64,000 nt of DNA from Nitrosopumilus sp. (lineage in GTDB: Archaea; Thermoproteota; Nitrososphaeria; Nitrososphaerales; Nitrosopumilaceae), in NCBI GenBank assembly GCA_965218785.1, contig OZ244650.1, forward strand, positions 1,664,001-1,728,000, given 5' to 3'. Position numbers and translations under genes: made by a program. A model generated the notes under the pieces. It was not told the DNA's origin, ran no database searches, and worked only from the letters and a program-made list of their open reading frames with translations. Below, in pieces: positions 1 to 64,000 of this stretch (positions within the stretch are counted from its first letter, which is position 1; every line of letters starts with the position of its first letter).

Positions 1-287
1 GTAGTCTCTTCAGATGAAGTAGTAGCTGATTCAAAAATTTCTGCTTGAACTTGTGGTTCTACTAGTTCCTCAGATTGTAAAGATTCTATCCGTGCCTGTT
101 TATCCTTTTCTTCACGAATTTCTTTTTTGATAAATTTAGTGATATATCCTGCTACTTCATTTTTCAGACATTTAGAACGTATGATAGAAACTTGATCAAG
201 AGCTTTTTTGTTATCAGCAAAATCCTCGCCAAACTTAGACTTGTGTCCATCTAGAACCTCGTATGAGAGACGTTTAATTCTGTCCAC
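1..287 (-). CDS. rps17e: 30S ribosomal protein S17e (3' end outside window)
   Basis: Manual translation from GTG at 287: MDRIKRLSYEVLDGHKSKFGEDFADNKKALDQVSIIRSKCLKNEVAGYITK, the S17e pattern (F..DF..NK; SK.L.N.VAGYIT), followed by an acidic tail; not in ORF track. Confidence 0.9.
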   Translation of the reverse strand, partial: MDRIKRLSYEVLDGHKSKFGEDFADNKKALDQVSIIRSKCLKNEVAGYITKFIKKEIREEKDKQARIESLQSEELVEPQVQAEIFESATTSSEET

Positions 288-318
288 TGATGGTTTAATG
301 GACGGGGGTATTTTATAC

Positions 319-1074
319 CTATATTCCAAGGAATGAATTTGAATTATTTTCTAGCAAGATTCCCATTTCATCAAATGTTTTTCCCAGGATTTTTGAAGCA
401 CAGAAAATCACACTAGGAATGAAGCTGATTTGTCCGGATTTCATTTCAAAACATCTAGAAAATCTAACTGGTCCGTCAGTTTCGACGAGAATTTTTGATT
501 CATCTGTTTTGGATAGCAGAACCTGCTTATCATTTGCATAAACCATTACGGGTCCATATGATACAAAAAATCCCATATCCATGGCTCTTTGAAGTTGTTT
601 CTTACTACCGTCAAACCAGTGAAGTAAGGCATGTTTGGTATTATAGGAAGTCATTATTTGAAAAATATCATCAAGGCTTTTTCTTGAATGAATAGACACT
701 GGTTTGTTAAATTTTTCCGCTAGTGACAGCAATGTTTCAAATACGCGGATTTGTGTTTTAGAATCTTCATCAGTATCAACAAAGGTCGGATCCAGTCCAA
801 TTTCCCCTATTCCAGAAAGATTATGATGATTTTCTTCAATCATGACTGTCATCTGCCCGAGTTTGTCATTTGCACGTTCGGGATGAATTCCAATAAAGGG
901 TAAAATCAGGTTACTTTGTTTTGCCAGTTGTAGAGTCTGTAAAGAATTTTCATTATCCATTGAAACACAACATGCTTTAATTTTCAGACATTCCATTCCC
1001 CTTAGGATAAATTCCATATCAGAGGAATATGCAGGATCAGACAAGTGTATGTGAGAATCAAAAAACCACGTCAT
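319..1074 (-). CDS. tatD: TatD family deoxyribonuclease
   Basis: DSHIHL, GIHP, IGEIGLD, SIHSR, LHWF and VETDGP motifs. Confidence 0.92.
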   Translation of the reverse strand: MTWFFDSHIHLSDPAYSSDMEFILRGMECLKIKACCVSMDNENSLQTLQLAKQSNLILPFIGIHPERANDKLGQMTVMIEENHHNLSGIGEIGLDPTFVDTDEDSKTQIRVFETLLSLAEKFNKPVSIHSRKSLDDIFQIMTSYNTKHALLHWFDGSKKQLQRAMDMGFFVSYGPVMVYANDKQVLLSKTDESKILVETDGPVRFSRCFEMKSGQISFIPSVIFCASKILGKTFDEMGILLENNSNSFLGI

Positions 1075-1170
1075 TTCCTTATCAGTTCTTGAAATAGTCT
1101 GTATAAATCGATCCCTTAGTGATATTTTTTCATCAGTTAACTTTTTTCGTAAAAAATGAAAATGAAACTC

Positions 1171-1392
1171 ATGAAGTCATCAGAACTGGGATTGTCTGCA
1201 ATGTATAGAATTTTGAAAAAAGCAGGCGCCGAGAGGGTTAGTGATGAATCAGCAGATGAACTAAGAAGAGTTATTGAGGAACTTGCCAACAGTATTGCTA
1301 AAAATGCGGTAGATATGGCATCTCATGCGGGCAGAAAAACTGTAAAAGGGGAAGATATAAAGCTGGCATCAAAACCATTTAATAAATTCTAA
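1171..1392 (+). CDS. archaeal histone (HMf-like)
   Basis: [12 protein letters not shown]...[12 protein letters not shown] histone fold; start may be 1156-1171. Confidence 0.93.
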
Positions 1393-1431
1393 TCTAAAGA
1401 GTTTAATTGTTCATTTTGTATTTTTTAAAAC

Positions 1432-1503
1432 GGTACTCTGGCAGAACGGTTATGCGTGAGCCTGCAAAGCTTATACAAGGGGGTTCGACTCCCTCGGGTA
1501 CCT
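1432..1503 (+). tRNA. tRNA-Cys(GCA)
   Basis: Acceptor GGTACTC/GGGTACC, anticodon arm TGAGC-CT-GCA-AA-GCTTA, T loop GGTTCGACTCC, U discriminator. Confidence 0.93.
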
Positions 1504-1949
1504 TATCCTACTATGACTTGTCCCTTCATCCAAGGATGAAGAGTACAAAAATAATCATAGGTGCCTTCTTCATTAAAATCAACGGTAAATGATTCATACG
1601 GATCCAAATGTCCGCTATCAAACAGTTCAGATGGTTCATCATAAGATCCTGATGTGACACTGTGAAATGCCGAATCTTCATTGACCCATGTCACCGGTTT
1701 TCCTCTTTCAACTATAATTTTTGACGGAACATAGCACCTGTCGTCTTTTTCACATCCGGGACGGGAGGCTTTTGTAGGCATTATGATATCGCCTTTGGGG
1801 GGTTCAACTTTGAAAATTTTTTCAACTGATTCGGACGTTGATGCCGGATCAGATTCTGGTGTTTCTTCAGAGAAGCCTGAAAAAACAAAAACTGCAGATA
1901 CAAATGCAATTAATCCAATTATGCCAATAACGGTTATTTTTTTAATCAA
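1503..1949 (-). CDS. secreted/anchored blue (type 1) copper protein, plastocyanin/azurin family
   Basis: N-terminal TM; WVNEDSAFHSVTSG and YFCTLHPWM copper ligands. Confidence 0.9.
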   Translation of the reverse strand: MIKKITVIGIIGLIAFVSAVFVFSGFSEETPESDPASTSESVEKIFKVEPPKGDIIMPTKASRPGCEKDDRCYVPSKIIVERGKPVTWVNEDSAFHSVTSGSYDEPSELFDSGHLDPYESFTVDFNEEGTYDYFCTLHPWMKGQVIVG

Positions 1950-2023
1950 TCACATCATACTCAGAACCAAGTTATTATATAATTACCAAATTCTCTAAAT
2001 ATATGACATATTAGAAAAATAAA

Positions 2024-3775
2024 TTGTCGCATAATGGAAATGGATTATTAGAGTACATACCAGGCTCACACACGCTGCTAGTGCAAAAAAGTTCCAGTCC
2101 TCCCCTAGAAGGATTTGCAGAAAATATTCAGGGGAGCATTAAGGAATATTCTGAAAATGCCTCAAATGAGGTTGAAAAAGGAAACAATTTTCTTCAATGG
2201 ATACTAACTAGAGTTTTTGAGGCAACAGAGGATGATGCAGCAGATGCGATAATTGATGGGGCAAACGATCTTGGAATTGATGCATATCTTCCAGTAGATT
2301 TCTCAGATAACACGATTAGATTATTCCAGTCAAAATATGGTACATCGCATTCATTAGAGGCGATTGCCAAATTCAAGGAAGACGCAAAAAGATTACTTGC
2401 AAAAGATGTTACAAAAATGAGGCCAGAGGTAGCTCAACTTGTAACAAAAATTAAAGAAAAAAATCTCAAGATAAAATGTTGTTATGTTACAGATCAAAAG
2501 GTAGAATATCAGGATGAATTAGTCGAGGTCATTGATGGTGAAAAGATAGTTCAGAGGTTATGGGACAGGATTAAAAAACCTGCGGCAGGCAAAAAATCAT
2601 CAATCAAACTAGAAAGAATGCTTAAACATGAAAATACCATACTGGGGATTTTAAAGCTGCGTGAACTGACTGAATTTGTAAGCAAGAACAGGGATTATGT
2701 TTTTGAATCAAATATCAGACAGTGGATGCAGTTCAAAACTACAGTCAACAAAGGACTACGTGAGACGCTTCAGACAAATCCAGATAAATTCTTCTATTAT
2801 AACAATGGAATTACGATTGTTGTTAGTGACTTTGAAGAATTAGGGGAGAATCTGATTGAACTGTGTGCTCCGCAAATTGTTAATGGTGCACAAACATCGA
2901 ATTCCATTTTAGATCATTCAAAGAGGACAAAAAACATGGAGGGTACCATGACAGTTACAATAATCAAGGCAGACGATGAGCAAGAACAAAATAACATTAC
3001 AAAGTACAGGAATTCTCAAAATTCAGTAAGAGGAAAAGATCTGGTTTCATTAATGGACTTTCATAAATCAATCAAATCACAGTTAAAAAATTGCGGTTAT
3101 TTTTATGAAATTCAAGCGGGATCTTTTGATACAAAGACAAAATCAAAACAAAGTGAATATGAAGGGGATACAACATACAATAGTTATCTTCCAGACAATC
3201 ACAAAAAAGTTATCGTCGCCAAAGATGCAATACAATCCCTGGTTGCAGGAATTGAACAAAGACCGACTGAGGCATACAGTTCGCCTGCTCAGTTTCTTCC
3301 AAGAGGAAGCAAGTACGACGAGATTTTCAATGACAATCTAAAGGATGATTACAGAATAGTGTTATATCCGTATCTTGTCAAGGAATTTGCCAAAAAATCA
3401 TTAAAGTATGGAAAACAAGGCGGACATAAAACAAAAAGGTATGCAACATTATTTTTTGTAGCAGTTTATTTTAGAATATTACACAAGAAAATTCTCGAGT
3501 CAAAGGGGGATTTCAAGAGGGACATAAGAAAGATAGAGCCTATTTTCCATAGCTTCAAACTCAATTCCAGAATTTTAAAACTAACGGATGTAATAGTAAC
3601 AAAATTTCTTGAAGATACCGTAGTTGATGATGAAATTGAATTGGCAAATACCAAACATAATTTCTTTTCTCAACACGTTTGGAATGACAGGATGTTTCGG
3701 GTAATTGACAAAAAAATCAGACAGGAAGACGAAGAGATCCTAGCGCTCAGAAAACTAGCAAGTAATTTGTTTTAG
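2024..3775 (+). CDS. AIPR family protein (abortive infection phage resistance domain) with N-terminal nuclease-like region
   Basis: DGANDLGIDA..LFQSKY N-terminus; FESNIR, FFYYNNGITIV, QIVNGAQT and NSQN AIPR motifs. Confidence 0.88.
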   Translation: MSHNGNGLLEYIPGSHTLLVQKSSSPPLEGFAENIQGSIKEYSENASNEVEKGNNFLQWILTRVFEATEDDAADAIIDGANDLGIDAYLPVDFSDNTIRLFQSKYGTSHSLEAIAKFKEDAKRLLAKDVTKMRPEVAQLVTKIKEKNLKIKCCYVTDQKVEYQDELVEVIDGEKIVQRLWDRIKKPAAGKKSSIKLERMLKHENTILGILKLRELTEFVSKNRDYVFESNIRQWMQFKTTVNKGLRETLQTNPDKFFYYNNGITIVVSDFEELGENLIELCAPQIVNGAQTSNSILDHSKRTKNMEGTMTVTIIKADDEQEQNNITKYRNSQNSVRGKDLVSLMDFHKSIKSQLKNCGYFYEIQAGSFDTKTKSKQSEYEGDTTYNSYLPDNHKKVIVAKDAIQSLVAGIEQRPTEAYSSPAQFLPRGSKYDEIFNDNLKDDYRIVLYPYLVKEFAKKSLKYGKQGGHKTKRYATLFFVAVYFRILHKKILESKGDFKRDIRKIEPIFHSFKLNSRILKLTDVIVTKFLEDTVVDDEIELANTKHNFFSQHVWNDRMFRVIDKKIRQEDEEILALRKLASNLF

Positions 3776-3783
3776 ATTCAAGA

Positions 3784-3897
3784 GGTAGTAGTCCAACCAA
3801 GTAAAAATCTTGCAGGAGGTTTACATTGGTCGGACTGTCCTACCCGAATTGGATACAAACAAGTCATATTTAACATGATTTTTTTGAATATGATTTG
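3784..3897 (+). ncRNA. candidate structured RNA (two long hairpins) downstream of AIPR
   Basis: GGTAG/CTACC, AGTCC/GGACT, ACCAA/TTGGT, GTAAA/TTTAC nested stem; second 13-bp stem 3860-3872/3885-3897 with 2 G-U pairs. Confidence 0.4.
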
Positions 3898-3935
3898 CTC
3901 CAGAATGTTTTTTATATCGAGCAAAAGGAGCAGAG

Positions 3936-4106
3936 ATGTTGAAGGTAAAAGAAAAATGTGCGATTTGTAGTGAAAAGATTGAGCTTCGTTACACCCCCAT
4001 GGATAAATGGGGAATACAGGGCTCGATCTGCGGAAAATGTTATTCAAAGAAAATTAATGAGCATTACCCCGGAGAACACATCAGAGTAAACAAACACCTG
4101 GATTAG
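3936..4106 (+). CDS. small zinc-finger protein (56 aa)
   Basis: MLKVKEKCAICSEKIELRYTPMDKWGIQGSICGKCYSKKINEHYPGEHIRVNKHLD*; TATA-like TTTTTATAT at ~3910; below ORF-track cutoff. Confidence 0.8.
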   Translation: MLKVKEKCAICSEKIELRYTPMDKWGIQGSICGKCYSKKINEHYPGEHIRVNKHLD

Positions 4107-4693
4107 GGTCGATCGGACTTTGAATATTTATTGACATAAAGACAATTCCAGACAAGCGGATCGTCTTTTACCTCTTTTTCTTCTAAAAATTTAATATTGG
4201 TAATTATTTTTTTCCTCTTAAACAAGTTTACTTGAAAACTGGCAAATTTTTTGCAGTCGCACTCGTTGTAGAGACATACATCGTCATCACCTTCATCATG
4301 ATCTATGGCCTCATGACCGCAGTTACATATGGCGTTTTTTTTAGCCTCATCAAGTGATTTTTTTGTATACACCCCCAATCGAAGGTATGCTGTCCCGTCA
4401 TGACCTTTCTTAAATCGCTCATAATTTTCAGATTTTTGTAATATTTTGAAAAAAGACAGGTTGGTGTCAGGTTTTTGGGAATCGGCGCCCATGATAAACC
4501 AGTACTTGTCACCGATTTCTACAAATCGAATTTTGATTGATGGATCTAGCCACCAATGAATAGTATCATACCAGATGGATGCAGATTCTTTTATGTCCGT
4601 AATTAACGGGACGATGTTCATTCTAAGGTCATAGTATCTATACGCGACACCCAAAAAGTCATCAAACCATGGTATTGGTGACTGTGAAGACAT
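4103..4693 (-). CDS. hypothetical protein with Cys/His metal-binding motif
   Basis: 196-aa ORF; CNCGH...H...C....C.C cluster. Confidence 0.75.
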   Translation of the reverse strand: MSSQSPIPWFDDFLGVAYRYYDLRMNIVPLITDIKESASIWYDTIHWWLDPSIKIRFVEIGDKYWFIMGADSQKPDTNLSFFKILQKSENYERFKKGHDGTAYLRLGVYTKKSLDEAKKNAICNCGHEAIDHDEGDDDVCLYNECDCKKFASFQVNLFKRKKIITNIKFLEEKEVKDDPLVWNCLYVNKYSKSDRP

Positions 4694-4777
4694 TGTTGTA
4701 AAATCAGATCAGAGCTTATTTATCTGATCTGAATTTAACGATGATACTCTTATATCCGAGTTTTATATTGGATATGT

Positions 4778-5059
4778 ATGGTTTCATACAGAACAAGTAT
4801 GCAGATTGTTGCAGATCTACTGACTGCTACTGAGCAGTCAGGACAGGAAGGAATCAAAACAACGTCTCTTCTAACAAAGGCAAATTTATCACATTCACGA
4901 TTATCAAAATTCCTAGGAAATTTGACAGGTGCGGGCCTCATCAACAAAATTGAGTTTGATGGCAAGAACACTTTTGTGATTACCACAAAAGGCAGGCAGT
5001 ACCTAGAGTCTTATGTAAAATTTGCAGGTATTGCAGAATCATTTGGATTGGAACTATAG
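4778..5059 (+). CDS. winged-helix transcriptional regulator
   Basis: YRTSMQIVADLL, ANLSHSRL, ITTKGRQYL archaeal wHTH pattern. Confidence 0.85.
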   Translation: MVSYRTSMQIVADLLTATEQSGQEGIKTTSLLTKANLSHSRLSKFLGNLTGAGLINKIEFDGKNTFVITTKGRQYLESYVKFAGIAESFGLEL

Positions 5060-5062
5060 AAA

Positions 5063-5278
5063 TTATTTTTTAGATCTTTTTCTTTTAGCATTTGCCTCTC
5101 GTCGTTCTTTTCTTTGCTGGTATGAGGTATAAAGAACGATAGCAATTATGCCTCCAATTGAACTATAAAACAATAAAATCAATGGTTCTTCCCGGATATC
5201 CCCTGTAGTTGGGGATACAAAGGATATTGGTATGCCCACGACCATGAAAATCAGGATTACTGTAAGGTATTTGTCCAC
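5063..5278 (-). CDS. small 2-TM membrane protein
   Basis: Two hydrophobic segments and a basic tail. Confidence 0.7.
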   Translation of the reverse strand: MDKYLTVILIFMVVGIPISFVSPTTGDIREEPLILLFYSSIGGIIAIVLYTSYQQRKERREANAKRKRSKK

Positions 5279-5318
5279 AAACTATGTCATTTACAAAACC
5301 ATATATCTTTTTGATTTT

Positions 5319-5528
5319 ATGAGTAATAATAGAGAAATTATGACAAAAATGCTTGAAATAGTAGGACTGGGCTTCTTGGTAGTAATGTTTGCAAGTTTTG
5401 TTGGGTTTTTGCAGCCGACAATTGATCCGGGATTATCGCCATTGTTTTGGGGATGTGCCGGGTCCACTCTAACGATCATCATATATAGAAAAATGAAAAG
5501 AAAACGAGAAGAAGAGAAAAAAGATTAA
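5319..5528 (+). CDS. small 2-TM membrane protein
   Basis: Two hydrophobic segments and a charged tail; start at 5319 or 5340. Confidence 0.6.
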   Translation: MSNNREIMTKMLEIVGLGFLVVMFASFVGFLQPTIDPGLSPLFWGCAGSTLTIIIYRKMKRKREEEKKD

Positions 5529-6071
5529 TCATTGAGAATGTGTTGTCATATGATCAAACATGGTTCGATCGACAGATCTATAAAGGAGAATTCTACGTAA
5601 AGTGTGAGGAAAGTTATGATGGAACAAACTAAACAGTGGTGGAAAGGTTTGGGAAAAGAATTAGAGATAGATATTGAAACCTTTGATGAACCAAAGCCCT
5701 AGTAATTTTCTGGACAATTTTACAAGTTTCAAACGGGATCAACTTGCGGATCTGACGCTTACAAACCGGTTTTTCTAGGGAAAAATCCTCCGGTACTGCC
5801 ACAAAATGAAAAGTACAGGCAAGGAGCAGATAGCATCAATCCCACATCTTAAAGGCAAAAGTATCAATTAACAAAGACAATGCAAGAATACCTGTCTGAT
5901 GATGATGTGGTATCCATATTCTCACAAGAGAAAACCGATCTGGTGCCAATATAGATATCTGATGATATTTTGGAAATATAAAACGGGTTCAGATTTTTAA
6001 CAGGTAGCGGATCAGGCAATTACTGATATTAGGATCAAAAATATTATTTGTATGATGAGGAATGGGTTTGT

Positions 6072-6542
6072 ATGAATGATTTAACAGAATTAATGAATCA
6101 CACCTACAATTTATGTGAAGATGGAAATTATGAAAACGCATTAGAATATTTCGAGGCCATATTAAAAAAATATCCTAAAAATATATCAGTTTTGATTGAC
6201 AAAGGAGTAACATTAGAGAATTTAGGAAGGTATGAGGAAGCAATACGGTGTTATGATGAGGCATTATCTTTAGATCCTAAGAAAATAGATGCCTGGAGGA
6301 ACAAGGGGATCTCCATGCATAACTTGGAAAAATATGAGGAAGCAATACGGTGTTATGATGAGGCATTAAAAATCGAGGGGGATTCAGTCACAGTATTGAC
6401 AGCAAAGGGCATTTCCCTTGGAGAATTAGGCCATATTGAGAAGGCATTATGGTATTTTGATAAAGCAGTAGGCATTGACAAAGAATATGATTTAGCCGCA
6501 AAGAGCAGGGAGACTGCCTTGGAATTACTAAAAAATAAATAA
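6072..6542 (+). CDS. tetratricopeptide repeat protein
   Basis: 34-aa periodic KG..L..LGRYEEAIRCYDEAL repeats. Confidence 0.9.
   Translation: MNDLTELMNHTYNLCEDGNYENALEYFEAILKKYPKNISVLIDKGVTLENLGRYEEAIRCYDEALSLDPKKIDAWRNKGISMHNLEKYEEAIRCYDEALKIEGDSVTVLTAKGISLGELGHIEKALWYFDKAVGIDKEYDLAAKSRETALELLKNK
6231..6368 (+). repeat. 36-bp perfect direct repeat at TPR periodicity
   Basis: tatgaggaagcaatacggtgttatgatgaggcatta at 6231-6266 and 6333-6368 (offset 102 bp). Confidence 0.95.
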
Positions 6543-6683
6543 ATTTTGGATTTTATCATAATTGACTTGTAGATAGATGGGGCTTGAGATTACTAGTCAA
6601 TGCAAGGCGAGTTTCTATTCAGATAAACACAGGTTTCTGAATCTGTGTTGCATACAACCCAACAAAGAGATTTTACTATTCAG

Positions 6684-6712
6684 ATAATTATCAAAAATCT
6701 AGTTTTCGTTCT
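6684..6712 (-). repeat. cassette-junction repeat copy 1 (contains the NEN-stop; ATG replaced by ACG)
   Basis: ataattatcaaaaatctagttttcgttct, 28/29 identical to 7165-7193. Confidence 0.9.
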
Positions 6713-7190
6713 TTTTCCTCAATTTGGCTTTTTTTAATATGATAATTGCAGGGATTATGAAGATTAATCCTATACCTGTAGGAATTAATGCTCCAATCAA
6801 ATTTATTCTATAATCACTTGAATGCTCAAAACTTTCAGGAGTCAGTGCGGAGAGACCATTTTGTATCCAAGGAGCACCAAAAAATATCAAAATACATGAT
6901 GCTATAATTAACATGTATTTTCTAGTCGGAATTTTTTTTATTCTTAAAATTATATTTGGTACAAGAAATATTAATGAAATAATTCCCGCCATGATTGGTC
7001 CTGCAACAAATATTGAATTAAATTGTAGAAGGAATGAAATAGCAGGGCTATTATCCGTCATAGCGTATTTACCATCTAGAGAATCCAGCTGTGATTCGAA
7101 CTCTAAATTTATTGAATAAATGATGCCAATAAAAATAATCAGAGCCAAAAAAATAGAGATTGCAATAATTATCAAAAATCTAGTTTTCAT
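6699..7190 (-). CDS. multi-pass membrane protein starting MKTRFLIII
   Basis: ATG at 7190, one base after the upstream stop; four hydrophobic segments; ends KKNEN*. Confidence 0.8.
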   Translation of the reverse strand: MKTRFLIIIAISIFLALIIFIGIIYSINLEFESQLDSLDGKYAMTDNSPAISFLLQFNSIFVAGPIMAGIISLIFLVPNIILRIKKIPTRKYMLIIASCILIFFGAPWIQNGLSALTPESFEHSSDYRINLIGALIPTGIGLIFIIPAIIILKKAKLRKKNEN

Positions 7191-7193
7191 TCT
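7165..7193 (-). repeat. cassette-junction repeat copy 2 (encodes MKTRFLII)
   Basis: ataattatcaaaaatctagttttcattct. Confidence 0.9.
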
Positions 7194-7983
7194 ATGCAAT
7201 CCACCATCCCACCGTAAAATATTTCCCATCATACTCAAACACGCTATAGGAGATTTTTTCATCTACCCATCTTTGATATGCGGGCAATTCCGCAGGTGAT
7301 ATGCCAGCACTTGAAACGTCAATATTTTCCTGTATGGTTCCAATTCTGCCAATTGCCTCTTTGAGCAGCGGCATTTTTTCCAAATCTTCATCGGTGATAG
7401 TAGCCCATATGTCGCGATTTGGATGTAGGGGACGATTCATTATTGAAGTGCTAATATCTGTCAATTCTTCCTCTTCATAGATGAGCATAGATCCATTGAA
7501 CCAGTAATATGGCACCCCGTTGTATACATAGTAGTTGCCATCAAACTCATATCTATATGCATTAGGATGTTTTTCCAATTCCTCGGCAGACACAGTGAAT
7601 GTTCTAAAAAACTCATCAGGATTTTTTGAATATTTTTCAGCCAAAATGGTTGCATAGTATCTGTGATATTCTTTTATCGTATCAACCGTAGATGCTACAT
7701 TACCGTATTCATTAAGTGGGAATTCCTTTATCACTGCCATGTCAATTAACTCCTTTAATTTGGGAACCTCTTCCAGATCTTTGTCAGTAATAGTTACAAT
7801 ATCTGCTTCTTGCACGTAACCTCCTTTGAGGAATTCTTGGAATCCGTTATCAGAAAGATAGGACAGCCCAAATCCCTCGTAGTATCTATTTGCAATACCG
7901 GACGTATAAAATAATACAGTTGTTAAAATAATGATTGCGATAATTATCAGAATTATGACTTTAATTCTAGTATTCATTTTCAA
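7192..7983 (-). CDS. signal-anchored hypothetical protein with internal duplicated domain
   Basis: N-terminal TM (MNTRIKVIILIIIAI); repeats ITDKDLEEVPKLKELI / ITDEDLEKMPLLKEAI. Confidence 0.8.
   Translation of the reverse strand: MKMNTRIKVIILIIIAIIILTTVLFYTSGIANRYYEGFGLSYLSDNGFQEFLKGGYVQEADIVTITDKDLEEVPKLKELIDMAVIKEFPLNEYGNVASTVDTIKEYHRYYATILAEKYSKNPDEFFRTFTVSAEELEKHPNAYRYEFDGNYYVYNGVPYYWFNGSMLIYEEEELTDISTSIMNRPLHPNRDIWATITDEDLEKMPLLKEAIGRIGTIQENIDVSSAGISPAELPAYQRWVDEKISYSVFEYDGKYFTVGWWIA
7935..7978 (-). repeat. degenerate cassette-junction repeat copy 3
   Basis: ttgcgataattatcagaa and tctagtattcatt match the two halves of copy 2, with a 12-nt insertion between them. Confidence 0.6.
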
Positions 7984-8407
7984 TTACTTTCAAGCCGTGC
8001 TTTAATATATAAAATTATCTTGTGTACTGGTTGTTAGCAGGTAATTTTACTGCACAGGGTGTTTTGTGAAATTACCCTAAAAATACATGATCATAAAACC
8101 ATAACTTGGTTCTGGTGCAAAAGTGATCAGATCATCAAAATCCTCAGGAACCAGAAAGATGTTCTTCATTAGATCTTGTAATGTAGTCACAAAATAATCC
8201 GTAGCATCCCTGTCTTAATCTGAATTTATGTCAGGTTGTGTGAACATGTCTGCAACACGTGAGATCACACATACACCCACTTCTTTTTACCAAGATTGAA
8301 AATATGGATTCATAATAGAACAATATGAAAAATTGTATCAAATGGGACTCTCGTGTGCGAAATAGGAATAAGATGGATAAAAAAACGGAATGAGATGTAT
8401 GCAACCA

Positions 8408-8965
8408 TCAAGATGAACGTAATAAAATAGATCTTTGTCCAAACTGTTTTAGTATCTGATTGATACTCTCCAACAAAAGGATGACTTTTGGATAGTTATC
8501 ATTAGAGATCAAGTCATTTTTAATCACACTGACATAATGTCTTTGCCGCTTTATCTGACGTGATTTTTTTGACTTTGAAGCATCCCAATTTTTCATGGCA
8601 CCCAAATTTGCAGAAATATCACACAGTTTGATTAATTTTGCATCAGTTGATGCCTCTCTGAGTTGTTTGACATATGCTTGCTCTCGCTTTTTTCTTGGTA
8701 ATGACATATCTTTTGACAGGGTTGATACCAATACTGCCACCCTACTTCCAAACTGTTCATACAAGTTATCAAAAGTAACATCAGTGTCCTCTATCGTATC
8801 ATGTAACCAACCAGTTACAAGTAATTCCTCATCTATTACTCCAAGACTTTTGAGCCTATTTACCACGTCTTCAAGGTGCTTCGAATGAGAAGTGATGCCA
8901 TCCTTTCTCATCATTCCAGAATGCTTCTTTTTTGCCAATAATTCAGCAGATTTTACTAATTCCAT
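8408..8965 (-). CDS. HD-domain hydrolase, RelA/SpoT hydrolase (Mesh1/SAH)-like
   Basis: RKDG..H..H, WLHDTIEDT and IKLCD..ANL motifs. Confidence 0.85.
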   Translation of the reverse strand: MELVKSAELLAKKKHSGMMRKDGITSHSKHLEDVVNRLKSLGVIDEELLVTGWLHDTIEDTDVTFDNLYEQFGSRVAVLVSTLSKDMSLPRKKREQAYVKQLREASTDAKLIKLCDISANLGAMKNWDASKSKKSRQIKRQRHYVSVIKNDLISNDNYPKVILLLESINQILKQFGQRSILLRSS

Positions 8966-9352
8966 AAACAGTTTCTAGAGTCATTAGGGATATCTAATCA
9001 TTTTGAAAACAGCTCAATGATTTAGTTTGCAAATTAAAGTCATAAACAAACAGTAATGAAAGTACAGTCATCTGCAATTCGTTGTGTTTAATGTGTCAAA
9101 TTGTATTATTTGGAGAATAAATGATGAGAGTGTTGGGGAAAATTTTAATTGGGAAATTCAGACCAAAGACGGCAAAAAAACAGGCAGAAACTACAAGAAA
9201 AAAAAGACGGATTTGCTTAAAGCCTGATAAAGAAAACAAAAATCCATCAGATGGCAAGAAAAGTGCAAATCAGTCAAAAAAACAATGATGAAAAGGCATG
9301 AATTAATTCTCATAAGGAATTGTAAATACCAAGTAATTATAATAGAAAACAG

Positions 9353-9426
9353 AGCCTCGGACGGGATCTGAACCCGTGACCTAACGCTTACGAGGCGTTC
9401 GCTCTACCAGGCTGAGCTACCAAGGC
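9353..9426 (-). tRNA. tRNA-Thr(CGT)
   Basis: Reverse complement GCCTTGGTAGCTCAGCCTGGTAGAGCG-AACGC-CT-CGT-AA-GCGTT-AGGTCACGGGTTCAGATCCCGTCCGAGGCT. Confidence 0.95.
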
Positions 9427-9478
9427 ACGTTTGGATAAATTCATCAGAGTTAATAAAAAGTCTTTCCAAGTTGATTAA

Positions 9479-10777
9479 TTGAAGAAGACAATTTCCGGAA
9501 TTAGGGGGATATTTGGAGAGGATCTCAATCTAAAAAATGTGCTAGAATTTTGTAATAATTTTTCATCCCTGATAAAATCACAAAAATGTGTCATTGGAAA
9601 GGACACCAGACCATCAGGTCCGATGATCAAAGATGCCGCCTGTGCGGCATTGATGAATAATGGAGTTGACGTGTTTAATTTGGAAACAGCGCCAACCCCC
9701 GTGGTTTTCAGAGAGGCAAGAAAATATGGTGCAGGAATCGTAGTTTCCTCATCCCACAATCCGATTAACTGGAATGGAATGAAATTCATTATTGAAGGCA
9801 GGGGAATAAATCAAGAAGAGCTGCCGCAAGTTATAGAACATCAGGAAATTTTAAAATCAAGAATCGGAATAGAATGCGATATATCATCATCATACATCGA
9901 TGATGCAGAAAAAATCATAGGAACCATCGAAAATCAGCCAGAGATAGCAGTGGATATCGGGGGAGGTGCCGCCAAGGGCTTTGCACCAGACTTGTTAAAA
10001 AAGATAGGATGCAAGGTTGAAATTCTAAACGAGGAATTATCAGGATGTTCAAGGGGTCCTGATCCTACATCTGATGAGCTATCCGAATTAATCGCAGCGT
10101 CTGCCAAAAAAGAGATTGGATTTGCATTTGACCTGGACGGAGATCGCCTAGTTGTAGTTAGAAAGGGAAAAAAACAGACCCCGGATGTGACATTGGGTTT
10201 GGGGGTTGCAAAATCTTTGGAGTTGGGATACAAAAGATTTGTCCTAAGTATCGATACAAGTGTCTCAATTGAAAAATTCATCTTGGAGAGGGGCGGAACT
10301 GTTCAAAGATCAAAAGTGGGTGAGGCAAACGTAATGGATCTCATGCTAAAAAACGAGGCCCAGGCAGGAGGGGAGGGAAGTAGTGCCGGTTTTATTTTAC
10401 CAGAATTCAACTATTGCAGGGAGGGGATTCTTACAAGCGGTTTGATAGCTTCCATGCTGGGAAGTTCAAAATTTGATGAGGTTTTGGATTATATGGAAAA
10501 TTACTCCCAAATAAGAGAAAAAATTGATGTCGATTCAACTTTGCATGATAAAATAATGCAGGAAATCAGTGCCAAGCTTGAAAAACAGTATTCACAGGTG
10601 ATCACACTAGATGGAATCAAGGGAATTATTGACGAGCACAGCTGGGTTTTGATTAGAAAATCAAACACCGAAGACAGCATAAGAGTTTCAGCAGAATCAA
10701 ATAACGAAGAAAAATGCAGGAAAATTACAAGGGAGGCACTAGAGTTAGTGAAACAAAGCCATGACAAAGTTAGATGA
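9479..10777 (+). CDS. phosphomannomutase/phosphoglucomutase family
   Basis: SGIRG, DTRPSG, SSHNP, FDLDGDR and GGEGSS motifs. Confidence 0.93.
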   Translation: MKKTISGIRGIFGEDLNLKNVLEFCNNFSSLIKSQKCVIGKDTRPSGPMIKDAACAALMNNGVDVFNLETAPTPVVFREARKYGAGIVVSSSHNPINWNGMKFIIEGRGINQEELPQVIEHQEILKSRIGIECDISSSYIDDAEKIIGTIENQPEIAVDIGGGAAKGFAPDLLKKIGCKVEILNEELSGCSRGPDPTSDELSELIAASAKKEIGFAFDLDGDRLVVVRKGKKQTPDVTLGLGVAKSLELGYKRFVLSIDTSVSIEKFILERGGTVQRSKVGEANVMDLMLKNEAQAGGEGSSAGFILPEFNYCREGILTSGLIASMLGSSKFDEVLDYMENYSQIREKIDVDSTLHDKIMQEISAKLEKQYSQVITLDGIKGIIDEHSWVLIRKSNTEDSIRVSAESNNEEKCRKITREALELVKQSHDKVR

Positions 10778-11717
10778 ATCTTCAATAATCAAAATTTTTC
10801 AGAGTAGGTTGGGAAACAGGAAATTTGTCCCTGAAGATGTAGAAGTCTTCAATTTGGGTAAAACCAAAATCATAGCCAAGACAGACACACTAGTAGAAAG
10901 TACTGATATTCCATCGGGAATGAAGCTGGCAGATGCTGCAAGAAAAAGTGTTGTTGCATGTGTAAGTGATTTTGCTGCAAAAGGCATCAAACCTCAGTAT
11001 GGAATCATTTCTGTGAATCTGCCAGGAACAGTCTCACGCCCACAAATTAACGAGATTGCAAGAGGTTTTAGAAAAGCATGTGATGAATATGATATCTCGA
11101 TACTGGGAGGCGATACCAACTCGGGCAGGGAAACTGTTTTCAATGTATGCATTTTTGGAAGGACTGGCAAAATAGTCAGTAGAAAAGGGGCCAAAACAGG
11201 GGATTTGATATTTGTGACAGGACCGTTTGGTTATACGGCTGCAGGATTGAATATGCTTCTTGGTAAAAGGTACGGAAATGGTAATTTTGCTAAAAAATCA
11301 ATCAGAACAGTAACAAGGCCCAGACCAAGACTCGGCTTTGGAATAAAAAACAAGAGATATTTTTCATCATCAATGGATTCCAGTGACGGATTATCCACCA
11401 CGCTAAATGAAATGTCAAAGCAGAGTAAAAAAAAATTCGTAATTAACAATACCCCTTCAAACAAAGATCTACGGGAATACGCCGAGTCCCAGAAACTTGA
11501 TCTGAATAAATTGGTTTTTCATGGAGGAGAGGAATACGAAATTGTATTTACAGCATCACCAAGACACGGACAAATAATTAAAAAAAATGCAAAGCTGCTT
11601 AAAATACCAGTTGTTGAGATCGGATATGTCGCCTCAGGAAGGAGGAGGGGGGTTTTTGTGCAGGAGAAAAACAGACAGGTTCGTTTGAAGGATTTAGGAT
11701 GGAGGCATTTTAGATGA
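10761..11717 (+). CDS. thiL: thiamine-monophosphate kinase
   Basis: SDFAAKG, GGDTN, MDSSDGL and GGEEYE motifs. Confidence 0.92.
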   Translation: MTKLDESSIIKIFQSRLGNRKFVPEDVEVFNLGKTKIIAKTDTLVESTDIPSGMKLADAARKSVVACVSDFAAKGIKPQYGIISVNLPGTVSRPQINEIARGFRKACDEYDISILGGDTNSGRETVFNVCIFGRTGKIVSRKGAKTGDLIFVTGPFGYTAAGLNMLLGKRYGNGNFAKKSIRTVTRPRPRLGFGIKNKRYFSSSMDSSDGLSTTLNEMSKQSKKKFVINNTPSNKDLREYAESQKLDLNKLVFHGGEEYEIVFTASPRHGQIIKKNAKLLKIPVVEIGYVASGRRRGVFVQEKNRQVRLKDLGWRHFR

Positions 11718-12013
11718 CTGTTTGCTTTTTTTGCAGTGAGAGATTTGCATTCATATGTTGACTAGTATTAATATTGCAGAGCAAACCCCTATCAGGGCAT
11801 ACATGTATTTCCTAAAATTTGGATTGTTTGTTCTCATCATATTATATCACAACTCCTGTGGAAATTCGAGATTGGCGCATTACAAAATTTGAAACACTGC
11901 CCAAAAACATTTCTTTAAAACTGCCAGAGCCGGCAACTATCAAATCAGCATGATTACTTTTTTGATTTGCAACAGTCATGCCAGAACAACCCTGCGGATT
12001 TTTTGATCGTTGA

Positions 12014-12535
12014 TCATTTTGTCAGATTACCGTTTGAAATATGCGTCTTGTCATTTAATATGACATTGCGAACCTTTACCATCTTGCGAGCTAGCATGAA
12101 TCCTGCACCAGTCATGGAGCTGCCCAAAATGACGTGCAGTATGCTGGAATCCTGCTGTGGTGCGACAAACAGCACATATACAAATCCTACACCCATTAAC
12201 AACACGCCAAAAAACGCAAACAACGCCATCATTTTAGGTATGTGTGATGGAATTGGTGGCAATGTGTTTGGTGGCGATTCTACAAAATCAATATCCTTGC
12301 AGCTTTTACAGCAATGATAAGGTTTTGTATTTTTCCAAACCGTAACAAGAAAATAAAATTCTTGATGGCACGCATCACAGCTTTGTTTTGGTAGGGTAAT
12401 TTTTCCATTAGCATCCCAGTCCTTGCCGATTGTTTTCATACATTTTTTACAAAAGTATCCGGGAGTACGCCACTGCTTTTGAAAGTTATATTTTACAAAT
12501 CCGAGTTTTTTGTTACATCCACTACAAAAAGTCAA
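12014..12535 (-). CDS. double zinc-finger, 2-TM membrane protein coupled to DUR3
   Basis: Four CxxC-type motifs followed by two TM segments; 4-bp overlap with the DUR3 stop. Confidence 0.8.
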   Translation of the reverse strand: MTFCSGCNKKLGFVKYNFQKQWRTPGYFCKKCMKTIGKDWDANGKITLPKQSCDACHQEFYFLVTVWKNTKPYHCCKSCKDIDFVESPPNTLPPIPSHIPKMMALFAFFGVLLMGVGFVYVLFVAPQQDSSILHVILGSSMTGAGFMLARKMVKVRNVILNDKTHISNGNLTK

Positions 12536-14514
12536 TTCTTGCCTTCCGTGTCTTCTGCGACTGGCTTTCTACCCAGGACTTTGGCAATTCCTTGTCTTGC
12601 CTCGATGATGGGCAAAAATATGATAATCGATGCTGCAATACTGACCCAAATTATTGATATTCCAACCCAGATACTATACGTAAATACATCAAAGACGAGA
12701 TTCGATATAATCAATGGCATTGGCCACGCAATAATTAGGATCAAAGTCATTATTCCGCCTCCTTTGAGACTGAACTTGAATGCCTTTTTCAATGTCTCTT
12801 CATTTTCTACAGATAATGTAGATTCTGATAATTCGACCAGGGTGATCTTTTCTTTGAGATCTTTCCATTCGAAGGTTGATTTTGTAGCAAGACTGCCAAC
12901 CAAAGTTATGACGCCGCCAGTCAAAATGCCTGCAACGTTGGCAAATAGCATTGAATAGTTGTGACCAAGACTGGCAAGACTGATTACACCGTCAAATTCA
13001 GGCAGCGAGGTTGCTACGGATACCCAGGTAGTCAATGCAACTGCAAAACCGATGATCGCACCCGATGTGGCAGCAACCCTGTTGGTTCTCTTCCACAGTA
13101 TTGTTAATGCAATCGGAATAACTGCCGAACCGATAATGATTCCCATTGCCAGATAAACAAATCCGAGGCTTAGACCCATGTGCAATAGCACGACTGCCAA
13201 ACCACCCATCCCCAGACCAAAACCAACTATGGTTATCCTGGAGACTTTAACGAGGTTCTTGCCTGTGGCATTCGGGTTTTTGTATGTTCGATAAATATCA
13301 TAAGTGATCAAAGACGAGACGGCAATCAACTCGGCAGAACCTGCAGAAGTTACAGCCATAAACAGCATTGTGAGAACCATTATAGCTCCCACCTCGCCCA
13401 TTAATGCAGTTGCAGCAGCTGGAACGACCAGTCCCAACTGAACCTGTTCTGGAGTAAGATCAACATCAAGCGCGACGGCAGTAAGTCCCATCGTAGTAGC
13501 CAAAGTAAACGGAATTGCAAACCAGCATGCACCGCCAAGCAGGAATCCCTTGACCGTAGATGATGGTTTTGCGGCAATTGCCCGTTGCCAGTATGCCTGA
13601 TCAACGAACACAGTACCAAAGTTTCCAACAATATTGATAATACCAAACATCAGACCGCCAATTGACGCCATGGTCAGAAATGCACCTGCGGCATTTCCCT
13701 CAATAGGTCTCAGGTCTGCGGCTGCAACCAGCTTGTCATACATTCCATCAATACCGCCGGTAATGTCAGTGTTGATGTACACTGCCGCAACAAACGTCAA
13801 AATCACTACAAAGATAATTATCGTATGCATGTAATCTGCAACAAATGTTGCCTTTAGTCCCCCCACCAGAGTGTAAATCATGACACCGATTGGTATCAAA
13901 AATGCCGCAAGGGAGATGTCCATTCCAGTCAAACCATTGACGACGGCCGAACCTCCAAGAAGAAGCATTGCAGTTACGATCATGTTTGTAGTTAATGCAA
14001 AAACAAGGAATACTTTGTGTGAACCATTCCCATATCTTGCACGAATTATTTCTAAAAATGTATGTGCGTTAGGAGCCTTGCGTTTTAATTCGATGGCCAG
14101 GATTCCAAATAACAGAACTTGAATCGATGCGCCTGCCGCATACCAAAACGGACCACTAATTCCATACTGATATGCCACTGTCGAGGACTGGAGTAACGTG
14201 GCTGCCCACGTCCAAGCCGAGACAATAGCGGCTGCCGTCAAACCGGTTTTGATGGTTCGTCCGGCAGTGTTGAACATCTCCGAGGTCTGATTTACACCCA
14301 AATACTTTTCTTCAATCTTTACTTCAATTGTAATAATAACTGCAAATACTGCGCCTAAACCGACAACTACGGCCCAACCAATCCATTCAGGTAAGACCTC
14401 ACCTATTTCAAATCCCTCTGAAATTGCGCCCGCACCAAAAACTGTTTGAGTGGAACCTGCAACGGCAGCAAAAAGCAACAAGGACATAAAAAACAGGCTG
14501 AATCTGGCTTTCAT
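12532..14514 (-). CDS. dur3: urea active transporter (DUR3, sodium:solute symporter family)
   Basis: SAWTWAATLLQSS, YGISGPFWYAAGA, GNFGTVFVDQAYWQRAIAA; adjacent to urease. Confidence 0.93.
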   Translation of the reverse strand: MKARFSLFFMSLLLFAAVAGSTQTVFGAGAISEGFEIGEVLPEWIGWAVVVGLGAVFAVIITIEVKIEEKYLGVNQTSEMFNTAGRTIKTGLTAAAIVSAWTWAATLLQSSTVAYQYGISGPFWYAAGASIQVLLFGILAIELKRKAPNAHTFLEIIRARYGNGSHKVFLVFALTTNMIVTAMLLLGGSAVVNGLTGMDISLAAFLIPIGVMIYTLVGGLKATFVADYMHTIIIFVVILTFVAAVYINTDITGGIDGMYDKLVAAADLRPIEGNAAGAFLTMASIGGLMFGIINIVGNFGTVFVDQAYWQRAIAAKPSSTVKGFLLGGACWFAIPFTLATTMGLTAVALDVDLTPEQVQLGLVVPAAATALMGEVGAIMVLTMLFMAVTSAGSAELIAVSSLITYDIYRTYKNPNATGKNLVKVSRITIVGFGLGMGGLAVVLLHMGLSLGFVYLAMGIIIGSAVIPIALTILWKRTNRVAATSGAIIGFAVALTTWVSVATSLPEFDGVISLASLGHNYSMLFANVAGILTGGVITLVGSLATKSTFEWKDLKEKITLVELSESTLSVENEETLKKAFKFSLKGGGIMTLILIIAWPMPLIISNLVFDVFTYSIWVGISIIWVSIAASIIIFLPIIEARQGIAKVLGRKPVAEDTEGKN

Positions 14515-14612
14515 ATGAATAATGGATATAATGTCGGTATTTAAGTAATTTTATATTCATTTTTTTTTAAAATATAGGGTTTATTTTGAATTTTTAGGCG
14601 ATATTTGGAAAA

Positions 14613-16325
14613 TTAGTATAAATTATAGAGTCGGGATAGCGGGAGTTTCTCAGAAGGGTTGACTGTTGCGATTTCTCCATCAACTCGTACCTCGTATGTT
14701 TCAGGATTTACCTTGATGTCCGGTGTCAGGTTATTGAGAACCATGTCCTTTTTTCCTATATTGCGGCAGTTTTTTACCGCAACAAGTCTCTTTTTGAGAT
14801 CAAGTTTTGTTTCCAGTTTGTCATCTAAGGCCAGTTGTGATGTAAAAGTGATGGATGTAGAGTGTTTTGCCGTTCCTAGCGCGCCGAACATCGGTCTGTA
14901 GCGAATCGGTTCAGTCGTCGGTATCGAGGCATTCGGATCGCCCATCAGGGAGTATGCGATGAATCCACCCTTGATGATAAGCTTTGGTTTTATGCCAAAA
15001 AATTGTGGTGTCCAAACGATAATGTCTGCAAGTTTTCCTGATTCCAAGGATCCCACGTGTTCGGATATTCCATGAGTTATTGCAGGATTTATCGTGATTT
15101 TAGCCAGGTATCGCTTTACTCTAAGATTGTCATTCTCGCCGGATTCATCTGCAAGACGGCCGACATTTTGTTTCATCTTGTCAGCTGTCTGCCAGTTTCT
15201 TGTTGTCACCTCGCCTACTCTTCCCATCGCCTGGCTGTCTGAGGACATCATGCTTATGACACCCATGTCGTGCAGTACGTCTTCTGCGGCTATTGTCTCC
15301 CCCCGTATTCTGGATTCGGCAAACGAGACGTCTTCTGGTACTGAAGGATTAAGATGATGGCACACCATCATCATGTCCAGGTGTTCTGCCAATGTATTTA
15401 CTGTAAACGGTCTGGTGGGATTTGTCGATGATGGAAGAACATTGTCCAGTCCTGCAATTTTTATAATGTCCGGTGCGTGACCGCCGCCTGCCCCTTCTGT
15501 ATGGTATGTGTGGATTGTCCGTCCGGCAATCGCCTCGATTGTATCATCAACAAAACCGCACTCGTTTAGAGTATCAGTATGGATTGCAACTTGGGTGTCA
15601 GTCTTTTCTGCAACACGCAATGCGGCATCAATTGTTGCAGGAGTCGAGCCCCAGTCCTCATGTAACTTTAACCCGCAGGCCCCGGCCCTGATCTGTTCGA
15701 TCAGTGCGGGTTCCTGCGAATCGTTTCCCTTGCACAAAAATCCAAAGTTTAGCGGAAATTCCTCAATGGCCTCCATCATCCTGTGAATATTCCACGCGCC
15801 GGGAGTACACGTTGTTGCATTTGTCCCGTCGGCAGGACCCGTACCTCCGCCAATCATGGTTGTAGTGCCACTGCAGATGGCATCAATGCATTGTTGGGGG
15901 GAAATAAAATGAATATGAGAGTCTATCGTACCGGGAGTGCAGATAGTGTGTTCCCCTGAGATGACCTCCGTATTTGAGGAGATCACCATGTCGATATTAT
16001 CCATGATGTTTGGATTGCCGGCATTGCCTATTCCGACGATCTTTCCGTCTTTAATTCCAATATCGCCCTTTATTATTCCCAGAATCGGATCCAAAATTAC
16101 AGCGTTTGTAATTACCAGGTCTAGCGAATTCTCCCTGGTATAACCGCTGGCTTGCGCCATTCCGTCTCTGATGCTTTTTCCCCCGCCAAAAACTGCCTCA
16201 TCGCCATACTGTATCAGGTCCTTTTCAATCTCGATAATTAAATCAGTGTCTGCAAGGCGTATCTTGTCACCGACTGTCGGACCAAAGAGATCAACGTATC
16301 TTCTTCTTGCAATATCTAGTGTCAT
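14613..16325 (-). CDS. ureC: urease subunit alpha
   Basis: [29 protein letters not shown] and SSDSQAMGR motifs. Confidence 0.98.
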
Positions 16326-16699
16326 ACAGATACCTCCTTGAATCCCTTGTCCCTTGCTTTTTGCAGTGCCTGTGTTTTTCTCTCATCTAGTTTCCCATTA
16401 ACCAACCCGCTAAATCCATAAACGATTTTTTTTCCGCCGTATTCTACTAGTTCTATTCTTCTAGAATCGCCTGGCTCAAATCTTACTGATGTTCCTGACG
16501 GTATGTTCAGATGAAACCCATACGCCTGCACCCTTGGAAATGAAAGCGACTTGTTTACCTCAAAAAAATGTGTGTGGGAGCCGACCTGGATGGGTCGATC
16601 ACCGGTGTTTGTTACCAGAATTGAAACGGTAGCTTTTCCATTATTTGCAATAATTTTTTCATCAGATATTATGTATTCTCCAGGCTTCATCTTTATCAC
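16322..16699 (-). CDS. ureB: urease subunit beta
   Basis: [19 protein letters not shown] and [10 protein letters not shown] motifs. Confidence 0.97.
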
Positions 16700-16998
16700 A
16701 CTATTGGGTCATGTACCGTTACTAGTTTTGTTCCATCATTAAATGTCGCCTCTACCTGGATTGAATGGATTAGTTCTGGGACTTCGGGCAGAACATCATC
16801 TTTTGAGAGGATATTTTTTCCGGAACTCATCAGATCAGAAACGGACTTTCCATCACGGGCCCCCTCCAAAATATGGTCTGCAATCAGTGCGACTGCTTCT
16901 GGATGATTTAGCTTTAGACCTCTCTTTCTTCTTCTGGCGGCAAGCTGGGCGACTAGAAAAATATCTAGTTTGTCCTTATCTCTGGGTGTCAGGTTCAC
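16696..16998 (-). CDS. ureA: urease subunit gamma
   Basis: GLKLNHPEA and [18 protein letters not shown] motifs. Confidence 0.97.
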
Positions 16999-17019
16999 TG
17001 GATTAAATTAATCAGTCAT

Positions 17020-17038
17020 TCTATATAATATTTAAAAA
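17020..17038 (-). promoter_or_regulatory. TATA box upstream of ureA
   Basis: Reverse complement TTTTTAAATATTATATA about 25-35 bp upstream of the ureA start. Confidence 0.5.
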
Positions 17039-17258
17039 TAATTTTGATATCTTTTATTGTTATTCAAGATAGATGATCTTATCCTGATTTATGCCTGAGG
17101 TCGGGGATCCGGGTGATCTGATCACCGATTACACCAGAACCAACATGGGAAATAACTGCCTGTGATCCAAATCCAGCCGATAAGCATGCATGCATCCATT
17201 TGATAGTGATAAGAGAGTACCAAGAATCAAAAATAAAAACAGGTTGGTTTTTTCAACA

Positions 17259-17957
17259 TTATTTGGATATTCTACCTTTTTTGCTATTTCTTGTTTGGTG
17301 ATAAGTGTAAATCAGGATGCCAACCCCTTCTAGTGTCTCAATAAATAATACCGTGGCAAAATGCAGCATCCAACCGTCTAGTATATCATCAATGGTAGAG
17401 ACGATAACGGACCAAACAACAGGATCAAGGACAGGCAGCAAAAATACAAGGAAAAACCCCAAAAATATTCTATCTTGGGATATCTGATTATAAACATTCA
17501 TCAATTCATCATGGGTTTGTATTACATCCTGATTGATTACAGCAGTATTGATTTTATCCAGTGATGCCTTATTTTCTAATGACATTGCTTGAATCATCGA
17601 GGATTTTAATTCAAGGATTTCGGGGTTTGTTTCTGCATATCCGATACCCAGGGTGATTGAACCCAGAAAATAGATAACAAAGAACATTGAACAATAAACC
17701 ACGATTCTTCTTTTTCCCCTGTGAACCCTGGTGATTACCTTCCAGTATATCTTGCCAAAGTATCCTAGCTTGTTTTTCTTGGATAGATAGACTGTGATAA
17801 AAGCAGCAAGCGAGATAAGACCAAAAGAACCAACCCAGCTATCAGATACAAAACTAAAGAATATCAGCCTGATGGATAGGAATACTCCAAACATTACAAC
17901 CAACACAATAATGTCTTCCAGGAATGATGGGAGTTTTGGTTTATAGTTCCGGGTCAT
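17259..17957 (-). CDS. multi-pass membrane protein of unknown function
   Basis: 232-aa ORF with about five hydrophobic segments. Confidence 0.75.
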   Translation of the reverse strand: MTRNYKPKLPSFLEDIIVLVVMFGVFLSIRLIFFSFVSDSWVGSFGLISLAAFITVYLSKKNKLGYFGKIYWKVITRVHRGKRRIVVYCSMFFVIYFLGSITLGIGYAETNPEILELKSSMIQAMSLENKASLDKINTAVINQDVIQTHDELMNVYNQISQDRIFLGFFLVFLLPVLDPVVWSVIVSTIDDILDGWMLHFATVLFIETLEGVGILIYTYHQTRNSKKGRISK

Positions 17958-18323
17958 ACTGTTAATGACTTGAATATGATGATCAAATAGTTATCAATGT
18001 TTGTTATCCATTACAGTAAATCGGAATTAAAGCAAATCAAAGATAAAGCCAAGACAAAATCATTGATGGCTTGACTATCCAGCCATCAGAGGCATCCGGA
18101 TTTGTTGATTCTGTTTTTGGTGATCTTTTATTACCAAACGAGTTAACAGTGAATTTTATATTAATTTTGATTGAGATTTTGATGCCTTTTTTTGTAAATG
18201 AATTTAGAGTTTGATAAAATCGGCATTATTCATCGTTGTTATCAATTCAGACATGCAGACAGTTGAAACGGGTTTTTTATTAATCAGTTTACGCATAATT
18301 GATCCCAGACGGACATATCATGA

Positions 18324-18527
18324 ATGTGTGAGTTGATAATGACATCAGGTGGCATTAGAATTGTTCATAAACTTGGTCATCTTGAAGGTGATGAATACGG
18401 AACAATATGCAGATGTTACAGCCATAATGACGATAATGCCAATTTATCTTTAAAAGGAGAAACTTGGGATTTTTATAGAAAAAAGAAGATATGGTATTAT
18501 GGGAAAAACAACAGCAGACAAATTTGA
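18324..18527 (+). pseudogene. probable C-terminal remnant of a toxin-like partner gene
   Basis: IVHKLGHLEGDEYG motif; stops immediately upstream in all frames inspected; overlaps the next gene. Confidence 0.4.
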
Positions 18528-18819
18528 AGAATATTTTCAACAGTGGTTAGAGGAAGTTCAAAAACCGGAAATTATGGTTAGTTCTGATACTATAGATTAC
18601 ATTGACAATAAACCATATAAAAAAATTATAAGACTGGGACACGACGCACTGCCATTTTTAATGAATAAAATTGCACAAGGATACTTTATCTTAAATCATG
18701 CAGTTTCTGAAATTACTGGAAAAAAAATATCAGACATTGCACCAGTAGGATCCAAGCTAATTTCACAGCAAGAGATTTCAAGATTATGGTTAACATGGTG
18801 GAAAACAGAAATATTCTAA
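18499..18819 (+). CDS. small alpha-helical hypothetical protein (immunity/antitoxin-like)
   Basis: KFEEYFQQW...SS...YKKIIRLGHDALPFL...ITG...WLTWW pattern. Confidence 0.65.
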   Translation: MGKTTADKFEEYFQQWLEEVQKPEIMVSSDTIDYIDNKPYKKIIRLGHDALPFLMNKIAQGYFILNHAVSEITGKKISDIAPVGSKLISQQEISRLWLTWWKTEIF

Positions 18820-19156
18820 AGACAGTCATATTGAAATTTGGATGCGTCTTTTTACCTCCACCCACAAAGATCAATCAGACTTTCTTTATGATGAATATGG
18901 TAATTCTGTCATGAATCTTTTTCCAATCTACACAGATGATTTTGTTGTAGATCTTAAACATTAAGGAATATCTAGATACATCATGTTTGGTGTTACTGCC
19001 AGTTACAATTGAGCCTCGTGGATTGTTATCTTGCAATAGAATCACCGCACAATCATGAGCCTTTAATGCCTTTGATTCTGGTGCATTTTGGCGATCTGAT
19101 AGTATTCCACACTAGAGCCTTTGATAAGATATAACCCCCGTATCGCTATAGTAACT

Positions 19157-19645
19157 GTGATAAAAATTACCTCCATTTCAGGAAATATTTTTCGTGATAA
19201 AAAACCCCTAAAAACAGACAGTCCCGAATACCTCCTAGTCTCAAGATCAGAGTTGGATAAGAGCAGACTTCGAGCAAAAACAGACAAGGGAACAGATATC
19301 GGACTCGTTTTAGAATCAGATAACCTGCACAACGGCGATATATTATCCTGTGATGATAAGAATATAATTGTCAAACAGTTGCCTGAAAAATTAATCGCAG
19401 TTAAGTTAAGAGGCGACAGATCACAGGCAACTGAGGTTCTAGTCATGATAGGACATGTTATTGGAAACAGGCACCGACCGATCTCAGTTGTAGGTAATCA
19501 CATTTATTTTCCAATTCAGGCTGATTCTGAACTCGGCGTCTTTGAGGAATTATTCTCCGGCATTCTTGATGATGATGATGCCGAGTTCTCCATCCAGGAA
19601 TCAGTTTTTGAACCTCTTATTGGGACAAAGATACATGAACACTGA
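19157..19645 (+). CDS. ureE: urease accessory protein UreE
   Basis: KSRLRAKTDKG, LHNGDIL, GHVIGNRH and C-terminal HEH; GTG start at 19157 with TATA-like element at ~19130. Confidence 0.92.
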   Translation: MIKITSISGNIFRDKKPLKTDSPEYLLVSRSELDKSRLRAKTDKGTDIGLVLESDNLHNGDILSCDDKNIIVKQLPEKLIAVKLRGDRSQATEVLVMIGHVIGNRHRPISVVGNHIYFPIQADSELGVFEELFSGILDDDDAEFSIQESVFEPLIGTKIHEH

Positions 19646-20333
19646 TGATTTTTCCAAGGACTTGGATATGATGCAGTTATCCGATTCGTTTTTTCCTACC
19701 GGGTTGTATGCCACCTCAAATGGTCTGGAGAACATATTTGTAAAAAATAAAAATTTTTCCATAAATGATCTCATCGCTTTTAATTCCGTGCATATCCGGC
19801 AGCAGCTTGGTCCGTGTGACTGTGTGATAATATCAAATAGTTGTGAATATGCCAAACTATCAGATTACAAAAAAATCAAAGAGATGGATTCTATTTGTAT
19901 TGCCACCAAGATGATCAAGGAAGTCAGGGAGGCATCCTTTAGATCCGGTATTCAGCTTGTAAAATGTGTAAAAGAATTTCTAGATGACGAGATTTTGAAT
20001 CTTTATTATAACGACATTCAAGACGGCGTTGTTACAGGTGTTTATCCCGTCTCTTTTTCGCTTTGCTGTAATGCCTTGGGCATAAAAAAAGAGAGGGCAC
20101 TACTGATGTTTCTTTATGGCTTTGTAACAAGTAATGTGGGCGCCGCCTTACGCCTTGGTATGATTCAGCATTTTGACGGTCAGAAAATAATTCACGGTCT
20201 CAAGCCATTAATTGTACAGACTGTCAAAGAAAACAGTTGTAAATCAATTAAAGACATGTGGCAGTTCTCCCCCCAATTGGAAATCAATCAAATGTCCCAC
20301 GAGGTCATGGATGCTAAAATGTTTATTACATAA
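19635..20333 (+). CDS. ureF: urease accessory protein UreF
   Basis: [24 protein letters not shown] and terminal H......F..; ATG at 19635 overlaps the ureE stop. Confidence 0.93.
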
Positions 20334-20350
20334 AAATTGAGATTTCATAT

Positions 20351-21010
20351 ATGACGAGAATTCCCAGAATTGGTATTGGCGGCCCTGTAGGTTCTGGCAA
20401 GAGCATGTTAATTGAGAGAGTCGTCCCCCTGCTGGCAAAGAAGGGATATCGCGTATGTATAATTTCCAATGATGTAATCTCAAAAGAGGATGCAGACAGA
20501 ATGAGAATGAATCTGGCCACGGATCAGGGGTTGCTGCCAGAAAATCTTGTCATCGGTATTGCCACTGGTGGCTGCCCGCATACGGCAATACGGGAGGATC
20601 CCTCGATGAACCTGTCCGTGATAGAAGAACTGGAAAAAAATCATCCCGAATTGGATTTGATTATTATAGAAAGCGGGGGGGACAACATTACAACCACGTT
20701 TAGCCCCATTCTGGCTGATTATTTTTTATACATTATTGATGTTGCAGGAGGTGACAAGTATCCCAGAAAGGGCGGATTGGGAATTCAAAGCTGCGATCTT
20801 TTACTGATTAACAAGATTGATCTGGCACCGTTTGTTGGTGCGGATTTGGATGTCATGAAAAATGATGCCAGCCTTGTAAGAGAAAAACCCTTTTTGTTCA
20901 TAAATTGCAAAACCGATTATGGCATTGCCGATGTAGTGGAGCACATAATCCATGATGTATTATTTGACAGGCCCCACAAGTCTGTTGTGTCCCCTGATGG
21001 CAGAAAATGA
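20351..21010 (+). CDS. ureG: urease accessory GTPase UreG
   Basis: [27 protein letters not shown] and NKID motifs. Confidence 0.97.
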
Positions 21011-21930
21011 AACCTGTAGAGTATTACATCCCTTCAGATGTACCAGACTGTATCAAATCTTTTAATTCAGATGTAAAGCAACTCGCAGTCGGGCAGTCTG
21101 GAAAAAATGGCATGCTCCTGCTGATCTTCAAAAATGATCATGGCAAGACCGTCCTTGAGAAATCATCTTCTGAAGTTCCACTCTCCGTGCAGCGGGCATT
21201 ATACTGTGATGATGCCTGCCTGGATCTAGCATATGTATACATTGTTTCTGTCTCTGGCGGATTGTTACAAGGCGACAGATACAGGATGGATATAACCATG
21301 AAAAAGGATTCGATGGCCCATATTACAACGCAGGGGGCAACTAGAATTTACAGCATGGATTCCAATAACGCCATGCAGATGGTCAATGTCAACCTGGATG
21401 AAAATTCCTATTTGGAGTTGATTCCAGATCAGATAATCCCCTACAGGAATTCCCGGTTTTATCAGACGGTGAATCTGAACATACATGATACTGCAACCAT
21501 GGTTTATTCTGAGATAATTACACCCGGCCGTGTTGCCATGGGTGAATCCTTTGAGTATGATGTGTGTTTTTTAAAAACCGCGGCTTTGAACCAGGATAAT
21601 GTTTTAAAATTTATGGACGTCTCAAATATTGAGCCAAAAAAACAAAAACTGTCATCTTTTGGCGTCTTAGGTAAGAATACTGTTTATGGCTCCATCTATG
21701 TCGTTACTAAAAAGCAGTCAGTTGTGGAACTGTACAGTACAATCGGCGTTATAATTTCTAAGAATGCGGATATTTCTGGCGGCATCAGTGTTATGAATAA
21801 TGATTCTGGACTAGTGATTAGAATTTTAGGATGTGAAACAGAGACGGTAAAACGCGTGATTTTTGAAATCGTGTCCTCTGTAAGACAGACATGTATCGGT
21901 GTTCCATTTTCAGAATTGCGAAAAAATTAA
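21007..21930 (+). CDS. ureD: urease accessory protein UreD/UreH
   Basis: [17 protein letters not shown] and [10 protein letters not shown] motifs. Confidence 0.93.
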
Positions 21931-22091
21931 AAAGATTTTGGTTTTGTCTTGGATAACTGATGATATCACATCAGGACGGCGGCAAGACTGCCTAGATGAT
22001 TTCCAATGGTTCTAACCAGTCATCAGATGCGGCGTATGCCGTTGTATATGCCAGAATCCTGCATCACCTCCTAGATGAAGAACGACCTAGA

Positions 22092-22186
22092 ACCTGAATT
22101 TGACGGTGATTCTGGCCTTCAAAGGTATTTTTTTGTCTGATCTGACCCATAAACAGATACAACACCTGAATTTGACGGTGATTCTG
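22092..22186. repeat. 23-bp perfect direct repeat with 49-bp spacer
   Basis: acctgaatttgacggtgattctg at 22092-22114 and 22164-22186. Confidence 0.95.
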
Positions 22187-22255
22187 ATAGATCTCTTAAA
22201 TTGAATAATGGCACAAAGGATCACATACTTAAACTACTTAATATCAAAACTATCA

Positions 22256-23431
22256 ATGACAAAAAAGTATACAATGCTGACAGCTGTCTTAATTGCAGTA
22301 GCAATAAGCCCAGCCTTTGCAGCAACAGGCGATGACGATGATGTAGCACCAGCTCCCCCATCAATTGGAGCTGACATCCCTTTGACATACTTTGGACCAG
22401 CACCTTCTGATGTCCAAAAAGAGTTGATCGGACCATACCAGCTACTAAAGTCAGGCCAGATGGACTTGGATGCAGGAACAATAACCCTTCCATTATATCA
22501 GGGATTTGTTCAAGTTGACAGGTTTACCACCGAATCAGTATGGTTTATCCTAACTGATACCACAGACGGTGCAAATGCAGCAGCATTAGGAATAAACCAC
22601 TCTCCAAAACTTGCATATTCAGAAACTGCCAATTCTGTTAGAATGGCAAAAATAAACGATGCAGGAAACATTTCATTTGAGAGTGGCATGGTTGACTTTA
22701 GCCCAGTACGTTCTTTAACTCCTGGAGAAGCATCACCATTTCCACCAGCTGACTTTCAGCCCGGAAGTGTTGGAGATGCAAACTATACACCACTAGTTAA
22801 AATCACCAATGCTGGCGGACATATCTACAACGCACCAGTAGTGGCAACAGGCTCAGCCAACACCATAACTGCATGCGATGATGCACCTGACTACTCCCTT
22901 GTACATGACAAGGTAGTATCAATATGTCCCGAAGATGGAACTGTGACGATAAAATTAACGCCCGGTTTTAGCTTTGCAAGACCAGTTCTGTACATATCAA
23001 CTGAGAGCAACCATCCATTAGCTGCCACACTGGAAGGTGCAACTCATACGCCCGCACTTGATGGAATCATAGTGGGTCGTGATGACTCTGCATTTTCAGC
23101 AGTTGAGAGGATATTTGTGATTGGAAACGGTCCAATGGGTACTGAAAACCCACAAAGACAGGGACTGAATTCAGCAATTGCAGATCATCGCTCACCACTT
23201 AATGTGCTTGGCGGCATACCAACCATTGCAACTGACTATTCCCCATTGTGGGATGTCAACCTAGGATTCTGGACTGACGAGGCACTAGAAAACCACTATG
23301 ATTCACGAGTCTCCGAAGAATTTCAGATACTGGGTCTAGTTGAACAAGGCTGGATTACCGGTCCTGATGGTGGTGCGTTTGGTTCTACAGGAATTGTAGT
23401 CAATTGTCCAATAGTGTTTAGATTCCTCTAA
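22256..23431 (+). CDS. secreted conserved hypothetical protein
   Basis: Signal peptide (MTKKYTMLTAVLIAVAISPAFA); YTPLV, YNAPVV, YSPLWD and VVNCPIV motifs. Confidence 0.8.
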   Translation: MTKKYTMLTAVLIAVAISPAFAATGDDDDVAPAPPSIGADIPLTYFGPAPSDVQKELIGPYQLLKSGQMDLDAGTITLPLYQGFVQVDRFTTESVWFILTDTTDGANAAALGINHSPKLAYSETANSVRMAKINDAGNISFESGMVDFSPVRSLTPGEASPFPPADFQPGSVGDANYTPLVKITNAGGHIYNAPVVATGSANTITACDDAPDYSLVHDKVVSICPEDGTVTIKLTPGFSFARPVLYISTESNHPLAATLEGATHTPALDGIIVGRDDSAFSAVERIFVIGNGPMGTENPQRQGLNSAIADHRSPLNVLGGIPTIATDYSPLWDVNLGFWTDEALENHYDSRVSEEFQILGLVEQGWITGPDGGAFGSTGIVVNCPIVFRFL

Positions 23432-23433
23432 AC

Positions 23434-23448
23434 CTTTTTTTTATTTTT
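23434..23448 (+). terminator. oligo-T archaeal terminator
   Basis: T-tract immediately after the stop codon. Confidence 0.5.
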
Positions 23449-23592
23449 CAAGAAATTCGGCATGATTTCTCCAGCTCTTTTTGTCTCCCGTATTTTCTAA
23501 TTTCAGTCGATCTTTACCAGAATACGCGTATTTTTTAAAAAATAATTACGGCAAAATCAGCAAAGCCACATGAATCCCAAAATAAATAAAAT

Positions 23593-24147
23593 CTACAGTT
23601 TTTTTAATAGGGTGAATCTAGGCTGGTCTGATTCTATATCTTCATGCATATCCACGTTGCTTACAACCCGTATCTTGTAGTTTAACCATTTATTTTGCAT
23701 GTTACGAAATTTTTGATATTCGTCGATCTGTCCTTCTGCCTCTTCAAATTTTTCACAGTTCATGACATATTTTCCAGCCACCCGGTACATCTCTGCAACC
23801 CCTTTCTCAACTGTATCATCATCCAAATAATTCATCAGCCCGTGAGTGAATACAAAATCTATTGATGAATCCTCAAATGGCAGTTGTGTAATAGTCTCGT
23901 TTCTAAAATCTGCAATCGGGAGTTTTTGTCTTGCTATCTCCAATGCATGATCATTAAGATCAACTCCATGAATTTGAAACGTGTCTGGAAATAATCTTAA
24001 ATCAATTCCGGTTCCACATCCAATTTCTAAAACGCTGGTACAACGCAGTGAAGTAGCCAAATCTCTTGTAAATTTTGCAAATTCTTCGTTATATCTGGGT
24101 TCATTCTCATCGGCATATTTGTCCCAAAATTCCTTATTGTATCTCAT
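23593..24147 (-). CDS. class I SAM-dependent methyltransferase
   Basis: VLEIGCGTG, GVDLN and LPFEDSSIDFV motifs. Confidence 0.9.
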   Translation of the reverse strand: MRYNKEFWDKYADENEPRYNEEFAKFTRDLATSLRCTSVLEIGCGTGIDLRLFPDTFQIHGVDLNDHALEIARQKLPIADFRNETITQLPFEDSSIDFVFTHGLMNYLDDDTVEKGVAEMYRVAGKYVMNCEKFEEAEGQIDEYQKFRNMQNKWLNYKIRVVSNVDMHEDIESDQPRFTLLKKL

Positions 24148-24177
24148 GGAATTTTTAAGACATGGCCGTATTTGATG

Positions 24178-24345
24178 TTAATTGTTGTGCGGGCATTTGC
24201 AGGGAACAAGTTTCGTATCAAACGTACAATCATGTGGCCCGTCTGATCTTCCCTGTATCGGGATCTCCCCCATGCATTCCTTGTGGCGTCCTTTTCTGCA
24301 AAACCAGCAAATTTCCGGGATATCGCCTGCCGCACATGATTCCAT
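24178..24345 (-). CDS. small Cys-rich protein (55 aa)
   Basis: MESCAAGDIPEICWFCRKGRHKECMGEIPIQGRSDGPHDCTFDTKLVPCKCPHNN*; fits the gap co-directionally; below ORF-track cutoff. Confidence 0.7.
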   Translation of the reverse strand: MESCAAGDIPEICWFCRKGRHKECMGEIPIQGRSDGPHDCTFDTKLVPCKCPHNN

Positions 24346-24382
24346 AATCTTTATTTCCTTTTGTGGGTAAAAAACTTGAAGA

Positions 24383-25297
24383 TTAGATAAATGTCAACCA
24401 AGGCAGGAATCTTTCGTCTTTACTCATTGCCGCATCAGAAAATGATTTTTGCAACGCCTTTGTGATATGACCCATCTTGCCGCTTCCAATTTTCATTTTG
24501 TCTATCTGCGTTACAGATTTTACCTCGGCGGCAGTACCAGTCATGAAGATTTCATCAGCTGTATAAAGATCATCTCTTTCTAGATCGCGCTCGATTACAA
24601 ATCCGCCGTTTTCCTCAACAATCTGAATAACACTGTCTCTTGTAATTCCGTCTAGTCCTCCTGCAGAAAGCGGCGGTGTTTGAATAATGTCGTCTTTTAC
24701 AATAAAGATGTTTTCGGCGCTTCCTTCTGCAATTTTTCCTTGTGAATTTAGCAGGATTGCCTCATCGTATCCGTTTTCTAATGCCTCCATTCTTGCAAGT
24801 GCCGCATTTGAGTAGTTTGCCGCAGCTTTTGCCTGCATCGGTTGAGATCTTGAATCAATTTTTACCCAGCTTGACACTTTGCATTTTGCTCCGGAGAATT
24901 TTCCCGCCTTTGATTCGCCCATCCTCCATTCCCAGCAGGAGATTGAAACATCTACCTTGTTTTGGGTGGGGGTCAGTCCCATTGTTCCATAACCGTAGTA
25001 TGCCAGCGGTCTAATGTAGCACTCTTTGTGTCCACTGGCCTTTACCGTTTTTATTATCGCATCTGAAATCACCTTTTTTGAGAATTGCATCTTCATCGAA
25101 TATAATTTTGCAGACTTGAAAAATCTGTCAATGTGTTCTGGCAGTCTGAATATTGCCGAACCGTTTGGCGTGTTGTAACATCGGATTCCCTCAAAGATTG
25201 ATGTGGAATAATGTAATGCATGGGTTAACACATGTATTTTGGCATCTTTGAATGGTACTAGTCTTCCATTCATCCATATTTTGCCGGTTTCTTTCAT
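24383..25297 (-). CDS. ilvE: branched-chain amino acid aminotransferase
   Basis: HALHYSTSIFEGIRCY, YIRP, AKAAANY, EGSAENIF and GTAAEV motifs. Confidence 0.95.
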   Translation of the reverse strand: MKETGKIWMNGRLVPFKDAKIHVLTHALHYSTSIFEGIRCYNTPNGSAIFRLPEHIDRFFKSAKLYSMKMQFSKKVISDAIIKTVKASGHKECYIRPLAYYGYGTMGLTPTQNKVDVSISCWEWRMGESKAGKFSGAKCKVSSWVKIDSRSQPMQAKAAANYSNAALARMEALENGYDEAILLNSQGKIAEGSAENIFIVKDDIIQTPPLSAGGLDGITRDSVIQIVEENGGFVIERDLERDDLYTADEIFMTGTAAEVKSVTQIDKMKIGSGKMGHITKALQKSFSDAAMSKDERFLPWLTFI

Positions 25298-25379
25298 AGG
25301 TGAGAGAAAAAACCCTGCTAATTTAAAGAATTATCCTCCAATGTGCAAGCTACATATCAGACAAACTGCAGGTTATACC

Positions 25380-25583
25380 ATGGAATGGATCCTGGGTTTT
25401 GCTGCAATCATTCTTCTTGTGGTGGGTCTAGTCGGTCAGGCATTTGAGATGAGAAGGATTCGATTAACCACGTACAAAGACGAATCGGCCTCGGCAGGTA
25501 TTTTCATGAACAAGAAGAATTTCAAGTGGTACGCACTACTTGGAATCGGGGTGGTTCTTTGGTATGCAGCTGAGCGTATGTGA
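25380..25583 (+). CDS. small 2-TM membrane protein
   Basis: MEWILGFAAIILLVVGLVGQAFEM... Confidence 0.7.
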   Translation: MEWILGFAAIILLVVGLVGQAFEMRRIRLTTYKDESASAGIFMNKKNFKWYALLGIGVVLWYAAERM

Positions 25584-25635
25584 GCCTAACTATATAGATC
25601 AAGTCTAAATACTAGAAATTATAAGATATGATATC

Positions 25636-25730
25636 GCGTGTTTTGGGTAACGCCGGACTAAGTCTAGATAATGGTCCAAGAACAAACCCATGATGGCGTT
25701 TACAGGTGAAAACCCGTAACGCCACTCTTT
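25636..25730 (+). ncRNA. candidate structured small RNA
   Basis: TGGGT/ACCCA plus GGACTA/TGGTCC hairpin; TGGCGT..GGT-GAAA-ACC..ACGCCA GNRA hairpin; TATA-like element upstream and T-tract downstream. Confidence 0.5.
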
Positions 25731-27148
25731 TACTTTACAAAATTAATTTCAGAAATTTCTTGATGTATCGCCTTGATTGCCTTTCTTATGTTGTCACCTG
25801 AATCTTTGACAACAATAATTATTCGTGATGTTTCTTCCTGTGCATCCATGTTTAGGATGTTTAATCCCGATTCACCAATCTTTGCACTAGTTCTTGAGGC
25901 TACCTGTTGAACTCGCCACATTTCATCACCAATTAGCGTAATGACTCCCCTGTTGTATGTAATTGTAGCAAGTGAATCAAACCCCAACAAATATTTTTCA
26001 TTTCTTTTCACATAATCCCCATCCAGGAACAGTATTCTTGAAAATTCGATCCCGTCTTTTGTAAAGGGCGATAAAATTATAAATTCACTGTAGCGCTTGT
26101 CTTTTTCTAACGATGTTAATAATTTCTGAATACAGCTTGTCTCGATTCTAAAAATTGCACAGTTTTCCTTTCCCGTAACTATCTTAATGGGATGACCTTT
26201 CTGCACATCTAGTGTCCGCTTTATCGTGGTTATTTTTTCTGGATTTTTCATATTAGTAACGGTAATTGGCATGTCCACCCCGTTTTCCACGATCTCCTTT
26301 ATTGCGATGGGATCTAAAATCTTCATTCCAAACATTCCTGCCAATCTAGCTTCGTTGTGGGACAACTGAACAACTTCGGTTAATCCAGACTCTACAATTT
26401 TTGGATCTGCAGAAACTACTGCACTGTCCTTCTCAAAATCTATGCTTGTTTCATAGGTTTTATGAAATAATATTCCCAGATCTGCGGCCGTTCTATCTGA
26501 CCCCCCGCGTTCATATGTTGTGGTGACGTTATCTACTGTCTTTCCAATAAATCCCCCAATGGTAACTACTTCATTTTCTGCTACAAGCTCAGAGATTCTG
26601 CCCATTTTTTTCCTTGACTCTGAGAGCAGGAAGTTTGTTGACTCTATGTTGTTATCTGTGATTATCGGCCAATCATCAAGTTCCACAGAGGCTGCCTGAA
26701 TGCCGTTACTTTGCAGAACGTGGTTCATTACATGAGACATCAAAAGCTCTCCGGTAAACGCCAGTGCCCTAGAGCGCACTTCATCAGTAAACTCTTTGTT
26801 GGCCGATGCCTTCTCCAGTGCTTTTTGTGCCTTTTCTAGGTGTGAATTAATGGTGTTTTTGCAGTCCTCCTTATTATCGGAATTTACCAGTTCCAGGATT
26901 TTTTGATAGGTTGCTTTTACAGTATCTAGCGATGTAGCCGTGCCATTTTCTGCATTTCTGCCCTGCTCTAAAATTACATCAGTAAGAGAGCGTTTTCTGC
27001 CGTTTTCGATGGTCAGCGGTGCCGAGAAGACTGCAATTATTTTAGAGTCCTTTTTCAAGTCATTAATGCGGCAAACGATTTCCGGAATAGCCGCACCATC
27101 CGGACCTAATGCACTGCCTCCAAACTTTGCTACTACCAACTTGGTCAT
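25730..27148 (-). CDS. lysC: aspartate kinase
   Basis: VAKFGGS, SA, GELL, RGGSD and SADPK motifs; C-terminal ACT region. Confidence 0.9.
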   Translation of the reverse strand: MTKLVVAKFGGSALGPDGAAIPEIVCRINDLKKDSKIIAVFSAPLTIENGRKRSLTDVILEQGRNAENGTATSLDTVKATYQKILELVNSDNKEDCKNTINSHLEKAQKALEKASANKEFTDEVRSRALAFTGELLMSHVMNHVLQSNGIQAASVELDDWPIITDNNIESTNFLLSESRKKMGRISELVAENEVVTIGGFIGKTVDNVTTTYERGGSDRTAADLGILFHKTYETSIDFEKDSAVVSADPKIVESGLTEVVQLSHNEARLAGMFGMKILDPIAIKEIVENGVDMPITVTNMKNPEKITTIKRTLDVQKGHPIKIVTGKENCAIFRIETSCIQKLLTSLEKDKRYSEFIILSPFTKDGIEFSRILFLDGDYVKRNEKYLLGFDSLATITYNRGVITLIGDEMWRVQQVASRTSAKIGESGLNILNMDAQEETSRIIIVVKDSGDNIRKAIKAIHQEISEINFVK

Positions 27149-27178
27149 GGTACTTTATCAAAACTCAGAGGTTATCTA

Positions 27179-28207
27179 TTAAGCATTTGATCGCCAGTTG
27201 GCCAATTTTTTGATAATATTTGATGCGATTTCTGCGCCATCTGTGTTCACCGGATTTCTTTTCTGTTCCAATTTTTCTGTAATTAATACGTCAAGTTTTT
27301 TGATATCCTCAAAAACAAAGCCCTGTTCCTTTGCGTTATCTTCTTGCTCAAAATGTCCTTTTATGGGTATGAATATTGCAGGGGTTCCATAGGCATTTGC
27401 CTCATCTATGGTTGACTTGCCGGCCAGTGATATCAGCAAATCTGCTGCAAAAATTAATTCATGTAAATTATCTACAAACCCCAGATTTCTGACATTTTCA
27501 AATTTTTTGCTTACTGCCGGGCCGGACACTAGAACGGTTTCCACATCCTGATTGATTTTTGTGATGGATTCTAGTGCCTTTTCAATAAGAAATAATCCCG
27601 CGTCTGTTCCCCCGATTGAAATGACTATTGTCTTTCCCTCAAATGAGAATTTTTCTCGCAATTCCTCTCTTGAAAATCTGGTTTGTCTAACTATTGGTCC
27701 TACTCTTTTGATATTGTCTTGATCCTCCCCATTTTCAGGAAGAATCACAATGTCTGATTTTTTAATAATCTTCTGCATTGATTGGTTCATCTTTTTTTCA
27801 ATAAAGGATGCAATTCCTTTGGTAAATCTGGTTTCTAAGATATCTGTGATAAGCACATTTGGAATTTTCATGTTTTGTGCAACAGATAATGATGCAAAAT
27901 CTTCGTCACTAATTACCAAACTTGGATTGTCTTTTTGAATAATCGACTGTGATTTTTTCTTACAGTCTTTATAGTATTGATAATAATTCCATAGCCACCT
28001 TGCGGAATTCTTTAATGTTCCATCTTCAACGACAAATGAGGGCGGGTTGTATACATTCTGTACTTGAAAATCCAAATTTTTTAGAATTTTTGCAGCTCCA
28101 TTGCCTGTTACAAAATTTGTTGAAATATTTTCAAAATTATTCACAATTGCAATATCCCTAGTTACATGACCCAATCCAATCGGACTGGAAAAAAAATCAA
28201 GATTCAT
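27179..28207 (-). CDS. glycosyltransferase (GT28/MurG-like)
   Basis: GLGHVTRD, SIGGT, ADLLISLAG and HFEQEDNA motifs; start at 28207 avoids overlap with tRNA-Val. Confidence 0.85.
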   Translation of the reverse strand: MNLDFFSSPIGLGHVTRDIAIVNNFENISTNFVTGNGAAKILKNLDFQVQNVYNPPSFVVEDGTLKNSARWLWNYYQYYKDCKKKSQSIIQKDNPSLVISDEDFASLSVAQNMKIPNVLITDILETRFTKGIASFIEKKMNQSMQKIIKKSDIVILPENGEDQDNIKRVGPIVRQTRFSREELREKFSFEGKTIVISIGGTDAGLFLIEKALESITKINQDVETVLVSGPAVSKKFENVRNLGFVDNLHELIFAADLLISLAGKSTIDEANAYGTPAIFIPIKGHFEQEDNAKEQGFVFEDIKKLDVLITEKLEQKRNPVNTDGAEIASNIIKKLANWRSNA

Positions 28208-28286
28208 GAATTTTGTAATTTTTTGCCAAATTTCTAGATTTTCACGCTTCTTAAAGTTTAAATGGATTTTAACAGTCTTGGTTTTT

Positions 28287-28361
28287 GGGCTCATAGTCCA
28301 GGTCGGTTATGACGTCGCCCTTACACGGCGAAGATCCGGGGTTCAAATCCCCGTGGGCCCA
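28287..28361 (+). tRNA. tRNA-Val(TAC)
   Basis: Acceptor GGGCTCA/TGGGCCC, TCGCC-CT-TAC-AC-GGCGA, CGGGG-TTCAAAT-CCCCG. Confidence 0.96.
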
Positions 28362-28372
28362 TCCCCCATCAG

Positions 28373-28755
28373 GTGTTTAAATCTGACACACATATTGGAG
28401 GCATGTTCAGCCTCGATCTAGAAAAGATCAACGATGAAGGCATACACTATGAGAAATTCCTCGATGGCATTAAAAACCACGATACAAAGCGACATTATGT
28501 CAATAAACTCGTAAAATTCCCAAGAGAGATACCTGCAGAGATCTATGAGCAACTAGAATGCAAGACCCCCGACGATACGGTAGAGTCGCAGGCCGAGTGC
28601 TTTGTCAACCTGTCTCGCAAGAACCCCAAGGCTTGCGCCAACACAATTGCCGAATATATAAAACACTTTAACGGGCGGGTAAAGGAGGGCAGACTCAGCC
28701 CCAATACGATCCCTCAACTATGTCAAGCCCATCAGATCCAGAGATAAGACATAAT
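28373..28755 (+). pseudogene. truncated tyrosine integrase (N-terminal part)
   Basis: Directly after tRNA-Val; TKRHYVNKL...RVKEGRLSPNTIP, then a 1-nt frameshift restores NYVKPI; no catalytic domain. Confidence 0.65.
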
Positions 28756-28886
28756 GCCTCAAGGGCATTTCTATGAAGAAACGAATAAAATCAATCATTG
28801 TACCATCCTGCGTCTGTTTTCATCTCCCAAATGGGTGATATCTGGTAAATTCTTTTATGACTTGTCCAATCTTCAATGTGAGGACT

Positions 28887-30764
28887 ATGAATTCAAAGCT
28901 GCACCCCGTGGTTAATTTTTCTCTAAAAAAAGAAGTGTTTTTTGTAGCCATAGGCTCAGTTATTGGCGCATTTACAATGCATTTACCAAGAATATTTTTG
29001 GATTTGGTTGGCGATTCATCATATCTTGTAACTTTACTGGTATCTGCCCAGGTTGTAAATTCCACCGAACCTATTGTAGGGTTTTTACTGCATATTTTTG
29101 TTGCAACAACAATCGGAATTATCACCGGTGTTTTGTTACACAAGGTAATCAAATTTAATCTTTCAAAGATTACTGCGGGGCTTGTTTATGGAATGATTGC
29201 CGGAATTGTGGTCTTTGTTGTTTTTGCAATTCCGGTATCTCAGTTACTGCTAGGTCCAAATACCGCAGAAATATTGTCGGAGATCAACCCACAGATATCC
29301 TATGCTGAAGCACTCGAGGAAGTTGAACGTGGTTTTGTCACTCAAATGTTCAATTCGTTGATGATGCATATCATTTGGGGTCTCACATTGGGAATAATTT
29401 CATCGCTTTTTACACGTAAGATTGGAGCCAATTATTTATGCAGGACGTGTAACATTGAATTTTCAAAACTTCAAACATGGAAACATCACCAGAAACACGT
29501 ACATGAGAATCCATCACCTTCGATGAAGAAAATTCTCATTGTTGGAGGCGGATATGCAGGCGTTGGAGTACTAGATAAGATCCAAAAGCAGTTTCAAGAT
29601 GATGTGAATGTTAGTATCTCTATTGTTTCGGAGAACAATTTCTTTCTTCACACTCCAATGTTGCCGGAGCTTTCCACTGGAACCATTGAGCCGCGCCATA
29701 TTGCCACGCCAATTAGAAATTTCTGTAAAAGAGCCAGGTTTTATCAAGCAAAAGTAACCAATATTGACTTGGAAAAAAAAATTGTATACAGTAATACGGC
29801 AACCGGGGAAATGAGGCTAGAATATGATTATCTGGTAATTGCTGCTGGAACCAAGACCGGATTTTTTGGGAATGAAAATTTAAAGAAATATTCCGTCACA
29901 ATAAAGACCCTAGAGGATGCCAGTATCATCCGAAATCAGATTATTAGACAGTTAGAGTTGGCCGATCAGCAAGAGATCTCAGAACAGCCTCAGCTTTTAT
30001 CATTTGTCATAGTCGGTGGCGGATTTTCCGGAGTAGAGACTGCAGGAGAGATAAACGAGTTTATCCGAGAATCAGCTGAGAAATATTACAGAAACATTGA
30101 ACCTGATTCCATTCAAGTAAACCTGATTGCCGCAAGGGATCATATCCTACCTGAAATTGGATCTCTGGGAGGATACGCTGCAAAATCCTTGGAGAAATCC
30201 GGCGTAAATATAATTTACAATACCAAGGTGACTAATGCCGATGTTTCACAAATATTTCTCAGTGATGATAGTTCATTACACTATTCCATGCTGGTATGGG
30301 CCGGTGGAAATGAATCCCAGGATTTTGTGCAATCACTAGATAGCGAGCATGATAAATCCGGCAGGCTGGTAGTTGACAAATATCTACGATTACCAAAACA
30401 TACGAATGTATTTGCATTAGGGGATTGCGCATGCATTTTAGATTCTAAAAACAAGCCATATCCTCCGACTGCCCAGCATGCAATAAGGGAGGCAAATACT
30501 GCATCAAAAAATTTAATATCATCACTTTCTCAGAGTAACAAATTTTCAATCTTTGATTATTCATCAAAGGGATCTATGGCAAAAATTGGAAAACGTGATG
30601 GGGTTGCAAGGATGTTTGGAATTAATCTAACCGGATTTGCAGCCTGGTTTGTATGGAAGCAATACTATTTGTCAACCCTTCCGGTAATGGAGAAACGGAT
30701 TAGAGTGAGTCTTGATTGGTTTATAGATCTTTTCTTTCCTCGTGATATTACCAAATTAAATTAA
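28887..30764 (+). CDS. type II NADH dehydrogenase-like FAD oxidoreductase with N-terminal membrane domain and C2H2 finger
   Basis: IVGGGYAG, TPMLPE, IVGGGFSGVETAGE, FALGDC and PPTAQHA motifs; CRTC...HQKHVH linker. Confidence 0.88.
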   Translation: MNSKLHPVVNFSLKKEVFFVAIGSVIGAFTMHLPRIFLDLVGDSSYLVTLLVSAQVVNSTEPIVGFLLHIFVATTIGIITGVLLHKVIKFNLSKITAGLVYGMIAGIVVFVVFAIPVSQLLLGPNTAEILSEINPQISYAEALEEVERGFVTQMFNSLMMHIIWGLTLGIISSLFTRKIGANYLCRTCNIEFSKLQTWKHHQKHVHENPSPSMKKILIVGGGYAGVGVLDKIQKQFQDDVNVSISIVSENNFFLHTPMLPELSTGTIEPRHIATPIRNFCKRARFYQAKVTNIDLEKKIVYSNTATGEMRLEYDYLVIAAGTKTGFFGNENLKKYSVTIKTLEDASIIRNQIIRQLELADQQEISEQPQLLSFVIVGGGFSGVETAGEINEFIRESAEKYYRNIEPDSIQVNLIAARDHILPEIGSLGGYAAKSLEKSGVNIIYNTKVTNADVSQIFLSDDSSLHYSMLVWAGGNESQDFVQSLDSEHDKSGRLVVDKYLRLPKHTNVFALGDCACILDSKNKPYPPTAQHAIREANTASKNLISSLSQSNKFSIFDYSSKGSMAKIGKRDGVARMFGINLTGFAAWFVWKQYYLSTLPVMEKRIRVSLDWFIDLFFPRDITKLN

Positions 30765-31097
30765 CCCTCATCCTGTAATTACAGCCGGTTTCACAACTGC
30801 ATTTACAAGTTACATTTACTGGAACATAGATCGGATCAATCATAAAATAACAGGAACCACTCCTTTTTTTACGATTGTCTGTCGTTTCTATTCATAAAAT
30901 AACGGCCAGGTTGCTGATCCTCGACTAATTTGCCCCTTATCACTAACTGATTGCTTAACAGACGGACCTGCCTTCAAAATCTGAGACGGTTATCAATCCA
31001 TGGTTGAGTGAACATTTAGATGACAAATATTTTCTGAACATTTTAAATATTAATTTGGGCTATCATTTGAATATCATATGCTGTACCAGGAAGGAGA

Positions 31098-31928
31098 ATG
31101 AAAAACATTCCATATGGGCCGATTCTTGCATCAATTCTTGTTGTATCAGTTTTCGTCATGATTGATTCGACATATGATGCATCAGCATACAAATCTAAAA
31201 AAAACTCATCATTTCTCAAATCTGTAGATACTGCCAAAACCCAATTGAACAAATTCTCCAATTACATTCATTTGCAGCAAGAGTGGAATAGCTACCCCTC
31301 CAATATCATTTTTGATGTGTCTGTTTTTTGGAAGAATGATAACTCTTTACCGCATACAGAATCCTTTGGCGGTGCCAACAACAGAATCAACAACCTGCAG
31401 TATCTGGGAGACAAATCATACGTTGAAGTTCAGTATGACTATCTAGATTGTGACTACCAGTGGATTCATTATATCAGATATGGGTTGGATGTATTAAATT
31501 CCAAGATGGATTACTGGTCAGGAAGGCAGCTGGGTTCTGAATACGATTCTGCATTGTTTGTCAAAATTCCAGGTACTGAGAGTCCTTCACGATCAGATTC
31601 TCCGGTTTTTCTCCAGTTCATCCCATTATGCACATCCAAAGATATGACATCGTTTGAATACGGCATAAGAATTAACGATAAAAATATAGGATTTGACGTG
31701 TATTTTGTCCCGTCAATTCAAGAAAGATTAAATTTTCTTACTGATGAGGGATTTGAATATTACGCCGGCGAGGAATGCTCCGGATTAGGTTATACTAGTT
31801 TTAGCGGAACTTGTACTAATGTGGGACAAGACAGCGGATTGTTAATTGTAATTCCCGACAAATTAGAAAAGCCGCTCACCAAGGTATCTGTAAAGCTCAA
31901 AGAAGTTAAACATGATGACCCAGTCTAA
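31098..31928 (+). CDS. secreted/anchored hypothetical protein
   Basis: N-terminal hydrophobic segment, 276 aa. Confidence 0.7.
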   Translation: MKNIPYGPILASILVVSVFVMIDSTYDASAYKSKKNSSFLKSVDTAKTQLNKFSNYIHLQQEWNSYPSNIIFDVSVFWKNDNSLPHTESFGGANNRINNLQYLGDKSYVEVQYDYLDCDYQWIHYIRYGLDVLNSKMDYWSGRQLGSEYDSALFVKIPGTESPSRSDSPVFLQFIPLCTSKDMTSFEYGIRINDKNIGFDVYFVPSIQERLNFLTDEGFEYYAGEECSGLGYTSFSGTCTNVGQDSGLLIVIPDKLEKPLTKVSVKLKEVKHDDPV

Positions 31929-32215
31929 CTGCCACACCGGTGGGCGCAGTCTATCATATAACAACGGCAGAAGGTGGTTGGAACACCACGATATCCCATT
32001 ATTTTTTTATCATAACGATATCAATGATTAAAGTTTTTTTTACCAACAACACATCTAGCTGGTATGGAAAATGAGATTGAGGATAAAAATCCGAGTTTTG
32101 ATGAACTGGGTATTATAAAAAATTCTGGAAGAAAAACGCACCACGGCTAGATTAAATACTCTACACTCCAAGATTAGCACAATGATGACTTGTATTCATA
32201 AAGGTGGTCATCCTA

Positions 32216-32293
32216 ATGCATGAATTAATAGTTATTTTTGCCCTAGCTGGTTTGGCAGCTTTCATAAGTTTTGTAATGTGGAAAAGACTCTAG
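32216..32293 (+). CDS. putative 25-aa single-TM peptide
   Basis: MHELIVIFALAGLAAFISFVMWKRL*; AGGTGG upstream. Confidence 0.3.
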   Translation: MHELIVIFALAGLAAFISFVMWKRL

Positions 32294-32380
32294 GAATTGA
32301 AAAAATGAGGATTAGTCAACTGAGCACCAAAGTCTCTCCGGAGCACAAGAACTATTATGTAGACTGCCCCAAATTATTTA

Positions 32381-32878
32381 TCATATTTTACAGCAACTTT
32401 TACTTTGCAGTCCTCGTGTAATCCAGTATATGGAGAAAATTAAAACACCTGCCGAAATGAACTTTAATTCCAATCCCAGCATTGGAAATAATGACAATCC
32501 ACCAGCCGCACCCAAAATTACTGCCAAAGGGGCAGTGCATGCAGGACATCCAGGAGTAAATGCCGCAAAGGCTCCCCCCAGCACCGCCGAAGAGTTTGAT
32601 TTTACCGAATTCATCATTTTCATTCGCTTTATCTTAAACGCCATTAACGCAAAATTGATTCCAGCCAGGGCCGAAATTCCCAGGGTTAATGCTATTGATG
32701 CGGCAACATAAGATGAATAAACCTCGATTATATGATCAAAGTGGATAGGAAGCATCGACATTGTCAAAAAATAATATATTATTCCCAATCCCACCCCGCT
32801 GATTATTGCAATTGTGGCATATCTTTTCATGCTCAATACGTCTGAAATTAACTGTAATTTGCTCTGCAAGTATAGCAT
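32381..32878 (-). CDS. membrane protein with GCPAC motif (metal transport/redox-like)
   Basis: Four TM segments, PGCPAC and C-terminal SCC. Confidence 0.75.
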   Translation of the reverse strand: MLYLQSKLQLISDVLSMKRYATIAIISGVGLGIIYYFLTMSMLPIHFDHIIEVYSSYVAASIALTLGISALAGINFALMAFKIKRMKMMNSVKSNSSAVLGGAFAAFTPGCPACTAPLAVILGAAGGLSLFPMLGLELKFISAGVLIFSIYWITRGLQSKSCCKI

Positions 32879-32950
32879 ATTTGTATCTCATCATATTTTA
32901 ACTATCATTTGTCAATCAACGATTATTAGCCTGAGATTCACAACATAACT

Positions 32951-33202
32951 ATGACAGAATTCTCCCCGGATGAAAAAACCATTCTTGTTCAATACGGAAT
33001 TCAGAAATATGAAAATGAAGAAACCGTTATTGAAAAATTAAAGGCCGTCTTATCAGAAAAGGATATTCAGCAAAATATTGATACGTTGATTGGAACCCAG
33101 AGAGTCAGGCGCATAGGACCTGAAATTCTTCAAAACAATGAAAGTCACACCGAATTACCGGAATTGCCTGAAAATCTTGAACCGATAATTGAGAATCTCT
33201 AG
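32951..33202 (+). CDS. hypothetical protein
   Basis: 83-aa ORF with host-like composition. Confidence 0.7.
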   Translation: MTEFSPDEKTILVQYGIQKYENEETVIEKLKAVLSEKDIQQNIDTLIGTQRVRRIGPEILQNNESHTELPELPENLEPIIENL

Positions 33203-33346
33203 TTCCCCAAACGTGCCCTTGAGGAGGCACAATCAAGTGCTCCAGCTGCGAGTCTGGCTTGATTTTCACGTCATTTTTGCCGTATCTGGGACGTTTTGGA
33301 GGGACTAGTGATAAATTTTTAAATTACCACCGACCTAATTTTTGAT

Positions 33347-33799
33347 ATGAACAAACTTGTCTTATTTTCAGGGATTCTAACATTAGCAGTTATCTTGTCA
33401 TTTTCTTTAGATCCCGTGTTTGCTCATCCACACATAGGTCAAATTATGATTGACCGCCATGCTCATGAATCACAAACTCAAATCATTCCGATAAATGAAA
33501 CGATGGGGATTGAAAAATCAACTGTTCTCTTTCATGCCTCCCAAACAAACACGTTACCTTGGGGATTTGTTGAAGGAACAGTTGCAAATCATGTCGAGGG
33601 CTATCCCGTAATTATACAAATTTTCAAAAATAACGACGCAGTACATTTTGCACAGACTAGCACGGATGCAGACGGCATCTACGAGTACAAATTCCAGGCA
33701 ACAAGCTCCAATAATATGCACGCATCTAAAGTCTTTGAGGGGGACTATACAGTTAAGATCTTCAAAGTAGTATATTTGAATCAGAATGCTCTGATTTAG
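33347..33799 (+). CDS. secreted protein with His-rich N-terminus
   Basis: Signal peptide ending VFA-HPH; HAH. Confidence 0.75.
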   Translation: MNKLVLFSGILTLAVILSFSLDPVFAHPHIGQIMIDRHAHESQTQIIPINETMGIEKSTVLFHASQTNTLPWGFVEGTVANHVEGYPVIIQIFKNNDAVHFAQTSTDADGIYEYKFQATSSNNMHASKVFEGDYTVKIFKVVYLNQNALI

Positions 33800-34674
33800 A
33801 ATCCTCGTAGTCCCTGGGGACGGATGGTTTCCGGATGTTGTCTCATCCATTCTATCTTATCTAACATCGCCTGTTTGTCTTGTGGAAATGTACCTTTGAT
33901 CGTGTACGCGTTTGAACCATGATTTGCTCTAAATACAATCTCATCTTTGGTTTCTATCTGATTAATCAGACCGGAGAGTTCATCTAATGACTCTTCATCA
34001 TCAATTTTAACGAATTGGCCTTCATATTTGTCGAGAAATTCCTGTTTTATTCCGTTTTCCAAATAAAGAGTCAAAGCTCCCACGTATTGCGGCGAACATG
34101 CACTAATTACTTTTGCCGTTCCTGTGATGTGTTCCTTGGAATATCTTCTGCCTCCAAGTCCCAGAATTACCATACATGACATGAGATAACCTGCCTGTTT
34201 TGCCTTGTTGACTGATTTGATGATTGTCTTTGCAATTGCTCCCTTGGTTACTTTTTTTAGAACGATGTCCGAACCACTTTCAATTCCCAGATAAAACATA
34301 TCCAAACCCGCTTCATTCATCTTCTTTAATTCCTCCGGTGTTTTTTGTAGAATGTTCATGGGCATTGCATAACAAGAAATTCTTTCAATCCTTGCAAATT
34401 TTTCTTTGATGTATTTTACAATTTTTATCATGTATTCTGAATCAAGATTTAATGCATCACCGTCTGCAAGAAATACCCTTCTGGTATCAGGCAAATAATT
34501 TGCCATCATATCAATCTCGGCTTTTATTTCATCCCATGATCTTTCAGAATATTCTTTTGATCTATACATATCACAAAAAGAACATTCGTTAAATGAACAG
34601 CCCAGTGTGACCTGAAAGATCAGTGATCTTGCTTCAGATGGAGGCCTATACAGGGGTGAGTCATAATTTAACAT
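33796..34674 (-). CDS. radical SAM protein
   Basis: YRPPSEA, CSFNECSFC (CxxxCxxC), FLADGD and GIESG motifs. Confidence 0.92.
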   Translation of the reverse strand: MLNYDSPLYRPPSEARSLIFQVTLGCSFNECSFCDMYRSKEYSERSWDEIKAEIDMMANYLPDTRRVFLADGDALNLDSEYMIKIVKYIKEKFARIERISCYAMPMNILQKTPEELKKMNEAGLDMFYLGIESGSDIVLKKVTKGAIAKTIIKSVNKAKQAGYLMSCMVILGLGGRRYSKEHITGTAKVISACSPQYVGALTLYLENGIKQEFLDKYEGQFVKIDDEESLDELSGLINQIETKDEIVFRANHGSNAYTIKGTFPQDKQAMLDKIEWMRQHPETIRPQGLRGF

Positions 34675-34753
34675 GTTCTATTTCAAAGAAATTTGCCTGC
34701 AGTGTTTTTTATACTTTCTATTTTGATTCAATCCCAAAATACCTTTTAGTAGT

Positions 34754-35071
34754 ATGATGAAGGTTTTTTCATTACTCATGGCAGATGATCCCGATACAAA
34801 AAAACTGCTTTGGTTTGTGTTTGCAGGCTCACGAGGGGGGCCAAATCGGTTAAAAATCATCTCAAAATTAAAGGGAAGTCCACTAAACACCAATCAGTTA
34901 GCAAATGAATTAGGACTAGATTACAAGGCCGTTCAGCATCACATTAGAGTACTTGAAAAAAACAACATGATAACCAAGGTCGGGGAAAAGTATGGCATAG
35001 CCTACTTCATATCTCCCTTTCTTGAAGTCAGTATGGAGACGTTTGAAGAGATTGAAGGAAAAATTGGATAA
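34754..35071 (+). CDS. ArsR-like winged-helix regulator
   Basis: GSRGGPNRLKII, NTNQLA..LGLDYKAVQHH. Confidence 0.88.
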   Translation: MMKVFSLLMADDPDTKKLLWFVFAGSRGGPNRLKIISKLKGSPLNTNQLANELGLDYKAVQHHIRVLEKNNMITKVGEKYGIAYFISPFLEVSMETFEEIEGKIG

Positions 35072-35106
35072 AAGTAAATAAATGCTCAGGCGTTATTTTT
35101 CACTAA

Positions 35107-35391
35107 ATGGAGCCGACTTCGTTAATTTTGTCCATCGTTTCAGTTGCAAACATGGGCATACTTGGAATTCTAATATGCATGTTTGGAAAGATGTATGGCA
35201 ATACTAGGGCGCAGCTTCCGCTAGGCATGATTGTTGTTGCAGCAATGCTGTTTTTGCACAACGTAATTGGCGCTATGGCATATTTTTCAATCGAGGAGAT
35301 TTTCTCACACGACATATTCCCATACATGTTAGGAGTGGGAATTGCCGAACTTGCAGGATTGATCATATTTCTCAAGATCACCTTGGATTAA
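35107..35391 (+). CDS. small 3-TM membrane protein
   Basis: Three hydrophobic segments; follows the ArsR-like regulator. Confidence 0.75.
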   Translation: MEPTSLILSIVSVANMGILGILICMFGKMYGNTRAQLPLGMIVVAAMLFLHNVIGAMAYFSIEEIFSHDIFPYMLGVGIAELAGLIIFLKITLD

Positions 35392-35817
35392 TGCCCCGTA
35401 TCGGACTGGAAGTAATCCAAAAAAAATTCCGTACCTAGAAAAGATCTATGATGTGTGTTCAGGACATTAATACGAGTCTGATAGTCGGCGGCAAATACGT
35501 CACTTGCAAACCGTCCTTGCCTGTTTACGTTGAATTTATAATCCATACTTGCCAGGTAATATCTTTGATTCATTTCTTGGACATTGCTATCCTGGAAAAA
35601 CCCCAAAAGACGTTGGATTAAGAGACGTTTTTAATTTTAATCATAAATAATTTTCGGGAGATAACTTAGCATTGATGGATATTGTGGTAGCGTCACATGG
35701 AACCGGGGAATCAATGCCACCCTGCCACATGTTCTTTAATATGTTAAAACCCAGAATCCCAAAGATGACACAGAATGATTAATCTTAGTTTAATTGTAAC
35801 AGAAAATTATCAAAAAC

Positions 35818-36261
35818 ATGTTAGAGGAGTATTTTAAACTAAACAAAAACGTTCTAATCGCAATCACAGCATCAATTATCGTTTCTGCAGTAATTGCCCA
35901 GTCACTTTCTGGACAGGAAGATTACCTGAATACGACTTATACCACAGTTGCAGATTATGCAGTTTATCTTTCAGTCTTTAGTTTCTTATTTTATCTTGAT
36001 AACAGAAAGAAATACCATACGGAATCCGGCGGCACGGATACCCAAAAACTAAAGCACGATCTAAAAAAATTGATTGCCTCGCTTGGAATTGCCGAAGTCG
36101 TTTATAGCGCTGTCAGATGGGGTTTACAGTACTATTTTCTGACAATAAGCTACGAACCATATATGGCATCAATCGTATCACAGATTATATCCATAATTAT
36201 TTACATGGTGGTACTAAATCTAAGTGTAAAGATAACAAGGTTGTATAAAGATGGGAATTAG
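35818..36261 (+). CDS. 4-TM membrane protein (GtrA-like topology)
   Basis: Four hydrophobic segments; overlaps the RNase H start. Confidence 0.7.
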   Translation: MLEEYFKLNKNVLIAITASIIVSAVIAQSLSGQEDYLNTTYTTVADYAVYLSVFSFLFYLDNRKKYHTESGGTDTQKLKHDLKKLIASLGIAEVVYSAVRWGLQYYFLTISYEPYMASIVSQIISIIIYMVVLNLSVKITRLYKDGN

Positions 36262-36607
36262 CGTTTATGTTGATGGGTCCGGAGGAAGTAACAGCGGTTA
36301 TGGATTCTTTGTAAAAGAGACGGGGGAGTCATTTTATGAGAAGAAATCGGATATAACCAACAATCAAGCAGAATACCTGGCAATAATTTCTGCATTAAAC
36401 AAGCATGTCGGTTCAAAAGAGGAAATCACGATTTATAGCGATTCTAAAAATACTGTCAACCAGCTAAACCATGAATTTGCGATTAACAATGAACGGCTCC
36501 GGGAACTGGCACGGGAGGCATGGCGTCTTGTGGGAAAATTTTCTAATCTCACAATTGTATGGATTCCCAGAAATGAAAATCTCGCAGGAAAGATGCTAGG
36601 AAGCTAA
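36251..36607 (+). CDS. rnhA: ribonuclease HI family protein
   Basis: VYVDGS, TNNQAEY, SDS and WIPRNEN motifs. Confidence 0.88.
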   Translation: MGISVYVDGSGGSNSGYGFFVKETGESFYEKKSDITNNQAEYLAIISALNKHVGSKEEITIYSDSKNTVNQLNHEFAINNERLRELAREAWRLVGKFSNLTIVWIPRNENLAGKMLGS

Positions 36608-36669
36608 AATCATAGATCAGGAATTTCTATGAATAACTTTATTATACAAAATCCCCAGAATCAACCTGT

Positions 36670-38766
36670 ATGACAGAATCTGTCGTTTTATCACCAAAAT
36701 CAATTGCAGTCATTGGCGCATCTGACAAGCGTGGAAGTGTCGGCGCCACCATTACATCAAATATTATGAACGGTTTTAAGGGAACCGTCTATCCAATTAG
36801 TCCGTCAAGGGATACGGTCTTTTACAAAAAGGCATACAAGAGTGTCTTGGATGTTCCAAAATCAATCGACCTTGCAGTTATTGTTATCAAAAACGTACTA
36901 GTCGCATCAGTGTTAGAAGAATGTGGAAGGAAGAAAATCAAAGGCGTCATTATCATTACTGCAGGATTTAAGGAGGTAGATGAGGAGGGTGCAAAACGCG
37001 AACAACAGCTCAAGGATATAGCAGAAAAATACAAAATCCAGGTTATCGGGCCAAATTGTCTTGGCGTCATGAATCTTGATCCAAAGACGATGATGAATTC
37101 CACATTTCTTAAAATTACGCCAAAATCCGGAAAAATCGCACTTTTATCTCAGAGTGGTGCAATATGTGCCGCACTAGTTGAGGATGCCAGTGCCCAGGGA
37201 ATAGGTTTCTCTGCAGTAGTAAGTCTTGGAAACAAGGCAGTGATGAGTGAGGTTGATGTTCTGCGGATTCTTGCAAATCATAAACAAACGGAAGTTATTG
37301 TAATGTATCTCGAAGACATGGGTAATGGCCAGGAATTTCTCAAGGTATGTAAAAATATTACCAAGAAACTCAGAAAGCCGGTTCTTGTTCTAAAGTCAGG
37401 ACGCAGTCCTGAAGGTGCAAAAGCTGCAATGTCGCATACCGGAGCTTTGATGGGCTCAGATGAGATCTATGAGGCCTTACTAAAACAGTCAGGTGCAATC
37501 AGAGTTGACACCATGGAGGAACTCTTTGATTATGCAACGGCATTTTCAAAACAGCCGCTTCCGTCTGTTGGCGATCTTGTAATCGTCTCAAATGCGGGGG
37601 GTCCTGCCATTATCTCAACTGATGCATGCTCCAAAGCCAAAATCAAGATGGCAGACATCACAAGCATCAGAAAAAAAATTGATGAGGTAATTCCGCCATG
37701 GGGAAGCTCCCGAAACCCTGTTGACATTGTAGGTGATGCGGATTTTAACAGATTCCACAATGTCTTAGATCGTGTACTCAAACATCCAAAGGTCGGCTCT
37801 GTTATCTCGATGTGTACTCCCTCCGGAACACTAGATTATGACAAGCTGGCAGAAGTCATCGTTGAAATGTCAAAAAAGTACAAAAAAACAATGCTTGCAA
37901 GTTTGATGGGACTAGATGAGGGAATAACTAATCGGGAAATTTTAGCTGAAGGAAACGTTCCGTACTACACATATGCAGAAGGTGCGATTAGAACTCTTGC
38001 AGCAATGATCAGATTTTCCAATTGGATCAAGGCTCCAACTGGAAAGATTACAAAATTCAAAGTAAACAAGGCAAGGGCAGAGCAAATCTTTGAAAAGGCA
38101 AAAAAGGAGAAGAGGTCAAATCTTCTAGAGGAGGAAGGACAGGAAGTTCTCAAGGCATACGGTCTGCCGCTTCCATCAAGTGCACTTGCAAAAAACGAGG
38201 CAGAATCTGTAAAAATTGCAAGGAAGATCGGATATCCGGTCGTAATGAAGATTGCATCACCACAAATAATTCACAAATCAGATGCAGGCGGTGTCAAGGT
38301 AAACTTGACAAATGATTCTGAGATTAGAGATGCATTCAAAACAATTATCAAAAATGCCAAGAAATACAACAAAAAGGCCGAGATCAAAGGTGTTTTGATT
38401 GTAGAGATGGTAAAAGGCGGCAAGGAGTTAATCATCGGCTCAAAACTCGAGCCAGGATTCGGTCCGGTAATCATGCTTGGAATGGGGGGAATCTATGTGG
38501 AGGTTCTCAAGGATGTTACATTCAAGCTTGCCCCGGTAACTGATATAGAGTCCGATGATATGATTGCCTCAATTAAAACCCAGAAACTACTTCAGGGGGT
38601 AAGGGGTGAAAAACCATCAGATACGGCAAAACTTTCGGAATGCATTCAAAGATTATCTCAGCTGGTATCTGACTTTGGAGAGATCAAAGAACTGGATATG
38701 AATCCGGTACTAGTTATGGAAAAGGGCAAAGGCTGTCGTATTTTAGATGTACGCATAGGTCTCTGA
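36670..38766 (+). CDS. ADP-forming acyl-CoA synthetase, likely 4-hydroxybutyrate-CoA ligase (HP/HB cycle)
   Basis: AVIGAS, GPNCLG, SQSGA, SHTG, SNAGG, NPVD and ATP-grasp HKSDAGGV; adjacent to the 4-HB-CoA dehydratase. Confidence 0.88.
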   Translation: MTESVVLSPKSIAVIGASDKRGSVGATITSNIMNGFKGTVYPISPSRDTVFYKKAYKSVLDVPKSIDLAVIVIKNVLVASVLEECGRKKIKGVIIITAGFKEVDEEGAKREQQLKDIAEKYKIQVIGPNCLGVMNLDPKTMMNSTFLKITPKSGKIALLSQSGAICAALVEDASAQGIGFSAVVSLGNKAVMSEVDVLRILANHKQTEVIVMYLEDMGNGQEFLKVCKNITKKLRKPVLVLKSGRSPEGAKAAMSHTGALMGSDEIYEALLKQSGAIRVDTMEELFDYATAFSKQPLPSVGDLVIVSNAGGPAIISTDACSKAKIKMADITSIRKKIDEVIPPWGSSRNPVDIVGDADFNRFHNVLDRVLKHPKVGSVISMCTPSGTLDYDKLAEVIVEMSKKYKKTMLASLMGLDEGITNREILAEGNVPYYTYAEGAIRTLAAMIRFSNWIKAPTGKITKFKVNKARAEQIFEKAKKEKRSNLLEEEGQEVLKAYGLPLPSSALAKNEAESVKIARKIGYPVVMKIASPQIIHKSDAGGVKVNLTNDSEIRDAFKTIIKNAKKYNKKAEIKGVLIVEMVKGGKELIIGSKLEPGFGPVIMLGMGGIYVEVLKDVTFKLAPVTDIESDDMIASIKTQKLLQGVRGEKPSDTAKLSECIQRLSQLVSDFGEIKELDMNPVLVMEKGKGCRILDVRIGL

Positions 38767-38841
38767 TCGCAGTTTATTCCTGAATCTGAGTGCGCCATAT
38801 TTAGAATATTTATACAGCATGGGAGTTATGATTATTGTCAC

Positions 38842-40368
38842 ATGGCCAATGTCTTAAAGACGATTAGAACGGGTGAGGATTATATTGAGAGTCTTAGGGG
38901 AAGGGATCTCAAAATTTACCTGTTTGGCGAATTGGTAAAAGAGCCAGTAGACCATCCAATGATTAGGCCATCCATTAATGCGGTTGCAGAAACCTATGAC
39001 CTGGCAGTACGCCATGAGGCACTTGCATCAGCTGATTCATCAATTACAGGATTGAGGGTTAACCGATTTTTACATATTGCCGAAAGTGCAGAAGATCTAG
39101 TTTTACAAAATAAAATGCAGAGAACGCTGGGACAAAACACCGGAACATGTTTCCAAAGATGTGTTGGAATGGACGCGTTGAATTCCCTGCACTCTACAAC
39201 ATTTGAAATAGATGAAAAACATGGAACCGACTATCATAAACGATTCTTGGAATTTGTAAAGATGGTGCAGCAAGAAAACCTCGTCATTGGTGGCGCAATG
39301 ACTGATCCCAAGGGCGATAGAAGCAAAGGACCAGCAGAGCAAGATGATCCTGATTTGTTTACAAGAATAGTAGAAGAGGATGAAAAAGGGATCTATGTGT
39401 CCGGTGCCAAGGCACATCAAACCGGATGTATCAACTCACACTGGATAATCCTGATGCCGACAGTACGATTGACTGAAAATGACAAAGGTTGGGCAGTTGT
39501 TGGCGCCATTCCGGCCGATGCAAAAGGAGTCACTTACATCTACGGCAGACAATCATGTGACACTAGGAGTATGGAAGAGGGGGACATCGATGATGGCAAT
39601 GCAAAATATGGCGGACAAGAAGCATTGATGATTTTGGATAGGGTGTTTATTCCATGGGACAAGGTTTTCATGCACGGGGAATATGAATTTGCATCCATGC
39701 TTATAGAGAGATTTACCTGTTATCACAGACGTAGTTATGTATGCAAGACAGGGCTTGGTGATGTATTGATTGGAGCTGCGGCAACAATTGCAGATTATAA
39801 TGGAGTGCCCAAAGTATCGCACATCAAGGACAAGATTATAGAGATGACTCATCTTAATGAGACAATATTTGCAGCGGGAATTGCATCCTCATATCAAGGA
39901 CATAAAATGAAATCCGGTGTATATTTGAACGAGGACATGCTAGCACAGGTCTGCAAACATAATGTTACTAGGATGCCATATGAGATTGCCAGGCTTGCAC
40001 AAGACATTGCAGGGGGACTAGTAGTAACCCTTCCATCTGAAAAAGACTTTAGACATCCGGAGGCAGGTCCACTACTCAAAAAATTCCTTAAAGGAAGAAA
40101 AGGCGTCGATGTTGAAAATAGAATGCGGATATTAAGATTGATTGAAAATATGACACTTGGCAGAAATGCAGTAGGCTATCTTACAGAATCCATGCACGGG
40201 GCAGGCTCACCCCAAGCCCAAAGAATTCAGATTCAAAGACAGATGCAAGTAGGCTACAAAAAGAATCTGGCAAAAAAACTGGCAGGCATTACAAATGATA
40301 TTGAAGAGCCATCAGAACCTTCGGACTATTTTAAGCGTATATTCAAAACAAAAGATTCCGTATTATAA
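38842..40368 (+). CDS. hcd: 4-hydroxybutyryl-CoA dehydratase
   Basis: GTCFQRCVG, AMTDPKGDRS, HRRSYVCKTG and ESMHGAGSPQAQR motifs. Confidence 0.95.
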   Translation: MANVLKTIRTGEDYIESLRGRDLKIYLFGELVKEPVDHPMIRPSINAVAETYDLAVRHEALASADSSITGLRVNRFLHIAESAEDLVLQNKMQRTLGQNTGTCFQRCVGMDALNSLHSTTFEIDEKHGTDYHKRFLEFVKMVQQENLVIGGAMTDPKGDRSKGPAEQDDPDLFTRIVEEDEKGIYVSGAKAHQTGCINSHWIILMPTVRLTENDKGWAVVGAIPADAKGVTYIYGRQSCDTRSMEEGDIDDGNAKYGGQEALMILDRVFIPWDKVFMHGEYEFASMLIERFTCYHRRSYVCKTGLGDVLIGAAATIADYNGVPKVSHIKDKIIEMTHLNETIFAAGIASSYQGHKMKSGVYLNEDMLAQVCKHNVTRMPYEIARLAQDIAGGLVVTLPSEKDFRHPEAGPLLKKFLKGRKGVDVENRMRILRLIENMTLGRNAVGYLTESMHGAGSPQAQRIQIQRQMQVGYKKNLAKKLAGITNDIEEPSEPSDYFKRIFKTKDSVL

Positions 40369-40415
40369 TCTTAATTTTAGTAATCTATTTTTAGCCTAGT
40401 TGGTGGGAATAAGCC

Positions 40416-41807
40416 TTGGGTCAAATAACTACAGTGAATCCCTCAACCGGAGTGGAACTAGCGCATTATACGACGATGGATAAAGATCAGGTATTCCAAT
40501 TAGTAAATAAAGCAAAAAGGGCATTTCCCGAATGGAAAAAAGATTATGAACAGCGTAAGAGTTACATTTACAATCTAGTGGAATATCTAAGAAAGAACAA
40601 AACACGTCTTGCAAAAATTGCAACCTCCGAAATGGGAAAAGTACTCAAAGAATCAATTGGTGAGATTGAAAAATGTGCCTGGGTCATGGAATTTTATGCG
40701 GATCATGGGGATAGCTATCTTTCTGATGAAGTATTAAACACGGATGCAAGAAAAAGCTTCCTTACCTTTGAACCGCTAGGAGTTATTGGCTCTATCATGC
40801 CCTGGAATTTTCCTTTCTGGCAATCATTAAGATTTGCCGCACCATGTTTGATGGCAGGCAATGTCATAGTCATGAAACCATCCAGAATAACCATGCAGTC
40901 AGGAATAGAAATTGAAAAAGCGTTTGTAGAATCAGAAGTGCCTGATGGCGTATTTCAAACCGTGGTTGGAAGTGTAGAGTCTGCCAATCATCTAATTGAT
41001 TCAAAAATAAACGCAGTTACGTTTACCGGAAGTACTAATGCGGGTGCAAAGGTGGGTCAAAGAGCCGCAATGAATTTGAAAAAATGTGTTTTAGAATTAG
41101 GAGGCAGTGATCCCTTTATAGTATTAGATGATGCAATTATTGAAAAGGCAGCAGACGGCGCCGTCAAAGGCAGGTTCATCAACTGCGGTCAAAGTTGTGT
41201 AGCTTCAAAGAGGTTCTTTGTTGGAAAAAACATCGCCGAGGATTTTATTGAACAATTCATCAAAAAAACATCTCAGTTAAAAGTTGGAGATCCTACATCA
41301 ATGGAGACGGATATCGGTCCCCTGGCTAGTAGGGAGGGTCTTGAAACAATTTCAGGAATAGTCGAAGATGCAAAACAAAAAGGGGCTGAAATTCTTTTGG
41401 GCGGTTCAAAAATTGATGGAGACGGCTATTTTTATCAACCCACTATTCTTACCAATGTCAAGCCCGACATGAGAATTGCAAGTGAGGAAACTTTTGGTCC
41501 TGTCGCACCAATCACCGTAGTTGAGGATGAAAGGGAGGCAGTCAGGCTAGCAAACGATATTGAGTTTGGATTAGGAGCTAGCATATGGACAAGAGATCTT
41601 GCAAAGGCAGACAAGATGTCAAGAAGAATAGAATCAGGCATTGTTAGTGTAAATAATGTGGTTTTATCTGATCCGCGAATACCATTTGGAGGAATAAAAC
41701 ACAGTGGATTTGGAAGGGAATTATCAAGATATGGGATGCTTGAATTTGTAAATATAAAGTCCGTCAGATTTTATGAAAATCTAACTCATCATCATTATGT
41801 TGAATAA
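40416..41807 (+). CDS. NAD(P)-dependent aldehyde dehydrogenase (succinate-semialdehyde dehydrogenase-like)
   Basis: MPWNFP, FTGS, LELGGSDP, GQSC, EETFGP and PFGGIKHSG motifs. Confidence 0.9.
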   Translation: MGQITTVNPSTGVELAHYTTMDKDQVFQLVNKAKRAFPEWKKDYEQRKSYIYNLVEYLRKNKTRLAKIATSEMGKVLKESIGEIEKCAWVMEFYADHGDSYLSDEVLNTDARKSFLTFEPLGVIGSIMPWNFPFWQSLRFAAPCLMAGNVIVMKPSRITMQSGIEIEKAFVESEVPDGVFQTVVGSVESANHLIDSKINAVTFTGSTNAGAKVGQRAAMNLKKCVLELGGSDPFIVLDDAIIEKAADGAVKGRFINCGQSCVASKRFFVGKNIAEDFIEQFIKKTSQLKVGDPTSMETDIGPLASREGLETISGIVEDAKQKGAEILLGGSKIDGDGYFYQPTILTNVKPDMRIASEETFGPVAPITVVEDEREAVRLANDIEFGLGASIWTRDLAKADKMSRRIESGIVSVNNVVLSDPRIPFGGIKHSGFGRELSRYGMLEFVNIKSVRFYENLTHHHYVE

Positions 41808-41930
41808 ATGATTCATTCTAATTATTTGCAAGATTCCAAGCATCTTTGTAGTTTTTCCAGCTAGCAGTTCTTTGAAGATTTTAGCTGGTAAAAGGGGGCG
41901 GCGATGCCGGAGGCTTGAATTTTGACGGAA

Positions 41931-42635
41931 TTATTTCTTCTTTTCTTCCTCAGGGGCAGCAGCCTCATCGGGTTTTGGTGCTTCATCCAAGTCTGTTTTT
42001 TCCTCTTTGACAACTTTTGAGCTCTCCACGTGCTCAGAGTATTCCGAGTCCTTTTCCATCTTCTCAATGCCTGGCAGTTGATCAGAATCCTCCCTGTCTG
42101 TCTCCGATGAATCTGGTAATGTGAGTTCATTTTCTTTTTTATTATTTGACATGTGTTTTACAATCATGATTCCTATGACAATTACGATTATGATGTAGTT
42201 TATGGGCGGTTTTATCAGCTGTGTAACATATCCCACTTGTGGAAGTGTATATACTACTTTTCCTATGTATTCCTCTTCTGTAATTGGAAAGTCTGTGCCG
42301 GGAATTGATCCTGGATTTGCATCCCCTTGCGTTCTAATCTCTTTTGGATCATCATTAATTATTGAAACCACCCTATGTACGATTACCCTGTCATGATCTG
42401 AAGGTCGATTAAATACAATAATATCTCCGATGTCGATATTCTCAAAGGATTCATGCCCCTGAACTATAATGACGTCATAAACCTCCAGAGCGGGAATCAT
42501 GCTTCCACTGGCAACAACATAAAACGGATTTTGTGTTCCAAATGCCGCATATAATCCCAACCAAATTACCAAAACCCCCATACCAACTATGAGGACATCC
42601 TTGATGACTTTTTTTGAGATTAATCCTTTTGCCAA
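41931..42635 (-). CDS. signal peptidase I (archaeal/Sec11 type)
   Basis: VVASGSMIP, IVHRV and TQGDAN motifs. Confidence 0.92.
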   Translation of the reverse strand: MAKGLISKKVIKDVLIVGMGVLVIWLGLYAAFGTQNPFYVVASGSMIPALEVYDVIIVQGHESFENIDIGDIIVFNRPSDHDRVIVHRVVSIINDDPKEIRTQGDANPGSIPGTDFPITEEEYIGKVVYTLPQVGYVTQLIKPPINYIIIVIVIGIMIVKHMSNNKKENELTLPDSSETDREDSDQLPGIEKMEKDSEYSEHVESSKVVKEEKTDLDEAPKPDEAAAPEEEKKK

Positions 42636-42674
42636 TTATTCACACCTATATTCACTGATTAAATCTGTTATCTA

Positions 42675-43439
42675 TTAGAGCTTTGTTCCACACTCTTCAC
42701 AGAATTTAGAACCATCTTTATTTCCAAATCCACAGTTAGAACATTTACCTGGTTGACTGGCAGTTTCTGGAATTCCTAACAAAATCATTTCTCCAATTTT
42801 TTTGATATTATTCCATGGAATACTGCCTTCGGTTCCATCATTTTTAGTAATAACTAGAACCATTGATTGTGTAGAATCGATTCCTACTTGTTTTGCAACC
42901 CCGATCTTGTTTGCATTTTCATCAATTATGGGTCTTCCTTCAAGGGAGTCTATCGAGGTTGCCGGACCTGGCTGTGTAGTTGTTTCTTGCGGAGTCTGTG
43001 CAGGTTCTTGCGGGGTTGGTTTGGGTTCTTGCGGAGTCTGTGCAGGTTCTACAACTCGCTGTGGCGTGCTTTCTGTTGCAGGTTGTTCAGGTTTTGCACT
43101 TCCAATCTCTTTTGCCTCATCTTGTTTTTTGAATTCTCTGTATTCTGCAATTGTTGAATTACATGAATTGCATATGTATTGTCCCTTTTCAGCAAGAATC
43201 AGATTTTCTGCAATTTCCTCATTAGGATTCTCAAAATCCAATTTTGGAGGACCTTTGAATTCTTTTTCACACGTATTGCAAAAATGTTTAGAAATTTTTT
43301 CCGTATCTAGTCTGCCTATTGACGCCAAAAACAGATCAGGACCACCCAGATTCCCTTTCATTTGTTGTTTATCAGAAACATTGGCCATAACATAACCTCC
43401 AGAACCTCTTAATTTTTTAAGTCTAAACTCTGAACTCAT
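42675..43439 (-). CDS. zinc-ribbon / PRC-barrel domain protein with Pro-rich linker
   Basis: CNTC, CNSC, a PRC-like segment and C-terminal CSNCG..FCEECG; PAQTPQE tandem repeats at 42984-43050. Confidence 0.8.
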   Translation of the reverse strand: MSSEFRLKKLRGSGGYVMANVSDKQQMKGNLGGPDLFLASIGRLDTEKISKHFCNTCEKEFKGPPKLDFENPNEEIAENLILAEKGQYICNSCNSTIAEYREFKKQDEAKEIGSAKPEQPATESTPQRVVEPAQTPQEPKPTPQEPAQTPQETTTQPGPATSIDSLEGRPIIDENANKIGVAKQVGIDSTQSMVLVITKNDGTEGSIPWNNIKKIGEMILLGIPETASQPGKCSNCGFGNKDGSKFCEECGTKL

Positions 43440-43494
43440 GTCTGAGTTTTATCAAAACGTCATTTAACTGCTCGGTTCATTGTTATTATTTACT

Positions 43495-43716
43495 CAATCC
43501 CCTCCTTCCCCCACGTGCTCAAATTGAATAAAATATCCTAGATCCATTCAACGGATCAATAGGTGGTGGTAGGGTCATAACCACAAGAACACCAGAGGCT
43601 TGTCACTTTTGGCAGAATGGAAATATTTGGTACGTTGATGATTGTATGCCAAGATGGCAGAGATTGGGGAGGCTGGGAATCTAGGAACATTATCAAACTG
43701 ATGTGAGGGGTCATCC
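43495..43716. ncRNA. candidate ~220-nt structured RNA or leader
   Basis: End-to-end pairings CCCCTC/GAGGGG and TCCTAGAT/ATCTAGGA, plus three local hairpins. Confidence 0.35.
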
Positions 43717-43769
43717 TTTTGTTAATTCTGGTGAACATTTTTAGGTACGATTAACAAAACACCAGTACA

Positions 43770-44096
43770 ATGGGAATTACGCAAATTTCAGATACAAAGT
43801 CTTGGGAAATCGATGTGATAAACTCGGATATTCCTGTATTTGTGGACTTTTGGGCCGAATGGTGTGGTCCATGTAGGATGGTAGGTCCTGTAGTCGAAGA
43901 ACTGGCAAATGACTATGATGGCAAGGTAAAATTTGTCAAAGTTAATGTTGATGAGGCAAATGAATTGGCATCAAAATACAACGTCTTTAGTATTCCAACC
44001 CTGATCATTCTTAACAAAGGCGAAATAGTTAGCCAGCAGGTAGGAGCCGCCTCCAAAGAATCATACAAAAGTATGATTGATAGGGCATTGGCCTAA
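43770..44096 (+). CDS. trxA: thioredoxin
   Basis: VDFWAEWCGPCR and SIPT motifs. Confidence 0.96.
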   Translation: MGITQISDTKSWEIDVINSDIPVFVDFWAEWCGPCRMVGPVVEELANDYDGKVKFVKVNVDEANELASKYNVFSIPTLIILNKGEIVSQQVGAASKESYKSMIDRALA

Positions 44097-44188
44097 GTTC
44101 CAAAAATACGTTTTTCTTCTTTTTATTTTGCTAAAACAGCAGTTCCAATGGTTTAATTACCGAACAAATTGACCAAACTTTGATAGAT

Positions 44189-44518
44189 ATGTCATATGAG
44201 CGAGAAAGAGAGATGTTTGATGCAAAGTGTGGTGACTGTGGAAAAGATTGCAAGATCCCATTCAAACCAAAAGAAGACAGACCTGTCTATTGTAATGATT
44301 GTTTCCAAAATCATAGATCTGCACCAAAAAGCGGTGGCAGGTTTGGTGACCGTTCAGGAAGTTTCAATCGAGGCTCAAGATTTGGTAGAAGAGATGACAG
44401 ACCACGCGAAATGTTTGATGCAAAATGTGGCGACTGTGGAAAAGATTGCCAGATCCCATTCAAACCAAAAGAAGACAGACCTGTCTATTGTAATGATTGT
44501 TTCCAAAATCACAGGTAA
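44189..44518 (+). CDS. tandem CxxC-x17-CxxC domain protein
   Basis: Two near-identical MFDAKCGDCGKDC.IPFKPKEDRPVYCNDCF units joined by an RG-rich linker. Confidence 0.9.
   Translation: MSYEREREMFDAKCGDCGKDCKIPFKPKEDRPVYCNDCFQNHRSAPKSGGRFGDRSGSFNRGSRFGRRDDRPREMFDAKCGDCGKDCQIPFKPKEDRPVYCNDCFQNHR
44213..44511 (+). repeat. 101-bp intragenic direct repeat
   Basis: 44213-44313 versus 44411-44511, 3 mismatches. Confidence 0.95.
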
Positions 44519-44571
44519 AATTAGCTCGACCTATCCTAAAGTAATTAATATTCCAAAAATTAAGATCCAAC

Positions 44572-45102
44572 ATGTCATTTGGTGAAGTAGATACATTAGG
44601 CATGTTATTTAAAAAACTGGAAAGTTTGTTTGATGAATCTCAGGGATACTATGAGTCCTTTCTAGATACAAACAACATGTACAAGAAAGGTCAACTAAGT
44701 GACAAAGAATTCTTTCAAAAGTTAGGTGATTATACTGTTGCATATTCTGCACTGGAATTTTTAGCAGTCAAAGTACTATTTGAAATGGGAAAATCATTAA
44801 ACACTGGAACTGGCAATACGCAATCTCCTGGTTTGATGCCGGGAATGGGAAATCCTGGAATGATGCCAGGTGGAATACCTCCAAGATCAGGAACAGCAGA
44901 AAACCCAGTTGGTGGTGCAGGTCCGCCGGGAATTGTTTCGACAAAAGAAGCATTTGGCGATGTTGGAACCCTGCCATCACCGGATCCAGCTTTGATGCCA
45001 AGAAGAACCGTTATACAACCTGGTGGAAATGGATGCTCTTCATGCGGAGCAGAACTCAGATCAAACGCAAAATTTTGCACAAAGTGCGGAACCAAAACAT
45101 AA
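44572..45102 (+). CDS. zinc-ribbon domain protein
   Basis: Helical N-terminus, Gly/Pro/Met linker, CSSCG...FCTKCG. Confidence 0.82.
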   Translation: MSFGEVDTLGMLFKKLESLFDESQGYYESFLDTNNMYKKGQLSDKEFFQKLGDYTVAYSALEFLAVKVLFEMGKSLNTGTGNTQSPGLMPGMGNPGMMPGGIPPRSGTAENPVGGAGPPGIVSTKEAFGDVGTLPSPDPALMPRRTVIQPGGNGCSSCGAELRSNAKFCTKCGTKT

Positions 45103-45118
45103 ACTAAAAATTATTTTA

Positions 45119-45478
45119 TTATTCTTGTGTCGTACCACATTCAGGACAGAATTTTGCAGTTGTAGAAAGACTGGTTCCACATTCAGAACAGAACTTTCCA
45201 TCTGTCTCCACTTCATTGTATGCATTTCCAACATTGGCAGAATTTCTGACTGCTCCGGATGGTTCGTATTTATCATCATCAATCAGTACCGGTTCAAAGT
45301 CTTGTTCTGTCAGAAAAGTCATCATTCTCGGAATTCCTTTTCCATCATTGCTAGGATCTGGAACTGAATCCCCCAACCAGAATGCAAATCTCATCAGAGT
45401 CAACTCTGGAGTTGAGAATGCCAGAGTATGCTTTGACATGTATTCTTGTGCAGCTTTTTTGCCGTCAAAAACTTCCAT
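45119..45478 (-). CDS. zinc-ribbon domain protein
   Basis: C-terminal FCSECG...FCPECG. Confidence 0.82.
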   Translation of the reverse strand: MEVFDGKKAAQEYMSKHTLAFSTPELTLMRFAFWLGDSVPDPSNDGKGIPRMMTFLTEQDFEPVLIDDDKYEPSGAVRNSANVGNAYNEVETDGKFCSECGTSLSTTAKFCPECGTTQE

Positions 45479-45522
45479 AGGGATAGTAATTTTTGTTTAT
45501 GTATAATGGTTTCTGGAAAAGG

Positions 45523-45594
45523 TGGACCGGGAGGGAATCGAACCCTCGACATCCTCGTTGCGAACGAGGCATTATGCCCCTAAACCACCGGCCC
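45523..45594 (-). tRNA. tRNA-Ala(CGC)
   Basis: Reverse complement acceptor GGGCCGG/CCGGTCC with G3-U70; CCTCG-TT-CGC-AA-CGAGG. Confidence 0.95.
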
Positions 45595-45649
45595 CCACAT
45601 TGCTTCTTTGCATGCTTTTTTATTCACTCTCTTAAGAAATGACCTGAAA

Positions 45650-46010
45650 TTAGCCAGTAGTGCCTAGTGTGTTTCCACGGTAGTCATTACATGACAAATA
45701 ATGCCAGGTTTCCGAGTTTTACCATTGTTAACAAAACCCACGCCTATTTCATGGTTGGCAGTTCCATCCATATCTTGGGTTTCCTTGTATTTGAATGCCT
45801 ATTAGTATCCAATAGATGGGTTTTTCGGACCTTGGCTTAACAGAAGAAATTGGAGGAGAGGCAAAGTTTACTGTATATCACATCATGTTAAACGCCTGAA
45901 ATTCATGAATCACCAATACATCTTTGAATGTAAATGTAAATACAGCGTGAATGTCGCTGGCCATTTTGTGAGCTGGTTTTCCCCCTTTTGCAAATGCCCA
46001 AGTTTGAAAC
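45650..46010 (-). pseudogene. degraded gene remnant
   Basis: Protein-like fragments (MASDIHAVFTFTFKDV..., EIGVGFVNNGK, HYLSCNDYR) broken by stops and frameshifts. Confidence 0.3.
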
Positions 46011-46208
46011 AGATTAGCACAAAATACTACAGTATACCCTGCTAGTCAGTAGAATGGTTTTTCCAGTCATTGAAATTCCCAGATTTTTTCTACTGAAATC
46101 AAACTAACATTTTATACATGCAGATAAAATTCCGTTTCATTCCCATATTCTATAGTAATATTGTGAAATTCTCAAAGAATAATAGACTGGTTGGCATAAA
46201 ACTTTCAG

Positions 46209-47612
46209 ATGACTTTTGATACCGTGATTACCGATTCACACATTGTACTTGCCCAAGGAATTGTAGACAAGAACATCATAATTGACGAGGGCAAGATTGT
46301 CGGATTTACAAATGATGTTCCAGCATGTGATCACAAAATAAACGGAGATGGATTGATCTCGATTCCAGGCCCGATTGACACTCATGTTCACTATGGCGTA
46401 TATTCCCCAATAAACAAAGCCGCTAAAACTGAATCACACGCTGCGGCAATTGGCGGGATAACTACCATGATGAGAATGCTCAGACTAGGGGATCCGTTTT
46501 CTAGATCACTGCAGGCCCAGCTTGATGCCGCATCTCAAAACCATTATGTGGATTATGCAATTCATGCCTCGATATTTACTCTACAGCAAATCAATGAGAT
46601 GAAATTCTGTGTTGAAAAAGGAATCACGTCTTTTAAGATTTACATGAATCTTGGTGGTGAAATAGGTCATGTATATATGGACATGCCCCCGGACTCGTCT
46701 GATCTTGTTGTGTCCCAGGTGGATGTCACTGATGAAATAGTCGAACAGACTGTAAAGGCAGCAGCTGGGCTTGGCTGTCCGGTACTTGTTCATGCAGAAG
46801 ACTATGAGTTATGCGGATGCGGGATTAAAACTGCAAGAGAGAAAAAACAGGATGGATTGTCTGCATGGTCCAAAAGCCGTTCTCCCGAATTTGAAGCAAA
46901 GGCAATTAAAACAGTTTCAAAGTTTGGACGGGATTATGATTGTGTGATTTATTTTGTTCATATTGGCTCTGCTCATGCTTTGAGACAAATTGAGGAGGAG
47001 AAAAAACTTGGAACGAAAATTTTCGTAGAGACATGTCCTCATTATCTTACATTATCTTATGAGAAACAGGAAGGATATCTTGCCAAAGTCATGCCTCCAA
47101 TAAGAACTGAAAATGACAGACAGGCAGTCTGGAACGCACTTTGTGCAAATCAAATCGATACTATTGGCACGGATCATGTTGCAAATCAACTCAAACTCAA
47201 ATTGGGCGGAGACGATGTCTGGGGGGCACTTGCGGGATTTCCCGGAATTGGAACCGTAATTCCGATATTGCTCAACTATGGCATAAATCAAAATAAAATA
47301 ACACTACAACAGTTTGTCCAGTTTACTAGTCGTAACGCGGCTCAAATCTTTGGAATGTATCCACAAAAAGGAACATTAGAAAAGAATTCTGATGCGGATA
47401 TTACAATGATTGATTTGAAAAAAGAAAAAAAGGTAGCATCGGAATTATTTGGTGGATTTTCAGATTATATCGTGTATGAGGGGAAAAATCTCAGGGGCTG
47501 GCCCGTAAAGACAATAGTTAGAGGTCAAATTATTGCCGATGACTTTAAAGTGGTTGGAAAACAGGGTTCTGGCAAGCTAGTTGAGCGAAATATTGACTTG
47601 ATTTCAAAATAA
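46209..47612 (+). CDS. cyclic amidohydrolase (dihydroorotase/allantoinase/hydantoinase family)
   Basis: IDTHVH, GGITT, SFKIYM, VHAED, ETCPHYL, PPIR and GTDH motifs. Confidence 0.9.
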   Translation: MTFDTVITDSHIVLAQGIVDKNIIIDEGKIVGFTNDVPACDHKINGDGLISIPGPIDTHVHYGVYSPINKAAKTESHAAAIGGITTMMRMLRLGDPFSRSLQAQLDAASQNHYVDYAIHASIFTLQQINEMKFCVEKGITSFKIYMNLGGEIGHVYMDMPPDSSDLVVSQVDVTDEIVEQTVKAAAGLGCPVLVHAEDYELCGCGIKTAREKKQDGLSAWSKSRSPEFEAKAIKTVSKFGRDYDCVIYFVHIGSAHALRQIEEEKKLGTKIFVETCPHYLTLSYEKQEGYLAKVMPPIRTENDRQAVWNALCANQIDTIGTDHVANQLKLKLGGDDVWGALAGFPGIGTVIPILLNYGINQNKITLQQFVQFTSRNAAQIFGMYPQKGTLEKNSDADITMIDLKKEKKVASELFGGFSDYIVYEGKNLRGWPVKTIVRGQIIADDFKVVGKQGSGKLVERNIDLISK

Positions 47613-47694
47613 TATTCTAGATTTTTGTAATTAACTTGTGTTGTATGATTAGAATCAATGGATACCTTAAACAACATCAAGGACTGGCAGATTT

Positions 47695-48583
47695 GTGAAC
47701 AGAATCACAACGGGGGTTTTAACCATAATTATTCTGGGTATTTCCCAGATGGCCTTTGCTGATTCAGAAATAGATGAAAAATTAGAATTTGCAGGAACAT
47801 TGGAAGAAACACTGGGACACTTGGGTACTGGAGATTAATCTTGGTGAAAATAATGCAGAATTGGCAATGGTTCATGCAACACATCCCATCTCTGAATTGT
47901 ATCACACAATGAGCGGACATCTTGAGGCAAATCCAGAGTTTGATCAAAAACTTCAACAGACTCTGTTGGAGTTAAAGGATAGGGCAAGTACTGACGTTTC
48001 ACAAAGTCAAGCTCAAACAGCAATTGATAACGCCAAAGAGATCATTGAGGAAGCACGGGAAGTTGTAGTTGGCCAGAAATTAAGTGACAAGCCTGAATTT
48101 AAGATGCGATTAATCAATCAACTTCTTGAGACTTCAAAAGTTGAATACAGGGAAGCGGTATCTGATGGAATCATTGAAGAGGTGGCGGAATTTCAAGATG
48201 GCTCTGCATTTATCTGGCAATCTCAGCAAATATTCAATACTATCAAAGATATCAAGCCAGTTGATTTAGAACGAATCAATGAACGCTATGAACAGGTATG
48301 GTCTGATTTTGACTCGCGGGCAAATCCTGCGGATGTAACAGATTCCATAGATGCGATAATTTATGAATTTGAAGAATTGTCCGGAATTCAATCCGTTGCA
48401 TCAGAACATAAACAGGCATATCTTGCCGGCTTGTCTCCCTTAAAACAACTCAGAGAGGGAGCTGGGCCGGAAAATATTCAGTGCAGGTCTTTAATGGAAC
48501 TGATATTCAAACCATCCGGAGATCCTGCATGTGTAAAATCTTCAAATATTCAAAAACTAGTTGATTTGGGTTGGAGCCGGTGA
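47695..48583 (+). pseudogene. frameshifted secreted helical protein with C-terminal SPLKQ...C...PACVK domain
   Basis: GTG-start signal peptide frame (..AFADSE..FAGTLEETLGH) stops at ~47838; the body continues in another frame from 47822 (WVLEINL..HATHP). Confidence 0.7.
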
Positions 48584-48626
48584 TCCTACTTTTTATTTTA
48601 TAATTGATCCTCTTAAAAGGAAAAAA

Positions 48627-48731
48627 GTGTGTGGCTACTGGCCATCTTAATCTGGTTTGACAGCATCCAATTCATATCTGCTGCAAGTGACCTGATTCCG
48701 TTTAGAATTTTACCAGTAGGTATCAACATAC
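48627..48731 (+). ncRNA. candidate long-hairpin small RNA
   Basis: Four nested helices; TATA-like TTTTATAAT ~25 bp upstream; lies between convergent genes. Confidence 0.45.
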
Positions 48732-48758
48732 AGAAACTTCAGTCATACCTGAATTGAT

Positions 48759-49433
48759 CTATAATATGTCAAATCTGCCGTTTGTTTTGGCCCTGTAAAT
48801 TATATCCGGTTTCCTAAGAAATATTCCAGATTCCAATACTCCGGCTGTTTGTTTGATTTTTTGTGTCAGCATCTTTGGGTTCTTTATTGTTCCAAAATCA
48901 CAATCCAGGATTATGTTGCCATTTTCTGTAAAGAACGTATAACCTCTATCCAAAGAACGCAGCTGTGCTGTTCCCCCCAGTTTATTGATGGAATTTGTTA
49001 CCAAAGTTCTTGCAAATGGGTGGGCCTCGATTGGAACGGTTCTTGTAAAATTTTTTACGAACTTTGTCGTGTCTGCCATAACTATGACTTTTTTTGCAAG
49101 ATTAAACAAAATATTTTCCCGCAGCAAGGCCCCACCGCCGCCTTTAATGACAAATTTATGCGAATCTATCTGATCCGCACCATCAAACATTACATCAATG
49201 TGATCTACTTGATCAGCTTCCACAAGCGGTATTCCTGCTTTTTCTGCAACTTGTTTAATTTGTAATGACGTTGGAATTCCTACAACATGATAGTCCTTTA
49301 TCTCAATTAGCTTTCCAAGTGATTTTACAAGCGTTGTTGCGGCTCTTCCACTTCCCAATCCAATAATGGAATAGTCTTTAACATGCCTTAGTGCGTCATT
49401 TGATAATGCCTTGATGGCACCATCATAGGACAA
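48759..49433 (-). CDS. rpiA: ribose-5-phosphate isomerase A
   Basis: GLGSG, DGADQ, IKGGGGALLRE and TENGNIILD motifs. Confidence 0.95.
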   Translation of the reverse strand: MSYDGAIKALSNDALRHVKDYSIIGLGSGRAATTLVKSLGKLIEIKDYHVVGIPTSLQIKQVAEKAGIPLVEADQVDHIDVMFDGADQIDSHKFVIKGGGGALLRENILFNLAKKVIVMADTTKFVKNFTRTVPIEAHPFARTLVTNSINKLGGTAQLRSLDRGYTFFTENGNIILDCDFGTIKNPKMLTQKIKQTAGVLESGIFLRKPDIIYRAKTNGRFDIL

Positions 49434-50399
49434 TTACTCTACCTCTGCCTGATCAAGTTTTGATAGTACTTTCATGATGTTGTCTTTGATCTTATCCAAA
49501 TCATCTGCATCATCATCATCATCATCATCAAAGTCATCATCTAGTGTTGTGACTTTTGGATTTCCTTCCATTCTTGGTCCTGGTAGTGCCTTGTGTTCTG
49601 TAATTTTTGCAACTTCCTTGTTAATATCGGGTTTTGTTTCCAATCCCTGTTTTGTTACCGGTGGGATAATCTCAATTTTGTCTCCAACATTTTGTCTTGA
49701 AATAGGAATGATTTCTCGTGTAATATCTTCTTTTGATGTAATAATTTCATTTTGAATTGTCTTTGGTTGTGACATTGGTTTTTCAATCTCATGTTTTGAT
49801 TCCTCAAATAATGGGAATTTTGGTTCCTTTCTTGAGATATTTGTCAAAGTGGTTAATTCAAATGACTGCCTTGATTTTGTTGCAGGAATTTCAATTGGTT
49901 TTATCTCTGTCTCTTTTGGTTTATCAAAGTTAAACGGTTTTGATTTGTATTTTGGTTCCTGTTTTTTCATTTCAGGTTCTTTCTTTGGAGGTTCTATTTT
50001 TGCACCTGTCATCTTTGATGAGATTTCATATAGTCTATCGTCTAGTTTTGACAATTTTTGATCCATCAGAGTAATCAAACCATCCCCAACTGGTCCCAAA
50101 TCAGGGTGTTTACTTGCTTGTTCAAGTTTTTCTAGCTTGGCTAAGACGATTCCTAATTGGTGCTGGTATTTCAGCAGCAGTCTGTCCTTTTTAATCTTGG
50201 AAAATTCTGAATCTGTTTGGTATAATCTTGAAACTGTTTTGGTGAGTATGTCTTTTTCAATTTTGAGAGAATTGATCTGGCTTTGGATGTGCGAACTTGC
50301 ACTAAGACTGAGTAATTTTTTATCTCTTGGCATTTTTCGCACGGCAGCAGCTGTAGCTACGCCGGCTAGTGAACTAAGAATAAGAACGATTTCTTGCAT
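49434..50399 (-). CDS. membrane-anchored coiled-coil hypothetical protein
   Basis: N-terminal hydrophobic anchor, coiled coil, acidic tract, ends LDQAEVE. Confidence 0.75.
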   Translation of the reverse strand: MQEIVLILSSLAGVATAAAVRKMPRDKKLLSLSASSHIQSQINSLKIEKDILTKTVSRLYQTDSEFSKIKKDRLLLKYQHQLGIVLAKLEKLEQASKHPDLGPVGDGLITLMDQKLSKLDDRLYEISSKMTGAKIEPPKKEPEMKKQEPKYKSKPFNFDKPKETEIKPIEIPATKSRQSFELTTLTNISRKEPKFPLFEESKHEIEKPMSQPKTIQNEIITSKEDITREIIPISRQNVGDKIEIIPPVTKQGLETKPDINKEVAKITEHKALPGPRMEGNPKVTTLDDDFDDDDDDDADDLDKIKDNIMKVLSKLDQAEVE

Positions 50400-50567
50400 C
50401 TATGTATACCATTTAATCCAGGAATACTTTCTGCGTTTGGCCTTTGGGAATCCACAACTTGCGCATTGGTGATGGCGCTTGTGCAACGAGTTTTTACCAC
50501 ATCTTCTACATCTGATGTGAACTTTCTTTTTGGTAAAACCACCCATAGAAGTTGTACCTTTCACCAT
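50400..50567 (-). CDS. rpl37e: 50S ribosomal protein L37e
   Basis: [41 protein letters not shown]...; follows Lsm; not in ORF track. Confidence 0.96.
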
Positions 50568-50577
50568 CGTACATCAC

Positions 50578-50814
50578 CTAATTTTGTGCCGGAGGAGGAG
50601 ATATCATAACTACATTGTCTCCTCTAACTACAATGGTTCCAAGGCCTTTAGAATCGCCTTCAGCAGGAATTTCCTCTGAAGAATCGAGTAGCAGGTTCAT
50701 GTGCTGGTCAAAACCAAGAAGGTTACCCCTGATGGTCTTGTTTCCTTTGAGCTTTATCAATACAACTTGATTTATGCTCTCATCTAGTACTTTTACTGCC
50801 ATATCAACGGACAT
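50578..50814 (-). CDS. Sm-like (Lsm/SmAP) protein
   Basis: [14 protein letters not shown] and VRGDNV motifs. Confidence 0.95.
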
Positions 50815-50870
50815 TATATCACTTATTGACTATGATATTGAGGGATTATATTAAAATTTCATTGGTGTAA

Positions 50871-51602
50871 CTATAAGCCATGCTCAGTAAGGCAAGTTTG
50901 ACACTTTTTTCCCAAATTTTGGATGATTTCAGCTAAAATCGCCTGTCCGTCTTTCTTTGTAGCTTTTGTCGGATCGCCCCAAACCCCATTTTTTGTAGCT
51001 TTTGGGAATGACTGACTGGCCAGTTTCCCAAGTTTTCTGATTTGCTGGTCTGTCATCCCATCTGTAACTAATCCCTTCTTGGCTAATTTCATTTTGACGT
51101 TTTTTGAAATTGCCAACATTAGTGATGTTTCCACAAATCCGGCATGATCAAAGTCTCTTTTCATAAAATGCCAATAAGATAGTGGGAATATTCTGAGCCT
51201 GTTTTTGGAGGGTTTTTGTAGCCTTGCATCTATGTTCTTGATTGATTTTAGATTTCCATGATGTCCATTAATTATGAAAACCGTTTTGATGTTATTTGAT
51301 AAGAGTGAGGAGCACAAATCTGAAAGGACGGTACGCAGAGTTGATTCTTTGATACTTAGATTAAAAAACGGCGCATGCTCAAATGAGACACCATAATTGA
51401 TTGTTGGTAGAAGAAGATATCCCCTGTTTTTAGTTAATCTTTTTGCTACTTCAGTTACAATATCAGAGTCTGTCGATACGGGCAGGTGTGGTCCGTGCTG
51501 TTCTATTGAGCCAATTGGGATGACTGCAATCTGATTTTTCTTTTTGATTGATCTTCTAAGAACAGGATCAAGTTGTGTTTTGATATCTGACATGTAATTC
51601 AC
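50871..51602 (-). CDS. creatininase family amidohydrolase
   Basis: GSIEQHGPHLP..TD, SFEH, NGHHGN and HAGFVETS motifs. Confidence 0.9.
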   Translation of the reverse strand: MNYMSDIKTQLDPVLRRSIKKKNQIAVIPIGSIEQHGPHLPVSTDSDIVTEVAKRLTKNRGYLLLPTINYGVSFEHAPFFNLSIKESTLRTVLSDLCSSLLSNNIKTVFIINGHHGNLKSIKNIDARLQKPSKNRLRIFPLSYWHFMKRDFDHAGFVETSLMLAISKNVKMKLAKKGLVTDGMTDQQIRKLGKLASQSFPKATKNGVWGDPTKATKKDGQAILAEIIQNLGKKCQTCLTEHGL

Positions 51603-52441
51603 TTGGATTTGATGTGTACCTTTCTCCAGCGAACCTCTAGTTTGTTTTCTAGATGCATCTTCATTGCTTTGAGCAATGTGTCTGCTTCTAGTCTTTGCCC
51701 CTTTGTCTTGATTTTTTCTAGCGTATCATTTGGATCTACTTTAAATGAATCTTGGAATATGATAGGTCCTTGATCCAGACTCTCTGTAACGTAGTGTGCA
51801 GTGACTCCCACAATCTTTGTTCCTCTTTCGTAAGCTTGTGCATATGCCAGTGCTCCAGGGAATGCAGGCAGTATTGATGGATGGATGTTGATAATTCTAT
51901 TCGGATATCTCCAAACAAAGTTGGGGCTGAGAATCCTCATGTATCTTCCAAGCGATATCAAATCGATCTTGTATTTTTTACATATTTCAATGATTTTCTT
52001 TTCTGCTTTTTGTTGATCCTTTTCCTTTACTGTGACAAATGGAATCTTTGCTTTCTTTGCAAGTGGTGCAAGTGTGTTTTCCGTACCAACTATTACTGAA
52101 ATTTTTCCTTTGAGCAATTTTACATTACCAAGAACTTTTTTAAGACAAAGTGGTTCCTTTGTTACAAATACGGCGATATTTTTTTGCAAATTTGTTTCAT
52201 AATGTGTGCTTGCATCCATTTTTTCTTTTTTAGCTAGATTTTGTATTTCTGCATCAAATCTCTTCATATCGACCTTTTTTGAAAAAGATACTTTTAGATA
52301 CATTCCAAAAAGTCCCTTGATTACATTTTGATTTACTTTCTCAATATTTCCACCTTTTGAGAATGCAAAATTTGTAAATGTGGCTACTATTCCTTCTCTA
52401 TCTTTTCCAACTATTGTGATTCCCACTACGGTCTTTTTCAT
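51599..52441 (-). CDS. purU: formyltetrahydrofolate deformylase
   Basis: N-terminal ACT domain, RYMRIL, INIHPSILPAFPG and LDQGPII motifs. Confidence 0.9.
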   Translation of the reverse strand: MKKTVVGITIVGKDREGIVATFTNFAFSKGGNIEKVNQNVIKGLFGMYLKVSFSKKVDMKRFDAEIQNLAKKEKMDASTHYETNLQKNIAVFVTKEPLCLKKVLGNVKLLKGKISVIVGTENTLAPLAKKAKIPFVTVKEKDQQKAEKKIIEICKKYKIDLISLGRYMRILSPNFVWRYPNRIINIHPSILPAFPGALAYAQAYERGTKIVGVTAHYVTESLDQGPIIFQDSFKVDPNDTLEKIKTKGQRLEADTLLKAMKMHLENKLEVRWRKVHIKSK

Positions 52442-52492
52442 GACTTTTTGTTGTGAATTTTCTCATTATTAATCATTCACAGAAATGAAAGG

Positions 52493-52513
52493 GGTGCGGG
52501 AGATGGGATTTGA
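52493..52513 (-). mobile_element. tRNA 3'-end fragment, putative att site / island boundary
   Basis: Reverse complement TCAAATCCCATCTCCCGCACC corresponds to a T-loop half, T-stem and acceptor 3' strand; the rest of the tRNA is absent. Confidence 0.7.
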
Positions 52514-52963
52514 GATTTACATGTAGGGAATTATGGCTATTTTCCCCGTCATTTGTATTTGCATATTATAACTAGTATTGTATGGCATGCCTGGTTTTTA
52601 TCTATTACCCTTGTTCATTGGCAGATTTATGGTTTTCTTGGGGGGAGGAGGAGATCTGCAACTCTGGGATTTGATGGGTGCATGGACCGGTGAACAATGC
52701 CTTTTTCAAAGTCGATTTAATATGGATTGGTCAAATAAATGCAAAGAATTTAAATCAGTAAATCCTATTATCGGCATGTTGAATTACAGTCAGGTTATGA
52801 CTCAAATCTGCAGAAGGAGGACATGAGATGGTTTTTCCTTGCAAAGAAGACAAGAGCATATGCATTCAATCCAAGATCTCAGATCAAAGCGGGGGAAATA
52901 TGGCATTTGATGAATATGATTTTTTAACTGACTTTATGAGGACTGGGGGGGTTTGGACATAGT

Positions 52964-53239
52964 ATGAGTGTGTTAACCGGTGTTCTCAAAGTACAGTGTA
53001 CTGATGAAATTAAGGAGGACATTAGAAACAGTGGAAAAGCTGCATGTGTTTTGCTGATGGATGAAATCAAAAATCTGGATAATGTTGTAGATGTCTGGGC
53101 GCCCAAAGACAGACGGTTTGACATTGTTGTGGAGATAGACGCAACTGTGCAATCCCGTGTTAAAGAATTAATTTCAAATATTGAGAAATTACAGGGAGTT
53201 TTTAAAATCACACCGGACATCTCAATTGATGTAAAATAG
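52964..53239 (+). CDS. small Lrp/AsnC ligand-binding (RAM/ACT)-like protein
   Basis: FDIVVEI...IEKLQGV..T pattern. Confidence 0.5.
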   Translation: MSVLTGVLKVQCTDEIKEDIRNSGKAACVLLMDEIKNLDNVVDVWAPKDRRFDIVVEIDATVQSRVKELISNIEKLQGVFKITPDISIDVK

Positions 53240-53249
53240 CGAGAAAACC

Positions 53250-53705
53250 ATGACAGGCAGCAAGAGCAGGGTGTTAATGACGATACAAATTAAGAAAAAA
53301 TATCTGCCAGAGTTAAAGAGATCACTAAATGGAATTGCCGGGTTTAAAGGTGCATATCCGTTAACGGATGCACAAAATGTAGAAGATAACGTAGAGATGC
53401 AAGTGGTATTTACCAAGATAAACTCCAAATCCCATGTATACCTGGAAAGTTTCCTTAGGAGGCGAAAAGCAAAAATCGTTGACAATATGAAAGAAAATAA
53501 CGGAATAATTAATCCTGAATCCAAAAAGGCATTAAGAAACAGCATGCTTGCATTTTCACTTACGTTTGTTTCAACTATTTTCAGTGTAAATATTATATCT
53601 CCACAATTTGAGCTGACAGTTACTTTTTACGAAAGTTTGGCATACGGTGTTGGTCCTAGTTTAGGTGCATTTCTAGCCAATCTTATAATTCATTACAAAA
53701 CCTAG
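53250..53705 (+). CDS. hypothetical protein with two C-terminal TM segments
   Basis: 151-aa ORF, 10 bp after the preceding gene. Confidence 0.65.
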   Translation: MTGSKSRVLMTIQIKKKYLPELKRSLNGIAGFKGAYPLTDAQNVEDNVEMQVVFTKINSKSHVYLESFLRRRKAKIVDNMKENNGIINPESKKALRNSMLAFSLTFVSTIFSVNIISPQFELTVTFYESLAYGVGPSLGAFLANLIIHYKT

Positions 53706-54061
53706 CATGTTACACTGCCTGAAATTATTGAGTCTTAACGTAAACCCTTCCCTTTCGCTCCAAATCCCAAAGACTGGGTCTTGCTTTTGACACCACGTCA
53801 ACGTTTCATTTCCTTTTGCCCTCAAAATACGCCTATCATATCCTATAATATGCCGGGAAAAAAATTACAAAAAATACAGATACTGTCAAAATCGTTATGC
53901 GCCAAGCCGTGAACGTATAATTGTCAACAGTAGATTGCATTTCATAAATAAGTTTAAGGATCCCAGTTCTGTCCAATGATCGAGATCTGAAATCATGATC
54001 TTCTCCAGATTGAAAATCCTGCGGATTTTGGTTCGTTCCGATATAGAATTTTTTTCCACTA

Positions 54062-54190
54062 TATAGTGACAATCACAAGTTTGTGAATTATTTTCAAGAC
54101 ATTCCAGTTGGTTATTATGTTTGCCTTGGTAAAATCATCTAATCTTTATTTTTGAATGATTTAGTTCAAAAACATTTGCGTGTCACTGTA
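54062..54190. mobile_element. MITE copy 1 (TA-flanked, IS630/Tc1-like ends)
   Basis: TA|TAGTGACA...TGTCACTG|TA; imperfect ~29-bp TIRs (22/29); second copy at 59552-59680. Confidence 0.75.
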
Positions 54191-54194
54191 ATTG

Positions 54195-54402
54195 AACATA
54201 TTATCAAAATTATTTTTGCATTTTTTGTATCAAATTCTGCCATGTTCATTCACGATTCCTATTGACCCATTTTCATTGATCAAATCTTCTTTTTCTGATA
54301 TTGCTGTGCAAACGAATTTACCATGCCAGAAAATGGCAGAATCATCGCAACAGTCAAAGATGCAAACAATGCTGTTTTTGTCATTTTTTTGATGTCATAC
54401 AT
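54195..54402 (-). pseudogene. decayed paralogue of the 57164-58144 secreted protein (N-terminus only)
   Basis: MYDIKKMTKTALFASLTVAMILPFSGMVNSFAQQ, then a frameshift to EKEDLINENGSIGIVNEH; matches KTILFASLIAAMILPFSSMGNSFAQQ..GIVNEQ. Confidence 0.8.
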
Positions 54403-54534
54403 GTTCCTACCATGCCTACACCCTTCATTATACAACAAGATTCATTTCAAAATGGAGTGCCTTTTCTGAGATCTTTTATATCTGTCGCCTGCCGATACCG
54501 AGCATTTTATTATTTACTGTAACACAAGGTATCT

Positions 54535-55809
54535 GTGGCAAACTTTCGCATCAAGATACTCGTACTGGTAACATGTCAGATAGCCCTGATTGGCACAAGT
54601 TTTCTGGTACTCGTATACTTTGAATCTCAGACATATCATGCGGGAAACGTGGTAAACGTGGCAGGAAAGAACCGCCTCCTAACAAACCAGGTGCAGACTG
54701 AGCTTGACTATGTGATGTTTCATGCAGACCGCGGTATCGATCCGGAAAGGGTATTTCATGCATTAAATAATCTGGAGGAGAACATACTATTTCTCAGGGA
54801 CGGCGGGACGTTTCTTGGGATCAAGATAGAGTCGATTCTCCCCACGTTTGCAGATGAATGGCAGCAAATCCATGAGAAATTCGAATATTACAAGAGTTAC
54901 GTATACGTGATTACATACGTACCAAATAATGTGGAATTTGACAGCAAAGTAATGGGCACATTGCGCGAGGTTGGAGACGAGATTATACTGCGCTCTGACG
55001 CACTTACATCAAAGCTGGGCCATGATGCCGAGAAACACTCTACAGATCTTGTGTTTTTGCAGTTGATTCTTGGTACAGTCAACATTATATCACACATAGT
55101 CATGATATATCTGATACTTTACATCTTTAAAAGACACGCAGACGAATCCGTAAAAACAGAGAGATTCGCTGCCATGGGGGAGATTGCCGCGATGGTCGCA
55201 CATGACATAAAAAACCCGCTTGGAACCATACTCAACTGCACCTACATAATCCGCAATCCCAAAACAGACAAAAAGACGCTGGATAAGGCAACTGACATGA
55301 TAAGCCGCTCGACTATGCGCATATCGCACCAGGTAGACGGCGTCCTGCACTATGCGCGGGACGTGCCCCTTTTTCTGGCTGAGCGCCCTGTACGGGAGAT
55401 GCTGCAACGTGCGCTGGAATCCCTGCAGATACCTGAGAATCTCAACGTGCACCTTCCCGACAACGACACGGTCATGGTGTGCGACGTCCACAAAATGGAA
55501 TTCGTGTTTGCAAACCTGTTGCTAAACGCGGTGCAGGCAATAGATGGAAAAGACGGCAGCGTTACAGTCCGACTGGATGCCACATCTGAAACTGATTTTA
55601 TAAAGCTGGATTTTGAGAACACCGGACCGCCGATACCTGAAAAAGACATCTCCCAGATATTTGAGCCGCTATACACTACAAAGATGCAGGGTACGGGTCT
55701 CGGGCTTACCAGCTGTAAAAAGGTGGTTCTTCGCCACGGGGGCCGGATCACGGTGCGCAACAACCCTGTCACATTTTCCATAGACATGCCAAGGAAGTCT
55801 GGGCGATGA
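54535..55809 (+). CDS. sensor histidine kinase with NarX/PilJ-like extracellular domain
   Basis: Two TM segments; VNVAGKNRLL; H-box AHDIKNPL; N-box NLLLNAVQA; FEPLYTTK and GTGLGL. Confidence 0.92.
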   Translation: MANFRIKILVLVTCQIALIGTSFLVLVYFESQTYHAGNVVNVAGKNRLLTNQVQTELDYVMFHADRGIDPERVFHALNNLEENILFLRDGGTFLGIKIESILPTFADEWQQIHEKFEYYKSYVYVITYVPNNVEFDSKVMGTLREVGDEIILRSDALTSKLGHDAEKHSTDLVFLQLILGTVNIISHIVMIYLILYIFKRHADESVKTERFAAMGEIAAMVAHDIKNPLGTILNCTYIIRNPKTDKKTLDKATDMISRSTMRISHQVDGVLHYARDVPLFLAERPVREMLQRALESLQIPENLNVHLPDNDTVMVCDVHKMEFVFANLLLNAVQAIDGKDGSVTVRLDATSETDFIKLDFENTGPPIPEKDISQIFEPLYTTKMQGTGLGLTSCKKVVLRHGGRITVRNNPVTFSIDMPRKSGR

Positions 55810-56177
55810 CTGCATCAGGCAAGAAGATAATGGTAGTTGATGACGATTATGACTTTTTAGAATCGATACGGGTCATGCTGGCATACGAGGAGTACAAGGT
55901 GATTCCCGCATCCGGAGGTGCCGAGGCTGTGGCACAATACACAAAGTTCAAGCCGGATATAGTATTTTTGGACATAAAGATGCCCGGGGTCAACGGATAC
56001 GAAGTCTTTATGCTGATAAAAAAACATGACCGTAAAGCAAAGATAGTATTTACCTCAAGCTATGTGCTAGATGACGAGAAATACAAGGCCGCAAAGGCCA
56101 AGTCACTTTCAGGCATCCTCAACAAGCCGATAGTTCTTGAGGACCTAAAAGGCATGATAAGAAAGCATGCGAAATAG
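55806..56177 (+). CDS. single-domain response regulator
   Basis: VVDDD, FLDIKMPG and NKP motifs; overlaps the kinase stop. Confidence 0.94.
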   Translation: MTASGKKIMVVDDDYDFLESIRVMLAYEEYKVIPASGGAEAVAQYTKFKPDIVFLDIKMPGVNGYEVFMLIKKHDRKAKIVFTSSYVLDDEKYKAAKAKSLSGILNKPIVLEDLKGMIRKHAK

Positions 56178-56178
56178 T

Positions 56179-56979
56179 TTAGATGTTTACCCTGTTTATG
56201 CGGTGAAACCTCTCTGAATAATGTCTTTTGGCATCTCTGACAAAACCCTTGTACCAGCGCCTCAGATTTGCATCCTCCTCCAATACTTTTTTCAGCTTTG
56301 CGTCCCCCCGGTACAGCAAAAAGGTATAGAACCAGTAGGATATCTGCTCTGCCAGGTCCTGCTCGGGTATGGACTCAAAGTTTTTTCTGTACTTTATGCG
56401 AAGAAAGGACATTAGGTCGTATATCGGATTCTCAGTTTGTGGCAGTGATTTGTCCAGCAGCATTCCCTGAGCCAGAATCCTCAGATTGTAGGCATCTTTT
56501 CCAAGGGTTGATTTCAGACGGGTCCACCTGCCAAATATTCTCGGAAGCAGATGCGAATATTTTACGGTCATCTTGTCGATGTCTGTCCGGGATGGCTCTA
56601 GTACCTCAAGACAGTACAGTATGCCATACAGGGAGAGCCGGTACCGGTTATAGTTTTTCTTGCGTGGAGATCTGCCGTCATATACCACCAGACCTATCTC
56701 CAACATGCCCCCCGTATACTTGTCACTATCAGTCCTGCCGACTAGGATTCGCCTGTATGTCTTTTCACGTTCCCTTATGGCCGGGGTGTCCTTGCGAAAC
56801 TCTGTCTTTGCCATCTCCCACGTCGTGCATGTGCCGTGCACAAGCAGGATTTTCAGGAGCTTGTGCACGTTTTGATGGTGTTTTAGCGCGGGCTTTGCAA
56901 AGCTGCCATACATGCTGTGTGCAGCAGGCCTGATATAGTCCCTGTATGAGGCCAGATTTCCCTGTGTCGGTTCGGGCAT
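56179..56979 (-). CDS. hypothetical protein with winged-helix-like N-terminus (putative regulator)
   Basis: LLKIL..GTCTTWEMAK...YRLSLYGILYCL; convergent with the two-component pair. Confidence 0.7.
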   Translation of the reverse strand: MPEPTQGNLASYRDYIRPAAHSMYGSFAKPALKHHQNVHKLLKILLVHGTCTTWEMAKTEFRKDTPAIREREKTYRRILVGRTDSDKYTGGMLEIGLVVYDGRSPRKKNYNRYRLSLYGILYCLEVLEPSRTDIDKMTVKYSHLLPRIFGRWTRLKSTLGKDAYNLRILAQGMLLDKSLPQTENPIYDLMSFLRIKYRKNFESIPEQDLAEQISYWFYTFLLYRGDAKLKKVLEEDANLRRWYKGFVRDAKRHYSERFHRINRVNI

Positions 56980-57163
56980 GATTCAATTATTAAAATTTAT
57001 TATATAACAATGTCTCTGCCTTTAGATTGGGTTGGTGATGTGCAGTGCTGCAATTCTGTTAAATTTTAGATATTGCAAATTTTCCATGATTTTAGGCACA
57101 AAGGCATACCGTAAGTTCATATCAATACTTAAATAATGAAAGTGTGTAGGGTATATCAATAAC

Positions 57164-58144
57164 ATGTCTAACAAAATTCAAAAGAGAAAAAATGATGCAA
57201 AAACAATACTGTTTGCATCTTTGATTGCTGCAATGATTCTTCCCTTTTCTAGCATGGGGAATTCATTTGCACAGCAAACACCTGGAGAAGAAGATGGAGT
57301 CAATGGAAATGGACCAGTTGGAATCGTGAATGAACAATATGTAGAATTGTTGAAACAACAAGAGACATATGTGGAAATGAATGATGCTGAAAAAGAATTG
57401 TACGAAAGTGCAATATTAAATTCAATGTACACGGCATCACCATATCAAAAAGAAGTATACAAACTTCTAGATAAACTCAGTGGGACAATTCTAGATATTC
57501 AAAAGGCAGAAAGTAATGATCAAAACATTACAGAACTACTTGAAGAACAACATGCAATAATCTTCGATCTTGAGATGTACGGTGTAACAACACAGGATAG
57601 ATTGGAACAAAATATGGCATATTGGGCAAATAAGGCACAAGAAGCAAAAGAAAAAATCGAGAATGATGAGCCCATAAAAGCATCATTTAAGAAATATCTT
57701 GGTTCTTCTACAATACATCAGATACATACGGCTGACGTAAGTATCAAAAATGAGGCACAGATTAATTTCCCCTGTCTTCCATACAATCTCAACATTATAA
57801 GATGTTGGGTAATGGACACAAAATGGGGTGGAGGATCTTATGCATCTGTGAGCCAATTTATTCCGATTAGCGGTATAGCAGACATGATCGGCAAGATATT
57901 TCTCAGTAATTCTGGAGGTCATGAAACAGTGACTGCGATTCACACTACGCAACACAAAGTCATATCTCTTGCAGACAGAGTGGTGTTTTCACGTACACAT
58001 GGACCTACAGAATATGAACTGATCGGAAACCTTCCTTGGCCTTTTGTAGCATATGAGGAAGAACTTGAAAATAGATCGGTTTTTACTGGCTCTACTGTAA
58101 TCGCAACATCTCAGTTGGGAACAACTGTAACTGTATCGAATTAA
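57164..58144 (+). CDS. secreted protein with KTILFASLIAAMILPFS signal peptide
   Basis: Signal peptide, helical N-terminal half, beta-rich C-terminal half. Confidence 0.82.
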   Translation: MSNKIQKRKNDAKTILFASLIAAMILPFSSMGNSFAQQTPGEEDGVNGNGPVGIVNEQYVELLKQQETYVEMNDAEKELYESAILNSMYTASPYQKEVYKLLDKLSGTILDIQKAESNDQNITELLEEQHAIIFDLEMYGVTTQDRLEQNMAYWANKAQEAKEKIENDEPIKASFKKYLGSSTIHQIHTADVSIKNEAQINFPCLPYNLNIIRCWVMDTKWGGGSYASVSQFIPISGIADMIGKIFLSNSGGHETVTAIHTTQHKVISLADRVVFSRTHGPTEYELIGNLPWPFVAYEEELENRSVFTGSTVIATSQLGTTVTVSN

Positions 58145-58149
58145 CGGTA

Positions 58150-58779
58150 ATGGTTACTTCCTCTTTTTTTTTAATACCTTTGATCATGATGCTTGTCTTC
58201 ATTACTTTTGACGCATATGGTACGGAGGACGTTCCAAGTTATAGTGTAATTTCGCCAGGTGACACCGTTGAGCAGTTTTTTAATCCTAATGGACAGCAGT
58301 CAAATGTAACCTCTATCCCACATGATATTCAAGACAGGATCAATATCATAAATGCCATTAATGGAATAATTGATCTTGTTGAAGAAATTCAAGATGTGCA
58401 AATTGAGTTTGCACTGAAAAGTGTGCTAGAACAGGCAAAACCGCGCATGGCTCAGATCGGCATACTGCTAGAACGTAACCTAGACAACGGTCAATACCGC
58501 ATCAGATCCGAACTGCCTGACGCACAATGGCAGTATGTTACTACCGAACGGTATGGATTAGTGATATTGAATGACGAACAGGAAATAGACACGTATCTGA
58601 AGGAGAGGACATCCTGTGAGGAAAGCGGAATACATCAGTACGATATCATAACTGGGGAGTGCAATCTGCGATGGGGATCCATGCAATTGGCCTTCCTTCT
58701 TTCCCTGTTTGTAGGCGTGGCAGAATTTGCCGTAATTGTAATCCTCGTCATCTACATAGTGATGAAAAGAAGGCTTTGA
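58150..58779 (+). CDS. membrane-anchored hypothetical protein
   Basis: Signal peptide and C-terminal TM with basic tail. Confidence 0.75.
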   Translation: MVTSSFFLIPLIMMLVFITFDAYGTEDVPSYSVISPGDTVEQFFNPNGQQSNVTSIPHDIQDRINIINAINGIIDLVEEIQDVQIEFALKSVLEQAKPRMAQIGILLERNLDNGQYRIRSELPDAQWQYVTTERYGLVILNDEQEIDTYLKERTSCEESGIHQYDIITGECNLRWGSMQLAFLLSLFVGVAEFAVIVILVIYIVMKRRL

Positions 58780-58853
58780 CAAATTCAGAGTGGCACTACA
58801 CCACACAGTTTCGAGTAACCAGCATCACATAAACATCCTTTTCTTTTTTTATA

Positions 58854-59429
58854 ATGTCTCTAAAATTCTTTATACTTGGATGCGGAATATTTTTGCTGGT
58901 TTTGGGAGCCGTCTTTTCTTTTATAGAACATGCCCCCATCTCCACTGTCCATGCCTTCACATATGGATGCGTCTTAAAGACTCCCGATTTCCTAGTCTCG
59001 CATGGTAAATCTTATTGGACTGAAGAGGTGTGTTACTATCACGGATCACTTTCTGTAGTCATATCATGTATTGTGGGCGCAGGTGCGTTTTTGACGTTTA
59101 GTGGATTAAAAAACATCCGTTCAGATAGGCGGATTACCATGCGTACTTTTGTAATTCCTGCAATCTTTGGTGTTATCATACTAATAATGATATTTGCAGT
59201 ACTGTCTCCTATTGCAAGCTGTAGGGCTTCTGATTCTTGGTGCATATATGATGACACACCATACCCCTCAAAACTGCCTCTGGAAATATTTGAAGAATTT
59301 TTCCTGCACAAATACGACAAGGGTGAGATTACGATTGCATATATGAAAGATAATCTAGAGGCAGAAGGATACAGTTCCTCGGAGATAGAAGAATTTCTTG
59401 CAGAACGTATTCTGTTAGACCGGCCCTAA
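58854..59429 (+). CDS. 3-TM membrane hypothetical protein
   Basis: Three hydrophobic segments with paired Cys in loops. Confidence 0.72.
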   Translation: MSLKFFILGCGIFLLVLGAVFSFIEHAPISTVHAFTYGCVLKTPDFLVSHGKSYWTEEVCYYHGSLSVVISCIVGAGAFLTFSGLKNIRSDRRITMRTFVIPAIFGVIILIMIFAVLSPIASCRASDSWCIYDDTPYPSKLPLEIFEEFFLHKYDKGEITIAYMKDNLEAEGYSSSEIEEFLAERILLDRP

Positions 59430-59551
59430 CATTTCAAGTAGTTTTCTGTCGTATTCAACTAGGACAACAACGATTTAAAGGCGGTCTTTGTCAAAATGTC
59501 CGACGGGCATTTGAAGGTGATACTGATCAACGGGTTGTTCTATACAGGATA

Positions 59552-59680
59552 TATAGCGACAATCATAAGTTCTTGAGTTATTTTCAAGACATTCCAGTTG
59601 GTTATTATGTTTGCCTTGGTAAAATCATCTAATCTTTATTTTTGAATGATTTAGTTCAAAAACATTTGCGTGTCACTGTA
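59552..59680. mobile_element. MITE copy 2
   Basis: 105 bp identical to copy 1 plus 5 differences in the left TIR; flanks reconstruct the palindromic target AGGAT-ATA-ATCCT. Confidence 0.75.
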
Positions 59681-59906
59681 ATCCTCCCTCTGTCGATACC
59701 TGCATTCCTCTACCATTTCAAATAAGAATATTGATCTCGTTGTTTGGGATATGGGTGATGATGCTTTGTAGTTTCGAGTTGATAAAATTGATCTCAATAT
59801 TTGTGCGTCATTATAATTGGATTGACAAGGAATATCTGGAATGGATTACATGCAAGTCGACAGGCAAGCCTGCAATAAATAAATAAAAAAATGAATAAAA
59901 AAGATT

Positions 59907-60562
59907 TTAACTGAGTGGGGATGTCACGTCGAATGTGTATGTGATTTGTAGTGTCAGCATTTGCCAGGGTTACATCGTTGGTATCTACTACTGCAAATGC
60001 GACATTGCCTGTATTACTATTACAAAGCGCATAGTCAGCAGTAGCATTATTGCATATTGCTATTGACGCGATGGTTGAATCATCAGCAACGTCTGTACCT
60101 CCTGTAAATGTAGGAGGTCCTATTACTGCTTGGCTGGCTGTGTTTGGTACATCATCAGAAGATACTTTGCAGTTTCTTCCCCCCCGGAGAACCTGCACTC
60201 ATCTCTGTTGCCGTACTAGTCTCATCTAATCCTGTGCTAACACTAGTGACGCATATTGCACCCATTCTAACAGTGTCACCTACTGAGGCTGTTGCTGTGT
60301 CAAATGCCTGATTTAGCAGATAGGTCTCACCCTCATCTGTGATTAGGTTGTGAACCGTCTGTGAAATCAACGTGTTTCCACTGGCATCTTTTTGTACAAG
60401 ATCCAACATTCCATAGACAGATATCTGTCCGGTCTCGGTGGAATCTGCCGCTGCTCCTCCTCCAAAGATACTGCCAGGAATAACCATCATGGCAAATATC
60501 GCAAAGAGCCCAGTTGCAGAAAGCTTGTAGGCCAGTTTGTGACTTGTGTTTGAGTTAGTCAT
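59907..60562 (-). pseudogene. secreted beta-rich protein (phage-tail-like motifs) with two frameshifts
   Basis: ATG at 60562; HNLITDEGE; extra base in the C7/G7 run 60179-60185; a 2-nt loss near 59950 restores DTLQITYTFDVTSPLS*. Confidence 0.75.
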
Positions 60563-60576
60563 GTAGGTACGGAGAG

Positions 60577-61781
60577 TCTCCTGTCCAAAAAGTAGTTCAC
60601 CCCCCTCCCCATATGAGAAAAAATGGAGACATATTGGCAAAAGACGCATACGCGTCATGGTAAAACTAGACGAATTCAAAGTCCGATGGATAATAAATCA
60701 GAAGAGAAAGGGGCTGCTGTCAAACAGGGAGATTGCATCACAGTATGACATATCCATACGCTGGGTCCAGAAACTCTGGGTACGATACGGACGGATCAAA
60801 CCCGCAGCTATCTCACATCCCCTGTCTATGGGAAGACCAGTCTCAGGCCTTCCTGGCAGAAGAGAGCATTCTGCCACGATATGGGCACATCACATAAACG
60901 GAGCAGGTGCGGTAACCATACAGGAACAGATCAAAGAAAGGATCGGAATACACATACCACACAACACCATACACCATGTGTTAAGAAAGATGGGTCTTGC
61001 TGAATAAAGTCCGAGAAAATCAAGAAAGCGGGCATGGGTACGATACGAACGTGACTATTCAAACTCCATGTGGCATACAGACTATAAACAGCTAGATGAT
61101 GGCAGATGGTTCATTGCATACGAGGATGACGCATCCAGATTCATAACTGGATACGGTGTATTTGAGCGTGCAACCACACAAAATGCCTTGTCTGTACTGT
61201 ATAGGGCGATAAAAGATCACGGCAAGCCCGCATCCGTAATGACGGATCACGGCTCACAGTTTTATTCAAACGCGTCTGAGTACAAGAAAAAGGGGGCATC
61301 AGAGTTTGAGCAGGAGCTGGTACGTCTGGAAATACGGCACATACTTGCCAGTGTGGGGCATCCGCAGACAAACGGCAAGCTCGAACGGTTCCATGGCGAG
61401 CTGCAGCGTAAATTACATCTGTTTGAACCTGTCACAGACGACCCGCCATCACGTCCTCCCACGGGATATGTGGAGATAAAAGATGATCCCACAGACGGAG
61501 GAAGCGCGGTGAGAAGGTTTGTCCAATGTCATAACGAGATAAAGTATCACATGTCGCTTAATCCGCATGAGACTCCGGCACAGGCGTTCATACGAAAGAT
61601 GCCAGAACCGGGGGGGGGAGGAGGTTGTGGATTCCCAGACTGGTGAAAGGTATGCTGTGAAAAGAACTCAGAGTGGAAATACCAGTGTGTGGGTAGACGA
61701 GGAGGGGAAAAACTAATGAAAGCCAGTAAACAGAGAGATGACATGCGGGATTTGGGGGTGAACTACTTTTCGGATTCTACA
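60577..61781 (+). mobile_element. IS481-family insertion sequence with 15-bp flanking duplication
   Basis: TIR core TCC(A/G)AAAAGTAGTTCACCCCC at both ends; right end ...ACA; TGTAGGTACGGAGAG at 60562-60576 and 61782-61796. Confidence 0.88.
60657..61716 (+). pseudogene. IS481-type DDE transposase, inactivated
   Basis: HTH N-terminus; in-frame TAA at 61005-61007 before RYER...MWHTD; DDASR, TDHGSQF and HPQTNGKLERF motifs; G9 run at 61610-61618 shifts the C-terminus. Confidence 0.88.
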
Positions 61782-61798
61782 TGTAGGTACGGAGAGGG

Positions 61799-61812
61799 TT
61801 TTATTTAATAAA
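61799..61812 (-). promoter_or_regulatory. displaced TATA box of the 59907-60562 gene
   Basis: Reverse complement TTTATTAAATAAAA lies ~20-30 bp upstream of the ATG once the IS is removed. Confidence 0.55.
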
Positions 61813-62940
61813 GATTAGTGATAATTTACCGCCTAATTCACACGATCTGCCGGTGGGCGTGCCAGACAGACGAGTATTGCAGTGGATCCTGAGAGTTACG
61901 GGGCGCCATCACACAGGAGACGTGATTATCTTTGAGATGCGGGAAAAACAGAAGAATGATCTTGCAGAGTACCCCGCCGGCAGACCCGCCGTAAGGATAG
62001 CTGATCGTGTCTCGCCGAAAAGATTTCATCAAGTAATAAACACCGCGCTTTCACAGGCACCGCCCGCAACCGATCAAGACACCCCCAAAGTTTCTTGTCC
62101 CAAACCACCGAATCATTTCGTTAAACAAGGCACAACTGCCGTTATCCATACCTCGGTCTGAAGACTCCCCCACATGTCGATTCTTACACGTATCATAGAT
62201 TCTCCCTCCTTCTTAATGATTTTACTTGTTTTTTGGGGATCTGCCCCACAGGATGCGGCGTATTTTGGTGACAAGTTCGTCACTGCACTAGAACCCGCAC
62301 CCACCGCCACGAACAATCATACGATCAGCCCCCCGGATTTCAAATTAGATCATGTTACTATTGTACAACAGTGGTTTGACGACTAGTCCCAAGATCGTTT
62401 TGGGCGCTTAGCCGATTTTCGGCGGGAAAAAATCGAACTCTCCAACAAACTCATCAATCTTTTTCAGTTACCTGTTTGAGAATATCAAGATGAGTCTTCA
62501 TTGTGTAATGTTTGGTGATGTTGTTTTTCAAATTATCTGGTGTCACTTAGAATGGCATAATCTGAGAAATCTGTCTGTGTATAGTTCTTTGGGACGGGGT
62601 TAAACGCGCATAAACTCTGTTTTCATAAAGAGATACTTGGTCCATTGCTATTTCGTCTTTTTCATCCATATGATGAGAGTTATGATAAAAACCACTGAAA
62701 TCACAAATACAAGTATTCCTGGCAAAAAATGGAGATCCCCCCGGGGGGGGAAATCCACTGCAACTCCACATGGGTAGTCATGGATCCTCTGAACAATCTT
62801 TAAGACCAATTAATAAACAAACACCGTTTTGTGTTAATCTCATATTTTCTGGACAGTTTGATTCAGTTTCGATCTCTTGTCCAAATGCGGCAACTAATAA
62901 AATCAGGAATATTTGGATCATAATAAAAAAGAAATTGGGA

Positions 62941-63618
62941 TTATGGACTTTGATTGTCTTTGTATTCTTTAGTTATTTGTTTGATGGTTTCCTTAGCATC
63001 TAAAAGTTCGATGGGGTTTTCATGATGATATTTCTTACCAAACTCTGTCTGAATCGTGGATTCACCATTCTTTATTTTATAAAATGATGTAAAACCGCCT
63101 AATTCAAGACCTCTATCATGCGAAAGACCTGTATCATAATCAAAAAAGATGTCATGGTCAATTAAGAAGATACCCTTGTCACCTACTTGATAATCCATTG
63201 CATCATGTGAAATAAAACGAGCCTTTACGCCATTGGCTTCACCGATTGCATCCCTTACATTTCCATCATAGACTGTAACAAATTCTGAATCTATTCCATA
63301 ATCATCTTTGAGAATCTCTTTGATTTGTATGGTAACTTTGGCTCTTGGAACAAGATAGGTATCAAATACCACTTTATTACCGTCTGCATCTGTTTCTGTG
63401 AATTCTTCAATGAATTTCTGGATTTGAACATCTTGGATTTTGCCTTCAACAACTATTGCAACTGCGTCAATTTCTTCTTCAAAAGTACGATCAGAATATT
63501 GAGCATGACCTGTGACGATAGTTATTCCAGGAGGAGCTAGCTCATTTATTCCATAGATTGTTGAGCCGGCCGCAACTAGTAAAACCACAGCAATCATGCT
63601 AAATTTTTTGTTAATCAT
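62941..63618 (-). CDS. secreted/anchored hypothetical protein coupled to the metalloprotease
   Basis: N-terminal TM; IVVEGKI..V; 4-bp overlap with the upstream stop. Confidence 0.78.
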   Translation of the reverse strand: MINKKFSMIAVVLLVAAGSTIYGINELAPPGITIVTGHAQYSDRTFEEEIDAVAIVVEGKIQDVQIQKFIEEFTETDADGNKVVFDTYLVPRAKVTIQIKEILKDDYGIDSEFVTVYDGNVRDAIGEANGVKARFISHDAMDYQVGDKGIFLIDHDIFFDYDTGLSHDRGLELGGFTSFYKIKNGESTIQTEFGKKYHHENPIELLDAKETIKQITKEYKDNQSP

Positions 63619-64000
63619 GGGTATCTGGCCTCCAAATCGTCCCTGTCAATCATTGTGGCTGTATATCCATCTGAGCCAAACTCGTATAGATAAAAGACAA
63701 TGCTATCACTTGATGAATTATGGTCAATTCCCATAGCATGAAATAGTTCATGACCTAGAGTTTTTCTTATGTCATAGATTGGAGGATCTGCAGATTCATT
63801 TTCAGCAAGACCAAACTTGACATAATTAGCACGGTCATTGATTTTGACGGTCATCTTTGTAAAGTGATTATCTTTACCATTGCACCACCACCCAAACCAA
63901 CCCGGATCAGTACAGTGGAGGTCATAGATAGCAGTACCCATAACACGACGTTCAAGATTAGCACCTGTAATGTAGCTGTCAGCAACTGAAACTCTATCAA
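63615..64000 (-). CDS. matrixin-like zinc metalloprotease (5' end outside window)
   Basis: HELFHAMGIDH (HExxHxxGxxH); frame stays open to the window edge. Confidence 0.85.
   Translation of the reverse strand, partial: DRVSVADSYITGANLERRVMGTAIYDLHCTDPGWFGWWCNGKDNHFTKMTVKINDRANYVKFGLAENESADPPIYDIRKTLGHELFHAMGIDHNSSSDSIVFYLYEFGSDGYTATMIDRDDLEARYP

Follow-up and report, generated by a model that had tools for sequence, protein, structure and literature searches.

A DNA-level conserved leader module fronts unrelated genes of Nitrosopumilus and lies at the edges of whole-gene gains and losses

Based on analyses of a 64,000-nucleotide stretch of Nitrosopumilus DNA (hereafter the window) and comparisons to genomes of the same genus and family, we find that a short repeat with nearly fixed synonymous codons begins many unrelated tandem genes, and that whole genes are present in one genome and missing from another exactly between two of its copies. 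We favour, with moderate confidence, the view that the repeat is a conserved module for translation start, export and coupling to the preceding gene, the copies of which act as recombination substrates, probably via homology. Ammonia-oxidising archaea rank among the most abundant marine microbes, and exported proteins whose function is unknown make up the dominant share of their flexible genome. A start module that is common to dozens of unrelated genes, and fixed in its nucleotide sequence, would provide a concrete mechanism for reshuffling such a surface repertoire gene by gene.

Results

A repeat brackets gene B in the window

The relevant features of the window are the following.

5722-5777, minus strand: att-like direct repeat at the islet end away from the tRNA, a degenerate version of the 3' portion of tRNA-Thr
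5730-9351, no strand assigned: islet of 3.6 kb with the TPR gene, gene B, gene A and the HD-domain gene
6048-6542, plus strand: TPR gene, inside the islet
6684-6712, minus strand: repeat copy 1 (J1), a dead leader stub with ACG, not ATG
6699-7190, minus strand: gene B, 163 aa, leader MKTRFLIIIAISIF..., about four hydrophobic spans
7165-7193, minus strand: repeat copy 2 (J2), a live junction with the TAG of gene A, one base, then the ATG and leader of gene B
7192-7977, minus strand: gene A, 261 aa, N-terminal anchor and alpha/beta ectodomain with an internal duplication
7939-7977, minus strand: repeat copy 3 (J3), the leader variant with which gene A starts, ATGAATACTAGA + 12 nt + ATAATTATC
7978-8107, minus strand: region ahead of gene A; TATA-like box at 8014-8004
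8408-8965, minus strand: HD-domain gene, inside the islet
9352-9426, minus strand: tRNA-Thr(CGT), the 3' end of which the islet abuts

The initial annotation had described two repeats bracketing gene B and a diverged third at the start of gene A, an arrangement that we confirm on the minus strand. Copy 2 (7193-7165) reads AGAATGAAAACTAGATTTTTGATAATTAT, and copy 1 (6712-6684) equals it except for ACG in place of ATG, so that the two are 28/29 identical, 481 nt apart and exact brackets around gene B. Copy 3 is diverged, keeping both halves with 12 extra bases between them (MNTR-IKVI-ILIIIAI). A repeat search of the window returned the three copies as one family, spaced 481 and 775 nt apart, and a scan for the 24-mer shared by copies 1 and 2 that tolerated up to 3 mismatches gave two matches in the window, against none expected from 100 shuffles.

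The repeat serves two genes at once. At copy 2, the TAG of gene A (7194-7192) is followed by the single base 7191 and the ATG of gene B at 7190. At the other end, gene B extends 14 nt into copy 1, which provides its last three codons and stop, AAC GAA AAC TAG (NEN*, with the TAG at 6701-6699); NEN* arises when A-ATG-AAA-ACT-AG is read in its second frame, and in the gene B frame the T-to-C change of copy 1 is silent (AAT to AAC). Read from its ACG, copy 1 gives TKTRFLIII and then TGA after 9 codons. In relatives, too, the homologue of gene B is followed by this ACG stub (loci L090 and L091). Copy 1 had been interpreted as a dedicated empty site; it reads better as a terminal leader stub, the remnant of the start of a downstream gene since lost. 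Outside the window, a third exact 29-mer is found in this genome at C1:1924204, 253 kb away, after a paralogue of gene A (A').

Genes A and B are unrelated and evolve rapidly

Gene B encodes a small integral membrane protein that belongs to no known family; it is single-copy in this genome and has homologues in 16 of the 150 other genomes of the genus; the metagenome contigs scanned with it contained no relative. Gene A belongs to a tiny family, of which 11 members were found among 5.8 billion proteins, and all 12 of the 12 aligned sequences of the family that reach the N-terminus begin with a copy 3-type leader variant. The predicted structure of gene A (pLDDT 88.5) shows a confident alpha/beta ectodomain without a clear relative among solved structures (best Foldseek E = 0.055, best VIA-align Z = 3.6), which does not make the fold new. 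The two cargo genes, one an anchor with a soluble alpha/beta domain and the other a set of hydrophobic spans, are mutually unrelated, as had been claimed. Pfam gave no family above cut-off for either, and NCBIfam no match for A, B or six array proteins. The basic C-terminal tails (WRKRK) might be PEFG-CTERM sorting signals, an idea that NCBIfam did not confirm and that is not used here.

The dN/dS ratios are 0.76-0.90 for A and 1.38 for B (relative to the closest homologue), as compared with 0.14 for the flanking helicase; A and B evolve nearly unconstrained or under diversifying selection. Meanwhile the 29-mers stay identical while the adjoining genes diverge by 13-15%. The A-B module and its upstream region (6683-8107 of the window) are 85% identical to L090:10316-11740, and the homology of the module to this relative stops at the last base of copy 1. 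As the region upstream of gene A, with its TATA-like TTTTATATATT at 8014-8004, is conserved along with A and B in the relative, it is likely the single promoter of the pair, from which A and B would be co-transcribed.

The module resides in a tRNA-linked islet

The A-B module lies within an insert that adjoins the 3' end of tRNA-Thr and carries a partial repeat of the tRNA at its far end (local score 16, compared with a maximum of 13 in 1976 control windows). The islet is missing at the site in most relatives, in which the flanks are adjacent. Contigs from runs X3 and X1 likewise join 5690 to 9351/9353 with 38-40 other letters between, and may derive from related organisms in those samples. 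No integrase gene was detected by Pfam inside the islet. It thereby resembles tRNA-linked integrated islets (a 3.6-kb insert, a degenerate repeat, absence from relatives) with no integrase left, which accounts for the location of the module, not for the repeat. The A' locus belongs to a separate island of about 14 kb, missing or different at the site in five relatives, with cargo that includes a UvrD-like helicase-nuclease and an IrrE-like peptidase.

The leader recurs across the genus and family

The module ATGAAAACTAGAYTTTTGATAATTAT (MKTR[L/F]LIII) begins many unrelated tandem genes across genus and family. A 26-nt motif, allowing up to 3 mismatches, is present in 58/151 genomes of the genus, where copies number as many as 27 in one genome, are clustered and lie mostly on one strand; the reversed-motif control gave 1 match in total across these genomes. 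In the family, 51/301 genomes and 7/27 genera carry the motif, with 0 control matches (the tally of 13/31 for genus g38 takes in the unpublished genome G406 and is 12/30 without it; no other claim uses G406). The motif is consequently not confined to this locus, and the statement in the initial annotation that MKTR starts and NEN ends recur in Nitrosopumilus is borne out by the genus genomes and the array regions.

In the array regions analysed, tandem genes start with MKTR[L/F]LII, and the gene before each of them stops either in an ATGA overlap or within the ACTAG of the next gene: among 198 ORFs, 72 have the leader, 19 the NEN end and 20 a stop in the next gene's ACTAG. Leader-bearing genes within an array share one orientation, giving tandem same-strand ORFs parted by a repeated element, as in integrons. 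The cargo is diverse, with 120 of 148 array proteins lacking a Pfam match and the remainder including serpin, cupredoxin, BNR and beta-propeller domains. Dead or truncated copies make up 14/89 of the leader-like matches, a few of them cut by locus ends. Terminal stubs stand at array ends before an opposite-strand gene at L049:9635, L050:1500, L057:3141 and J1, with breakpoints that range from about codon 8 to codon 12. A dead ACG leader is moreover buried in a 357-aa fusion in G021, the C-terminal part of which is B-like.

The leader is conserved at the DNA level

The full module consists of an SD-like GGAG and (T)AGAAA, conserved ahead of the start codon, followed by ATG AAA ACT AGA YTT TTG ATA ATT AT(T G..). 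A pattern left degenerate at all synonymous sites matches 50/151 genomes of the genus, and among the matches listed there is, by eye, almost one codon per position. Across ten array regions, the Thr codon is ACT in 30/30 leaders (background 0.38), Leu-6 is TTG in 28/29 (background 0.23) and Ile-7 is ATA in 29/30 (background 0.29); the leaders are related by descent, and binomial figures for these codons overstate their independence. A long upstream ORF overlaps the leader in only 10/30, and dual coding therefore does not explain the fixed codons. Taken together, these data sustain the proposal that the junction repeat is an element conserved at the DNA level, rather than at the protein level only, which gives start codon and signal anchor and often also the stop of the previous gene. 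The encoded short basic N-terminus (MKTR), followed by 15-20 hydrophobic residues, may form the start of a Sec-type signal peptide or anchor, with a putative role in export.

Recombination alone leaves the fixation of codons across genera unexplained, and a separate RNA- or DNA-level constraint may operate. Conceivably, conservation is unrelated to recombination altogether: the leader would be kept as an unstructured mRNA start suited to reinitiation and early signal-peptide recognition, and the indels described below would be incidental. This agrees with the folding of the junction RNAs, 4/5 of which are no more structured than shuffles (z -1.0 to +1.7; J2, z = -1.9), with the conserved GGAG and AGAAA context upstream, and with the maintenance of the motif between genera that should be saturated at their other synonymous sites. 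However, AT-richness would favour TTA over CTT/TTG, in conflict with the near-invariant TTG of codon 6, dead stubs retain the sequence, and leader-bounded indels as well as a 97% single-gene mosaic are directly observed. We consider this reading unlikely, noting that it addresses the cause of conservation and is compatible with our preferred explanation of the rearrangements.

Whole genes differ between genomes exactly between copies

The clearest case involves the A' locus. A' is 87% identical to gene A at the nucleotide and 76% at the amino acid level, and is followed by the exact 29-mer and then by unrelated DNA. A related Nitrosopumilus genome (L090, L091), with island flanks 95-96% identical to those of this genome, has the order A-repeat(ATG)-B-repeat(ACG)-X, and this genome has A'-repeat(ATG)-X at the paralogous locus, with the same downstream DNA X. 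The second locus here is therefore the relative's arrangement minus the exact repeat-to-repeat stretch, i.e. a loss (or gain) of gene B. Both filled and empty forms are present, as separate contigs, in run X3.

Comparable events are evident in other species. Five leader-bearing genes (5.6 kb) of G061 lie between two genes that abut via one leader in G104, and the switch falls inside ATGAAAACTA. One gene is 97.4% identical in G067 and G103 with unrelated flanks, its neighbour being 83% identical to a different place in G103, and an intragenomic 800-nt duplicate in G104 spans leader to leader. Cargo content is hence variable from genome to genome, the units of difference being whole genes delimited exactly by two copies. 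Of the three findings that the initial annotation named as refuting (a motif limited to this locus, conservation at the protein level only, fixed cargo content and order), none was obtained.

In the three best-resolved cases, the switch maps around ACTAG, between positions of about +6 and +14 in the leader. This fits a fixed crossover site; equally, this is the longest stretch common to all leaders. Since two other high-identity segments start and finish inside genes, exchange is not confined to leaders. The ends of BLAST segments lie near leaders in 15.3% of cases as compared with 2.2% for random positions (216 ends), a sevenfold excess that we rejected as evidence, as alignments end at gene borders anyway and all run through the shared leader. 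Assembled contigs, which cannot reveal rare excision products, contained no joint of 6684 to 7165, no circle and no inverted variant.

The element is cassette-like, not an integron

The initial annotation had proposed an integron-like cassette array without an adjacent recombinase. The latter point is upheld by the ORF listing and Pfam: no tyrosine recombinase (PF00589, the domain that defined the integrase search) occurs among the islet ORFs or among the 148 ORFs of ten array regions, and the two PF00589 genes of the genome (C1:72057 and C1:374313) are 1.3 to 1.6 Mb off, far from both loci. Folding of the three copies as DNA, on both strands, gave minimum free energies of -1.9 to -6 kcal/mol with z > 0 in 4/6, and neither an attC-like single-strand hairpin nor an inverted-repeat architecture, the only weak hairpin being specific to copy 2; no stable RNA hairpin emerged from the folded junctions, and Rfam identified no family besides tRNA. 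What stands of the integron analogy is the tandem same-strand arrangement and the cassette-like presence and absence of genes. As tyrosine recombinases are absent from islet and arrays and the site is unstructured, the leader element fails the tests that define an integron.

Site-specific recombination may also be envisaged with an enzyme encoded elsewhere, i.e. an unlinked chromosomal Xer-type or other tyrosine recombinase for which the leader, carrying a CTAG core and the ATAATTAT palindrome, would be the recognition site within the signal-peptide codons, and which would excise and insert gene circles. In favour are the two tyrosine recombinases encoded by the genome, the grouping of switch points around ACTAG in three cases, the terminal stubs at array ends in several genomes (J1 among them), and the identity of 29-mers next to genes that differ by 13-15%, which is far beyond neutral. 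On the other hand, no recombinase is linked to any array or islet examined (0/148 ORFs), the site lacks inverted repeats and a single-strand hairpin, stub breakpoints vary over about four codons, exchange boundaries also fall inside genes, and the contigs, the only material searched, yielded neither circle nor empty joint. On balance this is quite improbable: the ACTAG switch points and terminal stubs hint at a dedicated enzyme, and the missing linked recombinase and structured site and the intragenic exchanges speak against one.

A bolder formulation, to which we assign an equally small chance, is that the leader arrays of Nitrosopumilaceae are functionally analogous to the integron, with a recombination site that occupies roughly the first nine codons of each gene, is kept across genera by selection for this recombination, and is served by an unlinked recombinase or a leader-specific homology pathway. 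If true, a gene captured between sites would gain start codon, export signal and coupling to its neighbour in one step.

Finally, a one-off local duplication or decay relic of no wider meaning would suit this genome, in which there are no more than three near-exact copies, each associated with the A/B module, and 3 of the 46 MKTR-type pattern matches (the starts of B and A' and the stub) have a leader-like continuation, but is very improbable given the 58/151 genomes and 7/27 genera with the module and the structural variants that it bounds in other species pairs.

Discussion

We propose that the leader operates as follows. The 29-mer would be the core of a start module for exported or membrane proteins of Nitrosopumilus and some sister genera, supplying the start codon together with the first residues, charged and then hydrophobic, of a Sec-type signal peptide or anchor. 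The upstream gene stops 0 to 3 nt before the module, at an ATGA overlap or in its TAG, and for this reason the module would also couple termination to reinitiation in tandem arrays of same-strand genes. With the same 25-40 nt in front of many unrelated genes, the copies would represent portable homology: recombination or replication slippage between two of them would delete, duplicate or swap whole genes, and each exchange would regenerate a working junction. In the window, copy 2 would then be the live junction, copy 1 the start of a lost downstream gene, retained as the stub that ends gene B, and copy 3 gene A's own variant.

Homology-driven recombination or slippage between short direct repeats explains all observations so far, and we infer that it proceeds without a dedicated enzyme. 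The identical stretch is only 24-30 nt, which is short for homologous recombination and counts against this reading.

The closest documented parallels are the vpma and vsp loci of Mycoplasma, with integrons similar in organisation only. Integrons, including those of archaea, comprise IntI, attI and gene cassettes with a folded attC of 57-141 nt (10.1101/2022.02.06.479319). Like the leader arrays, they hold mostly promoterless tandem ORFs in one orientation, separated by a repeated element with which the array closes, and whole ORFs are present or absent between copies (10.1101/2022.02.06.479319). Unlike integrons, the leader arrays are without IntI, and their element is a coding sequence of 25-40 nt, not a folded attC, placed at the 5' end of each gene, where it provides start codon and signal peptide. 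The text of the archaeal integron paper (10.1101/2022.02.06.479319) contains no mention of Thaumarchaeota and no word starting with Nitroso.

In the vpma genes of M. agalactiae and the vsp genes of M. bovis, the 5' untranslated region and signal-peptide codons are highly conserved at the DNA level ahead of unrelated mature parts, the recombination sites are in this conserved 5' part, the cargo consists of surface proteins, and an adjacent Xer-like recombinase inverts DNA and so puts one gene behind a single promoter (phase variation; PMC2268961). In the leader arrays, too, a 5' region and signal-peptide codons conserved in DNA sequence precede mature parts that are unrelated. The arrays differ in that all genes of an array point in one direction, each with its own start, and no recombinase is linked; further, in place of switching, the leader events are gain, loss and replacement between genomes. 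The ospE- and ospF-related genes of Borrelia, reportedly described by Marconi et al. in 1996, are said to share an 'upstream homology box' that would be spread by recombination. They resemble the leader module in that a shared upstream or leader segment fronts diverse surface-protein genes; they are bacterial and plasmid-borne, are not known to have overlapping stop-in-leader junctions, and are likened here by description, not by sequence. Comparable logic is known in bacterial pathogens (Mycoplasma, Borrelia), and a full-text literature search returned no description of such a leader module in archaea.

The module, besides ending the gene before it, lies at the borders of whole-gene gains, losses and transfers between species. 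The leader also offers a simple sequence handle for finding such genes and their variants in metagenomes. It also raises the question why the synonymous sites of a signal peptide stay conserved across genera.

We note that dS between A' and its counterpart in the relative is 0.20, and 0.11 for the flank. Replacement by recombination may underlie this contrast, the one observation that bears on it.

The tRNA-Thr islet and its surroundings

Genes A (7192-7977, minus strand) and B (6699-7190, minus strand) of the window lie in a small element next to a tRNA gene, with the following extent and contents.

Window 5690-9353: tRNA-Thr islet of 3.6 kb, containing a TPR gene, B, A and an HD-domain gene

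No integrase is found among the genes of this islet. In contigs assembled from two sequencing runs, whose samples may hold related organisms, the islet-free form is present alongside the islet-bearing form in X1, and in X3 it is represented by two contigs with a summed depth of 79, compared to approximately 140 for the islet-bearing form.

Gene A yields a confident structure model (pLDDT 88.5) composed of two similar halves, with TITD.DLE..P.LKE and FEYDG.Y both occurring as repeated motifs. Searches with the model recovered no clear solved relative (top Foldseek E = 0.055, top VIA Z = 3.6).

Directly downstream of copy 1, the dead ACG stub of the 29-nt leader, a 15-nt direct repeat is present at window positions 6612-6626 and 6673-6687 (14/15 identical, spacing 61 nt), reading TTATCTGAATAG.A on the minus strand. 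Window 3000-5729 displays 74-86% identity in almost every one of the 150 genus genomes; the listed part holds solely small ORFs, including a zinc-ribbon-like ORF of 56 aa and one of 93 aa, the fold of which we presume, as a guess, to be winged-helix-like.

The island of the gene A paralogue

The paralogue A' of gene A is located in a genome-specific island, which looks like a defence-type element.

C1:1919560-1933670 (L069:5560-19670): genome-specific island with A', approximately 14 kb

Its genes encode a 1030-aa UvrD-helicase/PD-(D/E)XK nuclease, an IrrE-like M78 peptidase, a fusion of an adenylosuccinate-synthetase-like protein with a kinase-type AAA domain, and further DUF7002, CAP-domain and NucS/DUF5655 proteins.

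Gene B relatives and other features of the leader arrays

A 357-aa ORF in genome G021 (L058:8340-9410) harbors an internal dead leader (ACG AAA ACT AGG...), with a gene-B-like domain downstream of it. Here, two array genes appear to have been joined via their junction, with the leader now forming an internal membrane span. At the A-B locus of a relative (L090, approximately 10740-10785), the gene B homologue is one T short in the poly-T tract directly after the leader, hence leader and body are out of frame; this is a genuine frameshift or else an error in sequencing.

Four genomes share a conserved winged-helix (ArsR/HTH_24) protein of approximately 270-290 aa, positioned mid-array on the strand opposite to the leader arrays, with a conserved adjoining gene alongside in three of the four. 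This protein is a candidate array regulator.

L053:7589-9635: stretch with the winged-helix gene on the opposite strand
L054:5285-7394: stretch with the winged-helix gene on the opposite strand
L056:1702-3811: stretch with the winged-helix gene on the opposite strand
L058:10717-11568: stretch with the winged-helix gene on the opposite strand

The arrays in L049-L058 also include other genes, which open with a further recurring signal-peptide sequence, MKYFVI(L/F)L.... The assembly of the window's genome also comprises a second contig, C2, of 3706 nt with a G+C content of 0.44.
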